Under the pieces are notes generated by a model, which had not been told where the DNA came from, made no database searches, and worked only from the letters and a program-made list of their open reading frames with translations. 64,000 nt of DNA, from contig JBHYGA010000006.1 in the NCBI GenBank assembly GCA_051859245.1, positions 160,001 through 224,000 of the forward strand, written 5' to 3'. The translations under genes and the position numbers were made by a program. Shown in pieces: positions 1 to 64,000 of the stretch (the first letter of the stretch is position 1; each line of letters starts with the position of its first letter). The DNA comes from Gemmatimonadaceae bacterium. GTDB taxonomy: Bacteria > Gemmatimonadota > Gemmatimonadetes > Gemmatimonadales > Gemmatimonadaceae.

Positions 1-2
1 CG

Positions 3-2324
3 TTCGATTTCGGATTTTCAAAGAATGAAGTCGAAACGTTCGAGGCGTGGCCGCGCGACAGCATTCTGGGTGATGTGGTCCGCGTGGTGCGCGCGTTTCG
101 TCCGCATGTGATCATCTCGGTGTTCAGTGGCACACCGCGTGACGGACACGGTCATCATCGGGTGGCCGGATTGCTGGCGCGCGAGGTGTATGATCAAGCG
201 GCTGACACGGTCGCCTTTCCCGTGCTCTCGCATGGACTCCCGTGGACCGTGCAGAAGTTCTATCGCAGCTCGCGATTCGCACCAGATGAAATGACACTGC
301 GTGTGAACGTGGGCGAGTACTCTCCGCTATTCGGACGCAGCTACTCCGAGATTGCCTCGGAAAGTCGCAGTCAGCACAAGTCACAGGGGTTTGGTTCGTT
401 GCAGCGTCGCGGTGCGCAGTGGGGCTACCTGAAGCGTGAAGCGTCGCGTGCTCCGGCGCCCGAGGATGCGCGACTCGAGGGTTCGATTTTTGACGGGATC
501 GACACCACGTGGTCTGCACTAACGCGACGCGTGACCGATGCACGCGTGCAGGCGCAGCTTGACAGTGCCGATGCGGCGTTTGTGGAGTCGCGTAATCGCT
601 ATCGCGCTGACGGGCCGGACGCCGTGGTCGCGTCGCTCGCGCGCGGCGTTCAGCACCTGCGCAGTGCACGTGATTTGATCGGTGCGCGACCACCGCTACG
701 GCACGCGGCGATGCCGGGATTCAGCGGCAGTCTCATTGATGCAGCCGGGCTCAACATCAGCAATGTGAGCGCGCTCTCGTCGTACGCGGATCCGGCGCTG
801 TGGGATGCGGTCACGCTCACCGAACAGCGCGCTTCGCTGGCGCTGACGCTCGCCGCTGGTGTTGCCGTGGAGGCCACCGCATCGCGCCGACTGCTGCCCA
901 TGTTCGAGCTGCGCAAAGGGTCAGCGCCCGACACCATGGATGTGGCTATTACCGTGTACAACCGCGGGCGCCAATCGTTGGTGCTGGGTGGCACGAGCAT
1001 CAACAGTTCCAACACGCTCGGCGCTCCACAGTTGATTGCGCCGGATAGTGCCATCACCACGCGTCAGTCTGCTCGCGTGAACCTGATTACCACCCCGTGG
1101 TGGCGCACGAATGGCCGCGAAAGCGCGTACTTTCGCGCGTCGATCGATGCACGTGATGACGCCGAACGTCAGCGACAAAGCGAATTGGCCGCCGTTGCGC
1201 GGGTGATGATTGCGGGCGTGCCAGTCGATGTGCGCGTCCCGGTCGTGAATCGTTTTGCGGATCCGGTGAAGGGTGATCAGCAGATTCCGGTTGCCGTTGT
1301 TCCCGGCATCACGATTGGTCTTGATCGTGGTGTGGAGTACGCGCGCGCCGGTGTGCCGATCGTGCGTCGACTGCGCGTGAACCTGTTGTCGGCGTACCCG
1401 TCGCCGCAGACCGTATCGGTACAACTCAAGTTGCCGCCCGGCATGGAAGCGGATTCGATCGCTCGCGAGCGCACGTTGCTCCCGGATGTGGGACTGTCGA
1501 TCACGTTCAACCTGCGCGGCACACTGCCTGAAGGCATGCATGAGCTGCAAGCGGTGGCCGTCCATATGGGACAGCCAGCGATGGCCGGATATTACACCAT
1601 TGCGTACGACCACATCACGCCGCAGCGCAACTACACGGCGTCCACCATGTACTTGTCGGCGGTACCGGTTGAACTGCGCGCGGGAACGCGTGTGGGCTAC
1701 ATCGCCGGCGTGAGTGACGATGGCATCAGTGCACTGCGGGCGCTCGACATTCCGACGGAGGAGCTTGAGCCGGAGCGCATTGCCAGTACCGACCTGTCTC
1801 GGTATAGCGCGATCGTGATTGGTCCGCGTGCGTATCAGGTGAGTGACGCGCTGCGTACCGCGAATCCGCGATTGTTCGCCTGGGCGGAGTCTGGCGGCAC
1901 ACTCGTTGTGCAGTACGGTCAGAACGAAATGCAGGAGCCTGGTGTGATGCCGTACCCCGTGCAGCTGGCGCGGCCGGCCGCACGGGTTACGAACGAGAAG
2001 GCGGCCGTTCGCGTGCTCGATGCCAGCGCGTCGTTGCTCCGCATTCCAAATCGCATTGGCGAATCCGATTGGTCGGCGTGGGTGCAGGAGCGCGCGGTGT
2101 ACATGCCCAGCAGCTTCGATCCTCGGTATCGCACCTACCTGGGGATGAACGATCCCGACGAAGCAGAAAACCGTGCAGCGATTCTCAGCACGCCACTCGG
2201 CCGTGGGCTGTATGTGTACACATCGCTGGCGCTGTTCCGGCAGTTGCCGTACGGCGTACCTGGTGGCGCGCGGTTGCTGGTGAACCTTGTGAGCGCCAAA
2301 GGAAGCGATCTGATCGTGCCGTAA
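3..2324 (+). CDS. PIG-L/LmbE family deacetylase-like protein (5' truncated by window edge) with C-terminal GATase-like domain
   Basis: Frame is open from base 3 (FDFGFSKNEVETFEAW...); family motifs DFGFSK, FRPHVII and GHGHH; C-terminal GGTLVVQY and WVQERAVY. Confidence 0.85.
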   Translation, partial: FDFGFSKNEVETFEAWPRDSILGDVVRVVRAFRPHVIISVFSGTPRDGHGHHRVAGLLAREVYDQAADTVAFPVLSHGLPWTVQKFYRSSRFAPDEMTLRVNVGEYSPLFGRSYSEIASESRSQHKSQGFGSLQRRGAQWGYLKREASRAPAPEDARLEGSIFDGIDTTWSALTRRVTDARVQAQLDSADAAFVESRNRYRADGPDAVVASLARGVQHLRSARDLIGARPPLRHAAMPGFSGSLIDAAGLNISNVSALSSYADPALWDAVTLTEQRASLALTLAAGVAVEATASRRLLPMFELRKGSAPDTMDVAITVYNRGRQSLVLGGTSINSSNTLGAPQLIAPDSAITTRQSARVNLITTPWWRTNGRESAYFRASIDARDDAERQRQSELAAVARVMIAGVPVDVRVPVVNRFADPVKGDQQIPVAVVPGITIGLDRGVEYARAGVPIVRRLRVNLLSAYPSPQTVSVQLKLPPGMEADSIARERTLLPDVGLSITFNLRGTLPEGMHELQAVAVHMGQPAMAGYYTIAYDHITPQRNYTASTMYLSAVPVELRAGTRVGYIAGVSDDGISALRALDIPTEELEPERIASTDLSRYSAIVIGPRAYQVSDALRTANPRLFAWAESGGTLVVQYGQNEMQEPGVMPYPVQLARPAARVTNEKAAVRVLDASASLLRIPNRIGESDWSAWVQERAVYMPSSFDPRYRTYLGMNDPDEAENRAAILSTPLGRGLYVYTSLALFRQLPYGVPGGARLLVNLVSAKGSDLIVP

Positions 2325-2358
2325 AGGTCGGGCTCGCCAGGTCGCTATGACCGAATAG

Positions 2359-2379
2359 TGTCGTAGCGTTGCTACGACA
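2359..2379. promoter_or_regulatory. Perfect inverted repeat TGTCGTAGC-N3-GCTACGACA, candidate enhancer-binding-protein site
   Basis: 9-bp perfect palindrome about 140 bp upstream of a sigma54-type promoter; second palindrome CGTTACA-N3-TGTAACG at 2454-2470. Confidence 0.45.
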
Positions 2380-2518
2380 GTGTAATCTTAGCGCTACGAT
2401 AAACAGCGAGAGCGACCAGGCCGTTGGCCAGATGGTACGCCAGTCTGTCCGCTCGTTACAGACTGTAACGACGGCCAAATTCTAGAATGCTGAACGTGAG
2501 CGCCAGAAATGTGATCTA

Positions 2519-2534
2519 TGGCACACTTCTGGCA
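2519..2534 (+). promoter_or_regulatory. sigma54 (-24/-12) promoter of the PEP-CTERM gene
   Basis: TGGCAC-ACTTC-TGGCA with exact GG-N10-GC spacing, ending about 75 bp before ATG 2608. Confidence 0.65.
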
Positions 2535-2607
2535 AAGGGGATGCGTGCGTGCGCGTGTGTCGCGCCGCTTTGACGCATTGCGCGTCGTCACCCCACGTCA
2601 CTTTCAC

Positions 2608-3390
2608 ATGCGCTCGATTTCCCATCTCCTGGTCGGCCTGTCCACCTCATTGCTGGCGGCGGGTTCACTCCAGGCGCAGGTCACCTTCGCGGGCACCACG
2701 ACGGGTTGCTTCTACCAGACTGGCGATGGACCGTGCGCCGCTGGCTCCAACTCCGCGACCGTCGGTCCCCTCACGTTCACTGGCACCAGCTTCAACGTGA
2801 ATGGTGGCCCGGGTGGCGTGATCGATCTTTCGAACATTGGCACCTTCTTTCTGGCGGATTCACCGAACTGGGTGTTCGACCGCATTCTGTTCAATGATCT
2901 CGACTGGAATTTCCGCCTCTTTGTCGCGTTTTCGTCGCCCGTGACCACACCCGCTGGCGCGTCATTTACCGCCGACTTCGACGGCAGCTTCTACATCAAC
3001 TCGTCGTCCGATGAGTTGGATATCGATTTCTCATCGTCCAGCAAGTCGTTCGATTACGATGGCGGCTCGTTCTCGCTCAAGATCGACGATGTTGACGATC
3101 TCAAGCGCTACAAGGCGGCGGAGTACTACTCCAACGGAAGGCTGAAGCGTGCCGGGCAGTCTGGGCTCGAAGAACTCACCGGCGAAATCACATGCAAGGG
3201 AAAGGTCTACAGCAGCACCGCGAAGAAGGGAAAGAAGGGCGGCCATGGCAGCAGCTGGACCTACGTTGACACGTGCGGTCCTGAGAACACACCGGAGCCG
3301 TCACAGGTCCCGGAGCCGTCGAGCCTAGTGCTGTTGGCCAGTGGCATGGCCGCTTTTGCGGTGGTCGCACGCCGTCGTCGGAACGCGTAG
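2608..3390 (+). CDS. PEP-CTERM sorting-domain protein, secreted
   Basis: Signal peptide MRSISHLLVGLSTSLLAAGSLQA; C-terminus VPEPSSLVLLASGMAAFAVVARRRRNA (VPEP, TM helix, Arg cluster). Confidence 0.9.
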   Translation: MRSISHLLVGLSTSLLAAGSLQAQVTFAGTTTGCFYQTGDGPCAAGSNSATVGPLTFTGTSFNVNGGPGGVIDLSNIGTFFLADSPNWVFDRILFNDLDWNFRLFVAFSSPVTTPAGASFTADFDGSFYINSSSDELDIDFSSSSKSFDYDGGSFSLKIDDVDDLKRYKAAEYYSNGRLKRAGQSGLEELTGEITCKGKVYSSTAKKGKKGGHGSSWTYVDTCGPENTPEPSQVPEPSSLVLLASGMAAFAVVARRRRNA

Positions 3391-3440
3391 TACGGATCGC
3401 GTTCGGCGATAGGCGAGAACGCGCGACTCCGTATTGATGT

Positions 3441-3477
3441 ACAAAAGGCCCCCGACAATCTGTCGGGGGCCTTTTGT
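3441..3477. terminator. Bidirectional rho-independent terminator
   Basis: ACAAAAGGCCCCCGACA-ATC-TGTCGGGGGCCTTTTGT perfect 17-bp stem with A/T tails between convergent genes. Confidence 0.9.
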
Positions 3478-3500
3478 TAAACATGGAGGGGCCGTTCTGA

Positions 3501-4850
3501 TTAAATCCCCACTTCGCTATTCAATCGGAACACAAAGTTGCTGGCGCGCAGCCCGGAAAACGGATCACGTGTGGCGTTATGCGTGATCTCACCCTGCAAT
3601 CGCACCCGGTGACGATTGAAATACCGTGTGATACCGAGCGTGCGGTGCTCCTGCACCACCGCGCCGATCTCTCCGAGAATCGCGCGGTCTGGTGACGTTT
3701 GCGCGTACCTGACGGCGGGCTCCCAGTTATGCAGAAAGTAGCTGGCCTGAAAGAGGCGTCCGGTGCCGGTGTAGACGTAGCGATTGGGAGCACCGTCCTT
3801 CGTCGTGACAGGCGCATCGGCCGAGCGAGCAGCGAACTCAGAGTACGCGGCGAATCCACGATATTTGAAGAGCCCATCGATGTACACCGTCTCGAAACTC
3901 ACGGGCGACCACAGCGCACTACCCAGCTGACCGCCAGTGCGTGACGAACGTGAGTTGGTGCCGTAGCTGGCGCCGAAGGAGATTTTGGGCGAACGCTCAC
4001 GCAGAACATCACCTTCGAAGTAGTCACCACCTTCGGTGAAGGCGCCAAGCGGCAGCAACTCGACGCGCGCCGTGTTGGCTATGCCTGCCTTTTGTGTGGG
4101 CTGATTGCGTCCCTCGCCCAGCGAGATCGCGTACTGGAGGTTCATTCGCGCGCGTCCGATCTGATGATCAAAGCGCGTAAAGATTCCCTGATCGCGATCA
4201 TACGTAAATCGATTGTTGACAATCGAACGTTCGGCAAACTGCAAATCGCCCGACGACACCACACGCTGACGATTGCCTGGCAGTTTGGTTTGTCCGAAGC
4301 CAATCTGAAACGATGGATTGAAACGCCAGTACGCCACGGCATCGCGCACCACGTTCGGCGCCTGCGTGTCGTCGAAGTCCTGGTCTCGGCGTGTAAAGGA
4401 CAGTTGCAGCTTGATCGACAACCGAGGGTCCAGCACGCTTCCATCCAGACGCAACCGCACGCGGCGCGGCGCCATGCTCATGTCCCTGGCCGCGAAGTCA
4501 TCTGTTGATACGGTTGTGATTTCGGCCGAGTTCTGAATGCGTGCACGCAACGTGAGCTTTGTGCTGGCATCAGGTGACGAAAACGTGATACCACGAGAAC
4601 CGACCGTAATCACGGATGCAATCGCGGCCGACGTGGCTGCAGCCTGCGCCGCGATCGTGGCCGAATCTGTACGAGACGCCGCGCCATCAACGCGCCGAAG
4701 TTCCCGTAGCGAATCCGCCCGCGTTGCGCCGCGTGCCGCAATCTCAGAGGAACGTGGACGATCCTGCAACGCGTACAACGCTTGTGTGGGCCCTGCTATG
4801 CACAGTACGGCGCACACGATGACGTATGCGCGAATAACGGTCGACGGCAT
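3501..4850 (-). CDS. Outer-membrane porin, phosphate-selective porin O/P-like
   Basis: Signal peptide; RRVRLRLDG, FGQTKLPGNRQRVVSS..LQFAERS and DRDQG motifs; amphipathic beta-strand pattern. Confidence 0.75.
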   Translation of the reverse strand: MPSTVIRAYVIVCAVLCIAGPTQALYALQDRPRSSEIAARGATRADSLRELRRVDGAASRTDSATIAAQAAATSAAIASVITVGSRGITFSSPDASTKLTLRARIQNSAEITTVSTDDFAARDMSMAPRRVRLRLDGSVLDPRLSIKLQLSFTRRDQDFDDTQAPNVVRDAVAYWRFNPSFQIGFGQTKLPGNRQRVVSSGDLQFAERSIVNNRFTYDRDQGIFTRFDHQIGRARMNLQYAISLGEGRNQPTQKAGIANTARVELLPLGAFTEGGDYFEGDVLRERSPKISFGASYGTNSRSSRTGGQLGSALWSPVSFETVYIDGLFKYRGFAAYSEFAARSADAPVTTKDGAPNRYVYTGTGRLFQASYFLHNWEPAVRYAQTSPDRAILGEIGAVVQEHRTLGITRYFNRHRVRLQGEITHNATRDPFSGLRASNFVFRLNSEVGI

Positions 4851-4958
4851 GAAAGTGAACTGGAAATCGGTGATGACAACGCGAGGGAGCCTTCCCGAGT
4901 GTCGGCACGTCCTGCGATTTCATGACTCACCTGTGACGTTGGCGATACGCAGCTGAAC

Positions 4959-4986
4959 TCAAGAGTCGTGAAGCACGATCCGATAC
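4959..4986 (+). promoter_or_regulatory. Putative sigma28 (FliA)-type promoter for the chemoreceptor gene
   Basis: TCAAG-N15-TCCGATAC resembles TAAA-N15-GCCGATAA and lies upstream of an MCP. Confidence 0.4.
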
Positions 4987-5043
4987 TGGAGCCTGTTCAC
5001 TGATCCACTGCAAATCACGCAATTTCTGATTACTCCCCGTTCG

Positions 5044-7050
5044 ATGAAACGTCGTACAGTTTCACGCAAGATCAATACAGTCATCGGTTTAGCTATCGGT
5101 TCCGGATTGTTGTTGTTGCTCGTGGCACTTTGGCAGCAGTCAGCCGTGGCGTCTGAATATCAGTCCCTGATCAGCGGCACTATCGAAGCCCGACAGCGCT
5201 CCATCAAGGCGCAGTTTCATTTGAAAGGTCAGGTGCAGGAATGGAAGAACGTGCTCATCCGTGGAAGTGACGAAACCCTGCGCACCAAGCACTTCGACGC
5301 GTTTGTGTTGGAAGAAGCGGCCGTGCAAGCGCAGGCTGATTCACTTGGTTCACTGCTGACCGACTCTACGCAGATAGCGCTCGTGTCGTCCGTTGCCGAT
5401 GCGCATCGCACGCTCGGCGGTCAATATCGCGAGGCGTATGAGGCATTCCGCGCTGGTGGTGGGACGGATATTGCAGCGGCTGATGCCGCGCTCAAGGGCA
5501 AAGACCGGGCGCCGGTTGTATTACTCGATTCGTTGGCTCGTTCGCTGTCCATCACAACGGATGAAGCAATCGCGACGCAGCAGGCGCGTGCCGCACGCGT
5601 TCGCACCATGCTTTCGGTCTCCGCGCTGTTCATCTTCGCAATCACAACGGCGGTGGCTGTGCGGATCGGCCGGTCGCTTTCGCGTCGCGTGAATGCCGTT
5701 GTCGATCGCGTCCAACGTGTTGCACGCACTGACATCTCCGCCATGTCCGCGTCCGCAACTGGACTGGCCGACGGAGCGCTAGACGTTGTCGCTGCAGAAC
5801 GCACCGCGCATCTTGATCCGTCTGACAACGACGAGCTCACGGATCTTGCGCATTCACTCAACGGCATGATCGACGCAAGCGCGTCATCCTCGGCGGCATT
5901 GACGCGCGCGATCAATACGCTGCAGGCGTTGATTGCCGAAGCCAGTAGTCTGGCTGCTGCTGCACGCGAAGGTCGCCTGTCCGCACGTGGTGACGCGAAT
6001 CGATTTGCTGGTGGCTACAAGCTGCTGGTCGAGGAAATGAATGCGATGCTCGAAGAAACGATGGCGCCGATCAACGAAGCATCAGCGGTGCTTGCCCGAG
6101 TTGCCGATCGTGATCTGACGGCGCGCGTGGAAGGCACGTACCGCGGTGATCATGCGGCCATCGCTGAATCCGTGAATACAGCGGTTGAGAATCTGGATAA
6201 TGTTCTGCTTGAGATGTCGCGCGCTGCGGATCAGGTTGCCTCCGCCTCATCGCAGATCGCCAGTGGTGCGTCGACGCTCGCTGAGGCGACCTCGGAGCAG
6301 GCGGCGTCGATTGAAGAAGTCACCGCCTCGTTGCTTGACCTGTCGGCATCAAGCGACAACAACTCGAACAGCGCGAAGGAAGCGAAGGTGCTTTCTGATG
6401 GTTCACGTGCTGAAGCGAGCGAAGGTGTCGCGGCCATGAATGAACTGCACGACGCACTGAAGGAGGTGTCCGCCAGTGCAGATGCAACCGCTCGCATTGT
6501 GAAAACGATTGACGAAATCGCGTTCCAGACCAACTTGCTGGCCCTGAATGCGGCGGTGGAAGCGGCGCGCGCCGGTGACGCAGGACGTGGTTTCGCCGTG
6601 GTGGCCGATGAAGTGCGTGCGCTGGCATTGCGCAGCGCGGAGGCCGCGAAGCAGACGGCTGACCTGATCGAGAAATCGGTACAGGACGCCCGTCGTGGAA
6701 CGTCGCTCGGTACGCGCGCGGCAGAGCGGCTGAGCAGTATTGATGCGGGCGTCAACTCGGTCACGGGCGTGATGGAGCGCATTGTCGAGCTGTCACAGTC
6801 GCAGCGCGAAGGCGTGCGTGAAATTTCGCGCACGATGGAGCATATGAACTCGGCCACACAGTCAGCGGCGACAAACTCGGAAGAGTCGGCAGCGGCATCG
6901 GAAGAACTTTCCAGTCAGGCGGGGCGCGTTCGCGAGCTGGTTGGATCGTTCAAGACCACTGGTGCAGCCTCACGTGTGACTGCGTCGCCGCGCTCGATGC
7001 AGCGCGCTGGCCGGGTTTCGGCGGCGCGGTTGGAAGCGTCGATCTTCTAG
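5044..7050 (+). CDS. Methyl-accepting chemotaxis protein
   Basis: Two TM helices flank a sensor domain ([11 protein letters not shown]); HAMP repeats; signalling tip [37 protein letters not shown]. Confidence 0.95.
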
Positions 7051-7072
7051 AATCCAGTGAGCGCTCGCCGTC

Positions 7073-7103
7073 GGGGCGGTCTGACCATGTGCCGGGCCGC
7101 CCC
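7073..7103 (+). terminator. Possible terminator hairpin after the MCP gene
   Basis: GGGGCGGTCTG...CGGGCCGCCCC followed by GTTGCTTTT; imperfect U-tract. Confidence 0.35.
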
Positions 7104-7211
7104 GTTGCTTTTGGTCGTCGGAATTGCCCCGGTACGGCGCTTCCCATCATCCGCGACACGCGTTCACTTACGGCCGTGCCAACTCCACGCGTATTGCCAG
7201 GATCCTCGGGC

Positions 7212-9134
7212 GTGAGCCCGACTCGCGCCATCACAATTGCACTCGTAGCCTCTCTGCTGCTCACGAGTTGCGACGCTGCCACGTCAGACCGTTCACCCGA
7301 CGCCTATCGTGTGTTCGACGCCTTTTCGGCCGAGGAGATCCGTCGGGCCGTAGCTTCGGCGCGCCGCGAAACGGCCGTTGCCGCCGGCGCGCGCATCGTG
7401 TCGGTCACCCTCGATGAACCGGATAAGGCGATCGTACTGGGCGGTGGTGCGGTGGAGCGCGTCGCACGCGTGCTGACGTACAACATGACAGCGAACGTGA
7501 CGGCCGAAACGCGAGTGCAGGTGACCGACGGCCGTGTACTGTCATCGCGCGTCATTCCCGATGTGCAACCGGCACTCGGCGCGGCTGACGCGATGCGCGC
7601 GAGCGAAATTGTGAACGCTGATGCACGCTGGGCGGACGCGATGCGGCGACGCGGGGTGACGGATCTTGCGGATGTTTTCGCTGCCAGCTGGAGCGTGGGA
7701 TATTTTGGCGACTCGACGCAACGTGATCGGTTGGTTCGCGTGATTCCGTCGCTGCGTGAAGGGGCGCGTGATAATGTGTTCATGCGGCCCATCGAGGGTG
7801 TTTCGGCGCTGGTGAATCTCACGAGTGGCCGAGTGGAATCGTTGACTGATGAAGCGGTCACGCCGGTTGCTGACGAGTCGCAGTTCAGCGAACTGACGGA
7901 TGACGCCTCGGCACCGCGTAATGAAGTGATCAGCAACACGATCGAAGTCGCAGGCGGTTACGTGCGATGGCGAAACTGGAAGCTGCACGTGTCGCCGGAC
8001 TCGCGTGAAGGTGTGGTGTTGCACCGCGTTTCGTACACAGACCAGGGACGCGAGCGATCACTGCTCTACCGCGCGGGCGTTTCCGAAATGGTGGTGCCGT
8101 ACGGTGATCCCGCGGCGGGCTGGTACGTGCGCAATGCGCTCGACGCCGGCGAACTCGGGCTCGGTCAGTTCGTGTTACCGCTCCGCGAAGGTGTGGATGT
8201 GCCAAACGGTGCGCGGTTTCTCTCTGCAACACTGGTAAACGAAACCGGGACACCCGTAGAGCATCCACGTGCGATTGCGTTGTATGAGCGCGACGGTGGA
8301 CTGGCGTGGCGATTCATGCAATCAGCGCGGCGATCGCGTCAGCTGGTGATTGAATGGATCTCAACAGTGGGCAACTACGAATACGCGTTCGCCTGGATCT
8401 TTCACGAAGACGGTGTGATCGAGCAGCGTACAACGCTCACCGGCATCATGTCGGTCAAGGGCGCTACTCGCGCGAACGATAGCAGTGCTCTGCACGGGCA
8501 ACGCGTAAGCGATCGGATCGTCGCGCCACATCATCAGCACTTCTTTGCGTTTCGTCTTGACGTGGATGTTGATGGTGCGAATTCGCATCGCGTGCTTGAG
8601 GTCGACGCGCAGTCGTCGACGGAGCATGATGTGCACAACAGTCGCGCCGAAATGCACGCGCGGTCGCAGGTACTCGACACCGAACTCGGCGCGCGTCGCA
8701 TGACGTCTGGCGCCACGGCTCGACGGTGGGTGGTGCAGAACACCGGCGTGCGTAACGCGGTGAATGAGCCAACGGCGGTGAGTCTGCTGCCCGGTGAGAA
8801 TTCGGTGCCACTGGCCGACACAGCCGCCTGGATACGCAAGCGGGCAGGGTTTATCGACGCGCAGCTTTGGGTTACGCCGTATCGCCGAAGCGAGTTGTAT
8901 GCAGCCGGTGACTATCCGAATCAGAGCCGGGGTGGCGACGGGCTGCCTGCATTTACGCGTGGTGATGCGCCGGTGGCGAACACCGACGTGGTGCTCTGGT
9001 ACGTGATGGGTATTACGCACCTGCCGCGAACGGAAGATTGGCCAGTGATGCCGTCGCATGTGGCGGGCTTCAAGCTGGTGCCCACGGGGTTTTTTTCGCG
9101 GAATCCGCTGGTTCGTGTGGACACGGTGCGCTAG
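7212..9134 (+). CDS. tynA: Copper-containing (TPQ) primary amine oxidase, predicted lipoprotein; start uncertain (7176 or 7212)
   Basis: TVGNYEY TPQ consensus, HHQHF and THLP copper ligands, LDAGE catalytic base, SEMVVPYGDP, EDWPVMP; lipobox LLTSC. Confidence 0.9.
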   Translation: MSPTRAITIALVASLLLTSCDAATSDRSPDAYRVFDAFSAEEIRRAVASARRETAVAAGARIVSVTLDEPDKAIVLGGGAVERVARVLTYNMTANVTAETRVQVTDGRVLSSRVIPDVQPALGAADAMRASEIVNADARWADAMRRRGVTDLADVFAASWSVGYFGDSTQRDRLVRVIPSLREGARDNVFMRPIEGVSALVNLTSGRVESLTDEAVTPVADESQFSELTDDASAPRNEVISNTIEVAGGYVRWRNWKLHVSPDSREGVVLHRVSYTDQGRERSLLYRAGVSEMVVPYGDPAAGWYVRNALDAGELGLGQFVLPLREGVDVPNGARFLSATLVNETGTPVEHPRAIALYERDGGLAWRFMQSARRSRQLVIEWISTVGNYEYAFAWIFHEDGVIEQRTTLTGIMSVKGATRANDSSALHGQRVSDRIVAPHHQHFFAFRLDVDVDGANSHRVLEVDAQSSTEHDVHNSRAEMHARSQVLDTELGARRMTSGATARRWVVQNTGVRNAVNEPTAVSLLPGENSVPLADTAAWIRKRAGFIDAQLWVTPYRRSELYAAGDYPNQSRGGDGLPAFTRGDAPVANTDVVLWYVMGITHLPRTEDWPVMPSHVAGFKLVPTGFFSRNPLVRVDTVR

Positions 9135-9199
9135 CGACGTATTCGCACCGCTGTGTGCATTCGTATGCTTGAGTCCGGTACTGTCACAATTTTCGCCTC

Positions 9200-9228
9200 T
9201 TGCACAGACGCTCAGAAAATCGTACTGT
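9200..9228 (+). promoter_or_regulatory. sigma70-type promoter, copy 1
   Basis: TTGCAC-N17-TACTGT; same position and spacing in copy 2. Confidence 0.6.
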
Positions 9229-9277
9229 CGCGGTCCAACCTGAAGTACACGCCTACCCGAAGTCCGAGAGGTCGCGT

Positions 9278-9475
9278 ATGAAAAAGTTCGCTGCTGCAGT
9301 TGCTGTGCTGGCGTTGTCGGCGGGGCCGTTGATGGCGGTTGGCAGTCAGGACCCCTGCCAAATCACCGCGTGTCCGCCAGTGTCCTCTGTGCCCGAGCCC
9401 GCCACCATGGCCCTCCTCGCTGGCGGAGCCGTACTGCTCGGCGCCACCGCGTGGCGTCGCCGCAAGAACCGCTGA
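9278..9475 (+). CDS. PEP-CTERM microprotein 1 (65 aa): signal peptide, core VGSQDPCQITACPPVSSV, PEP-CTERM tail
   Basis: GAGG RBS; MKKFAAAVAVLALSAGPLMA signal; VPEPATMALLAGGAVLLGATAWRRRKNR; mostly synonymous differences from its paralog. Confidence 0.88.
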   Translation: MKKFAAAVAVLALSAGPLMAVGSQDPCQITACPPVSSVPEPATMALLAGGAVLLGATAWRRRKNR

Positions 9476-9492
9476 TTTTCTCAGCAGCATGA

Positions 9493-9538
9493 ACACGACG
9501 TCGCACGCGCACCGTGTCAGAACGCTGCGACGGCGTGT
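9493..9538 (+). terminator. Conserved 3' stem-loop, copy 1
   Basis: ACACGACGTCGCA / TGCGACGGCGTGT stem (one mismatch); weak U-tract. Confidence 0.5.
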
Positions 9539-9581
9539 CTTGTGTGCAGGCGATGCATTCACGTCGCGCAGCTATTGACTC

Positions 9582-9610
9582 TTGCTGAACCGCTCGGAAA
9601 AACGTATTGT
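9582..9610 (+). promoter_or_regulatory. sigma70-type promoter, copy 2
   Basis: TTGCTG-N17-TATTGT. Confidence 0.6.
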
Positions 9611-9658
9611 CGCCGTCCTACCTGAACTGAACGCCTACCGATTCTTAAGAGGTCGCGT

Positions 9659-9859
9659 ATGAAAAAGTTCGCTGCTGCAGTTGCTGTATTGGCGTTGTCG
9701 GCTGGGCCGTTGATGGCGGGCATACCGGTGCCGCAGTGTGGTCAGCCCGGCGCCGCGCCCTGCCCAAGTTCAGTCCCCGAGCCCGCCACCATGGCCCTCC
9801 TCGCCGGCGGAGCCGTACTGCTCGGCGCCACCGCATGGCGTCGCCGCAACAACCGCTGA
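9659..9859 (+). CDS. PEP-CTERM microprotein 2 (66 aa): same signal peptide, core GIPVPQCGQPGAAPCPSSV, PEP-CTERM tail
   Basis: Same RBS and signal peptide as 9278-9475; tail VPEPATMALLAGGAVLLGATAWRRRNNR. Confidence 0.88.
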   Translation: MKKFAAAVAVLALSAGPLMAGIPVPQCGQPGAAPCPSSVPEPATMALLAGGAVLLGATAWRRRNNR

Positions 9860-9872
9860 TTTTCTCGGCACC

Positions 9873-10739
9873 GTGAACACGCCGTCGCGCGCGCAGAGTA
9901 TCGCAACGCCGCGACGGCGTGTTGTGCGTTCGCAGGTCATTGCCGTGATCACGGCCGTTGTCAGCGCCGCGTGCACCGCGCCCGAACGTGAGTCCGATAC
10001 CGACGCGCCCGCGCTCGACCTCGCACGCTTTACGATGGTCGACCTCACGCACGCGTACAACGCGCAAACAATTTTCTGGCCGACTGATACCAACCGTTTT
10101 GCACTGCGCGAACTTGCGCGTGGCAACACGCCTGGCGGCTGGTTCTATTCGTCCAATGCGTTCACCTCGCCGGAGCACGGCGGTACGCATCTCGATGCGC
10201 CCATTCACTTTCAGATTCAAGGGCGCACCAGCGAGTCAATTCCGCTGGAACAGCTGATCGCACCGGCGGTCGTGATCGATGTGAGCGCGAAGGCAGAAGC
10301 GAACGCCGACTACTTGCTCTCCATCGAAGACGTACAGGCCTTTGAACAGGAGCACGGCGTCATCGCCGCCGGAACGATGGTGCTGCTCCGCACAGGCTGG
10401 AGCAAACGGTGGCCCGATCGCCGCGGTTACCTTGGCGATGACACGCCTGGCGACGCGTCAAACCTGCACTTCCCCAGTTTCGGCGCGGACGCTGCTCGGC
10501 TGTTGGTCGACGAGCGCGGGGTGGCCGCGATCGGCGCCGACGTCGCGTCGATCGATGGCGGCCAGTCCAAGGATTTTCAGGTACATCGCATCGCCGCGCT
10601 GGCCAACGTGCCCGGATTCGAAAACCTGACCGGGCTCGAGGCACTACCTGCCCGGGGCGCATTCGTCATTGCGCTGCCCATGAAAATCGAAGGCGGTTCC
10701 GGCGGCCCGCTGCGCGCCGTGGCGCTCGTACCCAGGTAG
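9873..10739 (+). CDS. Cyclase-family (kynurenine formamidase KynB-like) metallohydrolase, predicted lipoprotein; start 9873 or 9924
   Basis: EHGGTHLDAPIHF metal motif, VDLTH, LLRTGW, ENLTGL, GGSGGPLRA; lipobox VSAAC. Confidence 0.85.
   Translation: MNTPSRAQSIATPRRRVVRSQVIAVITAVVSAACTAPERESDTDAPALDLARFTMVDLTHAYNAQTIFWPTDTNRFALRELARGNTPGGWFYSSNAFTSPEHGGTHLDAPIHFQIQGRTSESIPLEQLIAPAVVIDVSAKAEANADYLLSIEDVQAFEQEHGVIAAGTMVLLRTGWSKRWPDRRGYLGDDTPGDASNLHFPSFGADAARLLVDERGVAAIGADVASIDGGQSKDFQVHRIAALANVPGFENLTGLEALPARGAFVIALPMKIEGGSGGPLRAVALVPR
9876..9923 (+). terminator. Conserved 3' stem-loop, copy 2
   Basis: AACACGCCGTCGCG / CGCGACGGCGTGTT perfect 14-bp stem; compensatory A-T to G-C change relative to copy 1. 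Confidence 0.5.
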
Positions 10740-10805
10740 GCGCCCAACGCCGCTGGCGCGAAGGGCGTTGAATGGGTAGGCTCCGATACGCCTCGCCCTC
10801 CTCTC

Positions 10806-11507
10806 ATGACCCCTCGATTGACGGTGAAGTACTTCTCCCTGCGCGGCGTCTGGGCCGCTTCTCTGCTGATCGCTGCCGGTGCCTGCAGTGCCTCGCGCCC
10901 CGCTGCCAGCCCTGCCTCACGGCCCGCGGCCGACCCTGTTTCGCGCCCCGCTGCCAGCCCAGCTTCCAGCCCCGCCGCGGCGGAACACCACCACCACATG
11001 GAAGGCATGACGCCGGTCACCATTCCTGCGGGGGCGATGATTACCGAGGCGGACGTGCGCTTCATGCAGGGAATGATCGGGCACCACGCGCAGGCCGTGC
11101 ACATGACACGCATGGCGGCCGGTGCCGGTGCAAGTCCGCGTGTGCTCAAGCTCGCACAAAAAATCGATCTCTCGCAGGCCGGCGAGATTGTGCTGATGCA
11201 GGAGTGGTTAGCCGAGTACAAACAGCAGGTGCCCGATACGTCGTCATGGCGCGGCATGAGCATGCCTGGCATGCTCACCGCCGACGAGCTCGCCAACCTT
11301 GAGAAAGCACGTGGCGTGGAGTTTGACCGCCAGTTTCTCACGCTGATGATCAAACATCACGAGGGCGCCATCAAAATGGTCGCCGATTTGTTTGCAACAC
11401 CGCGCGCAGGTCAGGAAGTGGATGTGTCGGTGTTTGCCAATGATGTCGAAACAACACAGACCGCCGAGATCGGACTGATGTTGCAGATGCTCGCCGAGTT
11501 GCGCTAA
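10806..11507 (+). CDS. DUF305 (CopM-like, ferritin-like) lipoprotein
   Basis: ADVRFMQGMIGHHAQAV, Q..EI..M, FDRQFLTLMIKHHEGAIKM; lipobox AAGAC; HHHHM stretch. Confidence 0.88.
   Translation: MTPRLTVKYFSLRGVWAASLLIAAGACSASRPAASPASRPAADPVSRPAASPASSPAAAEHHHHMEGMTPVTIPAGAMITEADVRFMQGMIGHHAQAVHMTRMAAGAGASPRVLKLAQKIDLSQAGEIVLMQEWLAEYKQQVPDTSSWRGMSMPGMLTADELANLEKARGVEFDRQFLTLMIKHHEGAIKMVADLFATPRAGQEVDVSVFANDVETTQTAEIGLMLQMLAELR
10891..10980 (+). repeat. Intragenic 24-nt imperfect tandem repeat (SRPAASPA-type octapeptide, about 3.7 copies)
   Basis: SRPAASPA-SRPAADPV-SRPAASPA-SSPAA. Confidence 0.7.
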
Positions 11508-11552
11508 GCAACCGCGTCTTCCCACCACGCCCTTTACCTGGAGTCGCTCCTG

Positions 11553-13403
11553 ATGCGATCCGCCCATCTGGAAAATGTTCGTACGTTCTGTCGTTCGGCA
11601 TCAGCCGTTGCGTTGCTTGTCGCATCCGCAACGATCGGAATGAGCGCCACACGTGCTGATGCACAGACGTACCCAAGCGCGACTGATCCACGCAATGGAC
11701 TGAAGACTGGGTTGAACGACGCTGGCGTCGCGATCAAAGGCATGCGTCTCGTGTCCACGGCGCCCAAGGCGGCACCGTTCGATTCCATGCGCGGGCTCAC
11801 CTTTGTGAACTCCGATCTCGCGTTTAAAGGCAACCTGGTATATCAGGGAAACTTCGCCGGCTTCTCAATCTGGGACGTCAGCAATCCGGCAAAGCCTGCA
11901 CTGCTTTCGGTCGTGCCGTGCATCACGTCGCAGGGTGATCCGTCGATCTACGGCAACCTGCTCTTTGTCTCGGCGGAAGGCGGCGGTAATCGCAATGACT
12001 GTGCGAAAGGCGGCGTGACGAACCCGGCTGACCACATGGCCGGCGTGCGCATTTACGACGTGAGCAATCCGCGCGCACCGCGATTGGTCAAGAACGTGCA
12101 AACGTGCAAGGGCTCGCACACGCACACACTGGTGCCGAGCCCAACTGAAATGGGTGTGCTGTACATCTATGTGTCGGGTAGTCAGGGCGCGCGACCGGAG
12201 ACCGAACTTGCTGGTTGCAAGAATGGCGCGAATCCCGCAGACGAAACCAACTCACTGTTCCGTCTTGATGTCATCAAAGTGAATGTGGCACGTCCGCAGG
12301 ACGCAGAAGTTGTGACCGGCGCGCGCATCTTCACCGGATTGGGCCCTGCGCCAGCGCGCGGTGGACGCGCACGTGCGGCGCGACCAGTTGCGGGCGCAGA
12401 CAGCGCCGAAATGGCCGCGCTGATGGCCACGGGACCGCGCAACTGTCACGACGTCACCTCGTATCCCGAAATGGGATTGCTCGCCGGCGCCTGTGGCAGC
12501 TACGGATTGCTCGTGGACATTTCAGATCCCATGAAGCCACGCCGCCTCGATGCAGTGGCCGATACGAACTTCTCGCTCTGGCACACCGCGGTGTTCAGCA
12601 ACGATGGCAAGAAAGTCGTGTTCACCGACGAATGGGGCGGTGGCACCTCGCCGAACTGCCAGTCCATTCATCCGCTCGAGATGGGTGGCAATACCACGCT
12701 TGTCATTGGCGACGACAAGAAGCTCAAGCAGCACGCGTACTACAAGATTGCGTCGTCGCAGAGCCCGCAGGAAAACTGCGTGTCACACAATGGCTCGCTC
12801 ATTCCGGTGCCCGGACGCGACATCATGGTGCAGGGCTGGTATCAGGGCGGTGTGAACATCATTGACTTCACCGACCCTGACAAGCCGTTCGAAATCGGCT
12901 TCTTCGATCGCGGCGCGGTTGATGCACCGCCGGCTGGTGATGCGTCGGCGCCAAACAGCCGCGCGCGTGGCACGATTGCCGGTTCGTGGGGCGCGTACTG
13001 GTACAATGGTTATGTGTACTCTTCAGAAATGGCGCGTGGTCTCGACATTCTGGAAGTGCTGCCGAGCGATCAGTTGTCGGCCAACGAACTGGCCTCCGCT
13101 AAGCTGGTCATGATGAACGAGTTCAACCCGCAGAGTCAGCCGCGCATCACCTGGCCGGCCGCGTTCCCGGTGGTGCGTTCCTATCTTGATCAGCTGGTAC
13201 GCGGCAACGGACTTGCTGCCGCGCGCACCACCGCCATTGATCGGGCGCTGACTGCGGCAGAGCGCCAGACTGGCGCCGCGCGTCGTACCGCCCTCACCAC
13301 GCTCGCCGGCGCGGTAGACGCCGACGCGCGGAGTGCGAAGGACGCCGCACGCGTTCGTGCGATGGCGCAGGCGATTCGCGACCTCGCCGCCGCAGCGCGC
13401 TGA
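11553..13403 (+). CDS. LVIVD-repeat secreted protein (commonly paired with DUF305)
   Basis: Signal peptide; NSDLAF, SIWDVSNP, RIYDVSNP, GSHTHT, CHD, FTDEWGGG, CVSHNG, WYQGG. Confidence 0.8.
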   Translation: MRSAHLENVRTFCRSASAVALLVASATIGMSATRADAQTYPSATDPRNGLKTGLNDAGVAIKGMRLVSTAPKAAPFDSMRGLTFVNSDLAFKGNLVYQGNFAGFSIWDVSNPAKPALLSVVPCITSQGDPSIYGNLLFVSAEGGGNRNDCAKGGVTNPADHMAGVRIYDVSNPRAPRLVKNVQTCKGSHTHTLVPSPTEMGVLYIYVSGSQGARPETELAGCKNGANPADETNSLFRLDVIKVNVARPQDAEVVTGARIFTGLGPAPARGGRARAARPVAGADSAEMAALMATGPRNCHDVTSYPEMGLLAGACGSYGLLVDISDPMKPRRLDAVADTNFSLWHTAVFSNDGKKVVFTDEWGGGTSPNCQSIHPLEMGGNTTLVIGDDKKLKQHAYYKIASSQSPQENCVSHNGSLIPVPGRDIMVQGWYQGGVNIIDFTDPDKPFEIGFFDRGAVDAPPAGDASAPNSRARGTIAGSWGAYWYNGYVYSSEMARGLDILEVLPSDQLSANELASAKLVMMNEFNPQSQPRITWPAAFPVVRSYLDQLVRGNGLAAARTTAIDRALTAAERQTGAARRTALTTLAGAVDADARSAKDAARVRAMAQAIRDLAAAAR

Positions 13404-13406
13404 TTA

Positions 13407-14900
13407 TCAGCTGACACGTCGCGGAGCCGGCCGATCGCCCGGCTCCGCGCGCAACACCGCATCAATCTTTCGGCCTTCGCGTGCGACGGCTTCCGGTAAA
13501 GCGTCCACGTCGAAGGCTTCTGTATTGAAGTTCACAATGCACGCGCGCAACAAATACCGACCGTCGAGCACCGCGTTCGAGAAAAAGAACTCGCCCGCCT
13601 GCTGCACGCGCTCAAGCAGCGCCTCGTTCAGCGTATTGAGGTATCGCGCGACTTCGGCGGTATGCACCGCGCCGCGCAGATCATCCGGCACGAACCGAAA
13701 TGTGGTGATGCTCAGCGACTGTGTGCACGCTTCAAACTCCGGGTGCTCAGCCAGCGTTCGGAAGAGACGTTCGCTCAGCAGCATGTCGTCGTGAATCATG
13801 CGTTCGTAGCCACGCCGTCCAACTTGCTGCAGTGCGAGCCATAACTTCAGCGCCCGAAATCCGCGTGAGTTCTGCGGGCCGAGATCGAAGTAGTTGATCG
13901 CTTCCTGTCCGAAGTGATAGTACGGCGGATGATACGCGAACGCGTCACGCAGTCGCGAGGCGTCTCGCACCAGCAGACAACCTGCTTCCAGCGGTGCGTA
14001 CATCCACTTGTGCGGATCCACGGCGAGCGAATCAGCGCGACCCAGCGCCGCGAGATCGGCCGATACGCCGTCTACACACGCGGCGAGCGCACCGTAGGCG
14101 CCGTCCACGTGCAGCCAGACACCCAACTCTTCGCAAACGTTGGCGATCTCCCGAATGGGATCAATGGCTCCGCTGCTGACCGTGCCAGCGGTTGCAATCA
14201 CCATCATCGGCACGTGACCTTGCGCTCGATCCTCCAGAATCGCTTCACGCAGCAGGGCCGGATTCAAACGATACGTACTGTCTGTTGGAATCCAGTGAAT
14301 CGCGTTGGTGCCAAGTCCCGAGAGATCAGTTGCCTTGTGTAACCAGGTGTGGGTTTCCGCCGACGCGTACACACGCATTGCCGGCACGCCAGTCGCACCA
14401 ACGCCTTGGGTGCGAATATCCCATGGCGCGGCTGCGGCACGTGCGGCCCACAGGCCCACGATATTGGCCATGTTGCCACCACTCACAAGCAATCCGCCGC
14501 CGTTGACGGGGTAGCCCACCAGCTCGGCGATCCAGCGCACCGTCTGCGCCTCGATCTCAGTAGCCATGGGCGCCAGACGCCACGCGCCAACGTTGGCATT
14601 GACCACCGATGCCAACATGTCGGCCAGCATGCCAATCGGCGCAGGCGATGCGGTGATGTAACCCCAGAACCGCGGATGCCCGTTCAGCAACGAATGATCG
14701 AACAGCAATCGTGTGGTGTCGTCGAGCAGTGCGCTCGCGTCGCGTCCAAAGACGGGCAATGTATTCGACGCACCTAACGTGGCCTGCACTTCATGTGGCG
14801 ACTCGCCCGGTGTCACCGGGCGTTCGCGAACGCCGTCGAGAAAGTCTGCGGCCGCGTTGACCAGCGCCAGTCCCGCCGCTCGGAACTCCTGAGGCGACAT
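13407..14900 (-). CDS. Group II PLP-dependent decarboxylase (aromatic-L-amino-acid decarboxylase family); ORF is open to 15026
   Basis: HPRFWGY, SGGNMAN, ATAGTV..GAID, WLHVDGAYG, DPHKW PLP lysine, SRGFRALKLW. Confidence 0.9.
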   Translation of the reverse strand: MSPQEFRAAGLALVNAAADFLDGVRERPVTPGESPHEVQATLGASNTLPVFGRDASALLDDTTRLLFDHSLLNGHPRFWGYITASPAPIGMLADMLASVVNANVGAWRLAPMATEIEAQTVRWIAELVGYPVNGGGLLVSGGNMANIVGLWAARAAAAPWDIRTQGVGATGVPAMRVYASAETHTWLHKATDLSGLGTNAIHWIPTDSTYRLNPALLREAILEDRAQGHVPMMVIATAGTVSSGAIDPIREIANVCEELGVWLHVDGAYGALAACVDGVSADLAALGRADSLAVDPHKWMYAPLEAGCLLVRDASRLRDAFAYHPPYYHFGQEAINYFDLGPQNSRGFRALKLWLALQQVGRRGYERMIHDDMLLSERLFRTLAEHPEFEACTQSLSITTFRFVPDDLRGAVHTAEVARYLNTLNEALLERVQQAGEFFFSNAVLDGRYLLRACIVNFNTEAFDVDALPEAVAREGRKIDAVLRAEPGDRPAPRRVS

Positions 14901-15168
14901 GCGCAGCGGCGCTGCACGGAGCGGCGCTTCACGCACTGGCGCTTCTCGCAACAACGAGAAAGGATGTTCTCCGAGCGTTCCGTGGCTCGAGGTGGTATCG
15001 GCGACGTTCGCGTGCGAAACGGGCATGTAGCACTCCGGCAGATTGACGTGGGTCCTCGTGCCCTAACATGCGCGAAAGGTGCGCGACAGGCGACATGTCT
15101 TGCCGGGGATCTACCCGTGCTGCCGTCGCGCGTGTGCGACCGCAGCACGGGTCCGAATGACTGCTGGT

Positions 15169-17232
15169 CTAGAACACGTTCAGGATGTGCAGATCGTCTG
15201 ACTCGATTCCGTTTCGCCGATCGGCTCGTACCCGCGACTGCTTCGCTACCGTACGACCACCGCCTGCGCGTGTGGCACTGCCAGCCCGCGAGTTCTCTGC
15301 GGTGGTCCGGAAGGTGCTGACCAGCGAGGTGAGGGTCATGGCCTGGCCCGCCAGCTCCTCGGCCGCTGCGGCGGATTCTTCCGCGTTTGCCGCCGATTGT
15401 TGCGTTACCTGGTTCAGCTGTTCAACGGCCGTGTTGATCTGTCGCACGCCTTCCTGCTGTTGTTCGCTGCCTGCGGCGATATCACTTACCACCCCGGACA
15501 CACGCGAGACATCCTGACCAATCTCGCCGAGACGCTGCGAGACTTCGGCGTTGAGTGTCGCGCCTTCACGCGCATTGTTCACCGCTGACTCGATCAACGC
15601 CGCGGTATTCTTTGCGGCGTCAGCGCTGCGAATCGCCAGCGCGCGGACTTCTTCGGCGACCACGGCAAAGCCGCGACCTGCATCGCCCGCGCGTGCTGCC
15701 TCAACGGCGGCGTTCAACGCGAGCAGGTTTGTCTGGAACGCGATCTCATCGATCGTCTTCACAATGCGCGCGGTTTCGTCACTCGATTTGTTAATCGCGT
15801 CGATAGCACGGGACAGCTTGCTCATTGATTCCTGTCCTCGACCGACACGCTCACGGGCCTCGTCAGCAACGCCGCGCGCTTCACGCGAGCTCGATGCAGC
15901 CTGTGTTGACATGGACAACATTTCCTGAAGGCTGCCAGCGACTTCTTCCAGTGACGCACCCTGCTCAGACGTACCCTGCGCCAATGCTTGGCTGCCACTG
16001 GCAATCTGCTCGCCAGCCGACGCCACTTGTTCCGCGGCGCGGTTCACCTGTTGCATCGCATCATCAAGTGTCGCGGCGGCCTCGTTGACCGCGAGCTTGA
16101 TTCGCTCGAAGTCGCCGCGATACTCGCCAGTCATGCGCGCCGTCAAATCACGCGCTGCAAGTTTACCCAGAACGCGTGACGTTTCATCCACCGGCGTCGC
16201 CATGGCATCCACCAGTGCATTCACCGACTGCACGAGCTCCCGGTACGAACCGTGATATCGCGCGAGATCGCCGCGCACAGAGAGATTGCCGTCCTGGGCT
16301 GCGGACACGAGCGTGTTGGTATCAGTAATCAGCGCCTGCACGGTCCGGCGCAAGGCGATGAAGGCGTGACCCAACGCATCCTGTTCGCTACGTGCGGTCA
16401 CTTGTATCGTGAGATCACCGTTGGTGATGGATGTGGCGGCCGATGCCAAGTCACGCTGCGCGGCGATCATGTCTTGCATGGCGTCGCCGAGCTGCCCCAA
16501 CTCATCGCGCTGGGCGATCTCGATGCGCTGATCAACATGTCCGAGCGCGAGGGAGCGCGCCGTGGTGGTCAGCTGCGCAAGCGCGCCGGTAATCGGGCGG
16601 CTAATCACAACTCCGACGAAGATGCTGAGCAGACACGAGACAACAAGCAGCCCCGTGAGTGTCAGCACAGAGGACTTTACGCGCGCATTTGATTCAGCGA
16701 CGGACGTTTGCATGAGTTCGATCTTCGAGTCTCGCAGTGCATCCATGAGCGCGTCAATCGAATCCGCCTGCACGCGGATGGTGGGCAGCTGAAGCTGTCC
16801 TGCTTCACTCTGACCCTCCAACGCGAGCGCGACAATCGCATCCTGTTGCGGACGAAGGCGCGAATACATCGCGAGCAAAGTGGATGCGTCATCCTGCTGC
16901 TCTTTTCGGACGAGCTGCGACTGGTAGCCAGCAAAATTGGCACGAAAACTCGAGTCGTATTTCACGATATCTGCCTGTCGTTTCTGCACGGCTTCACGCG
17001 TGTCATCAAGCAACGCGTTGCGTACCGCACGGGACATGCTGATCAGCTGCACGTTGGATTCCATCAGTGCGAGAGCAGGTGTCGCATGCTTCACGTACAG
17101 GTCTTTCATCTGTGTATCGATGCTGCGCGCTGTTGTCATTCCCACGCCGCCGACTGCGAGCATCAACACCATCAGCACACCAAAGCCCAGTGCCAGTTTC
17201 CGGCCAATTGCCAGGTCTGCGAACCACTTCAT
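15169..17232 (-). CDS. Methyl-accepting chemotaxis protein (4HB-type sensor)
   Basis: [13 protein letters not shown]1, second TM, HAMP (RDELGQL), signalling tip [23 protein letters not shown]. Confidence 0.95.
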
Positions 17233-17305
17233 GCATTCTCCGTCGTCGCCGCGCGACGTGTATTGTAGGGCAGTACGGGCACCTCGTGCGGTACCATGCC
17301 TACAA

Positions 17306-17333
17306 GTGTCGACCGACGGAACGCTTTACTTAG
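17306..17333 (-). promoter_or_regulatory. Possible sigma28-type promoter for the second MCP
   Basis: Minus strand CTAAG-N15-GTCGACAC; weak match with the same spacing as 4959-4986. Confidence 0.3.
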
Positions 17334-17501
17334 CAACGCGACCCAAAAGCTTTTGAGAGATAAAGCGCTGTAAGGCAATCCCGTGCAAGCAAGCCGGGTT
17401 AACGCCGACATATCTGATCGGCGACGTGAAACGCACAGTGTGTGGCCAGGCGTTTCACGTCCCCGAATCACTTTCGCGTCAGTGCACTTGGCGAGCGGCC
17501 A

Positions 17502-17972
17502 CTATTTCGAGAGCGTTCCGGAATATGAAAGCGTAGCCGTAGGCGGTGTGGCGCCAAAATTTGCGTTGCCCGACAACGTCCCAGATCCTGCGTACGCTGT
17601 ATACTTGCCGGTGGCAGATTCCACACTCCATGTGCCGGCCAGCGCGGCTGCGGTTGGGCTTGAAAACGTCAGCGTTGCAGCGCCCTTGACCACGATTGCT
17701 CCATCACGCCCTTGCATGCGTCGCACAAAAGTGACTGGAACAGGCGACTTGTCGAGCGGCCCACCAAAAATCAGCTCTTCGGAGGTTGCCCCTTCGTCTG
17801 CCAGCGCACCCGTCATCTGAAAGGTGCCGGCGCTCGTAGTTTGCCCGGTCAAGGCTTGCTGCACCGCAATGGTTACCGCGCCGCCGGCCGCGCTCTCGGA
17901 AGGTGAACCGTTGCACGCCGCAAGTGAAAAAATGGCCAACGGTATTGACGCAAACTTCAGGGAATATTTCAT
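17502..17972 (-). CDS. Hypothetical beta-rich lipoprotein
   Basis: MKYSLKFASIPLAIFSLAAC lipobox; GTWSVESATGKY..YAGSG pattern reminiscent of dirigent/allene-oxide-cyclase-like barrels. Confidence 0.7.
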   Translation of the reverse strand: MKYSLKFASIPLAIFSLAACNGSPSESAAGGAVTIAVQQALTGQTTSAGTFQMTGALADEGATSEELIFGGPLDKSPVPVTFVRRMQGRDGAIVVKGAATLTFSSPTAAALAGTWSVESATGKYTAYAGSGTLSGNANFGATPPTATLSYSGTLSK

Positions 17973-18098
17973 GATGAGACTCCGGTCAACGTAAACAGCG
18001 CACTCCGTCAGAAGTGACGTGACGCTTGCCGGAGAATCGGTGTATCGCCGGGTGGTGCGCACCACTCACCCCGGGTGGTGGGGCGGGTGGCAGAGTCG

Positions 18099-19658
18099 CT
18101 AGCGCACTTGCAAGAGCCAGCCCTCAACCGCGCCAACTTCGCCAGGCTCGGCCGCCGCAATTTGCGGGGTGACCGCGAGCTGCTCGCCATTGAGAATGTC
18201 GTGCAACGTGGTAGACAGTACCACGTGACCAGCCGCATGTCCGTGCACGAGCTGCGCGATTACGGCACGTGCAGCGCCAAGCGGTTGGCCCTCCGCCACC
18301 GTGCATTCGCCCACATGCAGCGCGATCACACCGCATCGTCCGCGCCCTGCCAACGCCAGCGCCCTCGCACACGCGAGAGCGCGATGCGAACTATCAAAGA
18401 GCACCGTCCAGCCAGATTCTGACTCGCGCAGGTGTTTTGCGTTGTGTGCGTTGAGTACGGCGTGCTTCTCGTCGGAGAGCGAAGAGCCCGATCCGCTCAT
18501 GTGCAACATGATTGCCAACCAGGTTTCGGCAACCGGCTCCATTTCTGGTGCGCGCAGAAACGGAAGGATGGCGTTCAGCAGTAGCTCGCTATCAACAAAG
18601 TAGATGTGGTCTTCACCCGGAATCTCAACCAATCGTGCGTTCGGAAGTTTTCGCGCGAGATAACGTCCAGCCTCAACAGGCACGATACGATCGCCAATTT
18701 TGTGCACGATCAGTGCGCGAGTTCGCACGTCTGGCAAAATCGCCCGGACGTCAACGCGCGACGCAGACTCAATCACCGCGCGAATGGAGGACGGGCTCGA
18801 CGCCGAACGCAGCGCGCGTCCCCACCATTGTCGGAACGCGGGATCATGCTCCCGGAGCGGTGCAAATCGATCAATCGCGCTTGGCTCGCCCCAATGTTTG
18901 CGCCAGTTCTCAATCGATGCATTGAGCATCGCCATCGGCTGTGACCACGAAGGTTCCATGCCAAAGCGCGCCACGCGCGCAGTCGCGCCAATCAGCACCA
19001 GTGCACTGGTACGCGTGGCGTGCATGGACGCGAAAAGAATGGCCGCTGCTCCGCCCTCCGAGGTACCCATGATCACCGCGCGCTGTACCGCGACGGCATC
19101 AAGCACGGCCCGCATATCGGAAATCGTATCTTCGACCGTTGGAGCGCCCGTGCTGCGGTCCGAAAGCCCTGTGCCCCGCTTGTCGAAAATTATGACCCGC
19201 GCGTGCCTGCCAAGTGACTCAAAGAATGACACGTACTCCGGCTGATCGTGCGCAACTTCAAGATGTGACAGAAAGCCATGTACAAAGAGCACATCAACAG
19301 GACCCGATCCTACGACCTGATAGGCAATGGTACAGCCGTCATTCTCGACAAAGCAGATCGGCGACCATACAATCGGAGACGTGTCGTCTGCGCGGTAGCG
19401 ATCCAGCAGCCCACGCTCTCGCGCGCGTGCGACAGCGGACTTGCGATCAGATACGTGCAGTCGATCGAAGATCCGTTTGTTGTACCAACGCACCGTCTCA
19501 AGCGCGATGCCGAGCTGCTCACCGATCTCGCGATTGTTGCGACCGTCGGCAAGACCGCGCAGGATGTCGAGCTCGCGTGCCGACCACTCGGGAGCCATCT
19601 CAGCGTGCACGAAGAACTCCGGCGAACGGGGGTGTATCGGGAGGCCTAAGTCTGCCAC
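18099..19658 (-). CDS. LuxR-HTH, alpha/beta-hydrolase and degenerate class III cyclase-like fusion protein; start 19658 or 19598
   Basis: SARELDILRGLADGRNNREIGEQLGIALETVRWY HTH; IAYQVVGSGP, FDKRGTGLSDR, GTSEGG nucleophile elbow, EDH; C-terminal ALHVGEC..VVLSTT. Confidence 0.85.
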   Translation of the reverse strand: MADLGLPIHPRSPEFFVHAEMAPEWSARELDILRGLADGRNNREIGEQLGIALETVRWYNKRIFDRLHVSDRKSAVARARERGLLDRYRADDTSPIVWSPICFVENDGCTIAYQVVGSGPVDVLFVHGFLSHLEVAHDQPEYVSFFESLGRHARVIIFDKRGTGLSDRSTGAPTVEDTISDMRAVLDAVAVQRAVIMGTSEGGAAAILFASMHATRTSALVLIGATARVARFGMEPSWSQPMAMLNASIENWRKHWGEPSAIDRFAPLREHDPAFRQWWGRALRSASSPSSIRAVIESASRVDVRAILPDVRTRALIVHKIGDRIVPVEAGRYLARKLPNARLVEIPGEDHIYFVDSELLLNAILPFLRAPEMEPVAETWLAIMLHMSGSGSSLSDEKHAVLNAHNAKHLRESESGWTVLFDSSHRALACARALALAGRGRCGVIALHVGECTVAEGQPLGAARAVIAQLVHGHAAGHVVLSTTLHDILNGEQLAVTPQIAAAEPGEVGAVEGWLLQVR

Positions 19659-19841
19659 ACCGTACGCGGAAGCGCGACTGAGTCGGTCGCGGCGCTCTAC
19701 TGTCGCACAGCCGCGCCTACCGGCAGTTCACCCTACAGCCTGTCAGGCAACCGCCGACTTTTTCGGCGCGCAGTACTCCTAGCTTCCGTGCTGAGTCCAC
19801 AATGGTTCCTGTACGCCGTTCAGCTGAGGCCAGTGCGCGCT

Positions 19842-20432
19842 ATGAGCGACCTTTTTGCCCTGCGAGTGCTCGTGGTTGACCACGACACCCGGTCGCGTGA
19901 CGAACTCGCCACCGAGCTGAACGCGCTCGGGTTTCTGGTGGTCGACGCGCCAACGGAGATGACGAGTTCGCCGCCCGAAGCCGATGTCGTGATCCTCGAT
20001 GTGACACGTACGGAAGAAGGCAGCGCACTGGATATGCTGCCGGCCATTCGCGAAGCGTTCCCGTCAATCGCGGTCGTGTTGTGCACCAGTCATGAGACGG
20101 AACAGCTGTGCGCAGATGACGCCGAGCGATCGCACGCGTCGGCTTTGCTGCTCAAGCCCATTCCGGTGACCGTACTTGATGCGACCGTTCGACTGGCCGC
20201 GATGCGAGCGCGAGAGCTCGCGAGCGCTCGCGAAGAAGCCGCACAGGCCAAGGCGCAACTGGAAGCGCGCAAGCTCATCGAACGGGCCAAGGGCATTCTG
20301 ATGCGCCGTACCGGCAGCTCCGAGCAGGAAGCGTATCGCATCATGCAGCGAACGAGTCAGGACAAATCCGTGCCCATGGTCAACATTGCCAAAGCGGTGC
20401 TCGACAGCGAACCGGGACTTCACGTCTCCTGA
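19842..20432 (+). CDS. ANTAR-domain response regulator (REC plus ANTAR)
   Basis: RVLVVD, VILD, KP receiver motifs; LEARKLIERAKGILM...SEQEAYRIMQRTS ANTAR. Confidence 0.9.
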   Translation: MSDLFALRVLVVDHDTRSRDELATELNALGFLVVDAPTEMTSSPPEADVVILDVTRTEEGSALDMLPAIREAFPSIAVVLCTSHETEQLCADDAERSHASALLLKPIPVTVLDATVRLAAMRARELASAREEAAQAKAQLEARKLIERAKGILMRRTGSSEQEAYRIMQRTSQDKSVPMVNIAKAVLDSEPGLHVS

Positions 20433-20453
20433 GTCTGCTGCCGCGGCAGGTGC

Positions 20454-21695
20454 TCAGGCCGCGGCAGGTTTCTTTCGCGGCACAAAGCTCGCAATATTTC
20501 GCGCCAACAGAAAAGTGAGCGCGACGATAAACGCCGAGATAAAGAACGGCGACGCTTGACCAATTTCGTCGTACGCGATGCCGAAGATGATCGGAAACGC
20601 TACCCGGGAAATCCCGCCGTACGTTTGCTGTACGCCCATGTACAAGCCGCGTTGCGCGCTATTGATCACGCGCGAGAGCAACGCCGTCACACACGGAAAC
20701 GTGAAGGCGGTGCCCAGTGGCAACAGGCCAACCGCCATGGCCAGCGTGACAATATTTGGCGCGAGCCCGAGGCCGATCAAACCGACCGTCAGTAGCGCGA
20801 GGCCAATGCGAGCCAATCGCGCCTCGCCGAACTTATCGACGAGCGGTCCAAGAAAGAGTGCGCGAGTGACCACGGATAACACGCCGATATACGTGAAGAA
20901 ATATCCAATCGTCAACTCGGTCACACCGAACTTCCAGCCCAGAAAGAGCGCCAGCACTGCCGTCGTGCCCTGAAATGCACCGATCGCAATCGCATAAATC
21001 AGAATCAGCCGTGATGCCGGTTCACTCGGATGCGAAATCACCTGCACCAAGGCGGCACGAGATGTACCGCGCGGTGCAACGGCCGCCTTTCTATCGGCCG
21101 TATTGATTGTGCGCGCCTCGGTGAGATATTTCCACACAAACGCCATGTTGACCACGCAGAGCATGGCGGCAACGAGACCAGGCCACTCGGCACCCAGCGG
21201 TCGGAGCCACGCGCCAAGTGCGGGGCCGATCGCCACACCAGCGTTCGTGGCGGCACTGAGCCAGCCAAGCGCACGGGCACGATCATCAGGTTTGGTGGCA
21301 TCGGCCACGTACGCCTGGATCACACCAACAGTGCCACCGCCCGCGCCCTGCACAATGCGCGACACGAACAGCAACCACAGTGAGTCCGCATACGCGAAGA
21401 CCACAAACGCGATAGCCGACGCAACCAGACTGACCATCAGCGCCGGACGTCGGCCGTACCGGTCAGAGAAGCGCCCCCAGAATGGAGCACTGATCAGCTG
21501 CGCAATCGAAAACGACGCGACCAACAAGCCAACAATCGCACCGCCAGCGCCGAGCTTTTCCGCGTAGAAGGGAAGCAGCGGCATGATCATCAACATGCCA
21601 AGCATGTCGATAAACGCCGACACCATCAGAATGACAAGCTTTCCGGTGGCGTTGGGTTGTGTTTCGTACTCACCGGTTGCTGCGTGTTCGCTCAC
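20454..21695 (-). CDS. MFS transporter, DHA1/TetA-like
   Basis: Motif A GRFSDRYGRRP, RIVQG, about 12 TM helices. Confidence 0.9.
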   Translation of the reverse strand: MSEHAATGEYETQPNATGKLVILMVSAFIDMLGMLMIMPLLPFYAEKLGAGGAIVGLLVASFSIAQLISAPFWGRFSDRYGRRPALMVSLVASAIAFVVFAYADSLWLLFVSRIVQGAGGGTVGVIQAYVADATKPDDRARALGWLSAATNAGVAIGPALGAWLRPLGAEWPGLVAAMLCVVNMAFVWKYLTEARTINTADRKAAVAPRGTSRAALVQVISHPSEPASRLILIYAIAIGAFQGTTAVLALFLGWKFGVTELTIGYFFTYIGVLSVVTRALFLGPLVDKFGEARLARIGLALLTVGLIGLGLAPNIVTLAMAVGLLPLGTAFTFPCVTALLSRVINSAQRGLYMGVQQTYGGISRVAFPIIFGIAYDEIGQASPFFISAFIVALTFLLARNIASFVPRKKPAAA

Positions 21696-22570
21696 TCCAC
21701 CTTCCCAAGCGCCGATGGCGCGACGGATTTTCCAACGACACCCGCCAAGGCCACAATCGTGAGCACATACGGGATCAGTTCAACAAACTGCGACGGCACG
21801 AGCTGCGCACCCTGCAGCTGAATCTGCAGTGTTTCGGCAGCCGCGAACAGCAGACACGCGGCGGCTACGCGCATGGGCATCCAGCGCCCGAAAATAATTG
21901 CGGCCAAGGCAATGAAGCCACGACCTGCGGTCATGCTATCGGTGAACTGATGCTGATCCAGCGCAAGGTAGGCGCCGCCAAGCGAAGCCAGCACGCCGCA
22001 CAACAGTAGTCCGCGCAATCGCAGCGCGCTCACGTTCACGCCCAGTGTCGCCGCCGCTTCAGGCTTTTCGCCAACGGCGCGGGCACGCAACCCGAACGGT
22101 GTGCGCCACAACAGCCACCACAGCGCCGGGAGCGCGATCAATCCGAGCCACACGAGCGGATTGGAAAAACTCGCCAGCACACCGAGCCCGCTGCCTTCGC
22201 CGCCAAACCCGTCAACGCGTGGTGAGTTGGAGGCGCTATCAAAGGCGAGCCGGAGAAAGAATCGTGTTGCACCAATCACCAGCAAGTTGATGGCAATGCC
22301 AACCACCACCTGGTTGGCGCGAAAGCGCAGCGTGCACAACGCGAGCAGCAGGGCCACCAGTATGCCGGCCGACACGGCGCAGAGCAGTCCGATCCATGCA
22401 TTGCCACCGTAGTACGAGCCAAGCACCGCGCCAAACGCCCCGGCGAGCATCATGCCTTCCAGTCCGAGTGCAATCACACCAACGCGCTCGGACATGACGC
22501 CACCCGCTGCGGCGAGCAGATAGGGAATGGCGATGCGTATCGTCTGCAGCAAGAATGCAAGCAGGATCAT
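21692..22570 (-). CDS. ABC transporter permease (nucleoside/BMP family)
   Basis: SERVGVIALGLEGMML, GRGFIALAAIIFGRW, IPYVLT. Confidence 0.9.
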   Translation of the reverse strand: MILLAFLLQTIRIAIPYLLAAAGGVMSERVGVIALGLEGMMLAGAFGAVLGSYYGGNAWIGLLCAVSAGILVALLLALCTLRFRANQVVVGIAINLLVIGATRFFLRLAFDSASNSPRVDGFGGEGSGLGVLASFSNPLVWLGLIALPALWWLLWRTPFGLRARAVGEKPEAAATLGVNVSALRLRGLLLCGVLASLGGAYLALDQHQFTDSMTAGRGFIALAAIIFGRWMPMRVAAACLLFAAAETLQIQLQGAQLVPSQFVELIPYVLTIVALAGVVGKSVAPSALGKVE

Positions 22571-23658
22571 GGCGTAACCTCGGCGGCATCACGGCGTACC
22601 AACGCCGCGGCCGTTTTGCGCAGCAATCGCTGCACCTCCGGAACCGTTGTTGCCACCGCCAGGATCACCACGGCCTGCAGAATGTCGACCAACTGTTTGG
22701 GCACGAGTGCATTCACGGCCAGGCCGCCCTGCGACAGTGTGGCGAACAACAACGCCGACACGAGAATTCCAAGCGGATGGTTGCGTCCCACCAGCGCCAC
22801 AGCGATTCCAAGAAAGCCGGAGCCGGCCGCAAAGCCTTCTTCGTAATAGTGCTTGTAGCCAAGCACAAAATTGATGCCACCGAGTCCTGCAAATGCACCC
22901 GACCACACCATGGCGCGGAACCACACGCGCGACACGGGAATGCCGCCGTACTCTGCCGCATCGGGTTGCAAGCCAACGGCGCGCAGTTCGTAACCGGAGC
23001 GCGTGCGAAAGAGCTTCCACCATGCGAACACAGCAACCAGCACGGCAACAACGATGGTCAGATTCGCCGCGGAACCCGCGAATACGGGAAAGAGACGACC
23101 CAGCCGCGCCACAAATCCGGCCTGCATTTCGGCGGTGTGCAGCGTTTCCGGAACGGCCATGTGCGATGCCACCACGTAGTTGAGCAGTGCCAGCAGCACA
23201 AAGTTCAGCATGATGGTGACAATGACTTCGCTGGCGCCAAAGCGCGCGCGCAACACGCCAGGAATCGCGCCCGCTGCACCACCGGCGAGCATCGCAGCCG
23301 CAATACACAACGGCACTGCAATGAGCCCTGGAATCGCTCCCGGAAGCAGCAGGCCGACCAACGCGGCCGCGAATCCACCAGCCGCGAGCTGTCCTTCGGC
23401 TCCAACGTTGAACAGGCCGGCGCGGGCCGCGTATGCAAACGCGAGTCCGGTGCAGGTGAGCGTCATCGTTTTGTAGATCACCTGCCCGAAGCCGTACCAG
23501 TTGCCCCAGGTGCCCTCAAGCAGCAAATGGTAGACTGTTGCTGGCGACTCGCCGTACGTGAGAATCAGCAGATCACCAACCACCATGGCGAGTGCCACCG
23601 CAAGTACCGGGGCAAGCATCGCCTGCGCGGCGCGCATGAGCAGTCCGTCACCGTTCAT
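22567..23658 (-). CDS. ABC transporter permease (nucleoside/BMP family)
   Basis: GLFNVGAEGQ, EVIVTIMLN, GFLGIAVALVGRNHP; ATGA overlaps with neighbours. Confidence 0.9.
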   Translation of the reverse strand: MNGDGLLMRAAQAMLAPVLAVALAMVVGDLLILTYGESPATVYHLLLEGTWGNWYGFGQVIYKTMTLTCTGLAFAYAARAGLFNVGAEGQLAAGGFAAALVGLLLPGAIPGLIAVPLCIAAAMLAGGAAGAIPGVLRARFGASEVIVTIMLNFVLLALLNYVVASHMAVPETLHTAEMQAGFVARLGRLFPVFAGSAANLTIVVAVLVAVFAWWKLFRTRSGYELRAVGLQPDAAEYGGIPVSRVWFRAMVWSGAFAGLGGINFVLGYKHYYEEGFAAGSGFLGIAVALVGRNHPLGILVSALLFATLSQGGLAVNALVPKQLVDILQAVVILAVATTVPEVQRLLRKTAAALVRRDAAEVTP

Positions 23659-25265
23659 GCCAACACCTCGCGGTCGGCGCCGGTCATGAACGGACCAAGC
23701 ACTTCCGTCGTGCAGTCCGTGGCCGGCAACAAACATGCAAAGCGTCCTTCATACATCACGGCAATGCGATCAGCGAGCGCGAGCACTTCGGACAAGTCTG
23801 CCGACACGAGCAACACACCTTTGCCGCTGTCGCGCGCCGCGCGCAACTGCGAGTGAATGAACTCGATGGCGCCAACATCGACACCACGTGTGGGCTGCGC
23901 TGCCAGCAAAATGCTGAACGAACGTCCCATCTCGCGTGCAATGACGATCTTCTGCTGATTTCCACCAGACAATGCACGCGCGGGAAGCGATGCGTCGGCG
24001 GGGCGGATATCGAACGCGCGAATCTGCGACGCGGCATGCTGCGCAATCTTTGCCGTGTCCAAGCCACCGAGCCGTGACGTGAAATGGTGCTGTCGTCCGA
24101 GCAGCAGATTGTCCGACACCGAGTAGTCGAGCACCAATCCACGCCGGTGACGGTCTTCCGGAATGTGCGACAATCCGGCGTCAGTGCGCGCGCGTACATC
24201 AAGGGACGTAATGTCCTGCCCATTGATCAACACGTGCCCCGCGTGCGCCTGCCGGAGGCCAGCCAGTACTTCAAGCAGTTCCGTCTGTCCGTTCCCTTCG
24301 ACACCGGCGATGCCAAGAATCTCACCGGGCTGCACGCTGAAGCTCAGCTGCTCAATCACAGGTGTTCCACGGTCACCGCGCACGGTCAGTCCGCGCACCT
24401 CGAGTGCCGCGCGTGCCTTGCCCGCCTCCCTCGAGGAGCCGCGCGATGACAACGTTGCTGCGACACCAGCGCTCTTGCTTTGAGTCGTTCCATCACGTGT
24501 CGCAAAATCGAGCGCCAGTGTGACCTCTCGACCCACCATCGCACGCGCAATGTCACGCGGTGTAGTATCTGCGGTGGCCAAACGCGCCACGCTTCGACCG
24601 TCACGCATGACGGTAATCGTGTCCGAGATCGCCACGACTTCGTCGAGCTTGTGCGTGATGATGATGATCGTATCACCCTTGGCACGCAGTCCGCGCAATA
24701 CGGTCCACAGCTCCTCAACTTCCGGCGGTGACAACACCGCAGTGGGCTCATCGAGCACGAGAATGCGCGCGCCGCGATAGAGCACCTTGAGGATTTCAAC
24801 ACGTTGCGCTTCGCCCACACTGAGTTCGGCCACCGAACGTGTGGGATCCACGCGCAGTCCAGTCCGCGTCGCGAGTGCACGCACATCTTCAACCGCGCGC
24901 GCTTCGTCCAGCTGCAGACCCCGACGGGGTTCGCGCCCCAGCACCAGATTCTCGGCGACGGTCAGTGTGGGCACAAGCATGAAGTGCTGATGCACCATGC
25001 CAACGCCCGCTGCGATCGCTTCGTTGGTGTCCCAGCCCGTGACATCGCGGCCTAGGACTTCCACGCGTCCACCACTGGGCGTGTGTAAGCCGCTGAGAAT
25101 GTGCATCAACGTGCTCTTTCCTGCACCATTCTCACCAACAAGCGCGTGAATCTCTCCGCTTGCGACTTCCAGTGTGACGTCGCGATTGGCCTGCACGGTC
25201 CCAAAATGTTTTGAGACCTGACTCATGCGCACGGCCCACGTTGCGTTCGACGAGGGGACGTTCAT
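23655..25265 (-). CDS. ABC transporter ATP-binding protein (two ATPase domains)
   Basis: GENGAGKST, VHQHF, LDEPT, LSGGNQQK, QPTRGVD. Confidence 0.95.
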   Translation of the reverse strand: MNVPSSNATWAVRMSQVSKHFGTVQANRDVTLEVASGEIHALVGENGAGKSTLMHILSGLHTPSGGRVEVLGRDVTGWDTNEAIAAGVGMVHQHFMLVPTLTVAENLVLGREPRRGLQLDEARAVEDVRALATRTGLRVDPTRSVAELSVGEAQRVEILKVLYRGARILVLDEPTAVLSPPEVEELWTVLRGLRAKGDTIIIITHKLDEVVAISDTITVMRDGRSVARLATADTTPRDIARAMVGREVTLALDFATRDGTTQSKSAGVAATLSSRGSSREAGKARAALEVRGLTVRGDRGTPVIEQLSFSVQPGEILGIAGVEGNGQTELLEVLAGLRQAHAGHVLINGQDITSLDVRARTDAGLSHIPEDRHRRGLVLDYSVSDNLLLGRQHHFTSRLGGLDTAKIAQHAASQIRAFDIRPADASLPARALSGGNQQKIVIAREMGRSFSILLAAQPTRGVDVGAIEFIHSQLRAARDSGKGVLLVSADLSEVLALADRIAVMYEGRFACLLPATDCTTEVLGPFMTGADREVLA

Positions 25266-26299
25266 CGGGTGTTTGGCACCTTGATGCGACCGGCGATGAT
25301 GTCGGCCTCCAGCGCCATCAGTCGCGTGCGCACGGAATCGGGAATCAGCGCGCGGTTGTTGTCATCGTACACATAACCAACGCCGCGCTCCGCCAATCCA
25401 AACACGCGCACGCCGCCAGCGAATGTGCCGTCTTGCACCGCCTTGGCCGCGTCGTACACGGCGGCGTCAATGCCTTTCACCATTGACGTGAGCACATGGC
25501 CTGGTGCTTCGCTGTACTGATCTGCATCGACACCAATCGCCAGTCGGCCCGTGGTACGTGCCGCTTCAAACACGCCGAGACCGGTGGAGCCAGACGCGTG
25601 AAAGATCACGTTCACGCCCTGCTGGTACTGCGACAGCGCAAGCTCCTTGCCTTTGCCAGGATTCTTGAACGCTTCCGGTGTGACGCCCGCGTACTGCGCG
25701 ATCACTTCGCAGTCGGGACACACGTGCAACACACCCGCGCGATATCCGGCTTCGAACTTGTGAATGAGCGCGATATCCATGCCGCCGACAAAGCCCACTT
25801 TTTTCGAGCCGCCAGCGAGCGCCGCGAGCGCGCCTACGAGAAACGAACCTTCTTCTTCGCGGAACTTGAGCGCGACAAGATTGGGCGGCAGTGGCAGCGG
25901 ATTGCCGAGCGAATCGGTCGACACCGCGAAGTCGACGTCGGCAAATTTTACGTTGGGATATTCACGGGCCAGCGTGAGCACGTCATCGGTGAAGATGAAT
26001 CCCACGGCCACCACGAGGTCCATGCCTTCGGCGGCGAGCAGGCGCAGGCCGGCTTCGCGATCGGAGCCTTCGCCTGGTTCGATGTAGCGAACGCGCGCTT
26101 GCAGTGAGTCCGCGGCGAGCAGTCCGCCAAGAAAGGCGCCGTCATTGAATGACTTGTCTCCGCGTCCGCCAACATCGAACACAATGCCGATGTCGAGACC
26201 CTCACCCTCGGGCGCAATCGTGGCGCCGGACGGGGAGATGGTCAGCAGCAGGAGATGGGCGGCGACGAGGGCGCCAAGGAGATAGAGGGTCCGACGCAT
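25262..26299 (-). CDS. BMP-family ABC substrate-binding protein (purine nucleoside type)
   Basis: GGRGDKSFN, FREEEGSFLVG, VGFVGG, AIGVDADQ, LTSMVK. Confidence 0.92.
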   Translation of the reverse strand: MRRTLYLLGALVAAHLLLLTISPSGATIAPEGEGLDIGIVFDVGGRGDKSFNDGAFLGGLLAADSLQARVRYIEPGEGSDREAGLRLLAAEGMDLVVAVGFIFTDDVLTLAREYPNVKFADVDFAVSTDSLGNPLPLPPNLVALKFREEEGSFLVGALAALAGGSKKVGFVGGMDIALIHKFEAGYRAGVLHVCPDCEVIAQYAGVTPEAFKNPGKGKELALSQYQQGVNVIFHASGSTGLGVFEAARTTGRLAIGVDADQYSEAPGHVLTSMVKGIDAAVYDAAKAVQDGTFAGGVRVFGLAERGVGYVYDDNNRALIPDSVRTRLMALEADIIAGRIKVPNTR

Positions 26300-26365
26300 G
26301 AGTCGGAAGGATCGCCCTCGGCGCCGTCATGGACAAGGCGACGCCGAGAACGAAATTCCGTCAGG

Positions 26366-27907
26366 TCAGGTCAGCGGCTTGTAGCGGTACGCGACAATTC
26401 CAGCGCCCTTCGCTTCGAGACGTACCTGCTTGCGCTCACCCTTGGTGATCGGCTCCACTTCCTGCGATGCGGACGAGACCACGTTGCCAGAGGCATCGAG
26501 GAACTCCACCGAGAACGTGTTGGCCTTCGGCTTGTCAGCGGCGCCTTCGAGCGACACGGAGAACGTCACCGACTCGGCTTTGCGCTCGAACTCATCCACG
26601 GTGACCTTGACGGGCAGACTGTCGGCCTTGGCAGCGTAGGCGATCAGCGAGTCCGTCCACTTTTTCTTGTCCGGCGCGGCCGTAGCCGCCTGCATGCGTC
26701 CCTGCGCCGCGAACGCGTAGAGCGACCACGCGTCATAGTTGTTCGGATCGATTGCCACGAGCGCGTCGAGCGGCTTGGCCATCTTGTCGTACTGCTTTGC
26801 GGCGTAGTACGACGCCGCCAGGTTGCGCAGCGCGTCACGCTGATTGGCGTTCTTGGCCACGGCGGCCTCGAACAGCGAAATCGCGTCGCTGGTCTTGTCA
26901 GCCTGCGTGGCGAGCACACCGGCCATCGTGAGCGCGTAGTCAGAGTAGGACGCTGGCGTGGCGAGCAGCGGGGCGTACACACTGGGCACGCTCGCGGTGT
27001 CGCCGAGCGCCAGATACGCTTCACCAAGACCCTGCATGATGGTGGGCGCATCGGACGAGGTCGGGTAGTCGGTCATGAAGGTCTTCATGGCGGCAACCGC
27101 CCTCGTCAGTCGCGCCTTCTGTTCATCGCCCGAGAGCTCACGCGCCTGGGCGAGTGTGTACAGACCCACGTAGAACAGGCTGCTCTGCCGAATGTCGGCG
27201 TAGCTCGAATCGGTACCCGACGCTTCAACCGCCTTCTCCCACTGGCTCACCGCGCTCACAAGATCGCCCTTCTTCTGCGCGGCAATGCCGAGCACCTGGA
27301 ACGGATACGGATTGTTGTCGGGGAGCAGCGTGAGGGAATGCTGTGCGTAGATCGCGGCCGAATCCGGATCACCGCTCGCCATATCGAGCGCCTTTCGCGT
27401 CATCGCCAGCCAGCCCTCGCTCTGACGCATCGTGCGCACATCCGCGGCGCAGGCGGGCGACGCGGCGACAATGGCCTTGAGCGATTCATCGACGGTCTTT
27501 ACGAGATCAATCGGCGCGTCGGGCGTATCGGTGGCGCCAATCGCACCGCGCGTGGTGACGACCGGCGTGGTCGGATCCGCGATCCACAGCGACAGTGTTT
27601 GCGCGAGGACCATGTTGTAGCCCGTCACGTTCTTCTCCCGGAACTTTTCGGGCTTGTTCGTGAGCTCTTTCATGGTCTGCTTGAGTGCCGCCTGGCGGGC
27701 GGCTGGATCGGCGGCACCGGCGGCACGCTGGAACGCGAGGTTCGCAACCAGCAGTTCTTTCGGTGAGTTCGCGTCCATCTCACAGCTTGGTCCAACACCA
27801 CCAGGCTGCGCCTGAGCGATGACGGACAGGGACAGCGTCGCGACAGTTGCCGCGGACACAGGGAGCAGTCGCGCCGTAGCACGACCAAATTGACGAAGAG
27901 CACGCAT
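26366..27907 (-). CDS. Secreted tetratricopeptide-repeat protein with C-terminal FxLYD-like beta domain
   Basis: Signal peptide; repeated TPR-like helices (ALRNLAASYY, LVAIDPNN); VEFLDASGNVV. Confidence 0.7.
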   Translation of the reverse strand: MRALRQFGRATARLLPVSAATVATLSLSVIAQAQPGGVGPSCEMDANSPKELLVANLAFQRAAGAADPAARQAALKQTMKELTNKPEKFREKNVTGYNMVLAQTLSLWIADPTTPVVTTRGAIGATDTPDAPIDLVKTVDESLKAIVAASPACAADVRTMRQSEGWLAMTRKALDMASGDPDSAAIYAQHSLTLLPDNNPYPFQVLGIAAQKKGDLVSAVSQWEKAVEASGTDSSYADIRQSSLFYVGLYTLAQARELSGDEQKARLTRAVAAMKTFMTDYPTSSDAPTIMQGLGEAYLALGDTASVPSVYAPLLATPASYSDYALTMAGVLATQADKTSDAISLFEAAVAKNANQRDALRNLAASYYAAKQYDKMAKPLDALVAIDPNNYDAWSLYAFAAQGRMQAATAAPDKKKWTDSLIAYAAKADSLPVKVTVDEFERKAESVTFSVSLEGAADKPKANTFSVEFLDASGNVVSSASQEVEPITKGERKQVRLEAKGAGIVAYRYKPLT

Positions 27908-27976
27908 GTCGGAACGATCTCCTGCCGGAAAGGACGGCTGGCACCCACGCGGTGCCGCGATATTGTTGAAATCTAT

Positions 27977-29488
27977 ATGACCGAACGAATTCGCACCCGG
28001 TATCTCGTCGTCGGCAGTGGAGTGGCTGGATTGCACACCGCCTGGCGTGCTTCTGACCATGGTCCGGTCATGCTCCTGACCAAGCGCTCACTGTTCGATT
28101 CCGCCACTGCATACGCACAGGGCGGCATCGCCGCTGCGCTGGGTGCTGGCGACTCGCCCGCTTTGCATCGCCGCGATACGCTCGCGGCTGGCGCCGCGCT
28201 CTGTGATGCCGCGGCCGTCCAGGTTCTGGTAGAAGAAGGTCCGGCCCGTGTGCTCGAACTGCAGACGGCCGGCGCTCGATTTGATCTGGCGCCCGATGGG
28301 TCGCTCAAACTCGGCCGTGAGGCCGCGCACTCGGTCCATCGCATCGTACACGCCCAAGGCGATCAGACGGGCGCCGAAGTGGCCAGAACGCTGCTGGCGC
28401 GGGTTGCGGAGAGCCCAGGGGTGGACGTTCGGGAATGGGCCCGTGTGCTCGACCTGATCGTGCACGACGGACAGTGTGTGGGTGTACGCGCCAGTCTGGC
28501 CGGACAGGCGGTGGAAATCATCGCAGACGCGACTGTCTTTGCTACCGGTGGCTGCGGACAGGTGTTCCGCCACACCACCAACCCGCAGGTGGCCACGGGC
28601 GACGGGTATGCGATCGCCCACCGCGCCGGTGCGCGTCTGGCCGACATGGAGTTTGTCCAGTTCCACCCCACCGCGCTGGCGACCAGCGAAAATCCGCTGG
28701 CGCTCATTTCGGAGGCGGTGCGCGGCGAGGGGGCGATTCTGGTGAACAGTCTGGGCGAGCCGTTCATGGCCAAACGGCACAAGCAGGCCGATCTGGCGCC
28801 GCGCGACGTGGTGGCACGTGAGATTTTCCGGGAGCAGCAACGTTCGGGTCCGGTCTATCTCGATGCGCGCAAGCTGGGCCGCGGGTTTGCCAAGCGCTTT
28901 CCCGGAATCCAGGCCATTTGTCTGGCGCGGGGTATCACCCCGTCGCGTCAGCTGATTCCCGTCACACCAGCTGCGCACTACATGATGGGCGGTATCGTGA
29001 CCGATCTGCGTGGACGTTCCAGTTTGCCGCGACTCTACGCGGTGGGTGAGTCGGCGCGCACCGGTGTGCACGGCGCCAATCGGCTGGCCTCGAACTCGCT
29101 GCTCGAGGGGCTGGTGTTCGCCGAACGGGTGGCCCGCGATCTGGCGACCACGCCCAAGCGGTTCCCGACCCCGCGGGCACAAAAGTGGGCCGTTCCGTTG
29201 CTCGACGATCGCGGCGCGGCGCAGGTGGCGGCCGATGAAATTCGTGCACTGATGTGGAACTACGCGGGTATTGATCGGACAGCGCGCGGTCTGCGCGCCT
29301 GCTTAAAAGGGCTGGCGGCAATTGAGCCACGACTGTCCGAGGGGGCCACGGAGGAACGCAACCTGCTCACCACCGCGCAGCTCATCGCGGAAGCCGCGCT
29401 GCTCCGCAAGGAGTCGCGCGGAGGGCACTATCGGAGCGACTTTCCAACGCGACAGCGGGCCTGGAAAGGTCGACAGATTACCTGGTAG
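27977..29488 (+). CDS. nadB: L-aspartate oxidase
   Basis: VVGSGVAG, AQGGIAA, EAAHS..RIVH, MEFVQFHPT, LISEAVRGEG, LAPRDVV, HYMMGG, GVHGANRLASNSLLE; first gene of the nad operon. Confidence 0.95.
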   Translation: MTERIRTRYLVVGSGVAGLHTAWRASDHGPVMLLTKRSLFDSATAYAQGGIAAALGAGDSPALHRRDTLAAGAALCDAAAVQVLVEEGPARVLELQTAGARFDLAPDGSLKLGREAAHSVHRIVHAQGDQTGAEVARTLLARVAESPGVDVREWARVLDLIVHDGQCVGVRASLAGQAVEIIADATVFATGGCGQVFRHTTNPQVATGDGYAIAHRAGARLADMEFVQFHPTALATSENPLALISEAVRGEGAILVNSLGEPFMAKRHKQADLAPRDVVAREIFREQQRSGPVYLDARKLGRGFAKRFPGIQAICLARGITPSRQLIPVTPAAHYMMGGIVTDLRGRSSLPRLYAVGESARTGVHGANRLASNSLLEGLVFAERVARDLATTPKRFPTPRAQKWAVPLLDDRGAAQVAADEIRALMWNYAGIDRTARGLRACLKGLAAIEPRLSEGATEERNLLTTAQLIAEAALLRKESRGGHYRSDFPTRQRAWKGRQITW

Positions 29489-29557
29489 GACGTACGGCCA
29501 TTCACGGCGCGCACGGCGCGCCTCTGGAATATTCCCACTTCTTGTGATGATTCCTGC

Positions 29558-30568
29558 ATGACGATTCTTGAAGCGCACTACGATCCAGCGTTGCACGATG
29601 CAATTCGCGCACTCGCGGCCGAACGCAACGCCGTGATTCTGGCGCACAATTACGAGCGGCCGGAAATCCAGGACGTTGCGGATTATGTGGGTGACTCGCT
29701 CGGTCTGTCGCGCGAAGCGGCGAAAACCAGCGCTGAGGTGATCGTATTTTGCGGTGTGCATTTCATGGCCGAAACGGCGGCAATTTTGTCGCCGCAGAAG
29801 ACCGTGCTGTTGCCGGATCTGGCCGCCGGCTGTTCGCTCGCCAGCACGATCAACGCCGACGAATTACGCGCGTGGAAGGCCGAGCATCCGGGTGCGGTGG
29901 TGGTGTCGTACGTGAATACCACCGCCGAAGTGAAAGCCGAAAGTGATTACTGCTGCACCAGCGGCAACGCGGTCGACGTGATCAACGCGATCCCCGCCGA
30001 AAAAGAGATCCTCTTTCTTCCTGACATGTTCCTCGGCGCGCACGTGCAACGCGTGACGGGCCGCGAGAACATTCACGTGTGGATGGGCGAGTGTCACGTG
30101 CACGCGGGCATTGATCCGGAGCACATCAATCTCACCCGCTCACAGCACCCAGGCGCCGAGTTTCTGATTCATCCGGAATGCGGCTGCGCGACGTCGGTGG
30201 TTGACGCGATCTCGGCCGGTGCCATTTCCAAAGACGGTGCGCACATTCTCTCCACCGAGGGCATGATCCGTCGCCCGTCGCAAACGGAGAACGATACGTT
30301 CATCGTGGCCACGGAAATCGGTATCCTGCATCGTCTGCGCCGTGAGAATCCTACCAAACACTTTATCGCCGCCAACGAACGCGCGCAGTGTGCGTACATG
30401 AAGGTCACCACGTTGCCCAAAGTGCTGGGTGCGCTGCAGCGACTCGAGCATCGCATCACGGTGCCCAAAGCGATTGCTGATCGCGCGCGTTTGGCAATTG
30501 AGCGCATGGTGGCGATTGGCGGCACGCCCGCACCCAGTCCGTTTGGTCCCGACGACCCGGGGGAATAG
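29558..30568 (+). CDS. nadA: Quinolinate synthase
   Basis: ILAHNY, VGDSLGL, FCGVHFMAET, AGCSLA, YVNT, CHVH, HPEC, CAYMK. Confidence 0.96.
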   Translation: MTILEAHYDPALHDAIRALAAERNAVILAHNYERPEIQDVADYVGDSLGLSREAAKTSAEVIVFCGVHFMAETAAILSPQKTVLLPDLAAGCSLASTINADELRAWKAEHPGAVVVSYVNTTAEVKAESDYCCTSGNAVDVINAIPAEKEILFLPDMFLGAHVQRVTGRENIHVWMGECHVHAGIDPEHINLTRSQHPGAEFLIHPECGCATSVVDAISAGAISKDGAHILSTEGMIRRPSQTENDTFIVATEIGILHRLRRENPTKHFIAANERAQCAYMKVTTLPKVLGALQRLEHRITVPKAIADRARLAIERMVAIGGTPAPSPFGPDDPGE

Positions 30569-31497
30569 TGCAACAACCGCACGCTGAACCACCGCTCAGG
30601 CACATCACACCGCTCGGCTCACCCGCCGTCACGAGCGTTGGGGCATCCAGGTTTCCGCTCTCCGAAGCGGAAACCGAAGCGTTGGTGCGTGCGGCGCTCG
30701 ATGAAGACGCAGCGTTTCACGATGTGTCCACGATTGCGACGGTCATGTCGGACCGTCACGTGCGCGGCGCGCTCGTGGCGCGACGTGCGGGCGTGATTGC
30801 CGGTGTGCCGCTGGCGTGCGAGGCGTTTCGAATTCTTGATGATCGTGCGTCCATTCGCGCTGAACATGTGGACGGCGCGCATGTAAATGCGGGCGACGTG
30901 GTGCTGCGCATTAACGGACACGCGCGTGCCATGCTCTCCGCTGAACGCGTCGCGCTGAACTTCATGCAGCGATTGTCTGGTGTGGCTACGCTCACATCAC
31001 GGTTTGTGACGGCGGTCAGCGGCACATCCGCACGCATTCTGGATACGCGCAAAACAACACCCGGCTGGCGCAAGCTGGAGAAGTACGCGGTGCTGTGTGG
31101 CGGCGGCGAAAATCACCGCATGGATTTGCGCAGCGGTGTGTTGATCAAAGACAACCATCTGGCCGCGATTGGTGGTGATGTGGCGTTGGCGGTGTCGCGC
31201 GCGCGTGGCATTGCGGCGCCCGGAACGCCCATTCAGGTAGAATGTGATACGCTCGAACAGGTGGAGTCTGCGCTCAGCGCTGGGGCCGACTCGATTCTGC
31301 TCGACAACATGTCGCTCGACGAGCTTCGCCGTGCGGTGGTGATGTGCAAGGATCGCGCAATCACCGAAGCGTCGGGTGGCGTTTCACTCGACACGGTGGC
31401 CGACATTGCACGGTGTGGTGTTGACCGAATTTCCATTGGCGCGCTCACACACAGCGCGCCCGCACTTGATCTGGCGCTCGACTTCGACGGTCTCTGA
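30568..31497 (+). CDS. nadC: Nicotinate-nucleotide diphosphorylase (carboxylating)
   Basis: ERVALNF, DTRKTTPG, LIKDNH, LLDNM, EASGG, SIGALTHS. Confidence 0.96.
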   Translation: MQQPHAEPPLRHITPLGSPAVTSVGASRFPLSEAETEALVRAALDEDAAFHDVSTIATVMSDRHVRGALVARRAGVIAGVPLACEAFRILDDRASIRAEHVDGAHVNAGDVVLRINGHARAMLSAERVALNFMQRLSGVATLTSRFVTAVSGTSARILDTRKTTPGWRKLEKYAVLCGGGENHRMDLRSGVLIKDNHLAAIGGDVALAVSRARGIAAPGTPIQVECDTLEQVESALSAGADSILLDNMSLDELRRAVVMCKDRAITEASGGVSLDTVADIARCGVDRISIGALTHSAPALDLALDFDGL

Positions 31498-31518
31498 CCG
31501 TTTTCCGGTGTTCTGACC

Positions 31519-32448
31519 ATGCCTGTTCGCATTCCCCTGATCACTGACCCAGCCGCGCGCGTACTGCTCGATGGTCTGGTCGACTTTGCTGGCCTCTTTC
31601 CTCCCGCGTCACTTTCCATGCCCGACGCGGTCAAACAGTATGCGAAAGCCCGTGGCGGCGAAGCGGGTTGGATGCTCGGCCGCTTTGTGTGTCCCGTCGC
31701 GCAGCTCGAGTCATTCGGCGCTGTGGCCGAGCCGTTGTTGCCACGTGATGCGGGCGCGATTCCGTGGCGCCTCTCGGCGATTGGTTCCGGTGATCATGCG
31801 GCCGACGCCGCTGCGATTGCTGTGATCAACGAGTCGCATCGTTGGAGTTGGGATGAGTGCAGCGCGATCGTTGACACGATCGAGACGCGTGCGTCGTCCG
31901 TTGCGGAAATTGAGCAGATCGACCGTGCGTTTGGTGCGCAGGCCACGGTGTATGTGGAGCTTTCCCCAGACGCCGAACTGGCGCCGTTGCTTGCCGCGCT
32001 CGCGCGAACGGGTCGTCGTGCCAAATTGCGCACCGGTGGTGTGGTCCCCGATGCGTTTCCGACCGCGGATTCGATTGTGGCGTTCATTGACGCGTGCGTT
32101 GAAGCGGGCGTGCCGTTCAAGGCCACGGCGGGTTTGCATCACGCCATGTGCGGGCACTACGCGCTTACCTACGCGCCCGATAGTGCAACGGCGCCAATGT
32201 ATGGCTACCTGAATATTGCACTCGCTGTTGCGCTGCGATTGGCCAACGCATCGGGTGACGTGATGCTCAACGCGCTGCACGAATCGGATCGCTCCTCAAT
32301 CACGTTCTCCGACGAAAGTGTGAAGTGGCGATCGCACACGCTTGATCGCACGCGCATCGCGCATATGCGGGAGCATGTGTTTACATCTTTCGGTTCGTGT
32401 TCGTTTGCCGAGCCAGTGTCCGAAGGGCGCGCGATGGGTGCGTGGTAA
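31519..32448 (+). CDS. Conserved hypothetical protein translationally coupled to fahA
   Basis: LVDFAGLFPPA, KLRTGG, FKATAGLHH, FGSCSFAEP motifs; TAATG overlap. Confidence 0.75.
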   Translation: MPVRIPLITDPAARVLLDGLVDFAGLFPPASLSMPDAVKQYAKARGGEAGWMLGRFVCPVAQLESFGAVAEPLLPRDAGAIPWRLSAIGSGDHAADAAAIAVINESHRWSWDECSAIVDTIETRASSVAEIEQIDRAFGAQATVYVELSPDAELAPLLAALARTGRRAKLRTGGVVPDAFPTADSIVAFIDACVEAGVPFKATAGLHHAMCGHYALTYAPDSATAPMYGYLNIALAVALRLANASGDVMLNALHESDRSSITFSDESVKWRSHTLDRTRIAHMREHVFTSFGSCSFAEPVSEGRAMGAW

Positions 32449-33776
32449 TGGCGGATTCGTTGGAAAGTCTGGCGGCCACACTCGATCCGTCGCGCCGCAG
32501 TTGGGTGGCGTCGGCGAACGAATCAGATACTGACTTTCCCATCCAGAATCTTCCGTTCTGCGTGTTTGAGCGCGAGGCGGAGTCTCCACGCGTTGGTGTG
32601 GCGATTGGTGATCAGCTTGTCGATGTGTCCGCTGCATTCGACGCCGGCGTCTTCACGGGTGCGGCACTCGATGCGGCGCGCGCGTGTGGCGAACGCACTC
32701 TGAACACGCTCATGTCGATGGGGCGAGCACCTGCGCGTGCGCTGCGTGTGCAACTGTCCGAGTGGCTCGCGACAACCGCCTCCACTGAACAGCGTGCGCA
32801 GATCGAGCCACTGCTCGTTCCGATGCATGCTGTGCGTTTGCTGCTGCCGGCAACCGTTGGCGACTACACAGATTTTTACGCGTCGGTACATCACGCCACA
32901 AATGTGGGACGCATGTTTCGCCCGGATCAGCCACTGCTGCCCAACTACAAATGGGTGCCGATTGGCTATCACGGACGCGCGTCCAGCGTGGTCGTGAGTG
33001 GTACGCCCGTCACACGTCCGGTTGGACAGCGCAAAGCACCAACAGACGATGCACCAACCGTAGGCCCATCACGCTCGCTCGATTACGAACTCGAACTCGG
33101 GGCGTGGGTAGGAGCAGGTAACGCACTCGGGAACACGATTGGCATTGATCGCGCCGAGGAGCATTTGTTCGGGGTCTGTTTGCTCAACGACTGGAGTGCG
33201 CGTGACCTGCAGTCGTGGGAGTACCAGCCACTCGGCCCGTTCCTGGCGAAGAACTTTGCGAGCACGGTGAGTCCGTTTGTTGTGACGCTCGACGCACTGG
33301 AGCCTTATCGGGCACCGCTGGCACCTCGGGATGCATCTGATCCGGAGCCGTTACCGTACTTGTCTGGCGCGGACGACCGCGCGCGCGGAGGTTTGAACAT
33401 CACGCTCGAGGTGTGGCTTCGCACGACGCGTATGCGTGATGCGGGACACAACGCGGTGCGCATTTCGCGCAGCAACTCGCTGGATCTGTATTGGAGCTTC
33501 GCACAAATGCTCACGCATCACGCGAGCAACGGGTGCAATATGCGAGCTGGTGATTTGATTGGCAGCGGTACGGTGTCGGGTCCGCTGCCGGGTTCGCAAG
33601 GCTGTTTGCTGGAGCTCACCAAGCGCGCGGCCGAGCCCATCGCGCTGCCCAATGGTGAGACGCGCGGGTTTCTTGAAGATGGCGATGAAGTGGTGCTGCG
33701 CGCGTTTGCGCAGCGCGACGGTGCGGTGCGAATTGGTTTTGGTGCGTGCGCCGGTGTGGTGGTTGGCTCGCAGTAG
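32448..33776 (+). CDS. fahA: Fumarylacetoacetase
   Basis: DFPIQNLPF, DYTDFY, HATNVG, PIGYHGRASS, LDYELE, NDWSARDLQSWEYQPLGPFLAKNF. Confidence 0.95.
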   Translation: MADSLESLAATLDPSRRSWVASANESDTDFPIQNLPFCVFEREAESPRVGVAIGDQLVDVSAAFDAGVFTGAALDAARACGERTLNTLMSMGRAPARALRVQLSEWLATTASTEQRAQIEPLLVPMHAVRLLLPATVGDYTDFYASVHHATNVGRMFRPDQPLLPNYKWVPIGYHGRASSVVVSGTPVTRPVGQRKAPTDDAPTVGPSRSLDYELELGAWVGAGNALGNTIGIDRAEEHLFGVCLLNDWSARDLQSWEYQPLGPFLAKNFASTVSPFVVTLDALEPYRAPLAPRDASDPEPLPYLSGADDRARGGLNITLEVWLRTTRMRDAGHNAVRISRSNSLDLYWSFAQMLTHHASNGCNMRAGDLIGSGTVSGPLPGSQGCLLELTKRAAEPIALPNGETRGFLEDGDEVVLRAFAQRDGAVRIGFGACAGVVVGSQ

Positions 33777-33816
33777 TGCAGCAGGTCCTGTCTACATTCC
33801 TGAAGTGGAGAGAACA

Positions 33817-34521
33817 ATGCAGATGATGAAGCGTTCAATGTTGGCGCTCGCCGCGGCGGCGTTGCTGCCGACCGTGGTGATGGCGCAGGCAGACAGTGAA
33901 GAGTCGCGGAAAGTGGCTGGCGGTGGCATTTCAATTCCGGGCTGGACTGGTGTGATCGATGCCAAGGAAAAGGCGGCCGGTCAGGTGCTCAACAACGCCA
34001 AGCTGTCGATGGACGGCAAAGTGATGAAGGTGGTGACGGGTCCCGCGGTCACGTACTGGAATCCGGCCAACAAGGCCACGGGTGATTACACGGTCAAGGC
34101 CACGTTCAATGAACCGCAGTTCATGAATGTGAACAACCACGCGCATCCGTACGGCATTGTGATTGCCGGCAACGATCTTGGCACGGACGCAGGCAGCTAC
34201 CTCTACTGCGCGGCGTACGGCGACGGACGTTTCATTGTGCGCGGCATGGGCCCGGCACCGTTCCAGATGAACGGTCGCGGTGAAGCCAACGCGGCGATCA
34301 ACAAGGCCGCCGGCAAGATGTCGCCGGTGTCGCAGGAAATCGCCGTGTCAGTCAAGGGCAACAGCGTCACGTGCGCGATCAACGGCACGGTTGTGGGCAC
34401 GTATGACAAGGCCGCGCTCGTTGGCGCGGGCAAGCTCAAGTCAACGGACGGTGTGTACGGAATTCGCTTTGGTCACAATACCGACGCAACGGTGAGCGGC
34501 TTCACGATGACCAAGCCGTAA
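33817..34521 (+). CDS. Secreted hypothetical protein, beta-sandwich (DUF1080-like)
   Basis: GGAG RBS, signal peptide ...VMA-Q; GDYTVKATF, HPYGIVIAG, GVYGIR. Confidence 0.7.
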   Translation: MQMMKRSMLALAAAALLPTVVMAQADSEESRKVAGGGISIPGWTGVIDAKEKAAGQVLNNAKLSMDGKVMKVVTGPAVTYWNPANKATGDYTVKATFNEPQFMNVNNHAHPYGIVIAGNDLGTDAGSYLYCAAYGDGRFIVRGMGPAPFQMNGRGEANAAINKAAGKMSPVSQEIAVSVKGNSVTCAINGTVVGTYDKAALVGAGKLKSTDGVYGIRFGHNTDATVSGFTMTKP

Positions 34522-34543
34522 CACGCGGCAATCTGTTGCGGGC

Positions 34544-35371
34544 TCAGTGCGACGGGTTCGGTGTGTGAAAGGAACCGGTGAGGCGCGCGATGATGGCGCG
34601 CACACCGGTTTTTTTCTTGCGCGCTGGTTTCGGCGTCACGCCGAGCAATGCCATCTGATGTGCGCGCACCGTCGCCTCGGCCGCCGCCAAACGCGCCAGC
34701 GCCTTCTTCTGTTTGCGCAACTTCCAGCGTTTCGCGATCCACAGCACTGATGTGCCGGTCACAATGGAAACGCCCGCACCAATGAGGCCCAAAGTGAGTC
34801 CGAGTTCCTGCAGCTGCCCCTGACGCACGTGCTCAGGTACCGCGGCCATGAACGCGTAGCCGAAGCTCGCCCACAGGGCGACGAATTGGCCATTCATGGC
34901 CCAACTGCGACGAGTCTTGCGATGCAGCGCCAACAACCCCAACGCTGCACCAGACGCAAGCACTGCAGACACTTCGGAGAGATCACCGGGATCAAACGCC
35001 GCAGCACCACCCATTGCGCCGAGCGCTGTTCCGGTTGCCACCGACGCCGCGGTGAGCCAACGACGCCACGAGGAGATCTCCGCCTCGCTCGTCACCACGG
35101 GCGCCGAGGATTGCGCGACCGCGCTCGCGAGCGCCGAAAGCTCTTCAGCTTGTTTGACGAGCAGCTGCTCGCTCGCATGCGGCACGCGCTCCAACGCAAC
35201 GCGATCGAGTACAATGCGCTCCTTGAGCGCCTGCTCGAGTGCGATCGGCGAGATCTGCAGTTCCTGCGCCCGCTCCCGAAGCGCCGAGAACGCGCGCCCC
35301 TGCGTGTCGATCTCCGCGGCGCGCGCCAGGATCTGCTCGATTTCCTGCGGCGAGAGGGGCTGGTCGGTCAT
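34544..35371 (-). CDS. Membrane protein, paralog 4 of 4
   Basis: MTDQPLSPQEIEQILARAAEID...ELQISPIALEQAL; about 4 TM; ends SFHTPNPSH. Confidence 0.8.
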   Translation of the reverse strand: MTDQPLSPQEIEQILARAAEIDTQGRAFSALRERAQELQISPIALEQALKERIVLDRVALERVPHASEQLLVKQAEELSALASAVAQSSAPVVTSEAEISSWRRWLTAASVATGTALGAMGGAAAFDPGDLSEVSAVLASGAALGLLALHRKTRRSWAMNGQFVALWASFGYAFMAAVPEHVRQGQLQELGLTLGLIGAGVSIVTGTSVLWIAKRWKLRKQKKALARLAAAEATVRAHQMALLGVTPKPARKKKTGVRAIIARLTGSFHTPNPSH

Positions 35372-35375
35372 AGGG

Positions 35376-36089
35376 TCAGATCGGAGTGCTGAAGTGCGGC
35401 GGCAGCGGGGTGGAGAACGTCCGCGCCCCTTCGGAATGATAACCAGACGGCGGGCCGAGGTTGCTCCGGTCGGGTTGGCGAGCGGCCGTGTGTGATCGCG
35501 CGCGCGCACTCGCCGTCTCGCGCCACTTCACCAGGAGCCGTCTCGCCTGATGCACCAAGCCGCTGATCGTCGCACTCACACCACCGCCGATGAGCGCCAT
35601 TTCAAAGGCCCAGCCCTGAAACTCGCCGTGTCCCACGGCCCAGCCGTAGGCGTAACTCGCCCAGAGTACGGCGATGCGCCCGAACAGCGCCCAGGGTCGC
35701 GCATCGCGGCGATAGGGCCAGGTGAGCGTGATGCTCAGGGCGATCAGCAGGAACACCGTGAACTCGGTGAGACTGTCGCCCCCTGGCGGTCTGTAATCCA
35801 GGCCAGCGGCCATGCCGCTGAGCGCCCCCACGCCAACCGTTGCGGCCGCGAGCCAGCCGCGGAATCGTGACCGCATCGACGTCGGTGTCTTGATCGACGC
35901 AGCGATCACAGCCACTTCCTTTTCGCGCGCGATCTCCGCCAGTGCCTGATCCATTGCCGCTGGCGAAATGTTCAGCTGTGCGGCGATGTCGCGCAGTTGA
36001 GTAAGCTGCGCATCATTGCGTGTATCAAGTTCGCGCGCCCGCGCGATCACGCGTTGCAGCTCGTTCTCGTTGAGTGGTGTGGGCGACAT
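35376..36089 (-). CDS. Membrane protein, paralog 3 of 4
   Basis: MSPTPLNENELQRVIARARELD...QLNISPAAMDQAL; about 4 TM; ends TFSTPLPPHFSTPI. Confidence 0.8.
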   Translation of the reverse strand: MSPTPLNENELQRVIARARELDTRNDAQLTQLRDIAAQLNISPAAMDQALAEIAREKEVAVIAASIKTPTSMRSRFRGWLAAATVGVGALSGMAAGLDYRPPGGDSLTEFTVFLLIALSITLTWPYRRDARPWALFGRIAVLWASYAYGWAVGHGEFQGWAFEMALIGGGVSATISGLVHQARRLLVKWRETASARARSHTAARQPDRSNLGPPSGYHSEGARTFSTPLPPHFSTPI

Positions 36090-36118
36090 GGATCAGCGGG
36101 TGAGGGTGTTGACAACGG

Positions 36119-36760
36119 TCACGGTACTGGTGTCGCAAAACTCTGGCCGCTCGCACTTACGTTGCCCGAAGCATCGGAATGCTCTCGCAGCGGCAATCGC
36201 GCGATCACACCAGTCGCCATGGCAATTGTGAGGCCAACCGCCGCAAATCCGGCGATATCCTCGTGAAACGACTGCGTTGTGAACGAAAAACCCAAGCACC
36301 ACGTGAGCCAGAACGTGGCGAGTTGTCGCAGCATTGGCCCGATGTGTGTGCGCTCGCGATAGAGCAGCACAATCAACAGCGAAGCGAGCGTGAGTGCGCC
36401 AAGTGTGACACTTGCGAACTCGACACTGATCGGTTGCGTGATCGCACGGCTCGCATGATTTACGCCCGCGATTGCACCCGCGATCGTCCCCGCCGTCGCA
36501 ACGGCGGCAGTGGCCGTCGCAATCCACCGCCGTGCCAACCGCCGGGTACTGCCAGACACACTCTGCTGTGTTGGCACCGCTGCAGCTTTCACACGCTCGT
36601 ACTCTGCCAGCGCCTGCTCGACCGCGCGCGGCGAGATATCGAGCTCCGCCGCAATTTCACGCAGTCGTGCGCGCGACTGCGATTCACCACCTGCGTCAAT
36701 CTCTGCTGCGCGCGCCAGGACGCGTTGCAGCTCGTGCTCGTTGAACGGTGTGTCAGGCAT
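36119..36760 (-). CDS. Membrane protein, paralog 2 of 4
   Basis: MPDTPFNEHELQRVLARAAEID...ELDISPRAVEQAL; about 4 TM; ends SFATPVP; GAGG RBS. Confidence 0.8.
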   Translation of the reverse strand: MPDTPFNEHELQRVLARAAEIDAGGESQSRARLREIAAELDISPRAVEQALAEYERVKAAAVPTQQSVSGSTRRLARRWIATATAAVATAGTIAGAIAGVNHASRAITQPISVEFASVTLGALTLASLLIVLLYRERTHIGPMLRQLATFWLTWCLGFSFTTQSFHEDIAGFAAVGLTIAMATGVIARLPLREHSDASGNVSASGQSFATPVP

Positions 36761-36796
36761 CATCACCTCGTGGTCAGGAGCGTGAGCGCCGAACGA

Positions 36797-37468
36797 TCAG
36801 GGGTTCGGCGTGGCGTACGAGGAAGGCAGGGGGGTGATGTACGACGACCCTTTGCGCGTGATGTGGTAGCGCTGCAGGAGTGTTTGCAAGCCAACACCAA
36901 CCATGGCAGACACGCCGAATCCGCACGTGCCAACAAACAAAATGTCGTCCCAGAAGTGACCGTATGACGTCATGAAACCGTACATCCACGTACCCCAGAA
37001 CGAGGCGAGCTGCAGCATCATCTGCGCTGGCGAGCGACTTCGTCGATGCGACCACACAAGCAGCAACGAAATTCCGGCGAGCAAACTCAGCGTGGTGGCG
37101 ATCACCACATCATCGTAGCGGAAGTTCGCGCGCGACGACGCGCCCGTCACGGCGCCCAACGCTGCACCTGCAGCGACCACGCCAGCCGTGATCCAGGTTT
37201 TCCACCGCGCTGTGCGACGGGGTGGCGCATCTGCGATATGGTCGGCCGCCTGCACCGCGAACTGCGGATGCCCATCGCGCACGACCGGCACACCAACCCC
37301 TGCTACACGCTCCGCAATCGCTCGCTCAATCGCCACCGGCGAAAGATTTAGCTCCACTGCGATTTGTCGAAACCGCTCAATCGTTGGTGCAGATTCCTGC
37401 GCGTCAATTTCAATCGCGCGCGCAATCAGTCGTTCCAGTTCCTGCTCGCTCAGCGGTGCATCAGACAT
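36797..37468 (-). CDS. Membrane protein, paralog 1 of 4
   Basis: MSDAPLSEQELERLIARAIEID...ELNLSPVAIERAI; about 4 TM; ends SYITPLPSSYATPNP; GGAG RBS. Confidence 0.8.
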   Translation of the reverse strand: MSDAPLSEQELERLIARAIEIDAQESAPTIERFRQIAVELNLSPVAIERAIAERVAGVGVPVVRDGHPQFAVQAADHIADAPPRRTARWKTWITAGVVAAGAALGAVTGASSRANFRYDDVVIATTLSLLAGISLLLVWSHRRSRSPAQMMLQLASFWGTWMYGFMTSYGHFWDDILFVGTCGFGVSAMVGVGLQTLLQRYHITRKGSSYITPLPSSYATPNP

Positions 37469-37527
37469 GGGCTCTCCGGGGCTCTGTGGTCCACCCACAA
37501 ATAATACGGTTTCGTTTCATCGCTCGC

Positions 37528-38145
37528 TCATCGCTCGCTCATCGCGATCACGGTGTTCCACTCGGCTTCCGTGACCGGAACCACAGAGAGCCGCCCCACC
37601 CGAATCAGCGCCATCTCCGAGAGCGCCGGCTCAGCCTTGATTTCCGGCAGTGCGACGGCGCGCTTCAGTTTGCGCACCGCTTTCACATCAACCATGAACC
37701 ACGTTGGCATCTCGGGATCTGACTTGTCGTCGAAATACGCGTGCGTGGGATCCCACGCCGTGTGATCCGGATAGCCTTCGCGCACCACCTCGCAAATGCC
37801 CACAATCGCCGAGGGTTCAGCGTTCGAGTGGTAGTAAAAGACGAGGTCGCCACGCTTCATACCGTCACGCAGAAAATTGCGCGCGCCCGTGTTGCGCACA
37901 CTGTCCCAGCACGTCGTGCGTTTGGGCGCCGCTTCGAGATCGTCAAACGAAAACACATCAGGCTCGGATTTCACGAGCCAGTAGCGACGCTCGCCGTTCG
38001 CACGCGCATACACGTGCGCCCACTTACCCTGATCATACGGCATGGACTGCGGAGCCTTTTTCGCCGCAGACTTCTTCCCAGCCGACTTTTCTGATGCGCT
38101 GACTGCCGTTTTTGCCACTTTCTTCACCGCCTTCTTCACCGCCAT
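37528..38145 (-). CDS. EVE domain protein with Lys/Ala-rich N-terminal extension
   Basis: YWLVKSEP, WDSVRN..ARN, GDLVFYYHS, YFDDKS, RLSVVPV. Confidence 0.92.
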   Translation of the reverse strand: MAVKKAVKKVAKTAVSASEKSAGKKSAAKKAPQSMPYDQGKWAHVYARANGERRYWLVKSEPDVFSFDDLEAAPKRTTCWDSVRNTGARNFLRDGMKRGDLVFYYHSNAEPSAIVGICEVVREGYPDHTAWDPTHAYFDDKSDPEMPTWFMVDVKAVRKLKRAVALPEIKAEPALSEMALIRVGRLSVVPVTEAEWNTVIAMSER

Positions 38146-38385
38146 ATCCCAACGCTCCACACGTGTGCTAATTCCGAAGGGACCTGCGGCCGCATCGTCG
38201 GCCACCGGTCGAACGGCTGAACGTACCTACGGACAACGACCCCCGGAATCTTCAGGTGCCCGCACGCCGCGCTCACCGAATGCCGCTCCAAGCATGCTCC
38301 GCGCTAACCGCACGATGCAACGTCCGCACGCACCGGCCCGTAGCTGCACCGAACCTCACGCCCCGCACGCCCGCGCATTAACATC

Positions 38386-39261
38386 TTGGCCGTGGACATC
38401 ACGACAGAATCAGCCATTCCGGGGCGCGCGCTCGCGGCCATCGACTTTGGCATCAGCAACACCGACGCGGTCAGCCTCATCGACGGCACCGTGTATCGCT
38501 GGACGCGCCCCACCGACGGCGTGCCCAACGATGAGGTCGTGCATTCCGTGCTCGCCGAAGGCGGGTTGTCCCTCGCGGTATTGCCGCATCTCGCGGTGAC
38601 GGGCGGTCGCCACCGCATTTTGCCCGCGCGCATTGACAGCATTCCGCTGCGGGCTGTGAACGAAGTCACCGCCATTGGACGTGGCGGACAAACCCTCGGT
38701 GCTATCGACGAAAGCAATACGACCGCACCAATGCTTGTCGTGAGCGCCGGCTCCGGCACTGCCGTGGTCGCCGCGCGCGGACGCGAATACGCGCATGTGA
38801 CCGGAACCGGTGTGGGCGGTGGCACCCTGCAAGGGCTGGGACGACTACTGCTGGGGACGAATGACGCCAAGGCGATTGACGCACTCGCACAAACCGGCAA
38901 CGCCAACGGCGCCGATCTCAGCATTGGCGATGTCATCAGCGGCAAACTCGGTACACTCCCTCCCGATGCAACCGCGGTGAACTTTGGTCGACTCGCGCAC
39001 CTCGCGCCGGATGCGTCAACGCCCGATCTCGCGGCCGCGCTCATGACGCTCGTGGGACAAGTCATTGCCATCACCGCGATCAACGCTGCACGCGCCGAAC
39101 GACTCGATCGCATTGTGATGATCGGACACATGACCGACATGCCGAGCTTTCGGTCGGTGGTTGAGCGCGTGGGCGAGTACTACAGCACAGAAATCACGCT
39201 CCCGCTGCACGCCGGCTTCGGCACGGCGATCGGCGCGATGTTGCACGAGGCCAACGGCTAG
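38386..39261 (+). CDS. Type II (fumble/CoaW-like) pantothenate kinase family protein
   Basis: AVTGG, VNEVTAIGRG, VVSAGSGT, VTGTGVGGGTLQGL, DLSIGD, TAVNFG, AIGA. Confidence 0.8.
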   Translation: MAVDITTESAIPGRALAAIDFGISNTDAVSLIDGTVYRWTRPTDGVPNDEVVHSVLAEGGLSLAVLPHLAVTGGRHRILPARIDSIPLRAVNEVTAIGRGGQTLGAIDESNTTAPMLVVSAGSGTAVVAARGREYAHVTGTGVGGGTLQGLGRLLLGTNDAKAIDALAQTGNANGADLSIGDVISGKLGTLPPDATAVNFGRLAHLAPDASTPDLAAALMTLVGQVIAITAINAARAERLDRIVMIGHMTDMPSFRSVVERVGEYYSTEITLPLHAGFGTAIGAMLHEANG

Positions 39262-39332
39262 ACCAGAATTGAAGGGTCTCCAGCGGTGTCGCTTGAGCGC
39301 ATGCTGTTTGTCCCCTTCAAGAGCCCACGTCT

Positions 39333-41132
39333 ATGCGGCGTTCTGCACTCCCTCGCACGTTTCTGATGCTTCCGTTGCTGGCCGCGCCAGCCGTGTTGCA
39401 CGCGCAGTCGGTCAATCGCTACGGTAACCCGGAAAAACTCGCGCCCGCGCCCACAGCGGCCGACATCACCGAGCGCGATCTCAAGATTCGTCTCTATCAG
39501 TTCGCTGACGATTCCATGCAGGGTCGACAGGTTGGTCGACTCGGCAATCAGAAAGGCACTGACTTCATTGCCGCTGAGGTCAAGCGACTCGGTTTGCTTC
39601 CCATGGGCGATGGCGGCACGTACTTCCAGGTGCTGCCGTATCATCTGCGCAAGTTCACGCCGAGCTCGCGTCTGGCCGTGAACGGTAATCCACTCACGTG
39701 GAATGAAGACTTTGTGGCCGTGCCGGGCGCACGTGCACCGCGTGCGATCAGCAATGTTGACGTGATCTTTGGTGGCACGCTCGGCGACACCACCACGCAG
39801 ATTTCGGCGGCGCAAGCGGCGGGCAAGTTCGTTGTTGTGTTGCCTGCAGCGGGCAGCCGTGGTGCCGGTGGTCCGCAGGGACCGCAGGCGTTTGGTGGAC
39901 CACGTGGTGCTGCGCCCGCCGCATCACGTTTTGCCGATGCCGCGGCGGTAGCCACGGTTGATCTCGACGCACTGAGCATGGCACAGCGCGCGGCGATCAA
40001 CACACCAACGGTTGCATCGCAGCCTGTCGCCCCCCGCGTCGCACCACCGGCCGCCGGAGCACAGGTGGATTCCCTCGCGCTGCTCAAAGCACAGCTCGCA
40101 GCGTTGCAGCCACAGGCCACGCTGCGCATCACACGCGCGGCTGCCGCCAAGCTGTTCGCGCGCACATCGCTTGATGGGTTGAGCGCTGGTGCATCGGGCG
40201 GTGTCGTGAACGCGTCGCTGCATTTTGTCGAAGAGCCCACCAACTTCGGTCGTAATGTGGTCGCGGTCATTCCCGGCAGCGATCCCGTGCTCAAGAATCA
40301 GTATGTCGCGATTGGCGCGCACAACGATCACGTGGGTTTCGCCGCGCCGGTGGACAAGGATTCCATCAAGGCGTTCAACGATATGCGCATCAAGTGGCAG
40401 CTAGCGAACGACATGAAGAACGCGCCAATCGATGTGATCGCGTCGTTCAAGGTGAACATGGACAGCATTCGTCGCATTCACCCCACGCCGCGCATGGACT
40501 CGATCAACAATGGTGCGGACGACGACGGTTCAGGCTCCATGGCCGTGCTCGAAGTTGCGGAAGCGATGATGGCCATGCCGGTCAAGCCAAAGCGTTCCAC
40601 GATTTTCGTGTGGCACACGGGTGAAGAAGGCGGACTCGTTGGCTCAGCGTTTTACGCGCGTTTTCCCACGGTGCCGATTGATTCCATCGTGGCCGCGATC
40701 AATGTGGACATGATCGGACGTGGTCGCGCTGAAGATCTGCCCGGCGGCGGCGATGACTATGTGGGCGTGATCGGCTCCTTCTTTGACTCGAAGGATCTCG
40801 GCGACATGGTGCAGGCCGTGAACAAGAAACAGAGCAAGCCGCTCAACTTTGACTACAAGTTCGACGAGCCGATCGATTGGGCCAACTACAACAATATTTA
40901 CGGCCGCAGCGATCACATCAACTACGCGCGTCAGGGCATTCCGATTGCGTTTTTCTTTACCGGACTGCACGGCGACTATCACCAGCGCAGTGATGAAGCC
41001 GAGTTCATTGATTATCCGCACTACGCGAAGATCACGAACTATCTCAAGAATCTGACGGTGGAAGTGGGCAACGGTCCGCGCCCGAAGTTGAACGGCACGA
41101 AGCCGCTCAAGCCGAAGGTGATTGGCGAGTAA
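39333..41132 (+). CDS. M28 family metallopeptidase, secreted
   Basis: DSMQGR, GAHNDH, NNGADDDGSG, TGEEGGLVGS, NVDMIGR, RSDH, HGDYH. Confidence 0.92.
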   Translation: MRRSALPRTFLMLPLLAAPAVLHAQSVNRYGNPEKLAPAPTAADITERDLKIRLYQFADDSMQGRQVGRLGNQKGTDFIAAEVKRLGLLPMGDGGTYFQVLPYHLRKFTPSSRLAVNGNPLTWNEDFVAVPGARAPRAISNVDVIFGGTLGDTTTQISAAQAAGKFVVVLPAAGSRGAGGPQGPQAFGGPRGAAPAASRFADAAAVATVDLDALSMAQRAAINTPTVASQPVAPRVAPPAAGAQVDSLALLKAQLAALQPQATLRITRAAAAKLFARTSLDGLSAGASGGVVNASLHFVEEPTNFGRNVVAVIPGSDPVLKNQYVAIGAHNDHVGFAAPVDKDSIKAFNDMRIKWQLANDMKNAPIDVIASFKVNMDSIRRIHPTPRMDSINNGADDDGSGSMAVLEVAEAMMAMPVKPKRSTIFVWHTGEEGGLVGSAFYARFPTVPIDSIVAAINVDMIGRGRAEDLPGGGDDYVGVIGSFFDSKDLGDMVQAVNKKQSKPLNFDYKFDEPIDWANYNNIYGRSDHINYARQGIPIAFFFTGLHGDYHQRSDEAEFIDYPHYAKITNYLKNLTVEVGNGPRPKLNGTKPLKPKVIGE

Positions 41133-41556
41133 GGTCTATCTGCACAGGAAACCCCTCACGCTCGGCGGCTTCGGCCAATCGACTGTCGAGCGTGAGGAAA
41201 GGGAGCGAGGGCGCGGAAAAACCACTCGCAACAATTGCGGCCGCCAACTGCAAAGCGTCGGCCGCGCGCAGGCGATGTGTGCGAAGCAATCGTGCGGCTT
41301 GTATGCGCACGTCATCGATGGCTGGCACTTCGCTCCACCGTGCGGCCAACTCATCAAGTCGTGCTAGTGAAGCGCGTGTCTGTGTAGCAGGCAACGCGCC
41401 CTCGCGTTCAAGGCGCGCGATTGCAGACACACATTCAACGCGTGTCCCCCACCATGTCACGATGGCGGAGTCTGCTTCGACCTGTCGTGTGATCACGTCC
41501 GACGTGGCCTCGCGCACCAAGAGAGGCAAGATCGCGCTCGTGTCCCAATAGCGCAC
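41107..41556 (-). CDS. vapC: VapC-family PIN-domain toxin
   Basis: YWDTSA, E..SAIAR, LRAADALQLA, TLD..L..AA..EG. Confidence 0.9.
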   Translation of the reverse strand: MRYWDTSAILPLLVREATSDVITRQVEADSAIVTWWGTRVECVSAIARLEREGALPATQTRASLARLDELAARWSEVPAIDDVRIQAARLLRTHRLRAADALQLAAAIVASGFSAPSLPFLTLDSRLAEAAEREGFPVQIDLTRQSPSA

Positions 41557-41850
41557 CTAGCGCGATTCCTCGCGTTCGTCGAGCAACGCCTGGACTGCCG
41601 AGGCGCCTGACGTGGGTTCTCCAATCGGCAGCTCCAGCCATGCGAGATCCGGCTGCTTCGCGGGGAGAATAAGTCGGCCTTGCTGCGCCAGCTCGATGGC
41701 ACTGGCCGACACTCCGGTGGGCGTCACCACCGGCGCCAACTGCGCCACGGGCACCCCTCGATCGGTAATCACGATCGACGCTCCGCCGCGGACTTCCTGC
41801 AGGAGGGCACTCAGACTGTTCTTTGCGGCCGAAACGGAGATGGAACGCAT
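41557..41850 (-). CDS. Phd/YefM-family antitoxin
   Basis: ISVSAAKNSLSALL..V..G..IVITDRGVPVAQLAP; directly upstream of the PIN toxin. Confidence 0.9.
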   Translation of the reverse strand: MRSISVSAAKNSLSALLQEVRGGASIVITDRGVPVAQLAPVVTPTGVSASAIELAQQGRLILPAKQPDLAWLELPIGEPTSGASAVQALLDEREESR

Positions 41851-41851
41851 C

Positions 41852-41885
41852 TGGCTATAATAGCCATTTCAATTTTCTCTGACAA
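41852..41885 (-). promoter_or_regulatory. vapBC promoter with autorepression palindrome; probably a leaderless transcript
   Basis: Minus strand TTGTCA-N17-TATTAT ends 6 nt before ATG; perfect palindrome TGGCTAT-A-ATAGCCA (41852-41866) covers the -10 box. Confidence 0.75.
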
Positions 41886-41941
41886 TGCACATTCGCGTCC
41901 GGCCCGCCAGAAAGATCCGCAACTACAAGTATTAAAACGGG

Positions 41942-43207
41942 TTACGGATTCCCCTGCGCCGTACTCGGCGTCACCCGCCAGATCTCGCCACCATCGGTGG
42001 CCACGTACAGGTTGCCATCTGGCCCCTGCGTGAGCGCGCGATACCGCGTGGCCGGCAGCCCCGAGTTCATCGTGGACGTGGTACTACCCGTCGCATCGAG
42101 CGTGAGCAGTTCTAGCCGCTGACCGGCCATGATGCCTACCGCCAGACGGCCATTCCACGTGCCCCACTGCACGCCATTGAGAAACGCGATGGGCGACATG
42201 CCCTGTGATGCGCCGTTGTTTGTCCACGACGCGCGCATGGCGTTCGGGAAACGCGCCAGATCCGTCATGGGCATGGTGGTCGCGGTGCCCGCGTAGCCGC
42301 AGTACCCGTCAGGACAGTTCAGCCCCGTGCGATTCTGCGGATCCCAACCGCCGTTGCCGCCGGCCACAAGCGGCGTGACTTCGTCGCTGTGATTCGGGCC
42401 GTGCTCGCCAACAAATACCTGGCCCGTGCCCGGACGAAATGCGATGCCCTGCACATTGCGATGTCCGTATGTGAAAATGCGCGTGTCAAATCCGGCCGGT
42501 GGATTGTTGCCCGATGCCGCCGTACCGTCGCGTGTGACGCGCAAGACTTTTCCGCCGAGCAGCGTTGGGCTCTGCGGCAATACGGGGTTGTGATTGTCGC
42601 CGGTGGTGATGTACAAGTTGCCGTCAGGACCAAATCGAATGCGCCCGCCGCTGTGCGCACCGGCTGAGCCATGCGCATTGCCCACGTGCTTGAACGCAAT
42701 GTCCGTCACGATGTCGGTGCGTGCACTCGCCGAAGTAAACCCTTCGTTGAGCTGCAACCGCACCACACGATTGGTGCGCGGATTCGCGTTGATGTTCGAC
42801 GCCATGTACACGTAGATCGTGCGATTCGTGGCGAACTGTGGATCAAGCGCGACGCCATGCATGCCGCTTTGCCCCTGACACACGAGATCCGGCGCGACAA
42901 GCGCCGACCCTGTGGTGCCAAAGAGACGCGTGATCGAACCGTCCACGCGACGCACCGACAGACCGCGACATTTCTCGGTGAAAAACATCACGCCGTCAGC
43001 GTTGAACGCGATGTCCCACGGACCCGCGAGCCCGGTCATGAGCACGGTACGCGTGAGCGTTGGCGTGCTGGTTTCCGGCGGGTTGGGCTCGGTAATCGGT
43101 GGTTCTATCTCGGCCGGATCGCTACCGCCGCAGGCGAGGGCGGCGAGTGACAACACCAGCACGGGGACGCGCGAGGCTCGAAACACAGAGCGGGATAAAG
43201 AGGGCAT
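41942..43207 (-). CDS. PQQ-dependent glucose/sorbosone dehydrogenase family lipoprotein
   Basis: PWDIAF, HSGGRIRFGPDG.LYITTGD, GKVLR, YGHRNVQG, EHGP..DE; lipobox LAC. Confidence 0.9.
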   Translation of the reverse strand: MPSLSRSVFRASRVPVLVLSLAALACGGSDPAEIEPPITEPNPPETSTPTLTRTVLMTGLAGPWDIAFNADGVMFFTEKCRGLSVRRVDGSITRLFGTTGSALVAPDLVCQGQSGMHGVALDPQFATNRTIYVYMASNINANPRTNRVVRLQLNEGFTSASARTDIVTDIAFKHVGNAHGSAGAHSGGRIRFGPDGNLYITTGDNHNPVLPQSPTLLGGKVLRVTRDGTAASGNNPPAGFDTRIFTYGHRNVQGIAFRPGTGQVFVGEHGPNHSDEVTPLVAGGNGGWDPQNRTGLNCPDGYCGYAGTATTMPMTDLARFPNAMRASWTNNGASQGMSPIAFLNGVQWGTWNGRLAVGIMAGQRLELLTLDATGSTTSTMNSGLPATRYRALTQGPDGNLYVATDGGEIWRVTPSTAQGNP

Positions 43208-43276
43208 GCTGAATCATACCGGCCACGTCCAGACAAGTGCCCTCTCGTGACCACCGTCACCCGCACAGTGTGCCGA

Positions 43277-43996
43277 TCAGGGCCCGGGCTGTTGCACTCG
43301 CGCGGCGCCGGGCTGAATGGCGCGGAACACCAGCTCCGTGAGGAAGTCGGTGGTGGAGCCGTCGCGATTGTGCTGCGATACGTCGGTCAGTGCCGGCAGG
43401 TGTTCGGCGAAGTATTTCTGCATGTGCGAGCTTTCCATCACCGTGGACACCAGCGCCGCCGGATACCGGTAGTCCGGATTGATCTCGGCAATGATGTCCG
43501 CCACGCTCCGGCACAGCCGCTTGTAACTGCGAAACAGTCCTTCGCGGTTCTCATCGTCAACGGCACGATTCAGATACGCTTTGGACGATTCGGCCACGAC
43601 CACCCGATACAACGCGCCTTCATCGATATGTGGCGTGGCGTCGTCGGCGACGATCGGTTGCGTGAGCTCACGCAACGCCAGCCGTAAACGCTGCTCGGCG
43701 GACACGACATTGCTCGTGGCCAGCAGCAGCCGATACTCCATCCAGTTCCAGTACCACGACGTGAGGTACAACAACAGCCGCTGCTTGCTTGGAAAGTACC
43801 GGTAGACCGTGGCCTCGGTGCTCCCGATACGCTGCGCCAACTTGCGGAACGTGAACGACTCGAACCCGATCTCGTCGATGAGCAGAATACTGTGCTCAAG
43901 AATTCGCCGGCCCATTTCCGACGAGTTCGGGTCCTTGCCAAACAATTTTTCGTCTACGTGCAGCGTGACTCGCACGCCACTGACAGACACGTTCAT
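43277..43996 (-). CDS. TetR/AcrR family regulator
   Basis: GFESFTFRKLAQRIGSTEATVYRYFPSK HTH. Confidence 0.9.
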   Translation of the reverse strand: MNVSVSGVRVTLHVDEKLFGKDPNSSEMGRRILEHSILLIDEIGFESFTFRKLAQRIGSTEATVYRYFPSKQRLLLYLTSWYWNWMEYRLLLATSNVVSAEQRLRLALRELTQPIVADDATPHIDEGALYRVVVAESSKAYLNRAVDDENREGLFRSYKRLCRSVADIIAEINPDYRYPAALVSTVMESSHMQKYFAEHLPALTDVSQHNRDGSTTDFLTELVFRAIQPGAARVQQPGP

Positions 43997-44019
43997 GGTG
44001 TTACTCGTGCGGGCAGAAA

Positions 44020-44667
44020 TCAGGCCGCAGTGGCCGGCGCAAGTGCGTCATGGAATTCTACCGTACCTGTCTCCACATCGTACATCCCCCCAACGAGCGC
44101 AATCTCGCCGCGATCGAGCATGCCGGCGAGCACCTCGCTGCGCTCGACGATCTGACGCTGCACCATCTCGACGTTGAGCATGGCCACGCGCTCCACGAAC
44201 TCGCCGTTGCTCGATGAGCGGTTTACTGTCGTCTCACTCTCCGCATCAACGGCCGGCTGAATTTTTGAGAGCAGTGCGGTGAGGTTGCCCATTTGGGCGC
44301 CGTCGCACGCACCCTTGATCGCGCCGCACTTGGAGTGGCCGAGCACAACAATCGCCTTGGATCCGGCGAGCTTGCAGGCGAATTCCATGCTGCCAAGAAT
44401 GTCTTCGTTGAGCACATTGCCCGCGATGCGGCAGCTGAAAATGTCGCCAAGGCCCTGGTCAAAAATCAGCTCGGCCGACGTGCGTGAATCAATGCAGCTG
44501 AGCACAATGGCCATGGGGTGCTGGCCTTCGCTCGTGGCGTTGACTTGCTCGAGCAAGTCGCGGTTCGACTTGAGATTGTTGACAAACCGCTCGTTGCCGC
44601 GGCGCAGCACGTCAAGCACCATCTCGGGGGTGAGTGCATCACGCACTTCACGGGTCAGTGTCTTCAT
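44020..44667 (-). CDS. Beta-class carbonic anhydrase
   Basis: GNERF, SCIDSR, IFDQGLGD, RIAGN, LGHSKCGA zinc ligands. Confidence 0.95.
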   Translation of the reverse strand: MKTLTREVRDALTPEMVLDVLRRGNERFVNNLKSNRDLLEQVNATSEGQHPMAIVLSCIDSRTSAELIFDQGLGDIFSCRIAGNVLNEDILGSMEFACKLAGSKAIVVLGHSKCGAIKGACDGAQMGNLTALLSKIQPAVDAESETTVNRSSSNGEFVERVAMLNVEMVQRQIVERSEVLAGMLDRGEIALVGGMYDVETGTVEFHDALAPATAA

Positions 44668-46283
44668 AGTTTGGAAGAGGTCAGAGGAGTGGAGCGGGAC
44701 GCAGAATCTGACGAAGCATTTGGTACGGCGGACGACACAATCGCCTGAAACGGCGCGTCGAGTGAGATGCCCTGCAGGTCAACAACGATGCGACGCGCAG
44801 GCGCGGTATTACGGAAATCGCGAAGGATTTCGAGCACATCGAAATCCACGACCTTCGAGCGCGATCCGTCGATCACGACATGTGAGTCCTCAGGGATTTC
44901 CTGCAGCTGCTGCAGAATGCTTCCCTTGTTCAGGAACGACACTTCTTCAGCGAGCTGGATACGGAACTCAAGCGCTTCCGGGTGACGCATGGTCACCGAG
45001 AACGGATTCTTCAGATTGTGGTGCAGCACCACAGCGATACCAACCGCGAGTCCGATACCAATGCCGGTGAGCAGATCGAACGCGAGAATGCCCGCAACCG
45101 TCGCCACAAACGGCGTGAACTGCTCCCACCCGTGTCGATACATCTGCACAAACAGCGCGGGCTTGGAAAGCTTGTAACCAACAACGAGCAGGATCGCCGC
45201 CAATGTGGCCAGCGGAATCAGATTGAGCACACCGGGGATTGCGATCACGCACAGCAGAATCAGCACGCCGTGCAGAATCGCCGACATTTTGGTGCGTCCA
45301 CCGAATGAGATGTTCGCGGAGCTGCGCACAATGACCTGCGTAATGGGCAAACCGCCGATCAATCCGGATACGATGTTGCCAATACCTTGCGCCTTAAGTT
45401 CACGATTGGTTGGCGTGATGCGCTTCTGCGGATCGAGACGATCGGTGGCTTCCACGCAGAGCAGCGTTTCGATGCTGGCAATGAGTGCGAGCACCAAGGC
45501 CACGATGTACACATCGGTGCGTGCAAGCGCGCTGAAATCGGGCGTGGAGAACTGTGCCAGAAACTCGGACACGCTGCCCGCCACAGGAATGGCGACCAGC
45601 TGCTCCGGTGCGAGCGTGAACGGAATGGCGCCCGAAGCCATCAGCCCGCTCATCAGGATGCCCACCGCAACCGCGGCCAACGGTCCCGGAATGGTGCGAA
45701 AGAACTTCGCCCGCGGTGCGAGCACGTTCTCCCAGCTCACGAGCAGTACTAGCGCGATGGCCGACACCAGCAACGCACCCGGCGTAATCGCGTCCAGCAT
45801 ATGCGCGACAGGATTCAGCGCGGCGTCGCCGCCCGTGGTGACCAGCTCTTCCTGCTTGCCACCCACGTAGCCGAGCGCGTGGGGCACCTGCTTGATGATG
45901 ATGAGGAGCCCGATGCCGGAGAGCATGCCCTTGATCACCGACGACGGGAAGTAGTACGCGATGGCCCCGAGTCCGGCGAAGCCCATCAGGATTTGCAGCA
46001 CGCCGGCGAGTACAACGGCCACCAGGAAGGCCTCGAACGAGCCGCCGAGGGTGGCAATGGCGCCCAGCACGATGACCGCCAGTCCCGCGGCCGGTCCGCT
46101 CACGCCGAGGGCTGAGCCGCTCACGCCGCCCACCACGATGCCGCCCACGATGCCGGCAATGATGCCTGAAAACAGGGGCGCTCCGGAGGCGAGCGCGATG
46201 CCAAGACACAGGGGGACGGCCACGAAAAACACGACAATGCTGGCCGGCAGGTCGTGCTTGATGTTCTTCAGCAGCTCGGACAT
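44664..46283 (-). CDS. SulP family anion (bicarbonate) permease
   Basis: VPLCLGIALASGAP, VSGPAAG, SIETLL, NRELKAQGIGN, VIVRSSAN, short STAS-like tail. Confidence 0.93.
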   Translation of the reverse strand: MSELLKNIKHDLPASIVVFFVAVPLCLGIALASGAPLFSGIIAGIVGGIVVGGVSGSALGVSGPAAGLAVIVLGAIATLGGSFEAFLVAVVLAGVLQILMGFAGLGAIAYYFPSSVIKGMLSGIGLLIIIKQVPHALGYVGGKQEELVTTGGDAALNPVAHMLDAITPGALLVSAIALVLLVSWENVLAPRAKFFRTIPGPLAAVAVGILMSGLMASGAIPFTLAPEQLVAIPVAGSVSEFLAQFSTPDFSALARTDVYIVALVLALIASIETLLCVEATDRLDPQKRITPTNRELKAQGIGNIVSGLIGGLPITQVIVRSSANISFGGRTKMSAILHGVLILLCVIAIPGVLNLIPLATLAAILLVVGYKLSKPALFVQMYRHGWEQFTPFVATVAGILAFDLLTGIGIGLAVGIAVVLHHNLKNPFSVTMRHPEALEFRIQLAEEVSFLNKGSILQQLQEIPEDSHVVIDGSRSKVVDFDVLEILRDFRNTAPARRIVVDLQGISLDAPFQAIVSSAVPNASSDSASRSTPLTSSKL

Positions 46284-46316
46284 GGGGTCAAGTGAGCGCG
46301 GAGGTGGGGACGCCAA

Positions 46317-46371
46317 TCGATAGTGTTTTACTATGAATAAATAATAGTATTACTATCGAAAGGGGCGTCAA
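46317..46371 (-). promoter_or_regulatory. sulP-CA-tetR promoter with tandem ATAGT-N-ACTAT operators
   Basis: AT-rich island; ATAGT-N5-ACTAT (46320-46334) and ATAGTA-T-TACTAT (46344-46356); minus strand TTGACG-N16-TACTAT. Confidence 0.75.
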
Positions 46372-46432
46372 GTACTGCCGCGCTCTCTCGTATCCGGTGG
46401 CCCTGCTACCTCGTTGGCGAGTGCCGCATTGT

Positions 46433-48013
46433 CTAGCGGCAGCGCCTCACGTCAACCACGGCGCGTTCGCCGCGTTTCACGGACACGGCCACCGTCTGCG
46501 TTCTTCCGTTCAGGGAGCAGGTGAACGTCCACGATTCCGGGATCCACGCTTTGGCCTTCTGGCTTGGCCTGGGCGAGGGATTCACGTGCCAGTCGATCTG
46601 TGTTTTGCCCGCGGGCATGGTGATTGACGACGTGAGCGCCATCGGGAACGTGAACGCCGGATCGGTGGTGCGATCCTCTTTCAGCAGCGGCGACGTTTCC
46701 AGCGTGATCGACTTGGAAATGGTGAGCGTTGCTCCAGCTGGCGCGCGCACATCGAGCACCGAGTGTCGCGCCGGATCAGCCGCTGCACCGAGTAACCGAA
46801 TGAACGCATTGCGTGCACTGCTGGCCGGATAGGCACCGGTGCCGAAGTACTGATCAATGACAAACGAATACGGCGGATGAAACCGTTCGCGTTGACGCGG
46901 TGTGTGTTCAAACGTGAAGGCAAACGTGCCGGCTGAGTAGTACGCCGTTTGCTCCATCGTGCCGGCGGCAGTGTAATAGATCTCCGGCCATGGTCCGGCT
47001 TCCCACGACATGTCGCGGCCGAGTGCTTGCGCGAGTTCGTCGTACGCGTCCACGTCGGCCGGAATGGGTTCTTCGGTTGAACTCGGCACGCGCAACACTT
47101 TGGCATCGGGGGTGTGATTGCTGAGCGCGACGACTACTTGATGTGACGCCATCAAGTCGCGCATCGCACGAGTTTCTGGTTCCGAAAACGGTGCTTCACC
47201 GCGTGCACTGCCGCCGCTGGTTCCGATGGTGGCTCCACTGCCGCCCCAGAACGCGCCGTAGTTGCGATTGATGTCAACGCCTGCGTTCGTTTGCTGCGGC
47301 GACGCGCACTCAGACCACGTGGGCGTTTGTCCCATCGTGATGCGACAGTTCTTGCGCTTCTGCTCGTTGAGCAGTGAACGCGACATGTCGTAGCCGTCTG
47401 GATTGACCACGGGCACAAGAATTACGCGCACGCTGTCGAGCAATCGTGTGATGACAGGATCCACACCATCGTTCTTGAGCAGATCCCACGCGAACTCCAT
47501 GGTGAGGTCAACGGTGGGCCATTCGCGTGCGTGGTGCAGTCCCGTCATGAGAAACACGGGTTTGCCGGAACTCGCTTGCACATCGTGCGTGATTTCGAGC
47601 GCGTAGATGCGCTGACCGAGCAGTGATCGGTGCGAGAGTTCAAAACGCTTCACCGTTTTTGGATACTGCGCGGCGATGCGCTCGAGTTCGGTGGTGGTCT
47701 CGCTGAGTGTGCGGTACGTGACGCGGCCGGTTGGCAGTGGTGACGGGTAGGGAATGGGTGGTGGTGCGGGCTGGGCGGCGGGGCGTTGTGCGGCGCCGGG
47801 GGGTGATGTGGGTGGCGCTGCGGAGGGTGTCGGTGTTGCGGCTGGTGTCGCGGCTGGTGCAGGCGTGGGTGCAGGCGTTGCCGGCGTGCGTGTGGATGAG
47901 CACGCGGTGATCGCGGCAAGGAGTGTGCAGCTGAGCAGGGTGAATCGCGGTGCGTTCACGGCGGTGTGCGGGAGGGATGATGGGGCGAGTTGCGAAGCGG
48001 TGGTGTGCAACAT
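46433..48013 (-). CDS. M14 zinc carboxypeptidase family lipoprotein; start 48013 or 47959
   Basis: GLHHAREW, NPDG, RKN, VDINRNY, PFSEPET, SNHT; lipobox ITAC then Pro/Ala linker. Confidence 0.88.
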   Translation of the reverse strand: MLHTTASQLAPSSLPHTAVNAPRFTLLSCTLLAAITACSSTRTPATPAPTPAPAATPAATPTPSAAPPTSPPGAAQRPAAQPAPPPIPYPSPLPTGRVTYRTLSETTTELERIAAQYPKTVKRFELSHRSLLGQRIYALEITHDVQASSGKPVFLMTGLHHAREWPTVDLTMEFAWDLLKNDGVDPVITRLLDSVRVILVPVVNPDGYDMSRSLLNEQKRKNCRITMGQTPTWSECASPQQTNAGVDINRNYGAFWGGSGATIGTSGGSARGEAPFSEPETRAMRDLMASHQVVVALSNHTPDAKVLRVPSSTEEPIPADVDAYDELAQALGRDMSWEAGPWPEIYYTAAGTMEQTAYYSAGTFAFTFEHTPRQRERFHPPYSFVIDQYFGTGAYPASSARNAFIRLLGAAADPARHSVLDVRAPAGATLTISKSITLETSPLLKEDRTTDPAFTFPMALTSSITMPAGKTQIDWHVNPSPRPSQKAKAWIPESWTFTCSLNGRTQTVAVSVKRGERAVVDVRRCR

Positions 48014-48276
48014 GGCGCCACGTGCGTTGACTGGTAATCCTTGCGCGGCGCGTGCTGAATCGCGGCGGTTGCAGTGCGCCCGCATGGCGTTGGTGCGGAC
48101 GAGCCTGACATCGTCTGTTCAATCGCCGCTCGGCGGCGGCTCGCGTTATGCTGCAATATTCGCAGCATAACGAGTCGCGCCGAGTGCGCGTTTGACGGGG
48201 TAAGCCGTTGCAGCGAATGTGCTTCAGCTGCTCGGCGGCGTTACGGACGTAATCGCTTAGGCCGCGAAATCGTGCG

Positions 48277-48326
48277 ACATAACTGGCTGTTTGCAGTGAT
48301 CGCCTGCAGTCCAATTCTCGTTAGGT
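48277..48326 (+). repeat. Short, internally deleted attC-like site
   Basis: ACATAAC...TGCAG-N7-CTGCA...GTTAGGT; GTTAGGTC is the exact complement of GACCTAAC at the far end of the next cassette. Confidence 0.6.
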
Positions 48327-48354
48327 CAGCGACAGACATCATCGGAGGGCGTAC

Positions 48355-48942
48355 ATGGTGCGGTTTCTTCGCATTCTCCGCGGCGGACTCGCCACCGCGA
48401 TCGTATGGGCGGGAACGTGGACGCTTGGCACAATTGCGCTCCGATTCGCCATGACGATACCAGGCAATGGAGCTCGCTCGACTGCCATGCCGCCACTTTT
48501 GTACGTGGCGATGATTGGGGCGATGAGCGGCCTTTTGTTCGCGATATTCCTCGTTTCCGAGCGGCGCCAGCGGTTGACCGACTTCTCGGTGCGGCGCGTC
48601 GGACTCTTGGGCGCTACGGCCGCGCTCATCCTGCCGCTCGGCTGGACGATCGGCTCGCTTGCGCTACATCCTAACTTCTTCTCGGAGGTCAGTCCGATTC
48701 CCCTGCTCGTCGCGTACGCCACGGCGGGCGCTCTGACCGCCGCAGGTTCATTCGTGCTGGCGCTCAAGCCGACTGGCACTCCGCCAAGCGACAGCGGCGG
48801 CCTTCTGGGTGCGCCGTTACCGGAGATCCATACGGACCGGCGCGCGGGTGCGAAGAGCGAGGCGACACGACCTAACCAAGCGTTGCTGCAGTCAGCCGCA
48901 AAGCTGTCGGTGGCGTTCGCTGCGCGAGCGCGTTTCGTTTGA
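48355..48942 (+). CDS. Cassette-borne hypothetical 4-TM membrane protein; reads through into the attC site
   Basis: GGAGG RBS, four hydrophobic segments. Confidence 0.7.
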   Translation: MVRFLRILRGGLATAIVWAGTWTLGTIALRFAMTIPGNGARSTAMPPLLYVAMIGAMSGLLFAIFLVSERRQRLTDFSVRRVGLLGATAALILPLGWTIGSLALHPNFFSEVSPIPLLVAYATAGALTAAGSFVLALKPTGTPPSDSGGLLGAPLPEIHTDRRAGAKSEATRPNQALLQSAAKLSVAFAARARFV

Positions 48943-48973
48943 GCGGCTGCAGCAGAACGCCAACTCGTTAGCT
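48870..48973 (+). repeat. attC site (104 bp)
   Basis: ACCTAAC-CAAGCGTTGCTGCAGTCAGCCGC...GCGGCTGCAGCAGAACGC-CAACTC-GTTAGCT with complementary arms and extrahelical bases. Confidence 0.88.
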
Positions 48974-49284
48974 GGCAGGACACACGCCCGTGCATCGGCA
49001 CCGTTGCACGAAGCATCGAACGAAAGCTCTGCCGTCGGACCCAACAACAATGCGACAGGTTAGCGCAGCGAACCCGTCGCGCTCGTGATCAGCCCCGTCG
49101 TCCGCAGCAACGCGCTAGGCCTTGGCGCAGCCACGCTCCTGCAGGTGTTACAAACCTGAAAAAGACATCGTCCACCGTATCGCAGGTCGAAGGAAAGAGA
49201 TATTGCGTCCCATGGGCGCGAGATCTCATTGGGCTGTGGAGCGCAGACAGAACCTTCTAACGACGATCGCGTCGGGAGGTATTG

Positions 49285-49821
49285 GTGAGTGAATTTAGTG
49301 AGAGTTATCATCTGCGCAGCAACTCGTCCGACGACGCCGTCGAACTGCTGCGCCGTATCGGGCGAAAAGGATACGTGTTCCCTCCAGCAAACGGCTGGGT
49401 ATCGTTTGTCGCAAACGAATGCGAGCTTGAAGCGGACGTGTCCATCGTGGCAACCGCGAAACGGCCTCTGCTGCACTATATGTTCGCCGAAGACTTTGGC
49501 TGGTTCTACGAGATCTTTGAAGATGCCAGCCGCACGGCGATGTACTCATGTTCATGGCATGAAGGCCTCGACCCGGAAGACGAATACTTCTCCCGCGGAA
49601 AGCTGCTGCAGATTGTTCCTGACGCAGAGTCGCAGCTGCTTGACGCGTTTGAAAGCCATCTTCGCCCCACAAGTCTTGATGACGTTCTGGAGAGCGAGCC
49701 AAGCAAGCTGTTCGCACGGGCAGTCAAATTGGTACACTTCGACTGGTTTGCGTACGAGTATGTGGAGATCACGATGCGTGACGCGCCGGATGAGTATCCT
49801 GACGTGATTGCGGTTCAATAG
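49285..49821 (+). CDS. Cassette-borne acidic hypothetical protein
   Basis: GGAGG RBS then GTG; 178 aa, MSEFSESYHLR. Confidence 0.7.
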   Translation: MSEFSESYHLRSNSSDDAVELLRRIGRKGYVFPPANGWVSFVANECELEADVSIVATAKRPLLHYMFAEDFGWFYEIFEDASRTAMYSCSWHEGLDPEDEYFSRGKLLQIVPDAESQLLDAFESHLRPTSLDDVLESEPSKLFARAVKLVHFDWFAYEYVEITMRDAPDEYPDVIAVQ

Positions 49822-49891
49822 GCAACGGAGCATTCGATCGAAACTCCGTCCTGACATTTTGTATGGCGACGTCGTGGCGCTCGCTCCTGCC

Positions 49892-50014
49892 AGCTAACCT
49901 TGCATTGCTGCAGCCAAACGCTGCGACCATCGGTGTGGCGACCGCGGAGCGTTTCGGTGCGAATGCCCCGTTTGCTTTCGTGTGGGCGTTTGCTGCGGAA
50001 CGCGAGCGTTATGC
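49892..50014 (+). repeat. attC site (123 bp)
   Basis: AGCTAAC-CTTGCATTGCTGCAGCCAAACGC...GCGTTTGCTGCGGAACGC-GAGC-GTTATGC. Confidence 0.88.
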
Positions 50015-50060
50015 GAACCCCGGACGTCGACGCGCGTCACGTGACACTTTACATCTCGAA

Positions 50061-50342
50061 GTGATCAAGTCCTTCGCTGATCCTCAGACCGAAGAGCTGT
50101 TCCGGACCGGGAAAGCGAAGCGGGTCCCCACGGACGTGGCGCGCCGCGCGCTGCGCAAGCTTGAAGCGATACACGTGGCCATCCAGCTAGCCGACCTGCG
50201 CGTGCCGCCCGGCAACCGTCTGCACCCTCGGAACGGAGATCGCGCTGGGCAGCACGCCATCTCGGTCAACGATCAATGGCGCATTTGCTTCCGCTTCGAA
50301 GACGGCGATGCGTTCGACGTCGAGTTCTGCGACTACCACTAG
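50061..50342 (+). CDS. higB: HigB-family (RelE-like) toxin
   Basis: MIKSFAD..TE.LF, RKL, DLRVPPGNRLH, SVNDQWRICFRF, DYH; palindrome GTCACGTGAC upstream at 50036-50045. Confidence 0.92.
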   Translation: MIKSFADPQTEELFRTGKAKRVPTDVARRALRKLEAIHVAIQLADLRVPPGNRLHPRNGDRAGQHAISVNDQWRICFRFEDGDAFDVEFCDYH

Positions 50343-50357
50343 TCCGAGTATCCGCCT

Positions 50358-50672
50358 ATGAGTATGCCCAACACCCGACCGCTTGAGCGGCGCCCGATCC
50401 ATCCTGGTGAGATCCTGCGCGAGGAGTTCCTGCCGGAGTATGGCCTGTCGGTCACGGCGCTGGCCGAGGCGGCGGGCGTCTCACGACAGTCGATCAATGA
50501 ACTGCTGCGGGAGCGGCGCGCCGTCAGCCCGGAGATGGCGCTGCGGCTGGGCAGGTTGTTCGGGATGTCGCCCGAGTTCTGGCTTAATCTTCAGCGAAAC
50601 GTGGATCTGTGGGACGCAGCGAAGGAGTTGAAGCGGGAGATGTCCCACATTCGTCCGCTGCAGGTCGCATAA
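50358..50672 (+). CDS. higA: HigA-family antitoxin (Xre HTH)
   Basis: PIHPGEILREEFL, VSPEMALRLGRLFG.SPEFWLNLQ; TAA stop lies inside the attC core GCATAAC. Confidence 0.93.
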   Translation: MSMPNTRPLERRPIHPGEILREEFLPEYGLSVTALAEAAGVSRQSINELLRERRAVSPEMALRLGRLFGMSPEFWLNLQRNVDLWDAAKELKREMSHIRPLQVA

Positions 50673-50762
50673 CGAGGGTTGGTGCTGATGGCCACGCTGC
50701 GGAAGCGGCGGCTGCGCCGCCGCGTTCTGTTTGAGTATCCGCAGCACGACCAAACGTTAGCT
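50667..50762 (+). repeat. attC site (96 bp)
   Basis: GCATAAC-GAGGGTTGGTGCTG...CAGCACGACC-AAAC-GTTAGCT. Confidence 0.82.
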
Positions 50763-50767
50763 GCCCC

Positions 50768-51664
50768 ATGTTCACTTCAGCGATTCGCGCGATGCAGTTC
50801 GAAGATTGGGTCGAAATTGAAGCCGAGTTCAACAGACTCTCTCTTCACAGCGACGACATCCCGGGTGGGGGGCTTGCGATTGGTGGCGATGAGGCGCTTC
50901 AGCAGTTTCTGGCGCACCTTCGCGGGCTTTCGCCAGGCGCAACATGGCGTGATGTACTGCCAGATCTGCCGGAGCACTGGTATATCGACGATCCCGAATC
51001 ATGGACGTTCCCTTATCATCCGATCGGCCCTTTCGACTATCCGCGGTTGCCTGCGGGTCCAGTCATCATGACTTCATGCGGGGTCGAGCACGATGAATCC
51101 ATTGTGCGCCGAGTAATCGACGACGCGCGCGTTGCTGGCTTCGCCATCTACGGCGCTGGCATCGCCGGCGAGATGAGCGGAGAAACTCGAGAGCGACTCA
51201 TTCGAATCGTGATGGAGCACGGCACCACCGAAGAACCGCTGTCTGCGTTTACCCAGTGGATCGCTGCACGCGACGATCTTCGTTTCGACGGCGTCTCACG
51301 GGGAATAGAGCGGCCGGTGATCTATCAGACCGATGCCGAGTACGCGCCGCTTTCGGAAGCGACGCAGTGGAGACATGTTCGGTTCGACCTGAGTACGAAT
51401 CCGCCAGTGGATTTCACGTGGGAACGGGAATGGCGCATTCGCACAGACGAGCTCATGTTCTCACCTCACAATGTTCGCGTTGTCGTACCTGATCGAACAG
51501 TCCTAGAGTGGCTCCGAGAACGGCACGCGCGAGACCAGGATTACCTTACGCAAGCGTACGGCACGATCATGGGCCAGGAACTCGCTGAAGCATACCGCGA
51601 GGACTTCCCGTGGGAGGTTGTCAACCTTCGTCTTGATCAACTCCTCATCGACGATGCTGGCTGA
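50768..51664 (+). CDS. Cassette-borne hypothetical protein, possibly chimeric; C-terminal part has RPVIY...DFTWEREWR motif
   Basis: ATG 5 nt after the attC core; TGA stop inside degenerate core GGCTGAC. Confidence 0.65.
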   Translation: MFTSAIRAMQFEDWVEIEAEFNRLSLHSDDIPGGGLAIGGDEALQQFLAHLRGLSPGATWRDVLPDLPEHWYIDDPESWTFPYHPIGPFDYPRLPAGPVIMTSCGVEHDESIVRRVIDDARVAGFAIYGAGIAGEMSGETRERLIRIVMEHGTTEEPLSAFTQWIAARDDLRFDGVSRGIERPVIYQTDAEYAPLSEATQWRHVRFDLSTNPPVDFTWEREWRIRTDELMFSPHNVRVVVPDRTVLEWLRERHARDQDYLTQAYGTIMGQELAEAYREDFPWEVVNLRLDQLLIDDAG

Positions 51665-51694
51665 CGATGCTTGCTGCAGACGCTGGTGTTAGGC
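51659..51694 (+). repeat. Degenerate truncated attC remnant
   Basis: GGCTGAC-GATGCTTGCTGCAGAC...GTTAGGC; left arm resembles the other sites, right arm is missing. Confidence 0.5.
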
Positions 51695-51784
51695 AGACCA
51701 CAACCATCGCTTTCAAGTTAGCTCCACATGCACGTGATGGTGAGTCCGTGGCGTACCATGCGCTGACCGAGCACGTCATTGTTC

Positions 51785-53323
51785 CTACGCGGACGTGCTC
51801 GCGAGCGCGTCCGTCAAGGCGTGCTCGAACAGGCGCGCACTCTCGTATCGCTCCGACGGTCGCTTGGCGAGACAGCGTTGGAGCACTGCGTCGAACGCCG
51901 CGGGCAGCTCCGGTCGCACCGCGCGCACTGACGGTGGCGCTTCGCTGAGATGGGCCAGCATCATCTGCAGCGGTGCACGCCCCTCGAACGGTGACCGTCC
52001 GGTGACCAGGAAGTAGCCGAGCGCGCCCAGGCTGTAGATATCGCTCGCTGGTCCCGGCGTTTGGTCCCCCGCGCACTGTTCGGGGGACATATAGGCGGGC
52101 GTGCCGAGTGCAATGCCGGCTTGGGTGATGCCGCCCGTGCCGTCGCCTACGACATCACCGTCCGCATTGTGCGCGGTTACGAGCCCAAAGTCGAGCAGCT
52201 TGGCCACGTCGGGTATGCCGCCTCGCTCGCCGAGCATGACGTTGCCGGGCTTGATGTCGCGGTGCGTGAGGCCTGCGCGGTGTGCTTCGTGCAGTGCGCC
52301 CGCGATCTGCCGAAGCACATGTATTGCTCGCGGTGCGTCCATGGGCCCGTCGCGCGACACGAGCTGCTCGAGCGTTATCCCGGGTAGATACTCCATGACG
52401 TAGTAGAACGTACCGTCATCAGTTATGCCGTAGTCGTAGATCGCAATGGTGTTCGGATGCGTGAGCGTGGCGGTGGTTTGCACTTCGCGCTCGAAGCGGC
52501 GTAGCACGTCAGAATTCCCGGCGTGCTCAGGCCTGATCAGCTTGATGGCACACGGTCGGCGCAGCAGTCGATGCTCGGCGCGGTACACTTCGCCCATTCC
52601 GCCCGAGCCGAGTGGCTCCACCAACACATACTGACCGAGCCGAAGCGCATCGCGCGCCACGGTGGTCGCCGCTTCAATGCGATATGCGCCGAACACCGCG
52701 TACGCGGTGAATCCAAGGAGAAGGCTCCACTGTGCTCCGAAGAACGTGGCAGCAACGGACATGGGAATCGAATACTGACTCAGAATCCAGGCATCAACGA
52801 GTGCGATTTCGCCAAGCATGAATGCAATCATCCACGCGGTGCGCTGCCATCGATTCGGAATCAGCAGACCGTACGCGACGATCATGAGTGACATCCACGC
52901 GGCCTGGCTTAATCCGAGATCCAGCGGCGCCTCGTCGAGGAGCGGGACGATGGAAGGAAAGGCGCCCCCTATGTACAACGCCACCCATGTGCTGAAGCCG
53001 GCAATGAGCACGACTTCCATCCGCCGGAGCCGACGCATGGAACGCGGGCGACCTTTGCGCAGCCACCACGCGACGAAGGCGCAGAGCAGCATCGGCACGC
53101 CGACAATGACTCTGCCTGTTTGCACGGGGGCACGATCGCCGATCGCGCCCAACAACTTCACGCTCAGAAGTACGAAAAACGTCAGCATGGTCGCGACGAT
53201 GACGATCGCGATCACGCGCAGTCGCCCCTGCAGCGTCGCAGCAAGGTCGTCGCTCGCGCCGGAGCCTTCGCCGGACGCGAAGCGAAAACGGGATGGCAAG
53301 GCTTCAGTGGCGTTGCGCGTCAT
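51785..53323 (-). CDS. Membrane-anchored Hanks-type Ser/Thr protein kinase (N-terminal multi-TM)
   Basis: LGSGGMGEVY, AIK, HRDIKPGN, DFG, GTPAYMSPEQ, DIYSLG. Confidence 0.95.
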   Translation of the reverse strand: MTRNATEALPSRFRFASGEGSGASDDLAATLQGRLRVIAIVIVATMLTFFVLLSVKLLGAIGDRAPVQTGRVIVGVPMLLCAFVAWWLRKGRPRSMRRLRRMEVVLIAGFSTWVALYIGGAFPSIVPLLDEAPLDLGLSQAAWMSLMIVAYGLLIPNRWQRTAWMIAFMLGEIALVDAWILSQYSIPMSVAATFFGAQWSLLLGFTAYAVFGAYRIEAATTVARDALRLGQYVLVEPLGSGGMGEVYRAEHRLLRRPCAIKLIRPEHAGNSDVLRRFEREVQTTATLTHPNTIAIYDYGITDDGTFYYVMEYLPGITLEQLVSRDGPMDAPRAIHVLRQIAGALHEAHRAGLTHRDIKPGNVMLGERGGIPDVAKLLDFGLVTAHNADGDVVGDGTGGITQAGIALGTPAYMSPEQCAGDQTPGPASDIYSLGALGYFLVTGRSPFEGRAPLQMMLAHLSEAPPSVRAVRPELPAAFDAVLQRCLAKRPSERYESARLFEHALTDALASTSA

Positions 53324-53517
53324 GACAGCAGAAGATCGTCGGGCGATTTCGTGAGCGCAAACTGCGGAGTCAACGTGTGCCGCGTCGGTGGAGTCACCAT
53401 GGCGCCGCGTCCTGTCATGCGCGATCCGCGACCGTGAAGCGCGAGCACATGCCTGACGTCCGCGCAGGCAGTCGCGATCGCATTGCGCGACCCGCCATTC
53501 TCACCCATGTTAACCTC

Positions 53518-54129
53518 GTGCTTCGTCAGTTTCTTTTGCTGGCCGCGTTGACTGCGGCCCTCCTCCCCTGCGTCCTTGCCGCCCAGTCGCGCGAGAAGAC
53601 GACGGGCTGGGCGATCGCGGCGAGCATTGGTGCGGGTGTGGCGGACGTCCCAACATCGCCAACGCCAGTCTACTTCGACGCTTCACAGGTAACGGCCCGG
53701 CTCGCCGTACAGCGTTCACTCGGCGCGGGTTTTGCCGGCGGCATCTCGCTGTTGGGGACAATCGGCACCACGGGTAGCGATTGCGCACTCGGTCCCTGCG
53801 CACCACAGTTTCGACAGAGCGCGGCGAGCGCCACGATCACCTATATCCACCGCGCCTCGATTGAGCGGTGGATACCGATTGTCTCCTTGGCGGCCGGCTA
53901 CGCGCGCCTGCCGGAGCAATGGGCGGCGGCTCCCGAAACGCGTACGCCAGCGGCTGGCACGTTGCTGCTCAGTGGCGCCCTTGATGTTCCGCTCGTGATA
54001 CGATCACGCTCGGCAGTGTTGGTGGGTTGGGAGAGCAGCGTGCTACCGAACGCGCCAGGCGACCGAATCGCCGTCAACACAATCGTCTTCACGGTGCGTC
54101 ATGCGCTGCGCCCACGCTCGGCGCGATGA
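53518..54129 (+). CDS. Secreted hypothetical protein, outer-membrane beta-barrel-like
   Basis: GTG start, signal peptide ...VLA-AQ, alternating beta-strand pattern. Confidence 0.6.
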   Translation: MLRQFLLLAALTAALLPCVLAAQSREKTTGWAIAASIGAGVADVPTSPTPVYFDASQVTARLAVQRSLGAGFAGGISLLGTIGTTGSDCALGPCAPQFRQSAASATITYIHRASIERWIPIVSLAAGYARLPEQWAAAPETRTPAAGTLLLSGALDVPLVIRSRSAVLVGWESSVLPNAPGDRIAVNTIVFTVRHALRPRSAR

Positions 54130-54131
54130 CG

Positions 54132-54253
54132 ATTGCACGAGCGTTGCTGCAGCCAAAGACGTTTCAGTCCGCTGTGTAACTGTGCGGTGCTTGCGCACCG
54201 CTCCGTTCAGCGCTGATTTATTGGAGCCTTCACCGAAGAACCGAACGTGAGAT
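54132..54253 (+). repeat. Degenerate attC site
   Basis: ACGAGCGTTGCTGCAGCCAAAG...GAGCCT...CCGAACGTGAGA is homologous to 55264-55382, but both cores are mutated. Confidence 0.6.
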
Positions 54254-54272
54254 GTTCAAAGACGGAGTATCG

Positions 54273-54806
54273 ATGCGCACGTTCTGGTATGTGATGACGA
54301 TGACCCTCAGCTGCAGCGCAGCGCTGCTCGCGCAAGCGCCGAGCGAAGATGGCAGGGTTGCACTCGACAGTGTCGTGCTGCAGCGCACCAGATGTTTGGG
54401 CGCCTGCCCAGCCTACAGCATGAGCGTTCGCGGGGATGGATTCGTACGGTTTGTGTCGCACAACCGCGAAGATCGCGGACGGGTGGAATCACACACGCGC
54501 AGTCCCGAGATCATGCGTCGTATCGAGGGTGAGCTCGAACGTGCTCAATTCCAGACGCTGCCGGAGATCACGATGGGGCGCGCGCCGTACTGTCGAATTG
54601 TTGCCACCGATGCACCCACGATTACGGTCAGCGTATTCCGCTCGACGGATGTCCGCTCGCTTAGCTACTATACCGGGTGCATGGGCGAATCAGCGCAAGA
54701 CACGAGTGCGCGATCGATGATTCGCCGCCTGCGCGCGCTTGGAGATAGCATCGACGTCATCGCTGCCGGGGACGGTTGGAGCCTGACTAAGAGGCCCATT
54801 CCGTGA
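54273..54806 (+). CDS. Secreted DUF6438-like protein
   Basis: LQRTRCLGACPAYSMSVRGDG.V.F and TDAPT motifs; signal peptide. Confidence 0.7.
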   Translation: MRTFWYVMTMTLSCSAALLAQAPSEDGRVALDSVVLQRTRCLGACPAYSMSVRGDGFVRFVSHNREDRGRVESHTRSPEIMRRIEGELERAQFQTLPEITMGRAPYCRIVATDAPTITVSVFRSTDVRSLSYYTGCMGESAQDTSARSMIRRLRALGDSIDVIAAGDGWSLTKRPIP

Positions 54807-55246
54807 AGATACTATTTTCGGTGGTGCTGACGAGTGCGCTGCTGTCCGCGTGCTATCTGCAACGGTCGGCACCGGCCGTAAGTTGCTTGCAAGAGCAGCT
54901 GCCAAGTTCGAGGTCTTACGACCCGATCCGCAACGCTCGCCTCATTGTAACCGATCAGAATTTTCGCAGAAACTTGTCGCTGCCGACTGTGGATACATCA
55001 CACGTCCAATTCGAAACAGATCCGCGTGTCTGCGCCAAGATCAGCCGGGCGCTGGGGCGTACCCGTGCAAGTTTCGACAGCGCCAGTGCTACGCAGCCAA
55101 CCTATGTCGATGTCATCGTTGTTCGATTGGGCACCGCCGGCTACTACGTGCAATCGATGTGGCACAGTACGAGCGCCGGAGAATTCCCGTGTCACCAATT
55201 CGTGTTCGATGCCAACATCAAGCGCAAGGAAACGCTCTGTGGCTAG
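54803..55246 (+). CDS. Hypothetical lipoprotein
   Basis: GTGA overlap; lipobox LSAC. Confidence 0.6.
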   Translation: MKILFSVVLTSALLSACYLQRSAPAVSCLQEQLPSSRSYDPIRNARLIVTDQNFRRNLSLPTVDTSHVQFETDPRVCAKISRALGRTRASFDSASATQPTYVDVIVVRLGTAGYYVQSMWHSTSAGEFPCHQFVFDANIKRKETLCG

Positions 55247-55263
55247 TCGCCTTGCACGAAGCG

Positions 55264-55382
55264 AACAAACGAGCGCTGCTGCAGTCAAAAGTAGTGAAGT
55301 GTGCTGTGTGATTGCACACGACTTGGTGGCCCGGTTCACAGCGATATCATAAGAGCCTCTGCTGTAGAGCCGAACGTTAGAC
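55264..55382 (+). repeat. attC site (119 bp, left core imperfect)
   Basis: AACAAAC-GAGCGCTGCTGCAGTCAAAAG...CCTCTGCTGTAGAGC-CGAAC-GTTAGAC. Confidence 0.72.
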
Positions 55383-55403
55383 CCACAATCGACCTTACGC
55401 GCG

Positions 55404-56465
55404 ATGCACAGTCAACGTCGACAGTTGTCTGCCGCTCCTCTCGTTTCGCTGGTGTTTGCGATTGCCTGCAGCGGTCCTGACGCGACTGTGTCGGAGTTCA
55501 CACTCGGGCCAGCGCTGTGCGGCGTAGAGGTTGGATCTGAGCCATCGGTTGCGGTGTTGCCCAAAGGCAGGATTGCGCTGACCGTGCCAGGTGAAAAGAG
55601 AGTGCTGGTCCTCGACAGCCTCTGCAATACCGTGGCCGAGCTGGGCCGCGCCGGTGCTGGCCCGGGCGAGTATCAAGTCGCAGCCCGCGCGTTTGTCGAT
55701 ACTGCAGGTGGTCTCCACGTGCTCGACCCGGTGTTGCAGCGGGTTACCCACTACAACGCAGCGGGCGAGCACCTCGGAGCCACGGCGGTGACCGCCGGTC
55801 ACGATGTGGAATCGCTGATGATGGCCGCCAACGGTTCGGTCTTCTCCATCGCACCGCTCACCGGTGTTGACGACTCTGTTTCGCTCGTTGTTCACCGCGC
55901 CCTCGACGTGTCCGGCGCCATCGAGATTGCTCGCTTGCATCGCCCGGTACCGGTATTGGTTCCGCTCGGAGAGATCGCCATCAACACCCCACCCGAGTAC
56001 GCGCCGTTCGACGCGTGGGGGACGCTACCGAGTGGTGACGCATGGGTTGCCCGAGGTGCGGATAATCGGCTCGAGCTGATTCGAGGCGACAGCGGAGTAT
56101 CCGGACCTCCCGTCGCTTTCGCTCGAATCGAGACGGTCCCCGCTGATCGTGACCGTTGGCGCGGCCTGCCGGCTCCAGCGCGCTTCCGCGTCAGTGCGCG
56201 CCCTCTCTCGCAGATCAAGGCGCCCTTCCAAGGGGTCGTGCGCGCTGACGACGGCGAGTACTGGATGTGGCTGAACCAGCCAGCGGGGCACAGTGCCGAG
56301 CTCTACGCGTGTCGCACGCTTGAGAGTAATGAGTTGTTGAGAGTGATAGTCCCGAACGCGCATAAGGTGCTCGCAGTCGGACCCGATCGCGTGTACATGT
56401 ACGGCGAGGACGCGGAGGGAATTCCGATGCTCTCCGCGCACAGTCGTCCGCGCTGCGCACGGTAG
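55404..56465 (+). CDS. 6-bladed beta-propeller (NHL-like) lipoprotein
   Basis: Lipobox AIAC; LGRAGAGPGEY, LHVLD. Confidence 0.75.
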   Translation: MHSQRRQLSAAPLVSLVFAIACSGPDATVSEFTLGPALCGVEVGSEPSVAVLPKGRIALTVPGEKRVLVLDSLCNTVAELGRAGAGPGEYQVAARAFVDTAGGLHVLDPVLQRVTHYNAAGEHLGATAVTAGHDVESLMMAANGSVFSIAPLTGVDDSVSLVVHRALDVSGAIEIARLHRPVPVLVPLGEIAINTPPEYAPFDAWGTLPSGDAWVARGADNRLELIRGDSGVSGPPVAFARIETVPADRDRWRGLPAPARFRVSARPLSQIKAPFQGVVRADDGEYWMWLNQPAGHSAELYACRTLESNELLRVIVPNAHKVLAVGPDRVYMYGEDAEGIPMLSAHSRPRCAR

Positions 56466-56506
56466 GCATACAAAGTCTGCCTGGCCAAGCGTCTGACTAC
56501 GCTTGC

Positions 56507-56625
56507 TATCAACGAGCGCTGGTGCGGTCGCGGTTCTGGTGCCGCCGATCCACTTTACGAAAGGAATGCAGCCGCCTCACCACCGCATTTTATGGCAGCG
56601 CTCGAAACGGAAGCACACGTTACAC
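56507..56625 (+). repeat. Degenerate attC-like site
   Basis: TATCAAC-GAGCGCTGGTGCGG...CAGCGCTCG...GTTACAC. Confidence 0.45.
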
Positions 56626-56691
56626 ATCGACAAACTTCGTCGCGATTGATTACGTGCGCACGGCTCGGTCATCGAACTCACGAGGGAATCC

Positions 56692-57861
56692 ATGAACCGC
56701 TTTTTGCGTTCGAGCTTCACCCGCGCGCTCATAATGTTCAGTTCTGCGAGCGCCTCCTTGTGCGCAGCAGGAGCGACGGCCGCCGCACAGGCAGCGATCC
56801 CCACCGTCGACGTTCGGGAAGAGATTCGCATCCAATCGAGTGATGCCGTCCCAGACATGCTCCTCACCGCGATCGAGCGTCTGGCGGTGCTTCCGGACGG
56901 CCGAATGGCTACCTCGCACCCGCAGGAAGCCATTGTCCGAGTCTTCGATCCAAGCGGCCGCCTGATCAAAACAGTTGGACGCCGAGGTGATGGACCTGGT
57001 GAGTTCCGCACGATCCGCCAGGTGGGGTACGTCGGCGACAAGCTCTGGGTGGAGGATCTCTGGCGCGGTTTTCTCGTTTTTGACGCGCCCTCTTATGAGC
57101 CCATCGGTCGCGTTGTTCGGCCCCCTACCGCCGGGTTCACGCTCGGTCTCACCTCCGACAGTTCGAGCTTCCACTACACGAGTCGGCAGGATCCCACACG
57201 CGTGAGTTTTTACGACCGGCTCGGCGAGCGTGAGTTGCCAGTTGACATCAGGATGCGAACGGCCGGCCACCGTTTTGAAGTGCCGTGGTCGGAGGTCACG
57301 CCGGGGGGAACGCTTACCGGACGCAGCGTGTCGCGGACGTTGAGTTCACCACTGGGCACCGCAACACAACTCAACCTTGTTCCGGGCGGACGTGAAGTGA
57401 TCGTGCTCGAGGCGTCCGAGCTCTGGAACGGTCCTCCGGGGCAGTTCACGATTCGCCGGATCGACGTCGCCACCCGACGCATCTCGGCACCGGTGACCGT
57501 CGTACTGCCAGCGCGCCGCGTCACACGGACCGAAGCCGACTCGCTGATTCGTCAAGCAACGCCGGTCGTGAGGCAACCTCAGGATGCGAAAGGCGCCGCA
57601 GCGTATCGCGCGAAGGCGCGGGTGCCGGCGGTCTATCCGGCCTTCATGAGCGCCCGTCCCTCGGCTGACGGCGTCCTCTGGCTGACGGAATACGCGCGGC
57701 CAGATACCCGCCTGGTGGTCGACCTTTCGGGGAGAGTATTGATGCGTGTTCGTCTTCCCGCGGACCTCCGCGTACTTGCAGTAAGTCGCACACACGTCTG
57801 GGGGCTCTCCTTGGATGCGGACGATCTGCCGATCATCTCCCGCTATCGGGTGCAGAAGTGA
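56692..57861 (+). CDS. 6-bladed beta-propeller secreted protein
   Basis: Signal peptide; VRVFDPSG..VGRRGDGPGEF, DGVLW, DADDLP. Confidence 0.78.
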   Translation: MNRFLRSSFTRALIMFSSASASLCAAGATAAAQAAIPTVDVREEIRIQSSDAVPDMLLTAIERLAVLPDGRMATSHPQEAIVRVFDPSGRLIKTVGRRGDGPGEFRTIRQVGYVGDKLWVEDLWRGFLVFDAPSYEPIGRVVRPPTAGFTLGLTSDSSSFHYTSRQDPTRVSFYDRLGERELPVDIRMRTAGHRFEVPWSEVTPGGTLTGRSVSRTLSSPLGTATQLNLVPGGREVIVLEASELWNGPPGQFTIRRIDVATRRISAPVTVVLPARRVTRTEADSLIRQATPVVRQPQDAKGAAAYRAKARVPAVYPAFMSARPSADGVLWLTEYARPDTRLVVDLSGRVLMRVRLPADLRVLAVSRTHVWGLSLDADDLPIISRYRVQK

Positions 57862-57927
57862 GTGGCGCCGCTCATTTGGCACGAGTCTCGCTTCGACGCT
57901 GCGTTACAAACGTGCAGCCGACGGCGC

Positions 57928-58169
57928 GAAGCGTTGCTGCTCCCAGCGCTTTGCGGAATGCGCGCTGCGCGCACAATTTCACCGCGTCGGCGTCGCAAGC
58001 GATCCATTCATCCTGCAGTAGCAAACGACAACGCGCGTGAGGCGCGCAAAGCCATCGCCTGGCAAACCTTATGTCGCGGCCGTCAGGGCGAGACGGAAGG
58101 CTCCTTGTTCGCTGTGATCACTGATCGGAATTTGTTGTCAAGCCCGGCTGCGGAACGCGAGCGCTAGGT
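57928..58169 (+). repeat. Fragmented attC remnants
   Basis: GAAGCGTTGCTGC left arm near 57928; 17-bp GCTGCGGAACGCGAGCG at 58147-58163 is identical to the right end of attC 49892-50014 and is followed by mutated core GCTAGGT. Confidence 0.55.
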
Positions 58170-58228
58170 TGCAACTCGCCGCACCTTGGAGGGGAATGGC
58201 CATCACATTTGCAACAAGCCACGGCACC

Positions 58229-59446
58229 GTGCGCCGCCCCATTTTGCTTGCGCTCGCCCTGTGCGCCACGGAAGCGGCAGCGCAGGGTGTCGACTCAGCC
58301 GCTCTCCAGCGATTGGACGCTGCGGCGCGCGCGGCGCACTCCGATGCGCTCGTGGTGCTGCAGCACGGGCAGGTCGTGCGGTCCTGGGACGCGTCCGCCG
58401 CGCCCACGCCGATTCCGGCCATGTCGGTGACGAAGTCCATCGCCAATCTGGCGATCGGGCGGCTGCTCACCACGGGGCGGCTGCGTTCACTCGATACGCC
58501 GCTCGCCACCTTTTTTCCCGAGTGGCAGGGAGGACCGAAAGCCGCCATCACGCTTCGACACGTGATGGAACACACCTCCGGTTTGCGCCACAACCAGGCG
58601 TGGGAGCGCAGCCCGGATCGGCTGCGTCTCGCGCTTGAGGCCCCGCTCGAGGACGTGCCGGGCACGCGATACGTCTACAACAACACCGCGGTCGAGTTGG
58701 TGAGCGGTGTGGTCGCGCGCGTCACAGGACAGCCGCTCGATGCCTTCGTCGCCGCCGAACTCTTTCAGCCGCTCGGGATCCACGCCTTTGGCTGGAGCCG
58801 CGACAGCGCGGGCCTCGCCGGGGCCTATGCGGGCTTGGACATCCGGCCAGCGGATCTGGCGACGATTGGCCAGTTCGTGCTGCAGCGCGGGGCGTGGCAG
58901 GGCGTGCGTCTCATCCGCGCGGACTGGTTCGACCACCCGGCCGCACCGCCGCGTGAGGAACCCCGCGCCGCGCTGCTGTGGCACGGGATCCCGTCATGGC
59001 TCGCGTTCGTGATCGACGACGCGCACCTCGCCATGCTTTCACGTGCCGGAGTGGACAGCGGCTTTCTACGTGAGGCCCAGCGCGCCCGGGGCCGCTTCAC
59101 GTCGATACCCGCGCTCACGGGCGCGCTGGCGACGGTGTTTGGACCCAAATTCTATGAGGTCTTGCCCGCCCAGTTGAACGAGAGTCGCCAGACGCTGTAT
59201 CGCGTCGAAGCGGGCCCGATGATTGGCCTCGCGGCGTTCGGCTACCTCGGCCAACAGCTCATCATTCTGCCCGAGTCCGGTATCGTCGCGGTCCGTATGA
59301 TTCGCAGCCGCGCCGACTTTAATGCGGCCACCGACAGCTTCGATGAGTTCCCGACGCTCGTCCGCGCCCTGGTTCCCTCGCGCCCGCCTCTCCCGTCGTT
59401 GACCGTTCACGGGCGCCGTGGCGCAGGTTTGCGTCGAGGATCCTGA
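58229..59446 (+). CDS. Secreted serine hydrolase, beta-lactamase/transpeptidase-like family; start 58196 or 58229
   Basis: SVTK (SxxK), ITLRHVMEHTSG, YNN (YxN), GYLGQ. Confidence 0.85.
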   Translation: MRRPILLALALCATEAAAQGVDSAALQRLDAAARAAHSDALVVLQHGQVVRSWDASAAPTPIPAMSVTKSIANLAIGRLLTTGRLRSLDTPLATFFPEWQGGPKAAITLRHVMEHTSGLRHNQAWERSPDRLRLALEAPLEDVPGTRYVYNNTAVELVSGVVARVTGQPLDAFVAAELFQPLGIHAFGWSRDSAGLAGAYAGLDIRPADLATIGQFVLQRGAWQGVRLIRADWFDHPAAPPREEPRAALLWHGIPSWLAFVIDDAHLAMLSRAGVDSGFLREAQRARGRFTSIPALTGALATVFGPKFYEVLPAQLNESRQTLYRVEAGPMIGLAAFGYLGQQLIILPESGIVAVRMIRSRADFNAATDSFDEFPTLVRALVPSRPPLPSLTVHGRRGAGLRRGS

Positions 59447-59538
59447 CGCAAAGCTGCAGTGTACCCGATGGAAGCGGCCTCAGCTGGCCGTCGGCCGACA
59501 GCGTGTTGGCGCGCGGTCACTTCCACTTTTTCCGTATC

Positions 59539-60042
59539 ATGTCGATCACCGTTTTCCCGATTCGCGCGGGTGTCACGTCCGCCGCTGACCCGGCGTCCAC
59601 CGTGCTCCGCGTGCGTCTGTCGTCTCTCGTCCGGCGTGCCGTGTCTGCCGCTGCCACCGTTACCCTCGTACTCGCGGTTGCTGCCAAATCGGCGCAGGCG
59701 CAGGATCTGTCAACCCATGTACTTGATCTCGCCCAGGGCGTGGGGAGCGTCGGCGTTCCGGTCAAGCTGGAACAGCGTGTGGGTGAGGAGTGGCGGGAGG
59801 TGTCACGCGCCGTGACCGACTCCAGTGGTCGGGTGCGCGCCTTCACAGGAACGCGACGCGAAGCCGGCGTTTTTCGCCTCACGTTCGATATGCGCGCTGT
59901 TGCGGTCGCGCCAGCGTCGGGTGCGAAGCCGCGTCCGTTCTTTCCTGAGATCGTTGTCGTATTCGAGGTGCCCGATACCGCGCACTATCATGTACCGGTC
60001 GTCGTGAGTCCGTTTGGCTACAGCACATACCGCGGCAACTGA
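59539..60042 (+). CDS. uraH: 5-hydroxyisourate hydrolase (transthyretin-like), exported
   Basis: LSTHVLD, TDSSGR, FFPEI, HYHVP..SPFGYSTYRG; signal peptide ...AQA-Q. Confidence 0.88.
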   Translation: MSITVFPIRAGVTSAADPASTVLRVRLSSLVRRAVSAAATVTLVLAVAAKSAQAQDLSTHVLDLAQGVGSVGVPVKLEQRVGEEWREVSRAVTDSSGRVRAFTGTRREAGVFRLTFDMRAVAVAPASGAKPRPFFPEIVVVFEVPDTAHYHVPVVVSPFGYSTYRGN

Positions 60043-60221
60043 CGCGCGGACATGCGGTCGACTGCTGCGAAGCGAGCGCTGATCAATGGAGACCGCATAC
60101 GGACACGAGGTCGTGCGCACCTCATCGTGTGCACGACTTGGAGTCCCGTATGAAGAAACGCTGAAATAGAGCAGCGTACCGCCGACACCGGGGTGTGAAA
60201 CGGTCTACGGCGATGTTCAAC

Positions 60222-62873
60222 TCACCGCGGCGAACGCTGGCGCAGGTCGTTGAACCAGTTGAGCACCACCACGTTGGGCGTCGCCTCGAGGCGATCGATC
60301 GGGGTGACCAGCAGGAAGCGGGATCCGTCCGGCGTCACGTCGTAGCCTGCGGTGCGCCCCTGCGACGTGCGCCCGGCATCGGCGGCACGAAAGAGCAAAA
60401 CCGGTTCGCCCGCCTCACCGCTGGCTGGATCAAACGGCATCGCGTACACGGCGGATCCTTTGCGGTACACAAGCTCCCGTCCGCCCTTTGTGAAGCGCGG
60501 CTGGTCACCACCGTTGGCGGACACCTGGCGCCGCCCACCGCTGCCATTGAGCGCGCGCACGAACACATCGGAAGTGCCGGCCGGATTCATTTCGCCCCAC
60601 GCCAGCCAGCGGCCGTCGGGCGAGATATCGGCCGTGCGCTGCTCGGCGGCTCCCGCTTCGACGAGCCGTTCGGTGCCGAACACAAGGTCGCCGAGCATGA
60701 GCTGGCTGTTGCTGCCGATCCGCGTGAAGGCGACGGTGCGTCCATCCGGCGAGATCGCGAGCGGGACTTTGTCGTCGGGCGACGTGAGCGCAACTGAGGC
60801 CGCGGTCCCGTCGATCGGCTGTCGGTACAGGTCGTACTGCGGCACTTCGCGCGCGATGAGCAGCGACCGGCTGTCCGCCATCCACACTGGCGAGAACGAC
60901 ACGCCCTCCTCGCGGGTGAGCTGCGAAACCACTCGGCGGGTGTTGTCGTGCAACCAAACCTGGCGCTGCGGATCGAGACGCGTGATCGCCAGCCATCGTC
61001 CATCGGGTGAAAGGCGAGGCTCCGCCCATGCGCCCACGTCAGCAATGGCGGGTTTGGTGCTTCCGGCGCGGTCGGCCCACACCACGCGGCTCTCCGCGCG
61101 CCACTCCGAGGCGCGCACGTACACGAGCGTGCCGGTGCGTGAGACAGCGTAGCCCGCCGTGCCATTCGTGACGTTCATCGCGACGTCCTCCAGCGCCACC
61201 ACCTCCGGTCCGGTAACGCGTCGTGAGCCCACGTCGAACGGCACGGCGAACACCGTGTTGTCGCGCGCGTAGAGCAAGTGGCCGCTCGCAGCGTAGCGCG
61301 GAAAGATCGCCCCCTCCACAAGAACGGTGCGCTCGCCGCTCTCTATGTCGACGACCTCGATGCGTGAGCGTGCGAGTGGGGTGGCGTAACTGTTGAAGAG
61401 CACCGCGCGTCCGCCGGGCAGCGCCTGCGGATACCAGTGCCCGAACTCTCCGCGCGTCGTATCCAGCGTCGTCAGTCGGCGCACCGACCGACCTGCGCTA
61501 TCCAGGAGCTGCAGCCCCACCCGACTGCGAACAACAATCGTGCCGCCGTTGGGCAGCGCAGCAAAGCCCAGGGGGCTGGCAGTGTCGCTCACAACCGTGG
61601 GCGGACCGCCTGCTACCGGAACGCGCAGGAACTTCCCCCGCGCGCTGAAATAGAGCGAGCTTCCGTCGACGGAAAAGTCGATGTCACGCGCCCCTTCTGT
61701 GCCCGGCACCGCAAGGGTGGCCGCGCTGCCAAGCTCGCGAAGGATCACCCGATCGATGCCGTCGTCGTCACGCACGACCTGCGCAATGCGGCGCCCGTCA
61801 CCGGTGATCGCAACGTTCGGCCAGTCGGGCTGCGAGAGGATTGGACGATAGGCGAACTCGACGCGCTCGGTGATGCCCGTCTCGCGCGACGTGGCGGCAC
61901 GGATCGCCAGCGCTGTCGAAACAGCGGCCACGAGCAGACTCGCGATGGCGATGGCGCGCCAGGCGCCGGTCGCTGCCGTTCCACGCGCGCTCCGCCCGCC
62001 AGCGGCGGTGCGCGCACGTGAGGGTGCGACATCGTGTGCGGCCAGTGCCGTCGCGAACGCCGCGACGCTCGCGAATCGGTCGGCCGGCAGCTTCTCCAGT
62101 GCGCGCGCCACGGCATCGGCAACCGCCGGCGGCACCGTCTGACGCACCGACGAGACATCTGGCGCCGGCTCGGTGATGATCTTCATGATGATCTGCTGCG
62201 CGCTCGCCCCCGTGAACGGCGGCGCGCCGGTCAGCATCTCGTACAGCACGATTGCCAACGCGAACTGATCGCTGCGCGCGCTGATCTCCTTCTCCGCTGT
62301 GGCCTGCTCCGGGCTCATGTACTGCGGCGTACCGAGCGAAAGCCCTGTCTCGGTCATTCGCCCGGCGGCGGCGGCACTCACGGCGAGCGCGATGCCGAAG
62401 TCGGCCACCAGCGCGCGCCCGTCCTGCAGCAGGATGTTCTCCGGCTTGATGTCGCGGTGGATCACGCCCTGACTGTGCGCGAAGTGCAGCGCGTCGGCGA
62501 CCTCGATCGTGATGCGCACGGCCTCATCCACCCCGAGTTGCCGTTCGCGATCAAGGCGGCTGCGCAACGTCTCGCCGCTGATGAACGGCATCACGTAGTA
62601 CAGGAATCCGTCCGCGTCGCCGCTGTCGAACAGCGGCAGGATGTGCGGATGCTGCAGCGACGCGGTCGTGGTGATCTCCCGCAAAAAGCGCTCGGCGCCG
62701 AGTGCTGCGGCAAGCTCCGGCCGCAAGACTTTGACGGCCACCCGGCGCTTGTGCTTCAGGTCCTCGGCAAGAAAGACCGTGGCCATGCCACCCTCGCCGA
62801 TTTCCCGCTCAATGCGGTAGCGGTCAGCGAGGGCGGTGGCGAGCCGGTCCGTGCGGGCGATGGGTGCGTGCAC
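60222..62873 (-). CDS. Ser/Thr protein kinase with TM helix and TolB-like/PD40 propeller; start approximate
   Basis: IGEGGMATVF, VAVK, HRDIKPEN, DFG, GTPQYMSPEQ; repeated SPDGRW; VVLNWF end. Confidence 0.93.
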   Translation of the reverse strand: MHAPIARTDRLATALADRYRIEREIGEGGMATVFLAEDLKHKRRVAVKVLRPELAAALGAERFLREITTTASLQHPHILPLFDSGDADGFLYYVMPFISGETLRSRLDRERQLGVDEAVRITIEVADALHFAHSQGVIHRDIKPENILLQDGRALVADFGIALAVSAAAAGRMTETGLSLGTPQYMSPEQATAEKEISARSDQFALAIVLYEMLTGAPPFTGASAQQIIMKIITEPAPDVSSVRQTVPPAVADAVARALEKLPADRFASVAAFATALAAHDVAPSRARTAAGGRSARGTAATGAWRAIAIASLLVAAVSTALAIRAATSRETGITERVEFAYRPILSQPDWPNVAITGDGRRIAQVVRDDDGIDRVILRELGSAATLAVPGTEGARDIDFSVDGSSLYFSARGKFLRVPVAGGPPTVVSDTASPLGFAALPNGGTIVVRSRVGLQLLDSAGRSVRRLTTLDTTRGEFGHWYPQALPGGRAVLFNSYATPLARSRIEVVDIESGERTVLVEGAIFPRYAASGHLLYARDNTVFAVPFDVGSRRVTGPEVVALEDVAMNVTNGTAGYAVSRTGTLVYVRASEWRAESRVVWADRAGSTKPAIADVGAWAEPRLSPDGRWLAITRLDPQRQVWLHDNTRRVVSQLTREEGVSFSPVWMADSRSLLIAREVPQYDLYRQPIDGTAASVALTSPDDKVPLAISPDGRTVAFTRIGSNSQLMLGDLVFGTERLVEAGAAEQRTADISPDGRWLAWGEMNPAGTSDVFVRALNGSGGRRQVSANGGDQPRFTKGGRELVYRKGSAVYAMPFDPASGEAGEPVLLFRAADAGRTSQGRTAGYDVTPDGSRFLLVTPIDRLEATPNVVVLNWFNDLRQRSPR

Positions 62874-63017
62874 TCGAAGCGGGCGAGGGTAGCGAGAGAC
62901 GACTCGCCCGAAAATGCGCGGAGTCGTCGCAAACCGCCACGGATTGCGAAATGCGGTGTCGGGATGTTGCATATCGCGAAGGCAGGAGCGAGGACGTCCC
63001 CCTTTCCGGAGTCGATC

Positions 63018-63758
63018 ATGTCTACCACAAGACGGCAATTCCTCGATTCACTGGCGAGCGGTGCCGCTTCGATTGGCGTCACCACGTTAGGCGCCACCAC
63101 GCTCAGCGTAACCGCGCTGGGCGCCACCGCCGCCTTTCCGACTACCCTCCGCGCAATGCCGGCCGAGTTCACGGACCCCAGTGTGTCCGGGGCCGAGCAG
63201 CCGTCGTGGGAGACGCGCTGGACGGAGCGCTTGACTGGCCGGGTGCGCGCTGTGTTTGACGTCCCCGAAATCGAAAGCGGTTATGGCGTTTGGCGCGCGA
63301 GCGTGTGGGCTCGCCAGTACCAGGATGTGTTCGGAGTGCCCGCCAATGATCTCTCGACGGCGCTCGTCATCCGCCATAACGCGATCATCCTCGCGATGCA
63401 GCAGTCGTTCTGGGACACCTATGGCATTGGCAAGCGGCATAGCGTGACGCATCCAGCGACCCTGGAGCCGACGGACCGCAACCCGGCGCTGATGGGGTCA
63501 GGCGACGGGATCGAAGGGCTCCAGGTGGACTTTGCACTCGGCCCGTTCATGCAGCGCGGTGGCGTCGTGCTCGCCTGCAATGCCGCGCTGCAGGACCTCG
63601 TCCCTATGGTGCAGCAAGTGGACGGTGTGTCCGCAGACGAAGCCGGAGCGCGCGTGCGGCGGGGGCTCGTGCCGGGTGTAATTCTGCAGCCCTCGGGGGT
63701 CTTCGCGGTGATGCACGCGCAGCAGCAGGCAAAGGCGCTGTATATCCGCGCGAGCTGA
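63018..63758 (+). CDS. Tat-exported hypothetical protein, DsrE-like fold suspected
   Basis: GGAG RBS; TRRQFL Tat motif; RAVFD, VLACNAAL, PSGV..V..AQ. Confidence 0.7.
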   Translation: MSTTRRQFLDSLASGAASIGVTTLGATTLSVTALGATAAFPTTLRAMPAEFTDPSVSGAEQPSWETRWTERLTGRVRAVFDVPEIESGYGVWRASVWARQYQDVFGVPANDLSTALVIRHNAIILAMQQSFWDTYGIGKRHSVTHPATLEPTDRNPALMGSGDGIEGLQVDFALGPFMQRGGVVLACNAALQDLVPMVQQVDGVSADEAGARVRRGLVPGVILQPSGVFAVMHAQQQAKALYIRAS

Positions 63759-63818
63759 GCGGGTCTTTCTTGACAAGCCGCCCAGCGTCCCCGCTCGGCT
63801 GATTCGCGGAGGATACGA

Positions 63819-64000
63819 ATGAACGCAGCAGTTTTCCTCGTCATTACGCTTCTGGTTTCCTCCGCCTCGGCTGCCACGGCACAGCGCGCCGCTGGCTCCT
63901 CCGTTCCTCGCTATCCGCCAACGCGGACCGTGGACGTGGTTGACGACTACTATGGCATGGCCGTCCGAGACCAGTATCGCTGGCTCGAGAACCTGCGCGA
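63819..64000 (+). CDS. Prolyl oligopeptidase (S9A) N-terminus, truncated by window edge
   Basis: GGAGG RBS, signal peptide, YPPTRTVDVVDDYYG..V.DQYRWLE. Confidence 0.8.
   Translation, partial: MNAAVFLVITLLVSSASAATAQRAAGSSVPRYPPTRTVDVVDDYYGMAVRDQYRWLENLR

Follow-up and report, generated by a model that had tools for sequence, protein, structure and literature searches.

Organization of the gene array

The analysed window, a 64,000-nucleotide stretch of the Gemmatimonadaceae genome G000, carries a tandem run of four minus-strand membrane-protein genes, in the order A-B-C-D, and each encoded protein ends in an aromatic-x-Thr-Pro tail. The genes, their motif copies and two Hanks-type kinase genes are located as follows:

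36797..37468, minus strand: paralog A (P0001), 223 aa; helical domain at the N-terminus, four transmembrane (TM) helices, tail SSYITPLPSSYATPNP, then TGA
36824..36841, minus strand: A motif copy 1, YITPLP, residues 210-215 (coordinates computed from the gene start)
36800..36817, minus strand: A motif copy 2, YATPNP, residues 218-223, immediately before the stop
36119..36766, minus strand: paralog B, 215 aa counted from GTG, tail QSFATPVP, then TGA
36122..36139, minus strand: B motif, FATPVP, residues 210-215
35376..36089, minus strand: paralog C (P0003), 237 aa; linker long and variable, tail TFSTPLPPHFSTPI
35400..35417, minus strand: C motif copy 1, FSTPLP, residues 225-230
35379..35393, minus strand: C motif copy 2, FSTPI, residues 233-237, ending the protein
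34544..35371, minus strand: paralog D (P0004), 275 aa counted from the ATG at 35371; linker basic and helical, tail LTGSFHTPNPSH
34553..34570, minus strand: D motif, FHTPNP, residues 268-273, then SH and the stop
51785..53323, minus strand: Hanks-type kinase gene 1
60222..63038, minus strand: Hanks-type kinase gene 2

The six [FY]-x-T-P copies reported in an earlier note on this DNA were thus all recovered, on the minus strand inside 34544-36850, and the two Hanks kinases that it mentioned do lie within the window. The genes of the array are separated by gaps of only 30, 29 and 4 nt. All four terminate at TGA, which directly follows a Pro codon in A and B. For paralog B, an ATG two codons inside the GTG is a possible alternative start. 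A promoter and terminator scan of positions 34300-38500 gave no signal exceeding the shuffle expectation. The array is surrounded by genes for an EVE-domain protein, a secreted protein, FAH, NadA/NadC, a Fumble-like kinase and an M28 peptidase. These neighbours are conserved only by local synteny, and genome G154 has another set. A role in defence is without support (PADLOC was negative for A-D and two neighbours), as is an RNA element (Rfam was negative across 34200-38400).

Protein architecture and family identity

A-D are built alike: a helical domain at the N-terminus precedes four TM helices, and the tail is disordered. Their identity to A is 35-37%, and the tails, described earlier as otherwise unalignable, indeed align at the motif only. 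The AlphaFold2 (AF2) model of P0003, built on 150 rows, has a mean pLDDT of 85. Its TM helices span residues 72-97, 106-121, 132-154 and 159-203, mostly at pLDDT 85-97, and the tail (204-237) is modelled as a coil with a pLDDT of 52-66. The tails of A and B reach only some 15-25 residues past TM4. The N-terminal domain appears as three helices in one model and as a two-helix hairpin in the deep-alignment model. K+R counts peak ahead of TM1, in the TM2-TM3 loop and past TM4; given this distribution over four TM helices, the N-terminal domain and the tail share one side, in agreement with the earlier note. By the same counts, this side is probably the cytoplasm.

The family has so far been traced only to Gemmatimonadota, with 1288 representatives at 50% identity, mostly 180-260 aa long. 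No Pfam-A or NCBIfam model reaches its cut-off for A-D, nor for a fifth, distant paralog. The best sub-threshold matches are HTH_10 and HTH_23, with 15.5 bits each against cut-offs of 23.1 and 24.6; NF052375, an anti-sigma model, scores 17.2 bits, with a cut-off of 100. The weak HTH-like matches cover residues of about 30-57, and the putative recognition helix is rich in Ala and acidic residues. A sequence-profile search of the PDB returned nothing usable (best E 0.027), with weak ZitR/MarR HTH segments at E 0.07-0.08. Foldseek found no PDB match at E <= 0.001. The best hit of a wide VIA-align search, at a Z of 9.1 that lies under the meaningful level for helical folds, was to generic helical bundles (ABC-transporter TM domains and designed proteins) and covered residues 70-193 only. 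In the ESM Atlas, only two 'hypothetical protein' clusters were matched (scores 0.90 and 0.89), with Gemmatimonadota as the commonest phylum. The N-terminal domain is a conserved helical module reused by other Gemmatimonadaceae proteins, and a metagenome scan matched only relatives that have this domain alone in common.

Form and distribution of the C-terminal motif

The tail consensus is [ST]-[FY]-x-T-P-[LVNI]-(P), and the motif ends 0-2 residues from the C-terminus. In all 16 full-length proteins of the family clade that includes A-D, the terminal motif carries Thr, never Ser. The last residue is variable (P, I, V, H or R); the aromatic residue and the Thr, 3-5 residues upstream, are conserved. 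Where the motif is doubled, the Thr-to-Thr distance is exactly 8 residues, and this arrangement is retained in A, C, P0015, P0018 and P0139.

Motif-bearing clade proteins come from at least four genomes plus further metagenome sources. The clade was encountered in four of the 15 sampled genomes of one Gemmatimonadaceae genus, with one to four copies each, and in none of 386 genomes from other genera. Three of the four carriers possess 2 to 4 copies of the motif-bearing gene, tending to be in tandem; the fourth, G154, has one copy, in which the motif is still doubled. The B type is missing from G217, G383 and G154. A D-type gene ends the array in G000 and in locus L035 of the same-genus genome G217, with a convergent gene next in both, and also in the two-gene array of G383. 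The orthologues P0007, P0009 and P0011 are encoded on a single JGI contig.

Across the whole G000 proteome, [FY]xTPxP is not enriched (24 observed versus 15-22 in shuffles). Its position is what is peculiar: in a strict scan of 6392 stop-to-stop ORFs of at least 200 aa, all five occurrences within 40 residues of the C-terminus belong to the A-D genes. The proteome-wide scan proposed earlier thus leaves these genes as the only carriers near the C-terminus. A loose scan detected [FYW]xTP in the last 12 residues of 67 of 30246 ORFs, mostly short, spurious-looking frames. An ECF sigma factor ending in NYATP (L062, 2011-2655) was taken as incidental; the start of the next gene overlaps it.

Conservation and selection

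Within the last 20 residues, [FY]xTP is present in 16/16 full-length clade proteins versus 0/142 other family representatives, and also in the clade fragment P0139. The earlier note had named absence from orthologues, or a frequency no higher than background in Pro-rich tails, as grounds for discarding the motif. On the contrary, every orthologue and clade member found has kept it, and none of the 32 non-clade representatives with at least three Pro in the last 20 residues has it, so that it is not the background of such tails. Shuffling the clade tails restores the motif in 0.5-12% of trials.

A-orthologues P0009 and P0010 are 75% and 72% identical to A, with 14 of 16 tail residues invariant and YVTPLP and YITPVP as motif copy 1. 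C-orthologues P0008 and P0011 keep the last 13 residues fully invariant (13/13), versus 5/42 positions of the linker at 183-224. D-orthologues P0005-P0007 have the same MTDQPL start and an identical tail, and the D-type relatives P0014 and P0016 end in SFHTPNPSP and SFHTPNPSR. The B-type relative P0017 ends in SAFATPVP. At the codon level, comparison of G000 with L035 over the 38 motif codons of A, C and D revealed 16 synonymous differences and one replacement, a conservative change of L to V in an x position. In the final 22 codons of C, all five replacements fall in the 8 pre-motif codons, together with two synonymous differences. Part of this within-type conservation reflects short divergence, because the sampling covers one genus; the argument therefore rests mainly on retention between types. 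In the alignment of the 16 proteins, whose types are about 30-35% identical, only 15 columns are invariant, two of which hold the terminal motif's T and P. The six copies of the window are not independent events, since A-D are paralogs; their retention across deep divergence is the real evidence.

A quick-search maximum-likelihood tree of 75 rows, whose alignment included the tail columns, unites the 16 motif proteins in one group (SH-aLRT 93) and needs a single change. As judged from sequence, the motif had a single origin, at the base of one family clade, and protein-level purifying selection has kept it through the A, B, C and D splits. The motif lies in a disordered region, is conserved above its flanks and is retained across orthologues, in agreement with what defines a short linear motif (SLiM). 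It is a clean case of recent origin, arisen once in an uncharacterised family and kept through three or four tandem duplications.

That the motif is a functionless frozen remnant of the paralogs' common ancestor is most improbable. All carriers form one clade in one genus, for which a single origin suffices, but the types differ by about 65-70% and have unalignable tails in which T-P is still invariant; moreover, neighbouring codons show replacements, against 16 synonymous changes and one conservative change in the motif.

Comparison with known systems

Eukaryotic proline-rich and proline-directed SLiMs include [ST]P kinase sites, class IV WW ligands and SH3 PxxP ligands. The tails of A-D resemble these: the motif is short, disordered and probably cytoplasmic, its invariant Thr-Pro is flanked by an aromatic residue and joined by a second Pro, and its tandem copies would permit multivalent binding. 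They differ in their P-x-P rather than PxxP spacing, their strict position near the C-terminus, their bacterial host and their confinement to one protein family. To our knowledge, few bacterial SLiMs have been documented beyond classic tails such as those of SSB, FtsZ and ssrA.

In size and layout, A-D are similar to the BcrR-type membrane-bound one-component regulators, which are about 200 aa long and combine an N-terminal HTH with four TM helices: a small N-terminal helical cytoplasmic domain is likewise followed by four TM helices. On the other hand, the HTH matches of A-D are sub-threshold, the putative recognition helix is Ala- and acid-rich, and the domain is a hairpin in the deep-alignment model. 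We know of no such tail motif in BcrR.

Sorting signals of the LPXTG, PEP-CTERM and GlyGly-CTERM kinds are also short Pro/Thr signatures near the C-terminus of membrane-associated proteins. In those signals, a TM helix and a basic cluster come after the signature; A-D have the reverse arrangement, with the motif at the end, behind TM4 and the basic cluster. A sortase- or exosortase-type signal was rejected, as no hydrophobic helix with a basic tail lies beyond the motif and the tail is predicted to be cytoplasmic.

Possible functions of the motif

The earlier note proposed a docking or Thr-phosphorylation motif. The first part stands in so far as the motif behaves as a functional SLiM. Phosphorylation of the conserved Thr by a Hanks-type kinase, creating a site for an FHA or other phospho-binding reader or switching activity, would be compatible with docking, but is rather unlikely. 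It would fit the exclusive use of Thr in the 16 terminal motifs, the disordered and probably cytoplasmic tail, and the equipment of G000, with 41 Pkinase matches (39 above the cut-off) and two FHA domains; in G154, a kinase gene lies about 3.6 kb from the single clade copy. Those FHA domains are, however, the only ones of G000 and are on contigs C1 and C4, not on the contig of the array, and clade genes have neither a kinase nor an FHA gene as a conserved neighbour, with none adjacent in G383 or G154. The link to kinase signalling that had been drawn from the two kinases of the window gains no support from them: they are more than 15 kb from the array, and two in 64 kb are unremarkable in a genome with 41 matches. 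The motif is also private to one family, whereas hub kinases usually have many substrates, and Pro at +1 of a phospho-site suits proline-directed kinases only. In the available part of a phosphoproteome study of bacterial Hanks kinases (PMC9674922), GxT is the only pThr motif reported, and the kinase-dependent sites have no signature. The accessible portions of the literature on proline-directed bacterial Hanks kinases and on bacterial SLiMs in Gemmatimonadetes contain nothing on the motif.

The tail might instead act in the assembly of the proteins themselves, binding the N-terminal domain or cytoplasmic face of a neighbouring subunit and so ordering or gating an oligomer, which we regard as improbable. 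Such a role would agree with the privacy of the motif, with the tandem multiplication of its genes in three of four genomes and with the reuse of the N-terminal module elsewhere in Gemmatimonadaceae. The single gene of G154, on the contrary, keeps the doubled motif, so that a hetero-oligomer relay cannot be required, and the earlier idea that each tail binds the next subunit does not hold as an obligate role. The tails of A and B are also short for this purpose. The residues outside the tail that are both clade-specific and conserved (T81, V85, Y148 and G168) are in TM helices; none clusters on the cytoplasmic N-terminal domain as a co-evolving docking site, a result that is neutral on an external partner. 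A complex prediction of the P0003 body (1-196) with its own tail (203-237), both given as alignments and run without controls, returned no answer (score 0.00).

Equally doubtful is an effect of the motif on synthesis or turnover of its own protein, through slow termination at the Pro-rich end or through protection from, or targeting to, C-terminal proteolysis. The Pro-TGA ends of A and B, the TGA stops of all four genes and a motif always 0-2 residues from the end would be consistent with it. There is also a precedent in E. coli: in the part of PMC7246954 available, which cites Hayes et al. 2002, a Pro at the C-terminus can stall termination and trigger SsrA tagging, and XP-stop pairs are described as depleted in bacteria. 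Like Pro-stop tagging and the SecM and MifM arrest peptides, A-D have a conserved, Pro-containing ORF end, with the next cistron close for some genes. Unlike in arrest peptides, the conserved residues reach 5-14 residues from the stop, and it is the last residue that varies, with the aromatic residue and Thr fixed upstream of it; the doubled copies are too distant from the stop for a termination effect. Control of a following cistron cannot be a general role, because D-type genes end the array before a convergent gene, in G000 as in G217, and keep the motif with no same-strand cistron downstream.

The reading that we tentatively favour is that the tails carry a real, lineage-specific SLiM, which may dock a cytoplasmic partner at the membrane. 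The motif would then act as a proline-rich peptide ligand. Its reader would serve this family alone and be no general hub, since no other G000 protein has the motif near its C-terminus. A more elaborate form is a long shot: a proline-directed phospho-Thr switch, in which a dedicated Hanks-type kinase or a PPII-binding reader would recognise the C-terminal S-[FY]-x-T-P-x-P, with gene and motif duplication in tandem building a multivalent membrane platform. If true, this would be a eukaryote-like SLiM signalling module evolved inside one Gemmatimonadaceae genus.

The reach of the motif is limited to four of 15 sampled genomes of that genus. It nevertheless offers a tractable handle on the function of the family, as the partner could be captured with a tail peptide. 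Under the docking reading, tandem gene duplication would raise the number of binding sites, from two motifs in the one-copy genome to six in G000, and the array is in this respect a small natural experiment in which motif valency grows through gene duplication.

Gene Array and Tail Motif

Four paralogs, A to D, lie head to tail on the minus strand between 34544 and 37468, with intergenic gaps of 30 nt (A-B), 29 nt (B-C) and 4 nt (C-D). The sister paralogs are 35-37% identical to A, and the tails of the four cannot be aligned outside a near-terminal [FY]-x-T-P motif. The six aromatic-x-Thr-Pro copies counted in the earlier note are all present within 34544-36850, the interval it had given.

36797-37468, minus strand: paralog A, 223 aa, tail ...SSYITPLPSSYATPNP
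36119-36766, minus strand: paralog B, 215 aa, tail ...QSFATPVP
35376-36089, minus strand: paralog C, 237 aa, tail ...TFSTPLPPHFSTPI
34544-35371, minus strand: paralog D, 275 aa, tail ...GSFHTPNPSH

The 30-nt A-B gap (36767-36796, minus strand) keeps the reading frame of A and B and holds no second stop codon, so that ribosomes reading through the Pro-TGA stop of A would produce an A-B fusion. The 29-nt B-C gap is out of frame, and the in-frame A-B gap may be a coincidence.

Architecture and Relatives

AlphaFold2 models reached a pLDDT of 71 with a 14-row alignment and of 85 (pTM 0.60) with a 150-row alignment. In the latter model, protein C (P0003) starts with a helical domain (helices 8-38 and 43-66), followed by four transmembrane helices (72-97, 106-121, 132-154 and 159-203) and a tail (204-237) lacking secondary structure, at pLDDT 52-66. 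Lysine and arginine are enriched before TM1, after TM4 and in the TM2-TM3 loop (e.g., HRRSRS); the two other loops, TM1-TM2 and TM3-TM4, are neutral or acidic. By the positive-inside rule, this composition would place both the N-terminal domain and the tail in the cytoplasm.

No Pfam or NCBIfam model reached its cut-off for A-D, the helix-turn-helix-like matches to residues ~30-57 being sub-threshold. PDB sequence profiles, Foldseek and VIA-align returned nothing specific: the best VIA-align Z (9.1) came from generic helical bundles covering only the transmembrane part. A profile run against 1.84 billion representatives yielded 1288 relatives at E <= 1e-3, with 310 at <= 1e-10 and nine at <= 1e-30, most of them 180-260 aa long and matched over the N-terminal domain and the four helices. 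The nearest ESM Atlas clusters are Gemmatimonadota proteins labelled "hypothetical protein", and the closest relative whose record bears a name belongs to a "Gemmatimonadaceae bacterium" MAG. The N-terminal domain alone is widespread (84 of 151 sampled Gemmatimonadaceae genomes, a tally including the unpublished G033 and G007) and is often followed by a different C-terminal part, in ~270-300-aa proteins that all lack the motif. In those parts of the literature that the search reached, nothing in print on the motif was found. As a short linear motif it is new and an orphan, and the family carrying it is undescribed and has so far been traced only to Gemmatimonadota.

Conservation and Origin of the Motif

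In a MAG of the same genus, at locus L035, whose proteins are the same as those of G217, A, C and D occur in conserved synteny and their tails are identical or nearly so; the metagenome proteins P0006 and P0007 (D type), P0009 (A type) and P0011 (C type) have tails agreeing with their orthologues. Within the C group all of the final 13 positions are invariant, versus five of the 42 at 183-224; the A group has 14 invariant residues among the 16 of its tail, and the D tail is invariant throughout. Over the motif codons of A, C and D (38 in all), the genome under study (G000) and L035 differ by 16 synonymous changes and a single replacement (L to V, in one of the x positions), while the eight codons preceding the motif in C hold five replacements and two synonymous changes. 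Selection thus acts on the peptide rather than on the DNA.

The motif persists in all the more distant members (<= 50% identity):

P0014: ...SFHTPNPSP
P0015: ...PVTPLPDSFSTPI
P0016: ...SFHTPNPSR
P0017: ...SAFATPVP
P0018: ...MFTPVPRTFNTPV
P0139 (fragment): ...VLTPVPGPYHTPV

The 16 full-length motif proteins share 15 invariant alignment columns, the terminal T and P among them. [FY]xTP occurs within the last 20 residues of all 16 and of none of 142 other family representatives. A proline-rich background is excluded as its source, none of the 32 non-clade representatives with at least three prolines in the last 20 residues having it; shuffling the clade tails restored it in 0.5-12% of trials. In a quick maximum-likelihood tree of 75 rows (ids up to P0075, >= 170 aa, later ids and fragments left out, tail columns included in the alignment), a branch with an SH-aLRT of 93 separates the 16 proteins from the others. 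The motif thus arose once and was retained as the four types, A to D, split from one another.

Where the motif is doubled (A, C, P0015, P0018 and P0139), the Thr-to-Thr spacing is always eight residues; in every motif protein the TPx(P) core stops 0-2 residues short of the C-terminus. C-type orthologues have, in the variable linker upstream, an extra degenerate copy (SYVTP in P0008, L035 6724-7434; RYASP in P0011), absent from C of G000, which suggests gain and decay of motif copies within the tail.

Distribution and Gene Neighborhood

Within one genus, of which 15 genomes were sampled, four gave strong matches to the clade profile (E <= 1e-68): G000 (four copies), G217 (three), G383 (two, C and D type) and G154 (one). 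None turned up among 386 sampled genomes from 76 further genera of the family, and the weaker matches seen in G294 and G001 are without the motif. In G112, G053, G187 and G154, the 5 kb adjoining the orthologue of the adjacent secreted-protein gene hold no family member; the array is therefore accessory, and it is located at a synteny break. An EVE-domain gene lies upstream of it in G000 and G217, a position not conserved in G383, which shares only the NadA, NadC, FAH and secreted-protein side; the single copy of G154 is at another location. None of the neighboring genes in these four genomes suggests a function, and PADLOC and Rfam found nothing at the locus.

37528-38205, minus strand: EVE-domain protein (PF01878, E 2.3e-55) with a Lys/Ala-rich N-terminal extension of ~70 aa, directly upstream of A
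33808-34521, plus strand: protein of ~237 aa, no Pfam family, signal-peptide-like N-terminus, convergent with D, 72-77% identical across the genus
31519-32448, plus strand: conserved 309-aa protein, no Pfam family, between NadC and FAH

Possible Function of the Motif

The motif is functional; that it is a neutral remnant is very improbable, given the synonymous-to-replacement pattern of its codons. All five [FY]xTPxP cases lying <= 40 residues from a C-terminus in G000 belong to these genes; across the proteome the pattern is not enriched (24 in 6392 long ORFs vs. 15-22 in shuffles), and a looser scan matched 67 of 30,246 ORFs, none convincing. This privacy points to a dedicated reader or a role in the family's own assembly, not to a general hub. 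The docking proposed in the earlier note is the best available reading, if a tentative one: a disordered, near-terminal and proline-rich cytoplasmic segment with a fixed aromatic residue, a fixed threonine and repeats at fixed spacing could serve as a peptide ligand for a putative cytoplasmic partner. The kinase link in the same note is unsupported, no kinase or FHA gene being linked to the array. A phospho-threonine switch, which could coexist with docking, is accordingly unlikely, even if serine never takes the place of the threonine and both Pkinase (41 matches) and FHA domains (two) occur in the genome. A proline at +1 suits only proline-directed kinases. Moreover, GxT is the sole phospho-threonine motif in the accessible part of one bacterial Hanks-kinase phosphoproteome (PMC9674922).

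Binding of the tail by other subunits would fit both a motif private to the family and genes arranged in tandem. The single copy in G154 excludes a strict relay from one paralog to the next, so this suggestion of the earlier note survives only in a weakened, homo-oligomeric form, itself rather improbable, as no clade-specific conserved patch is present on the N-terminal domain. An effect on termination or stability is about as improbable: A and B end in proline followed by TGA, and a C-terminal proline can stall termination according to the portion of PMC7246954 available, but the last residue is variable while residues further upstream are fixed, and D, which closes the array in G000, G217 and G383, keeps the motif as well.

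An ECF-type sigma factor, by the look of its sequence (L062 2011-2655, contig C4 of G000), ends in ...ERNYATP. The next gene, which looks like an anti-sigma factor, begins within the 3' end of this one, and the sigma factor was judged incidental as a second carrier. Of the 41 Pkinase matches in this 4.7-Mb genome, 39 are above the cut-off; one of the only two FHA domains lies directly upstream of a kinase domain (C4:425716-426801).

The N-terminal domain (~60 aa, consensus ...ILARAxELD...IAxExGISPxAvxxAL.E) also heads a separate family (loci L036-L061 and L011-L034, e.g., L042 1011-1856) of ~270-300 aa without a Pfam match, many of whose members end ...LEQILDRLEHGEF...; many genomes of Gemmatimonadaceae contain it, as do soil metagenomes. 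A fifth, distant paralog of the four-helix family is encoded elsewhere in G000:

Contig C1 417179-417703 (L005 1348-2049), minus strand: 233 aa, without the tail motif
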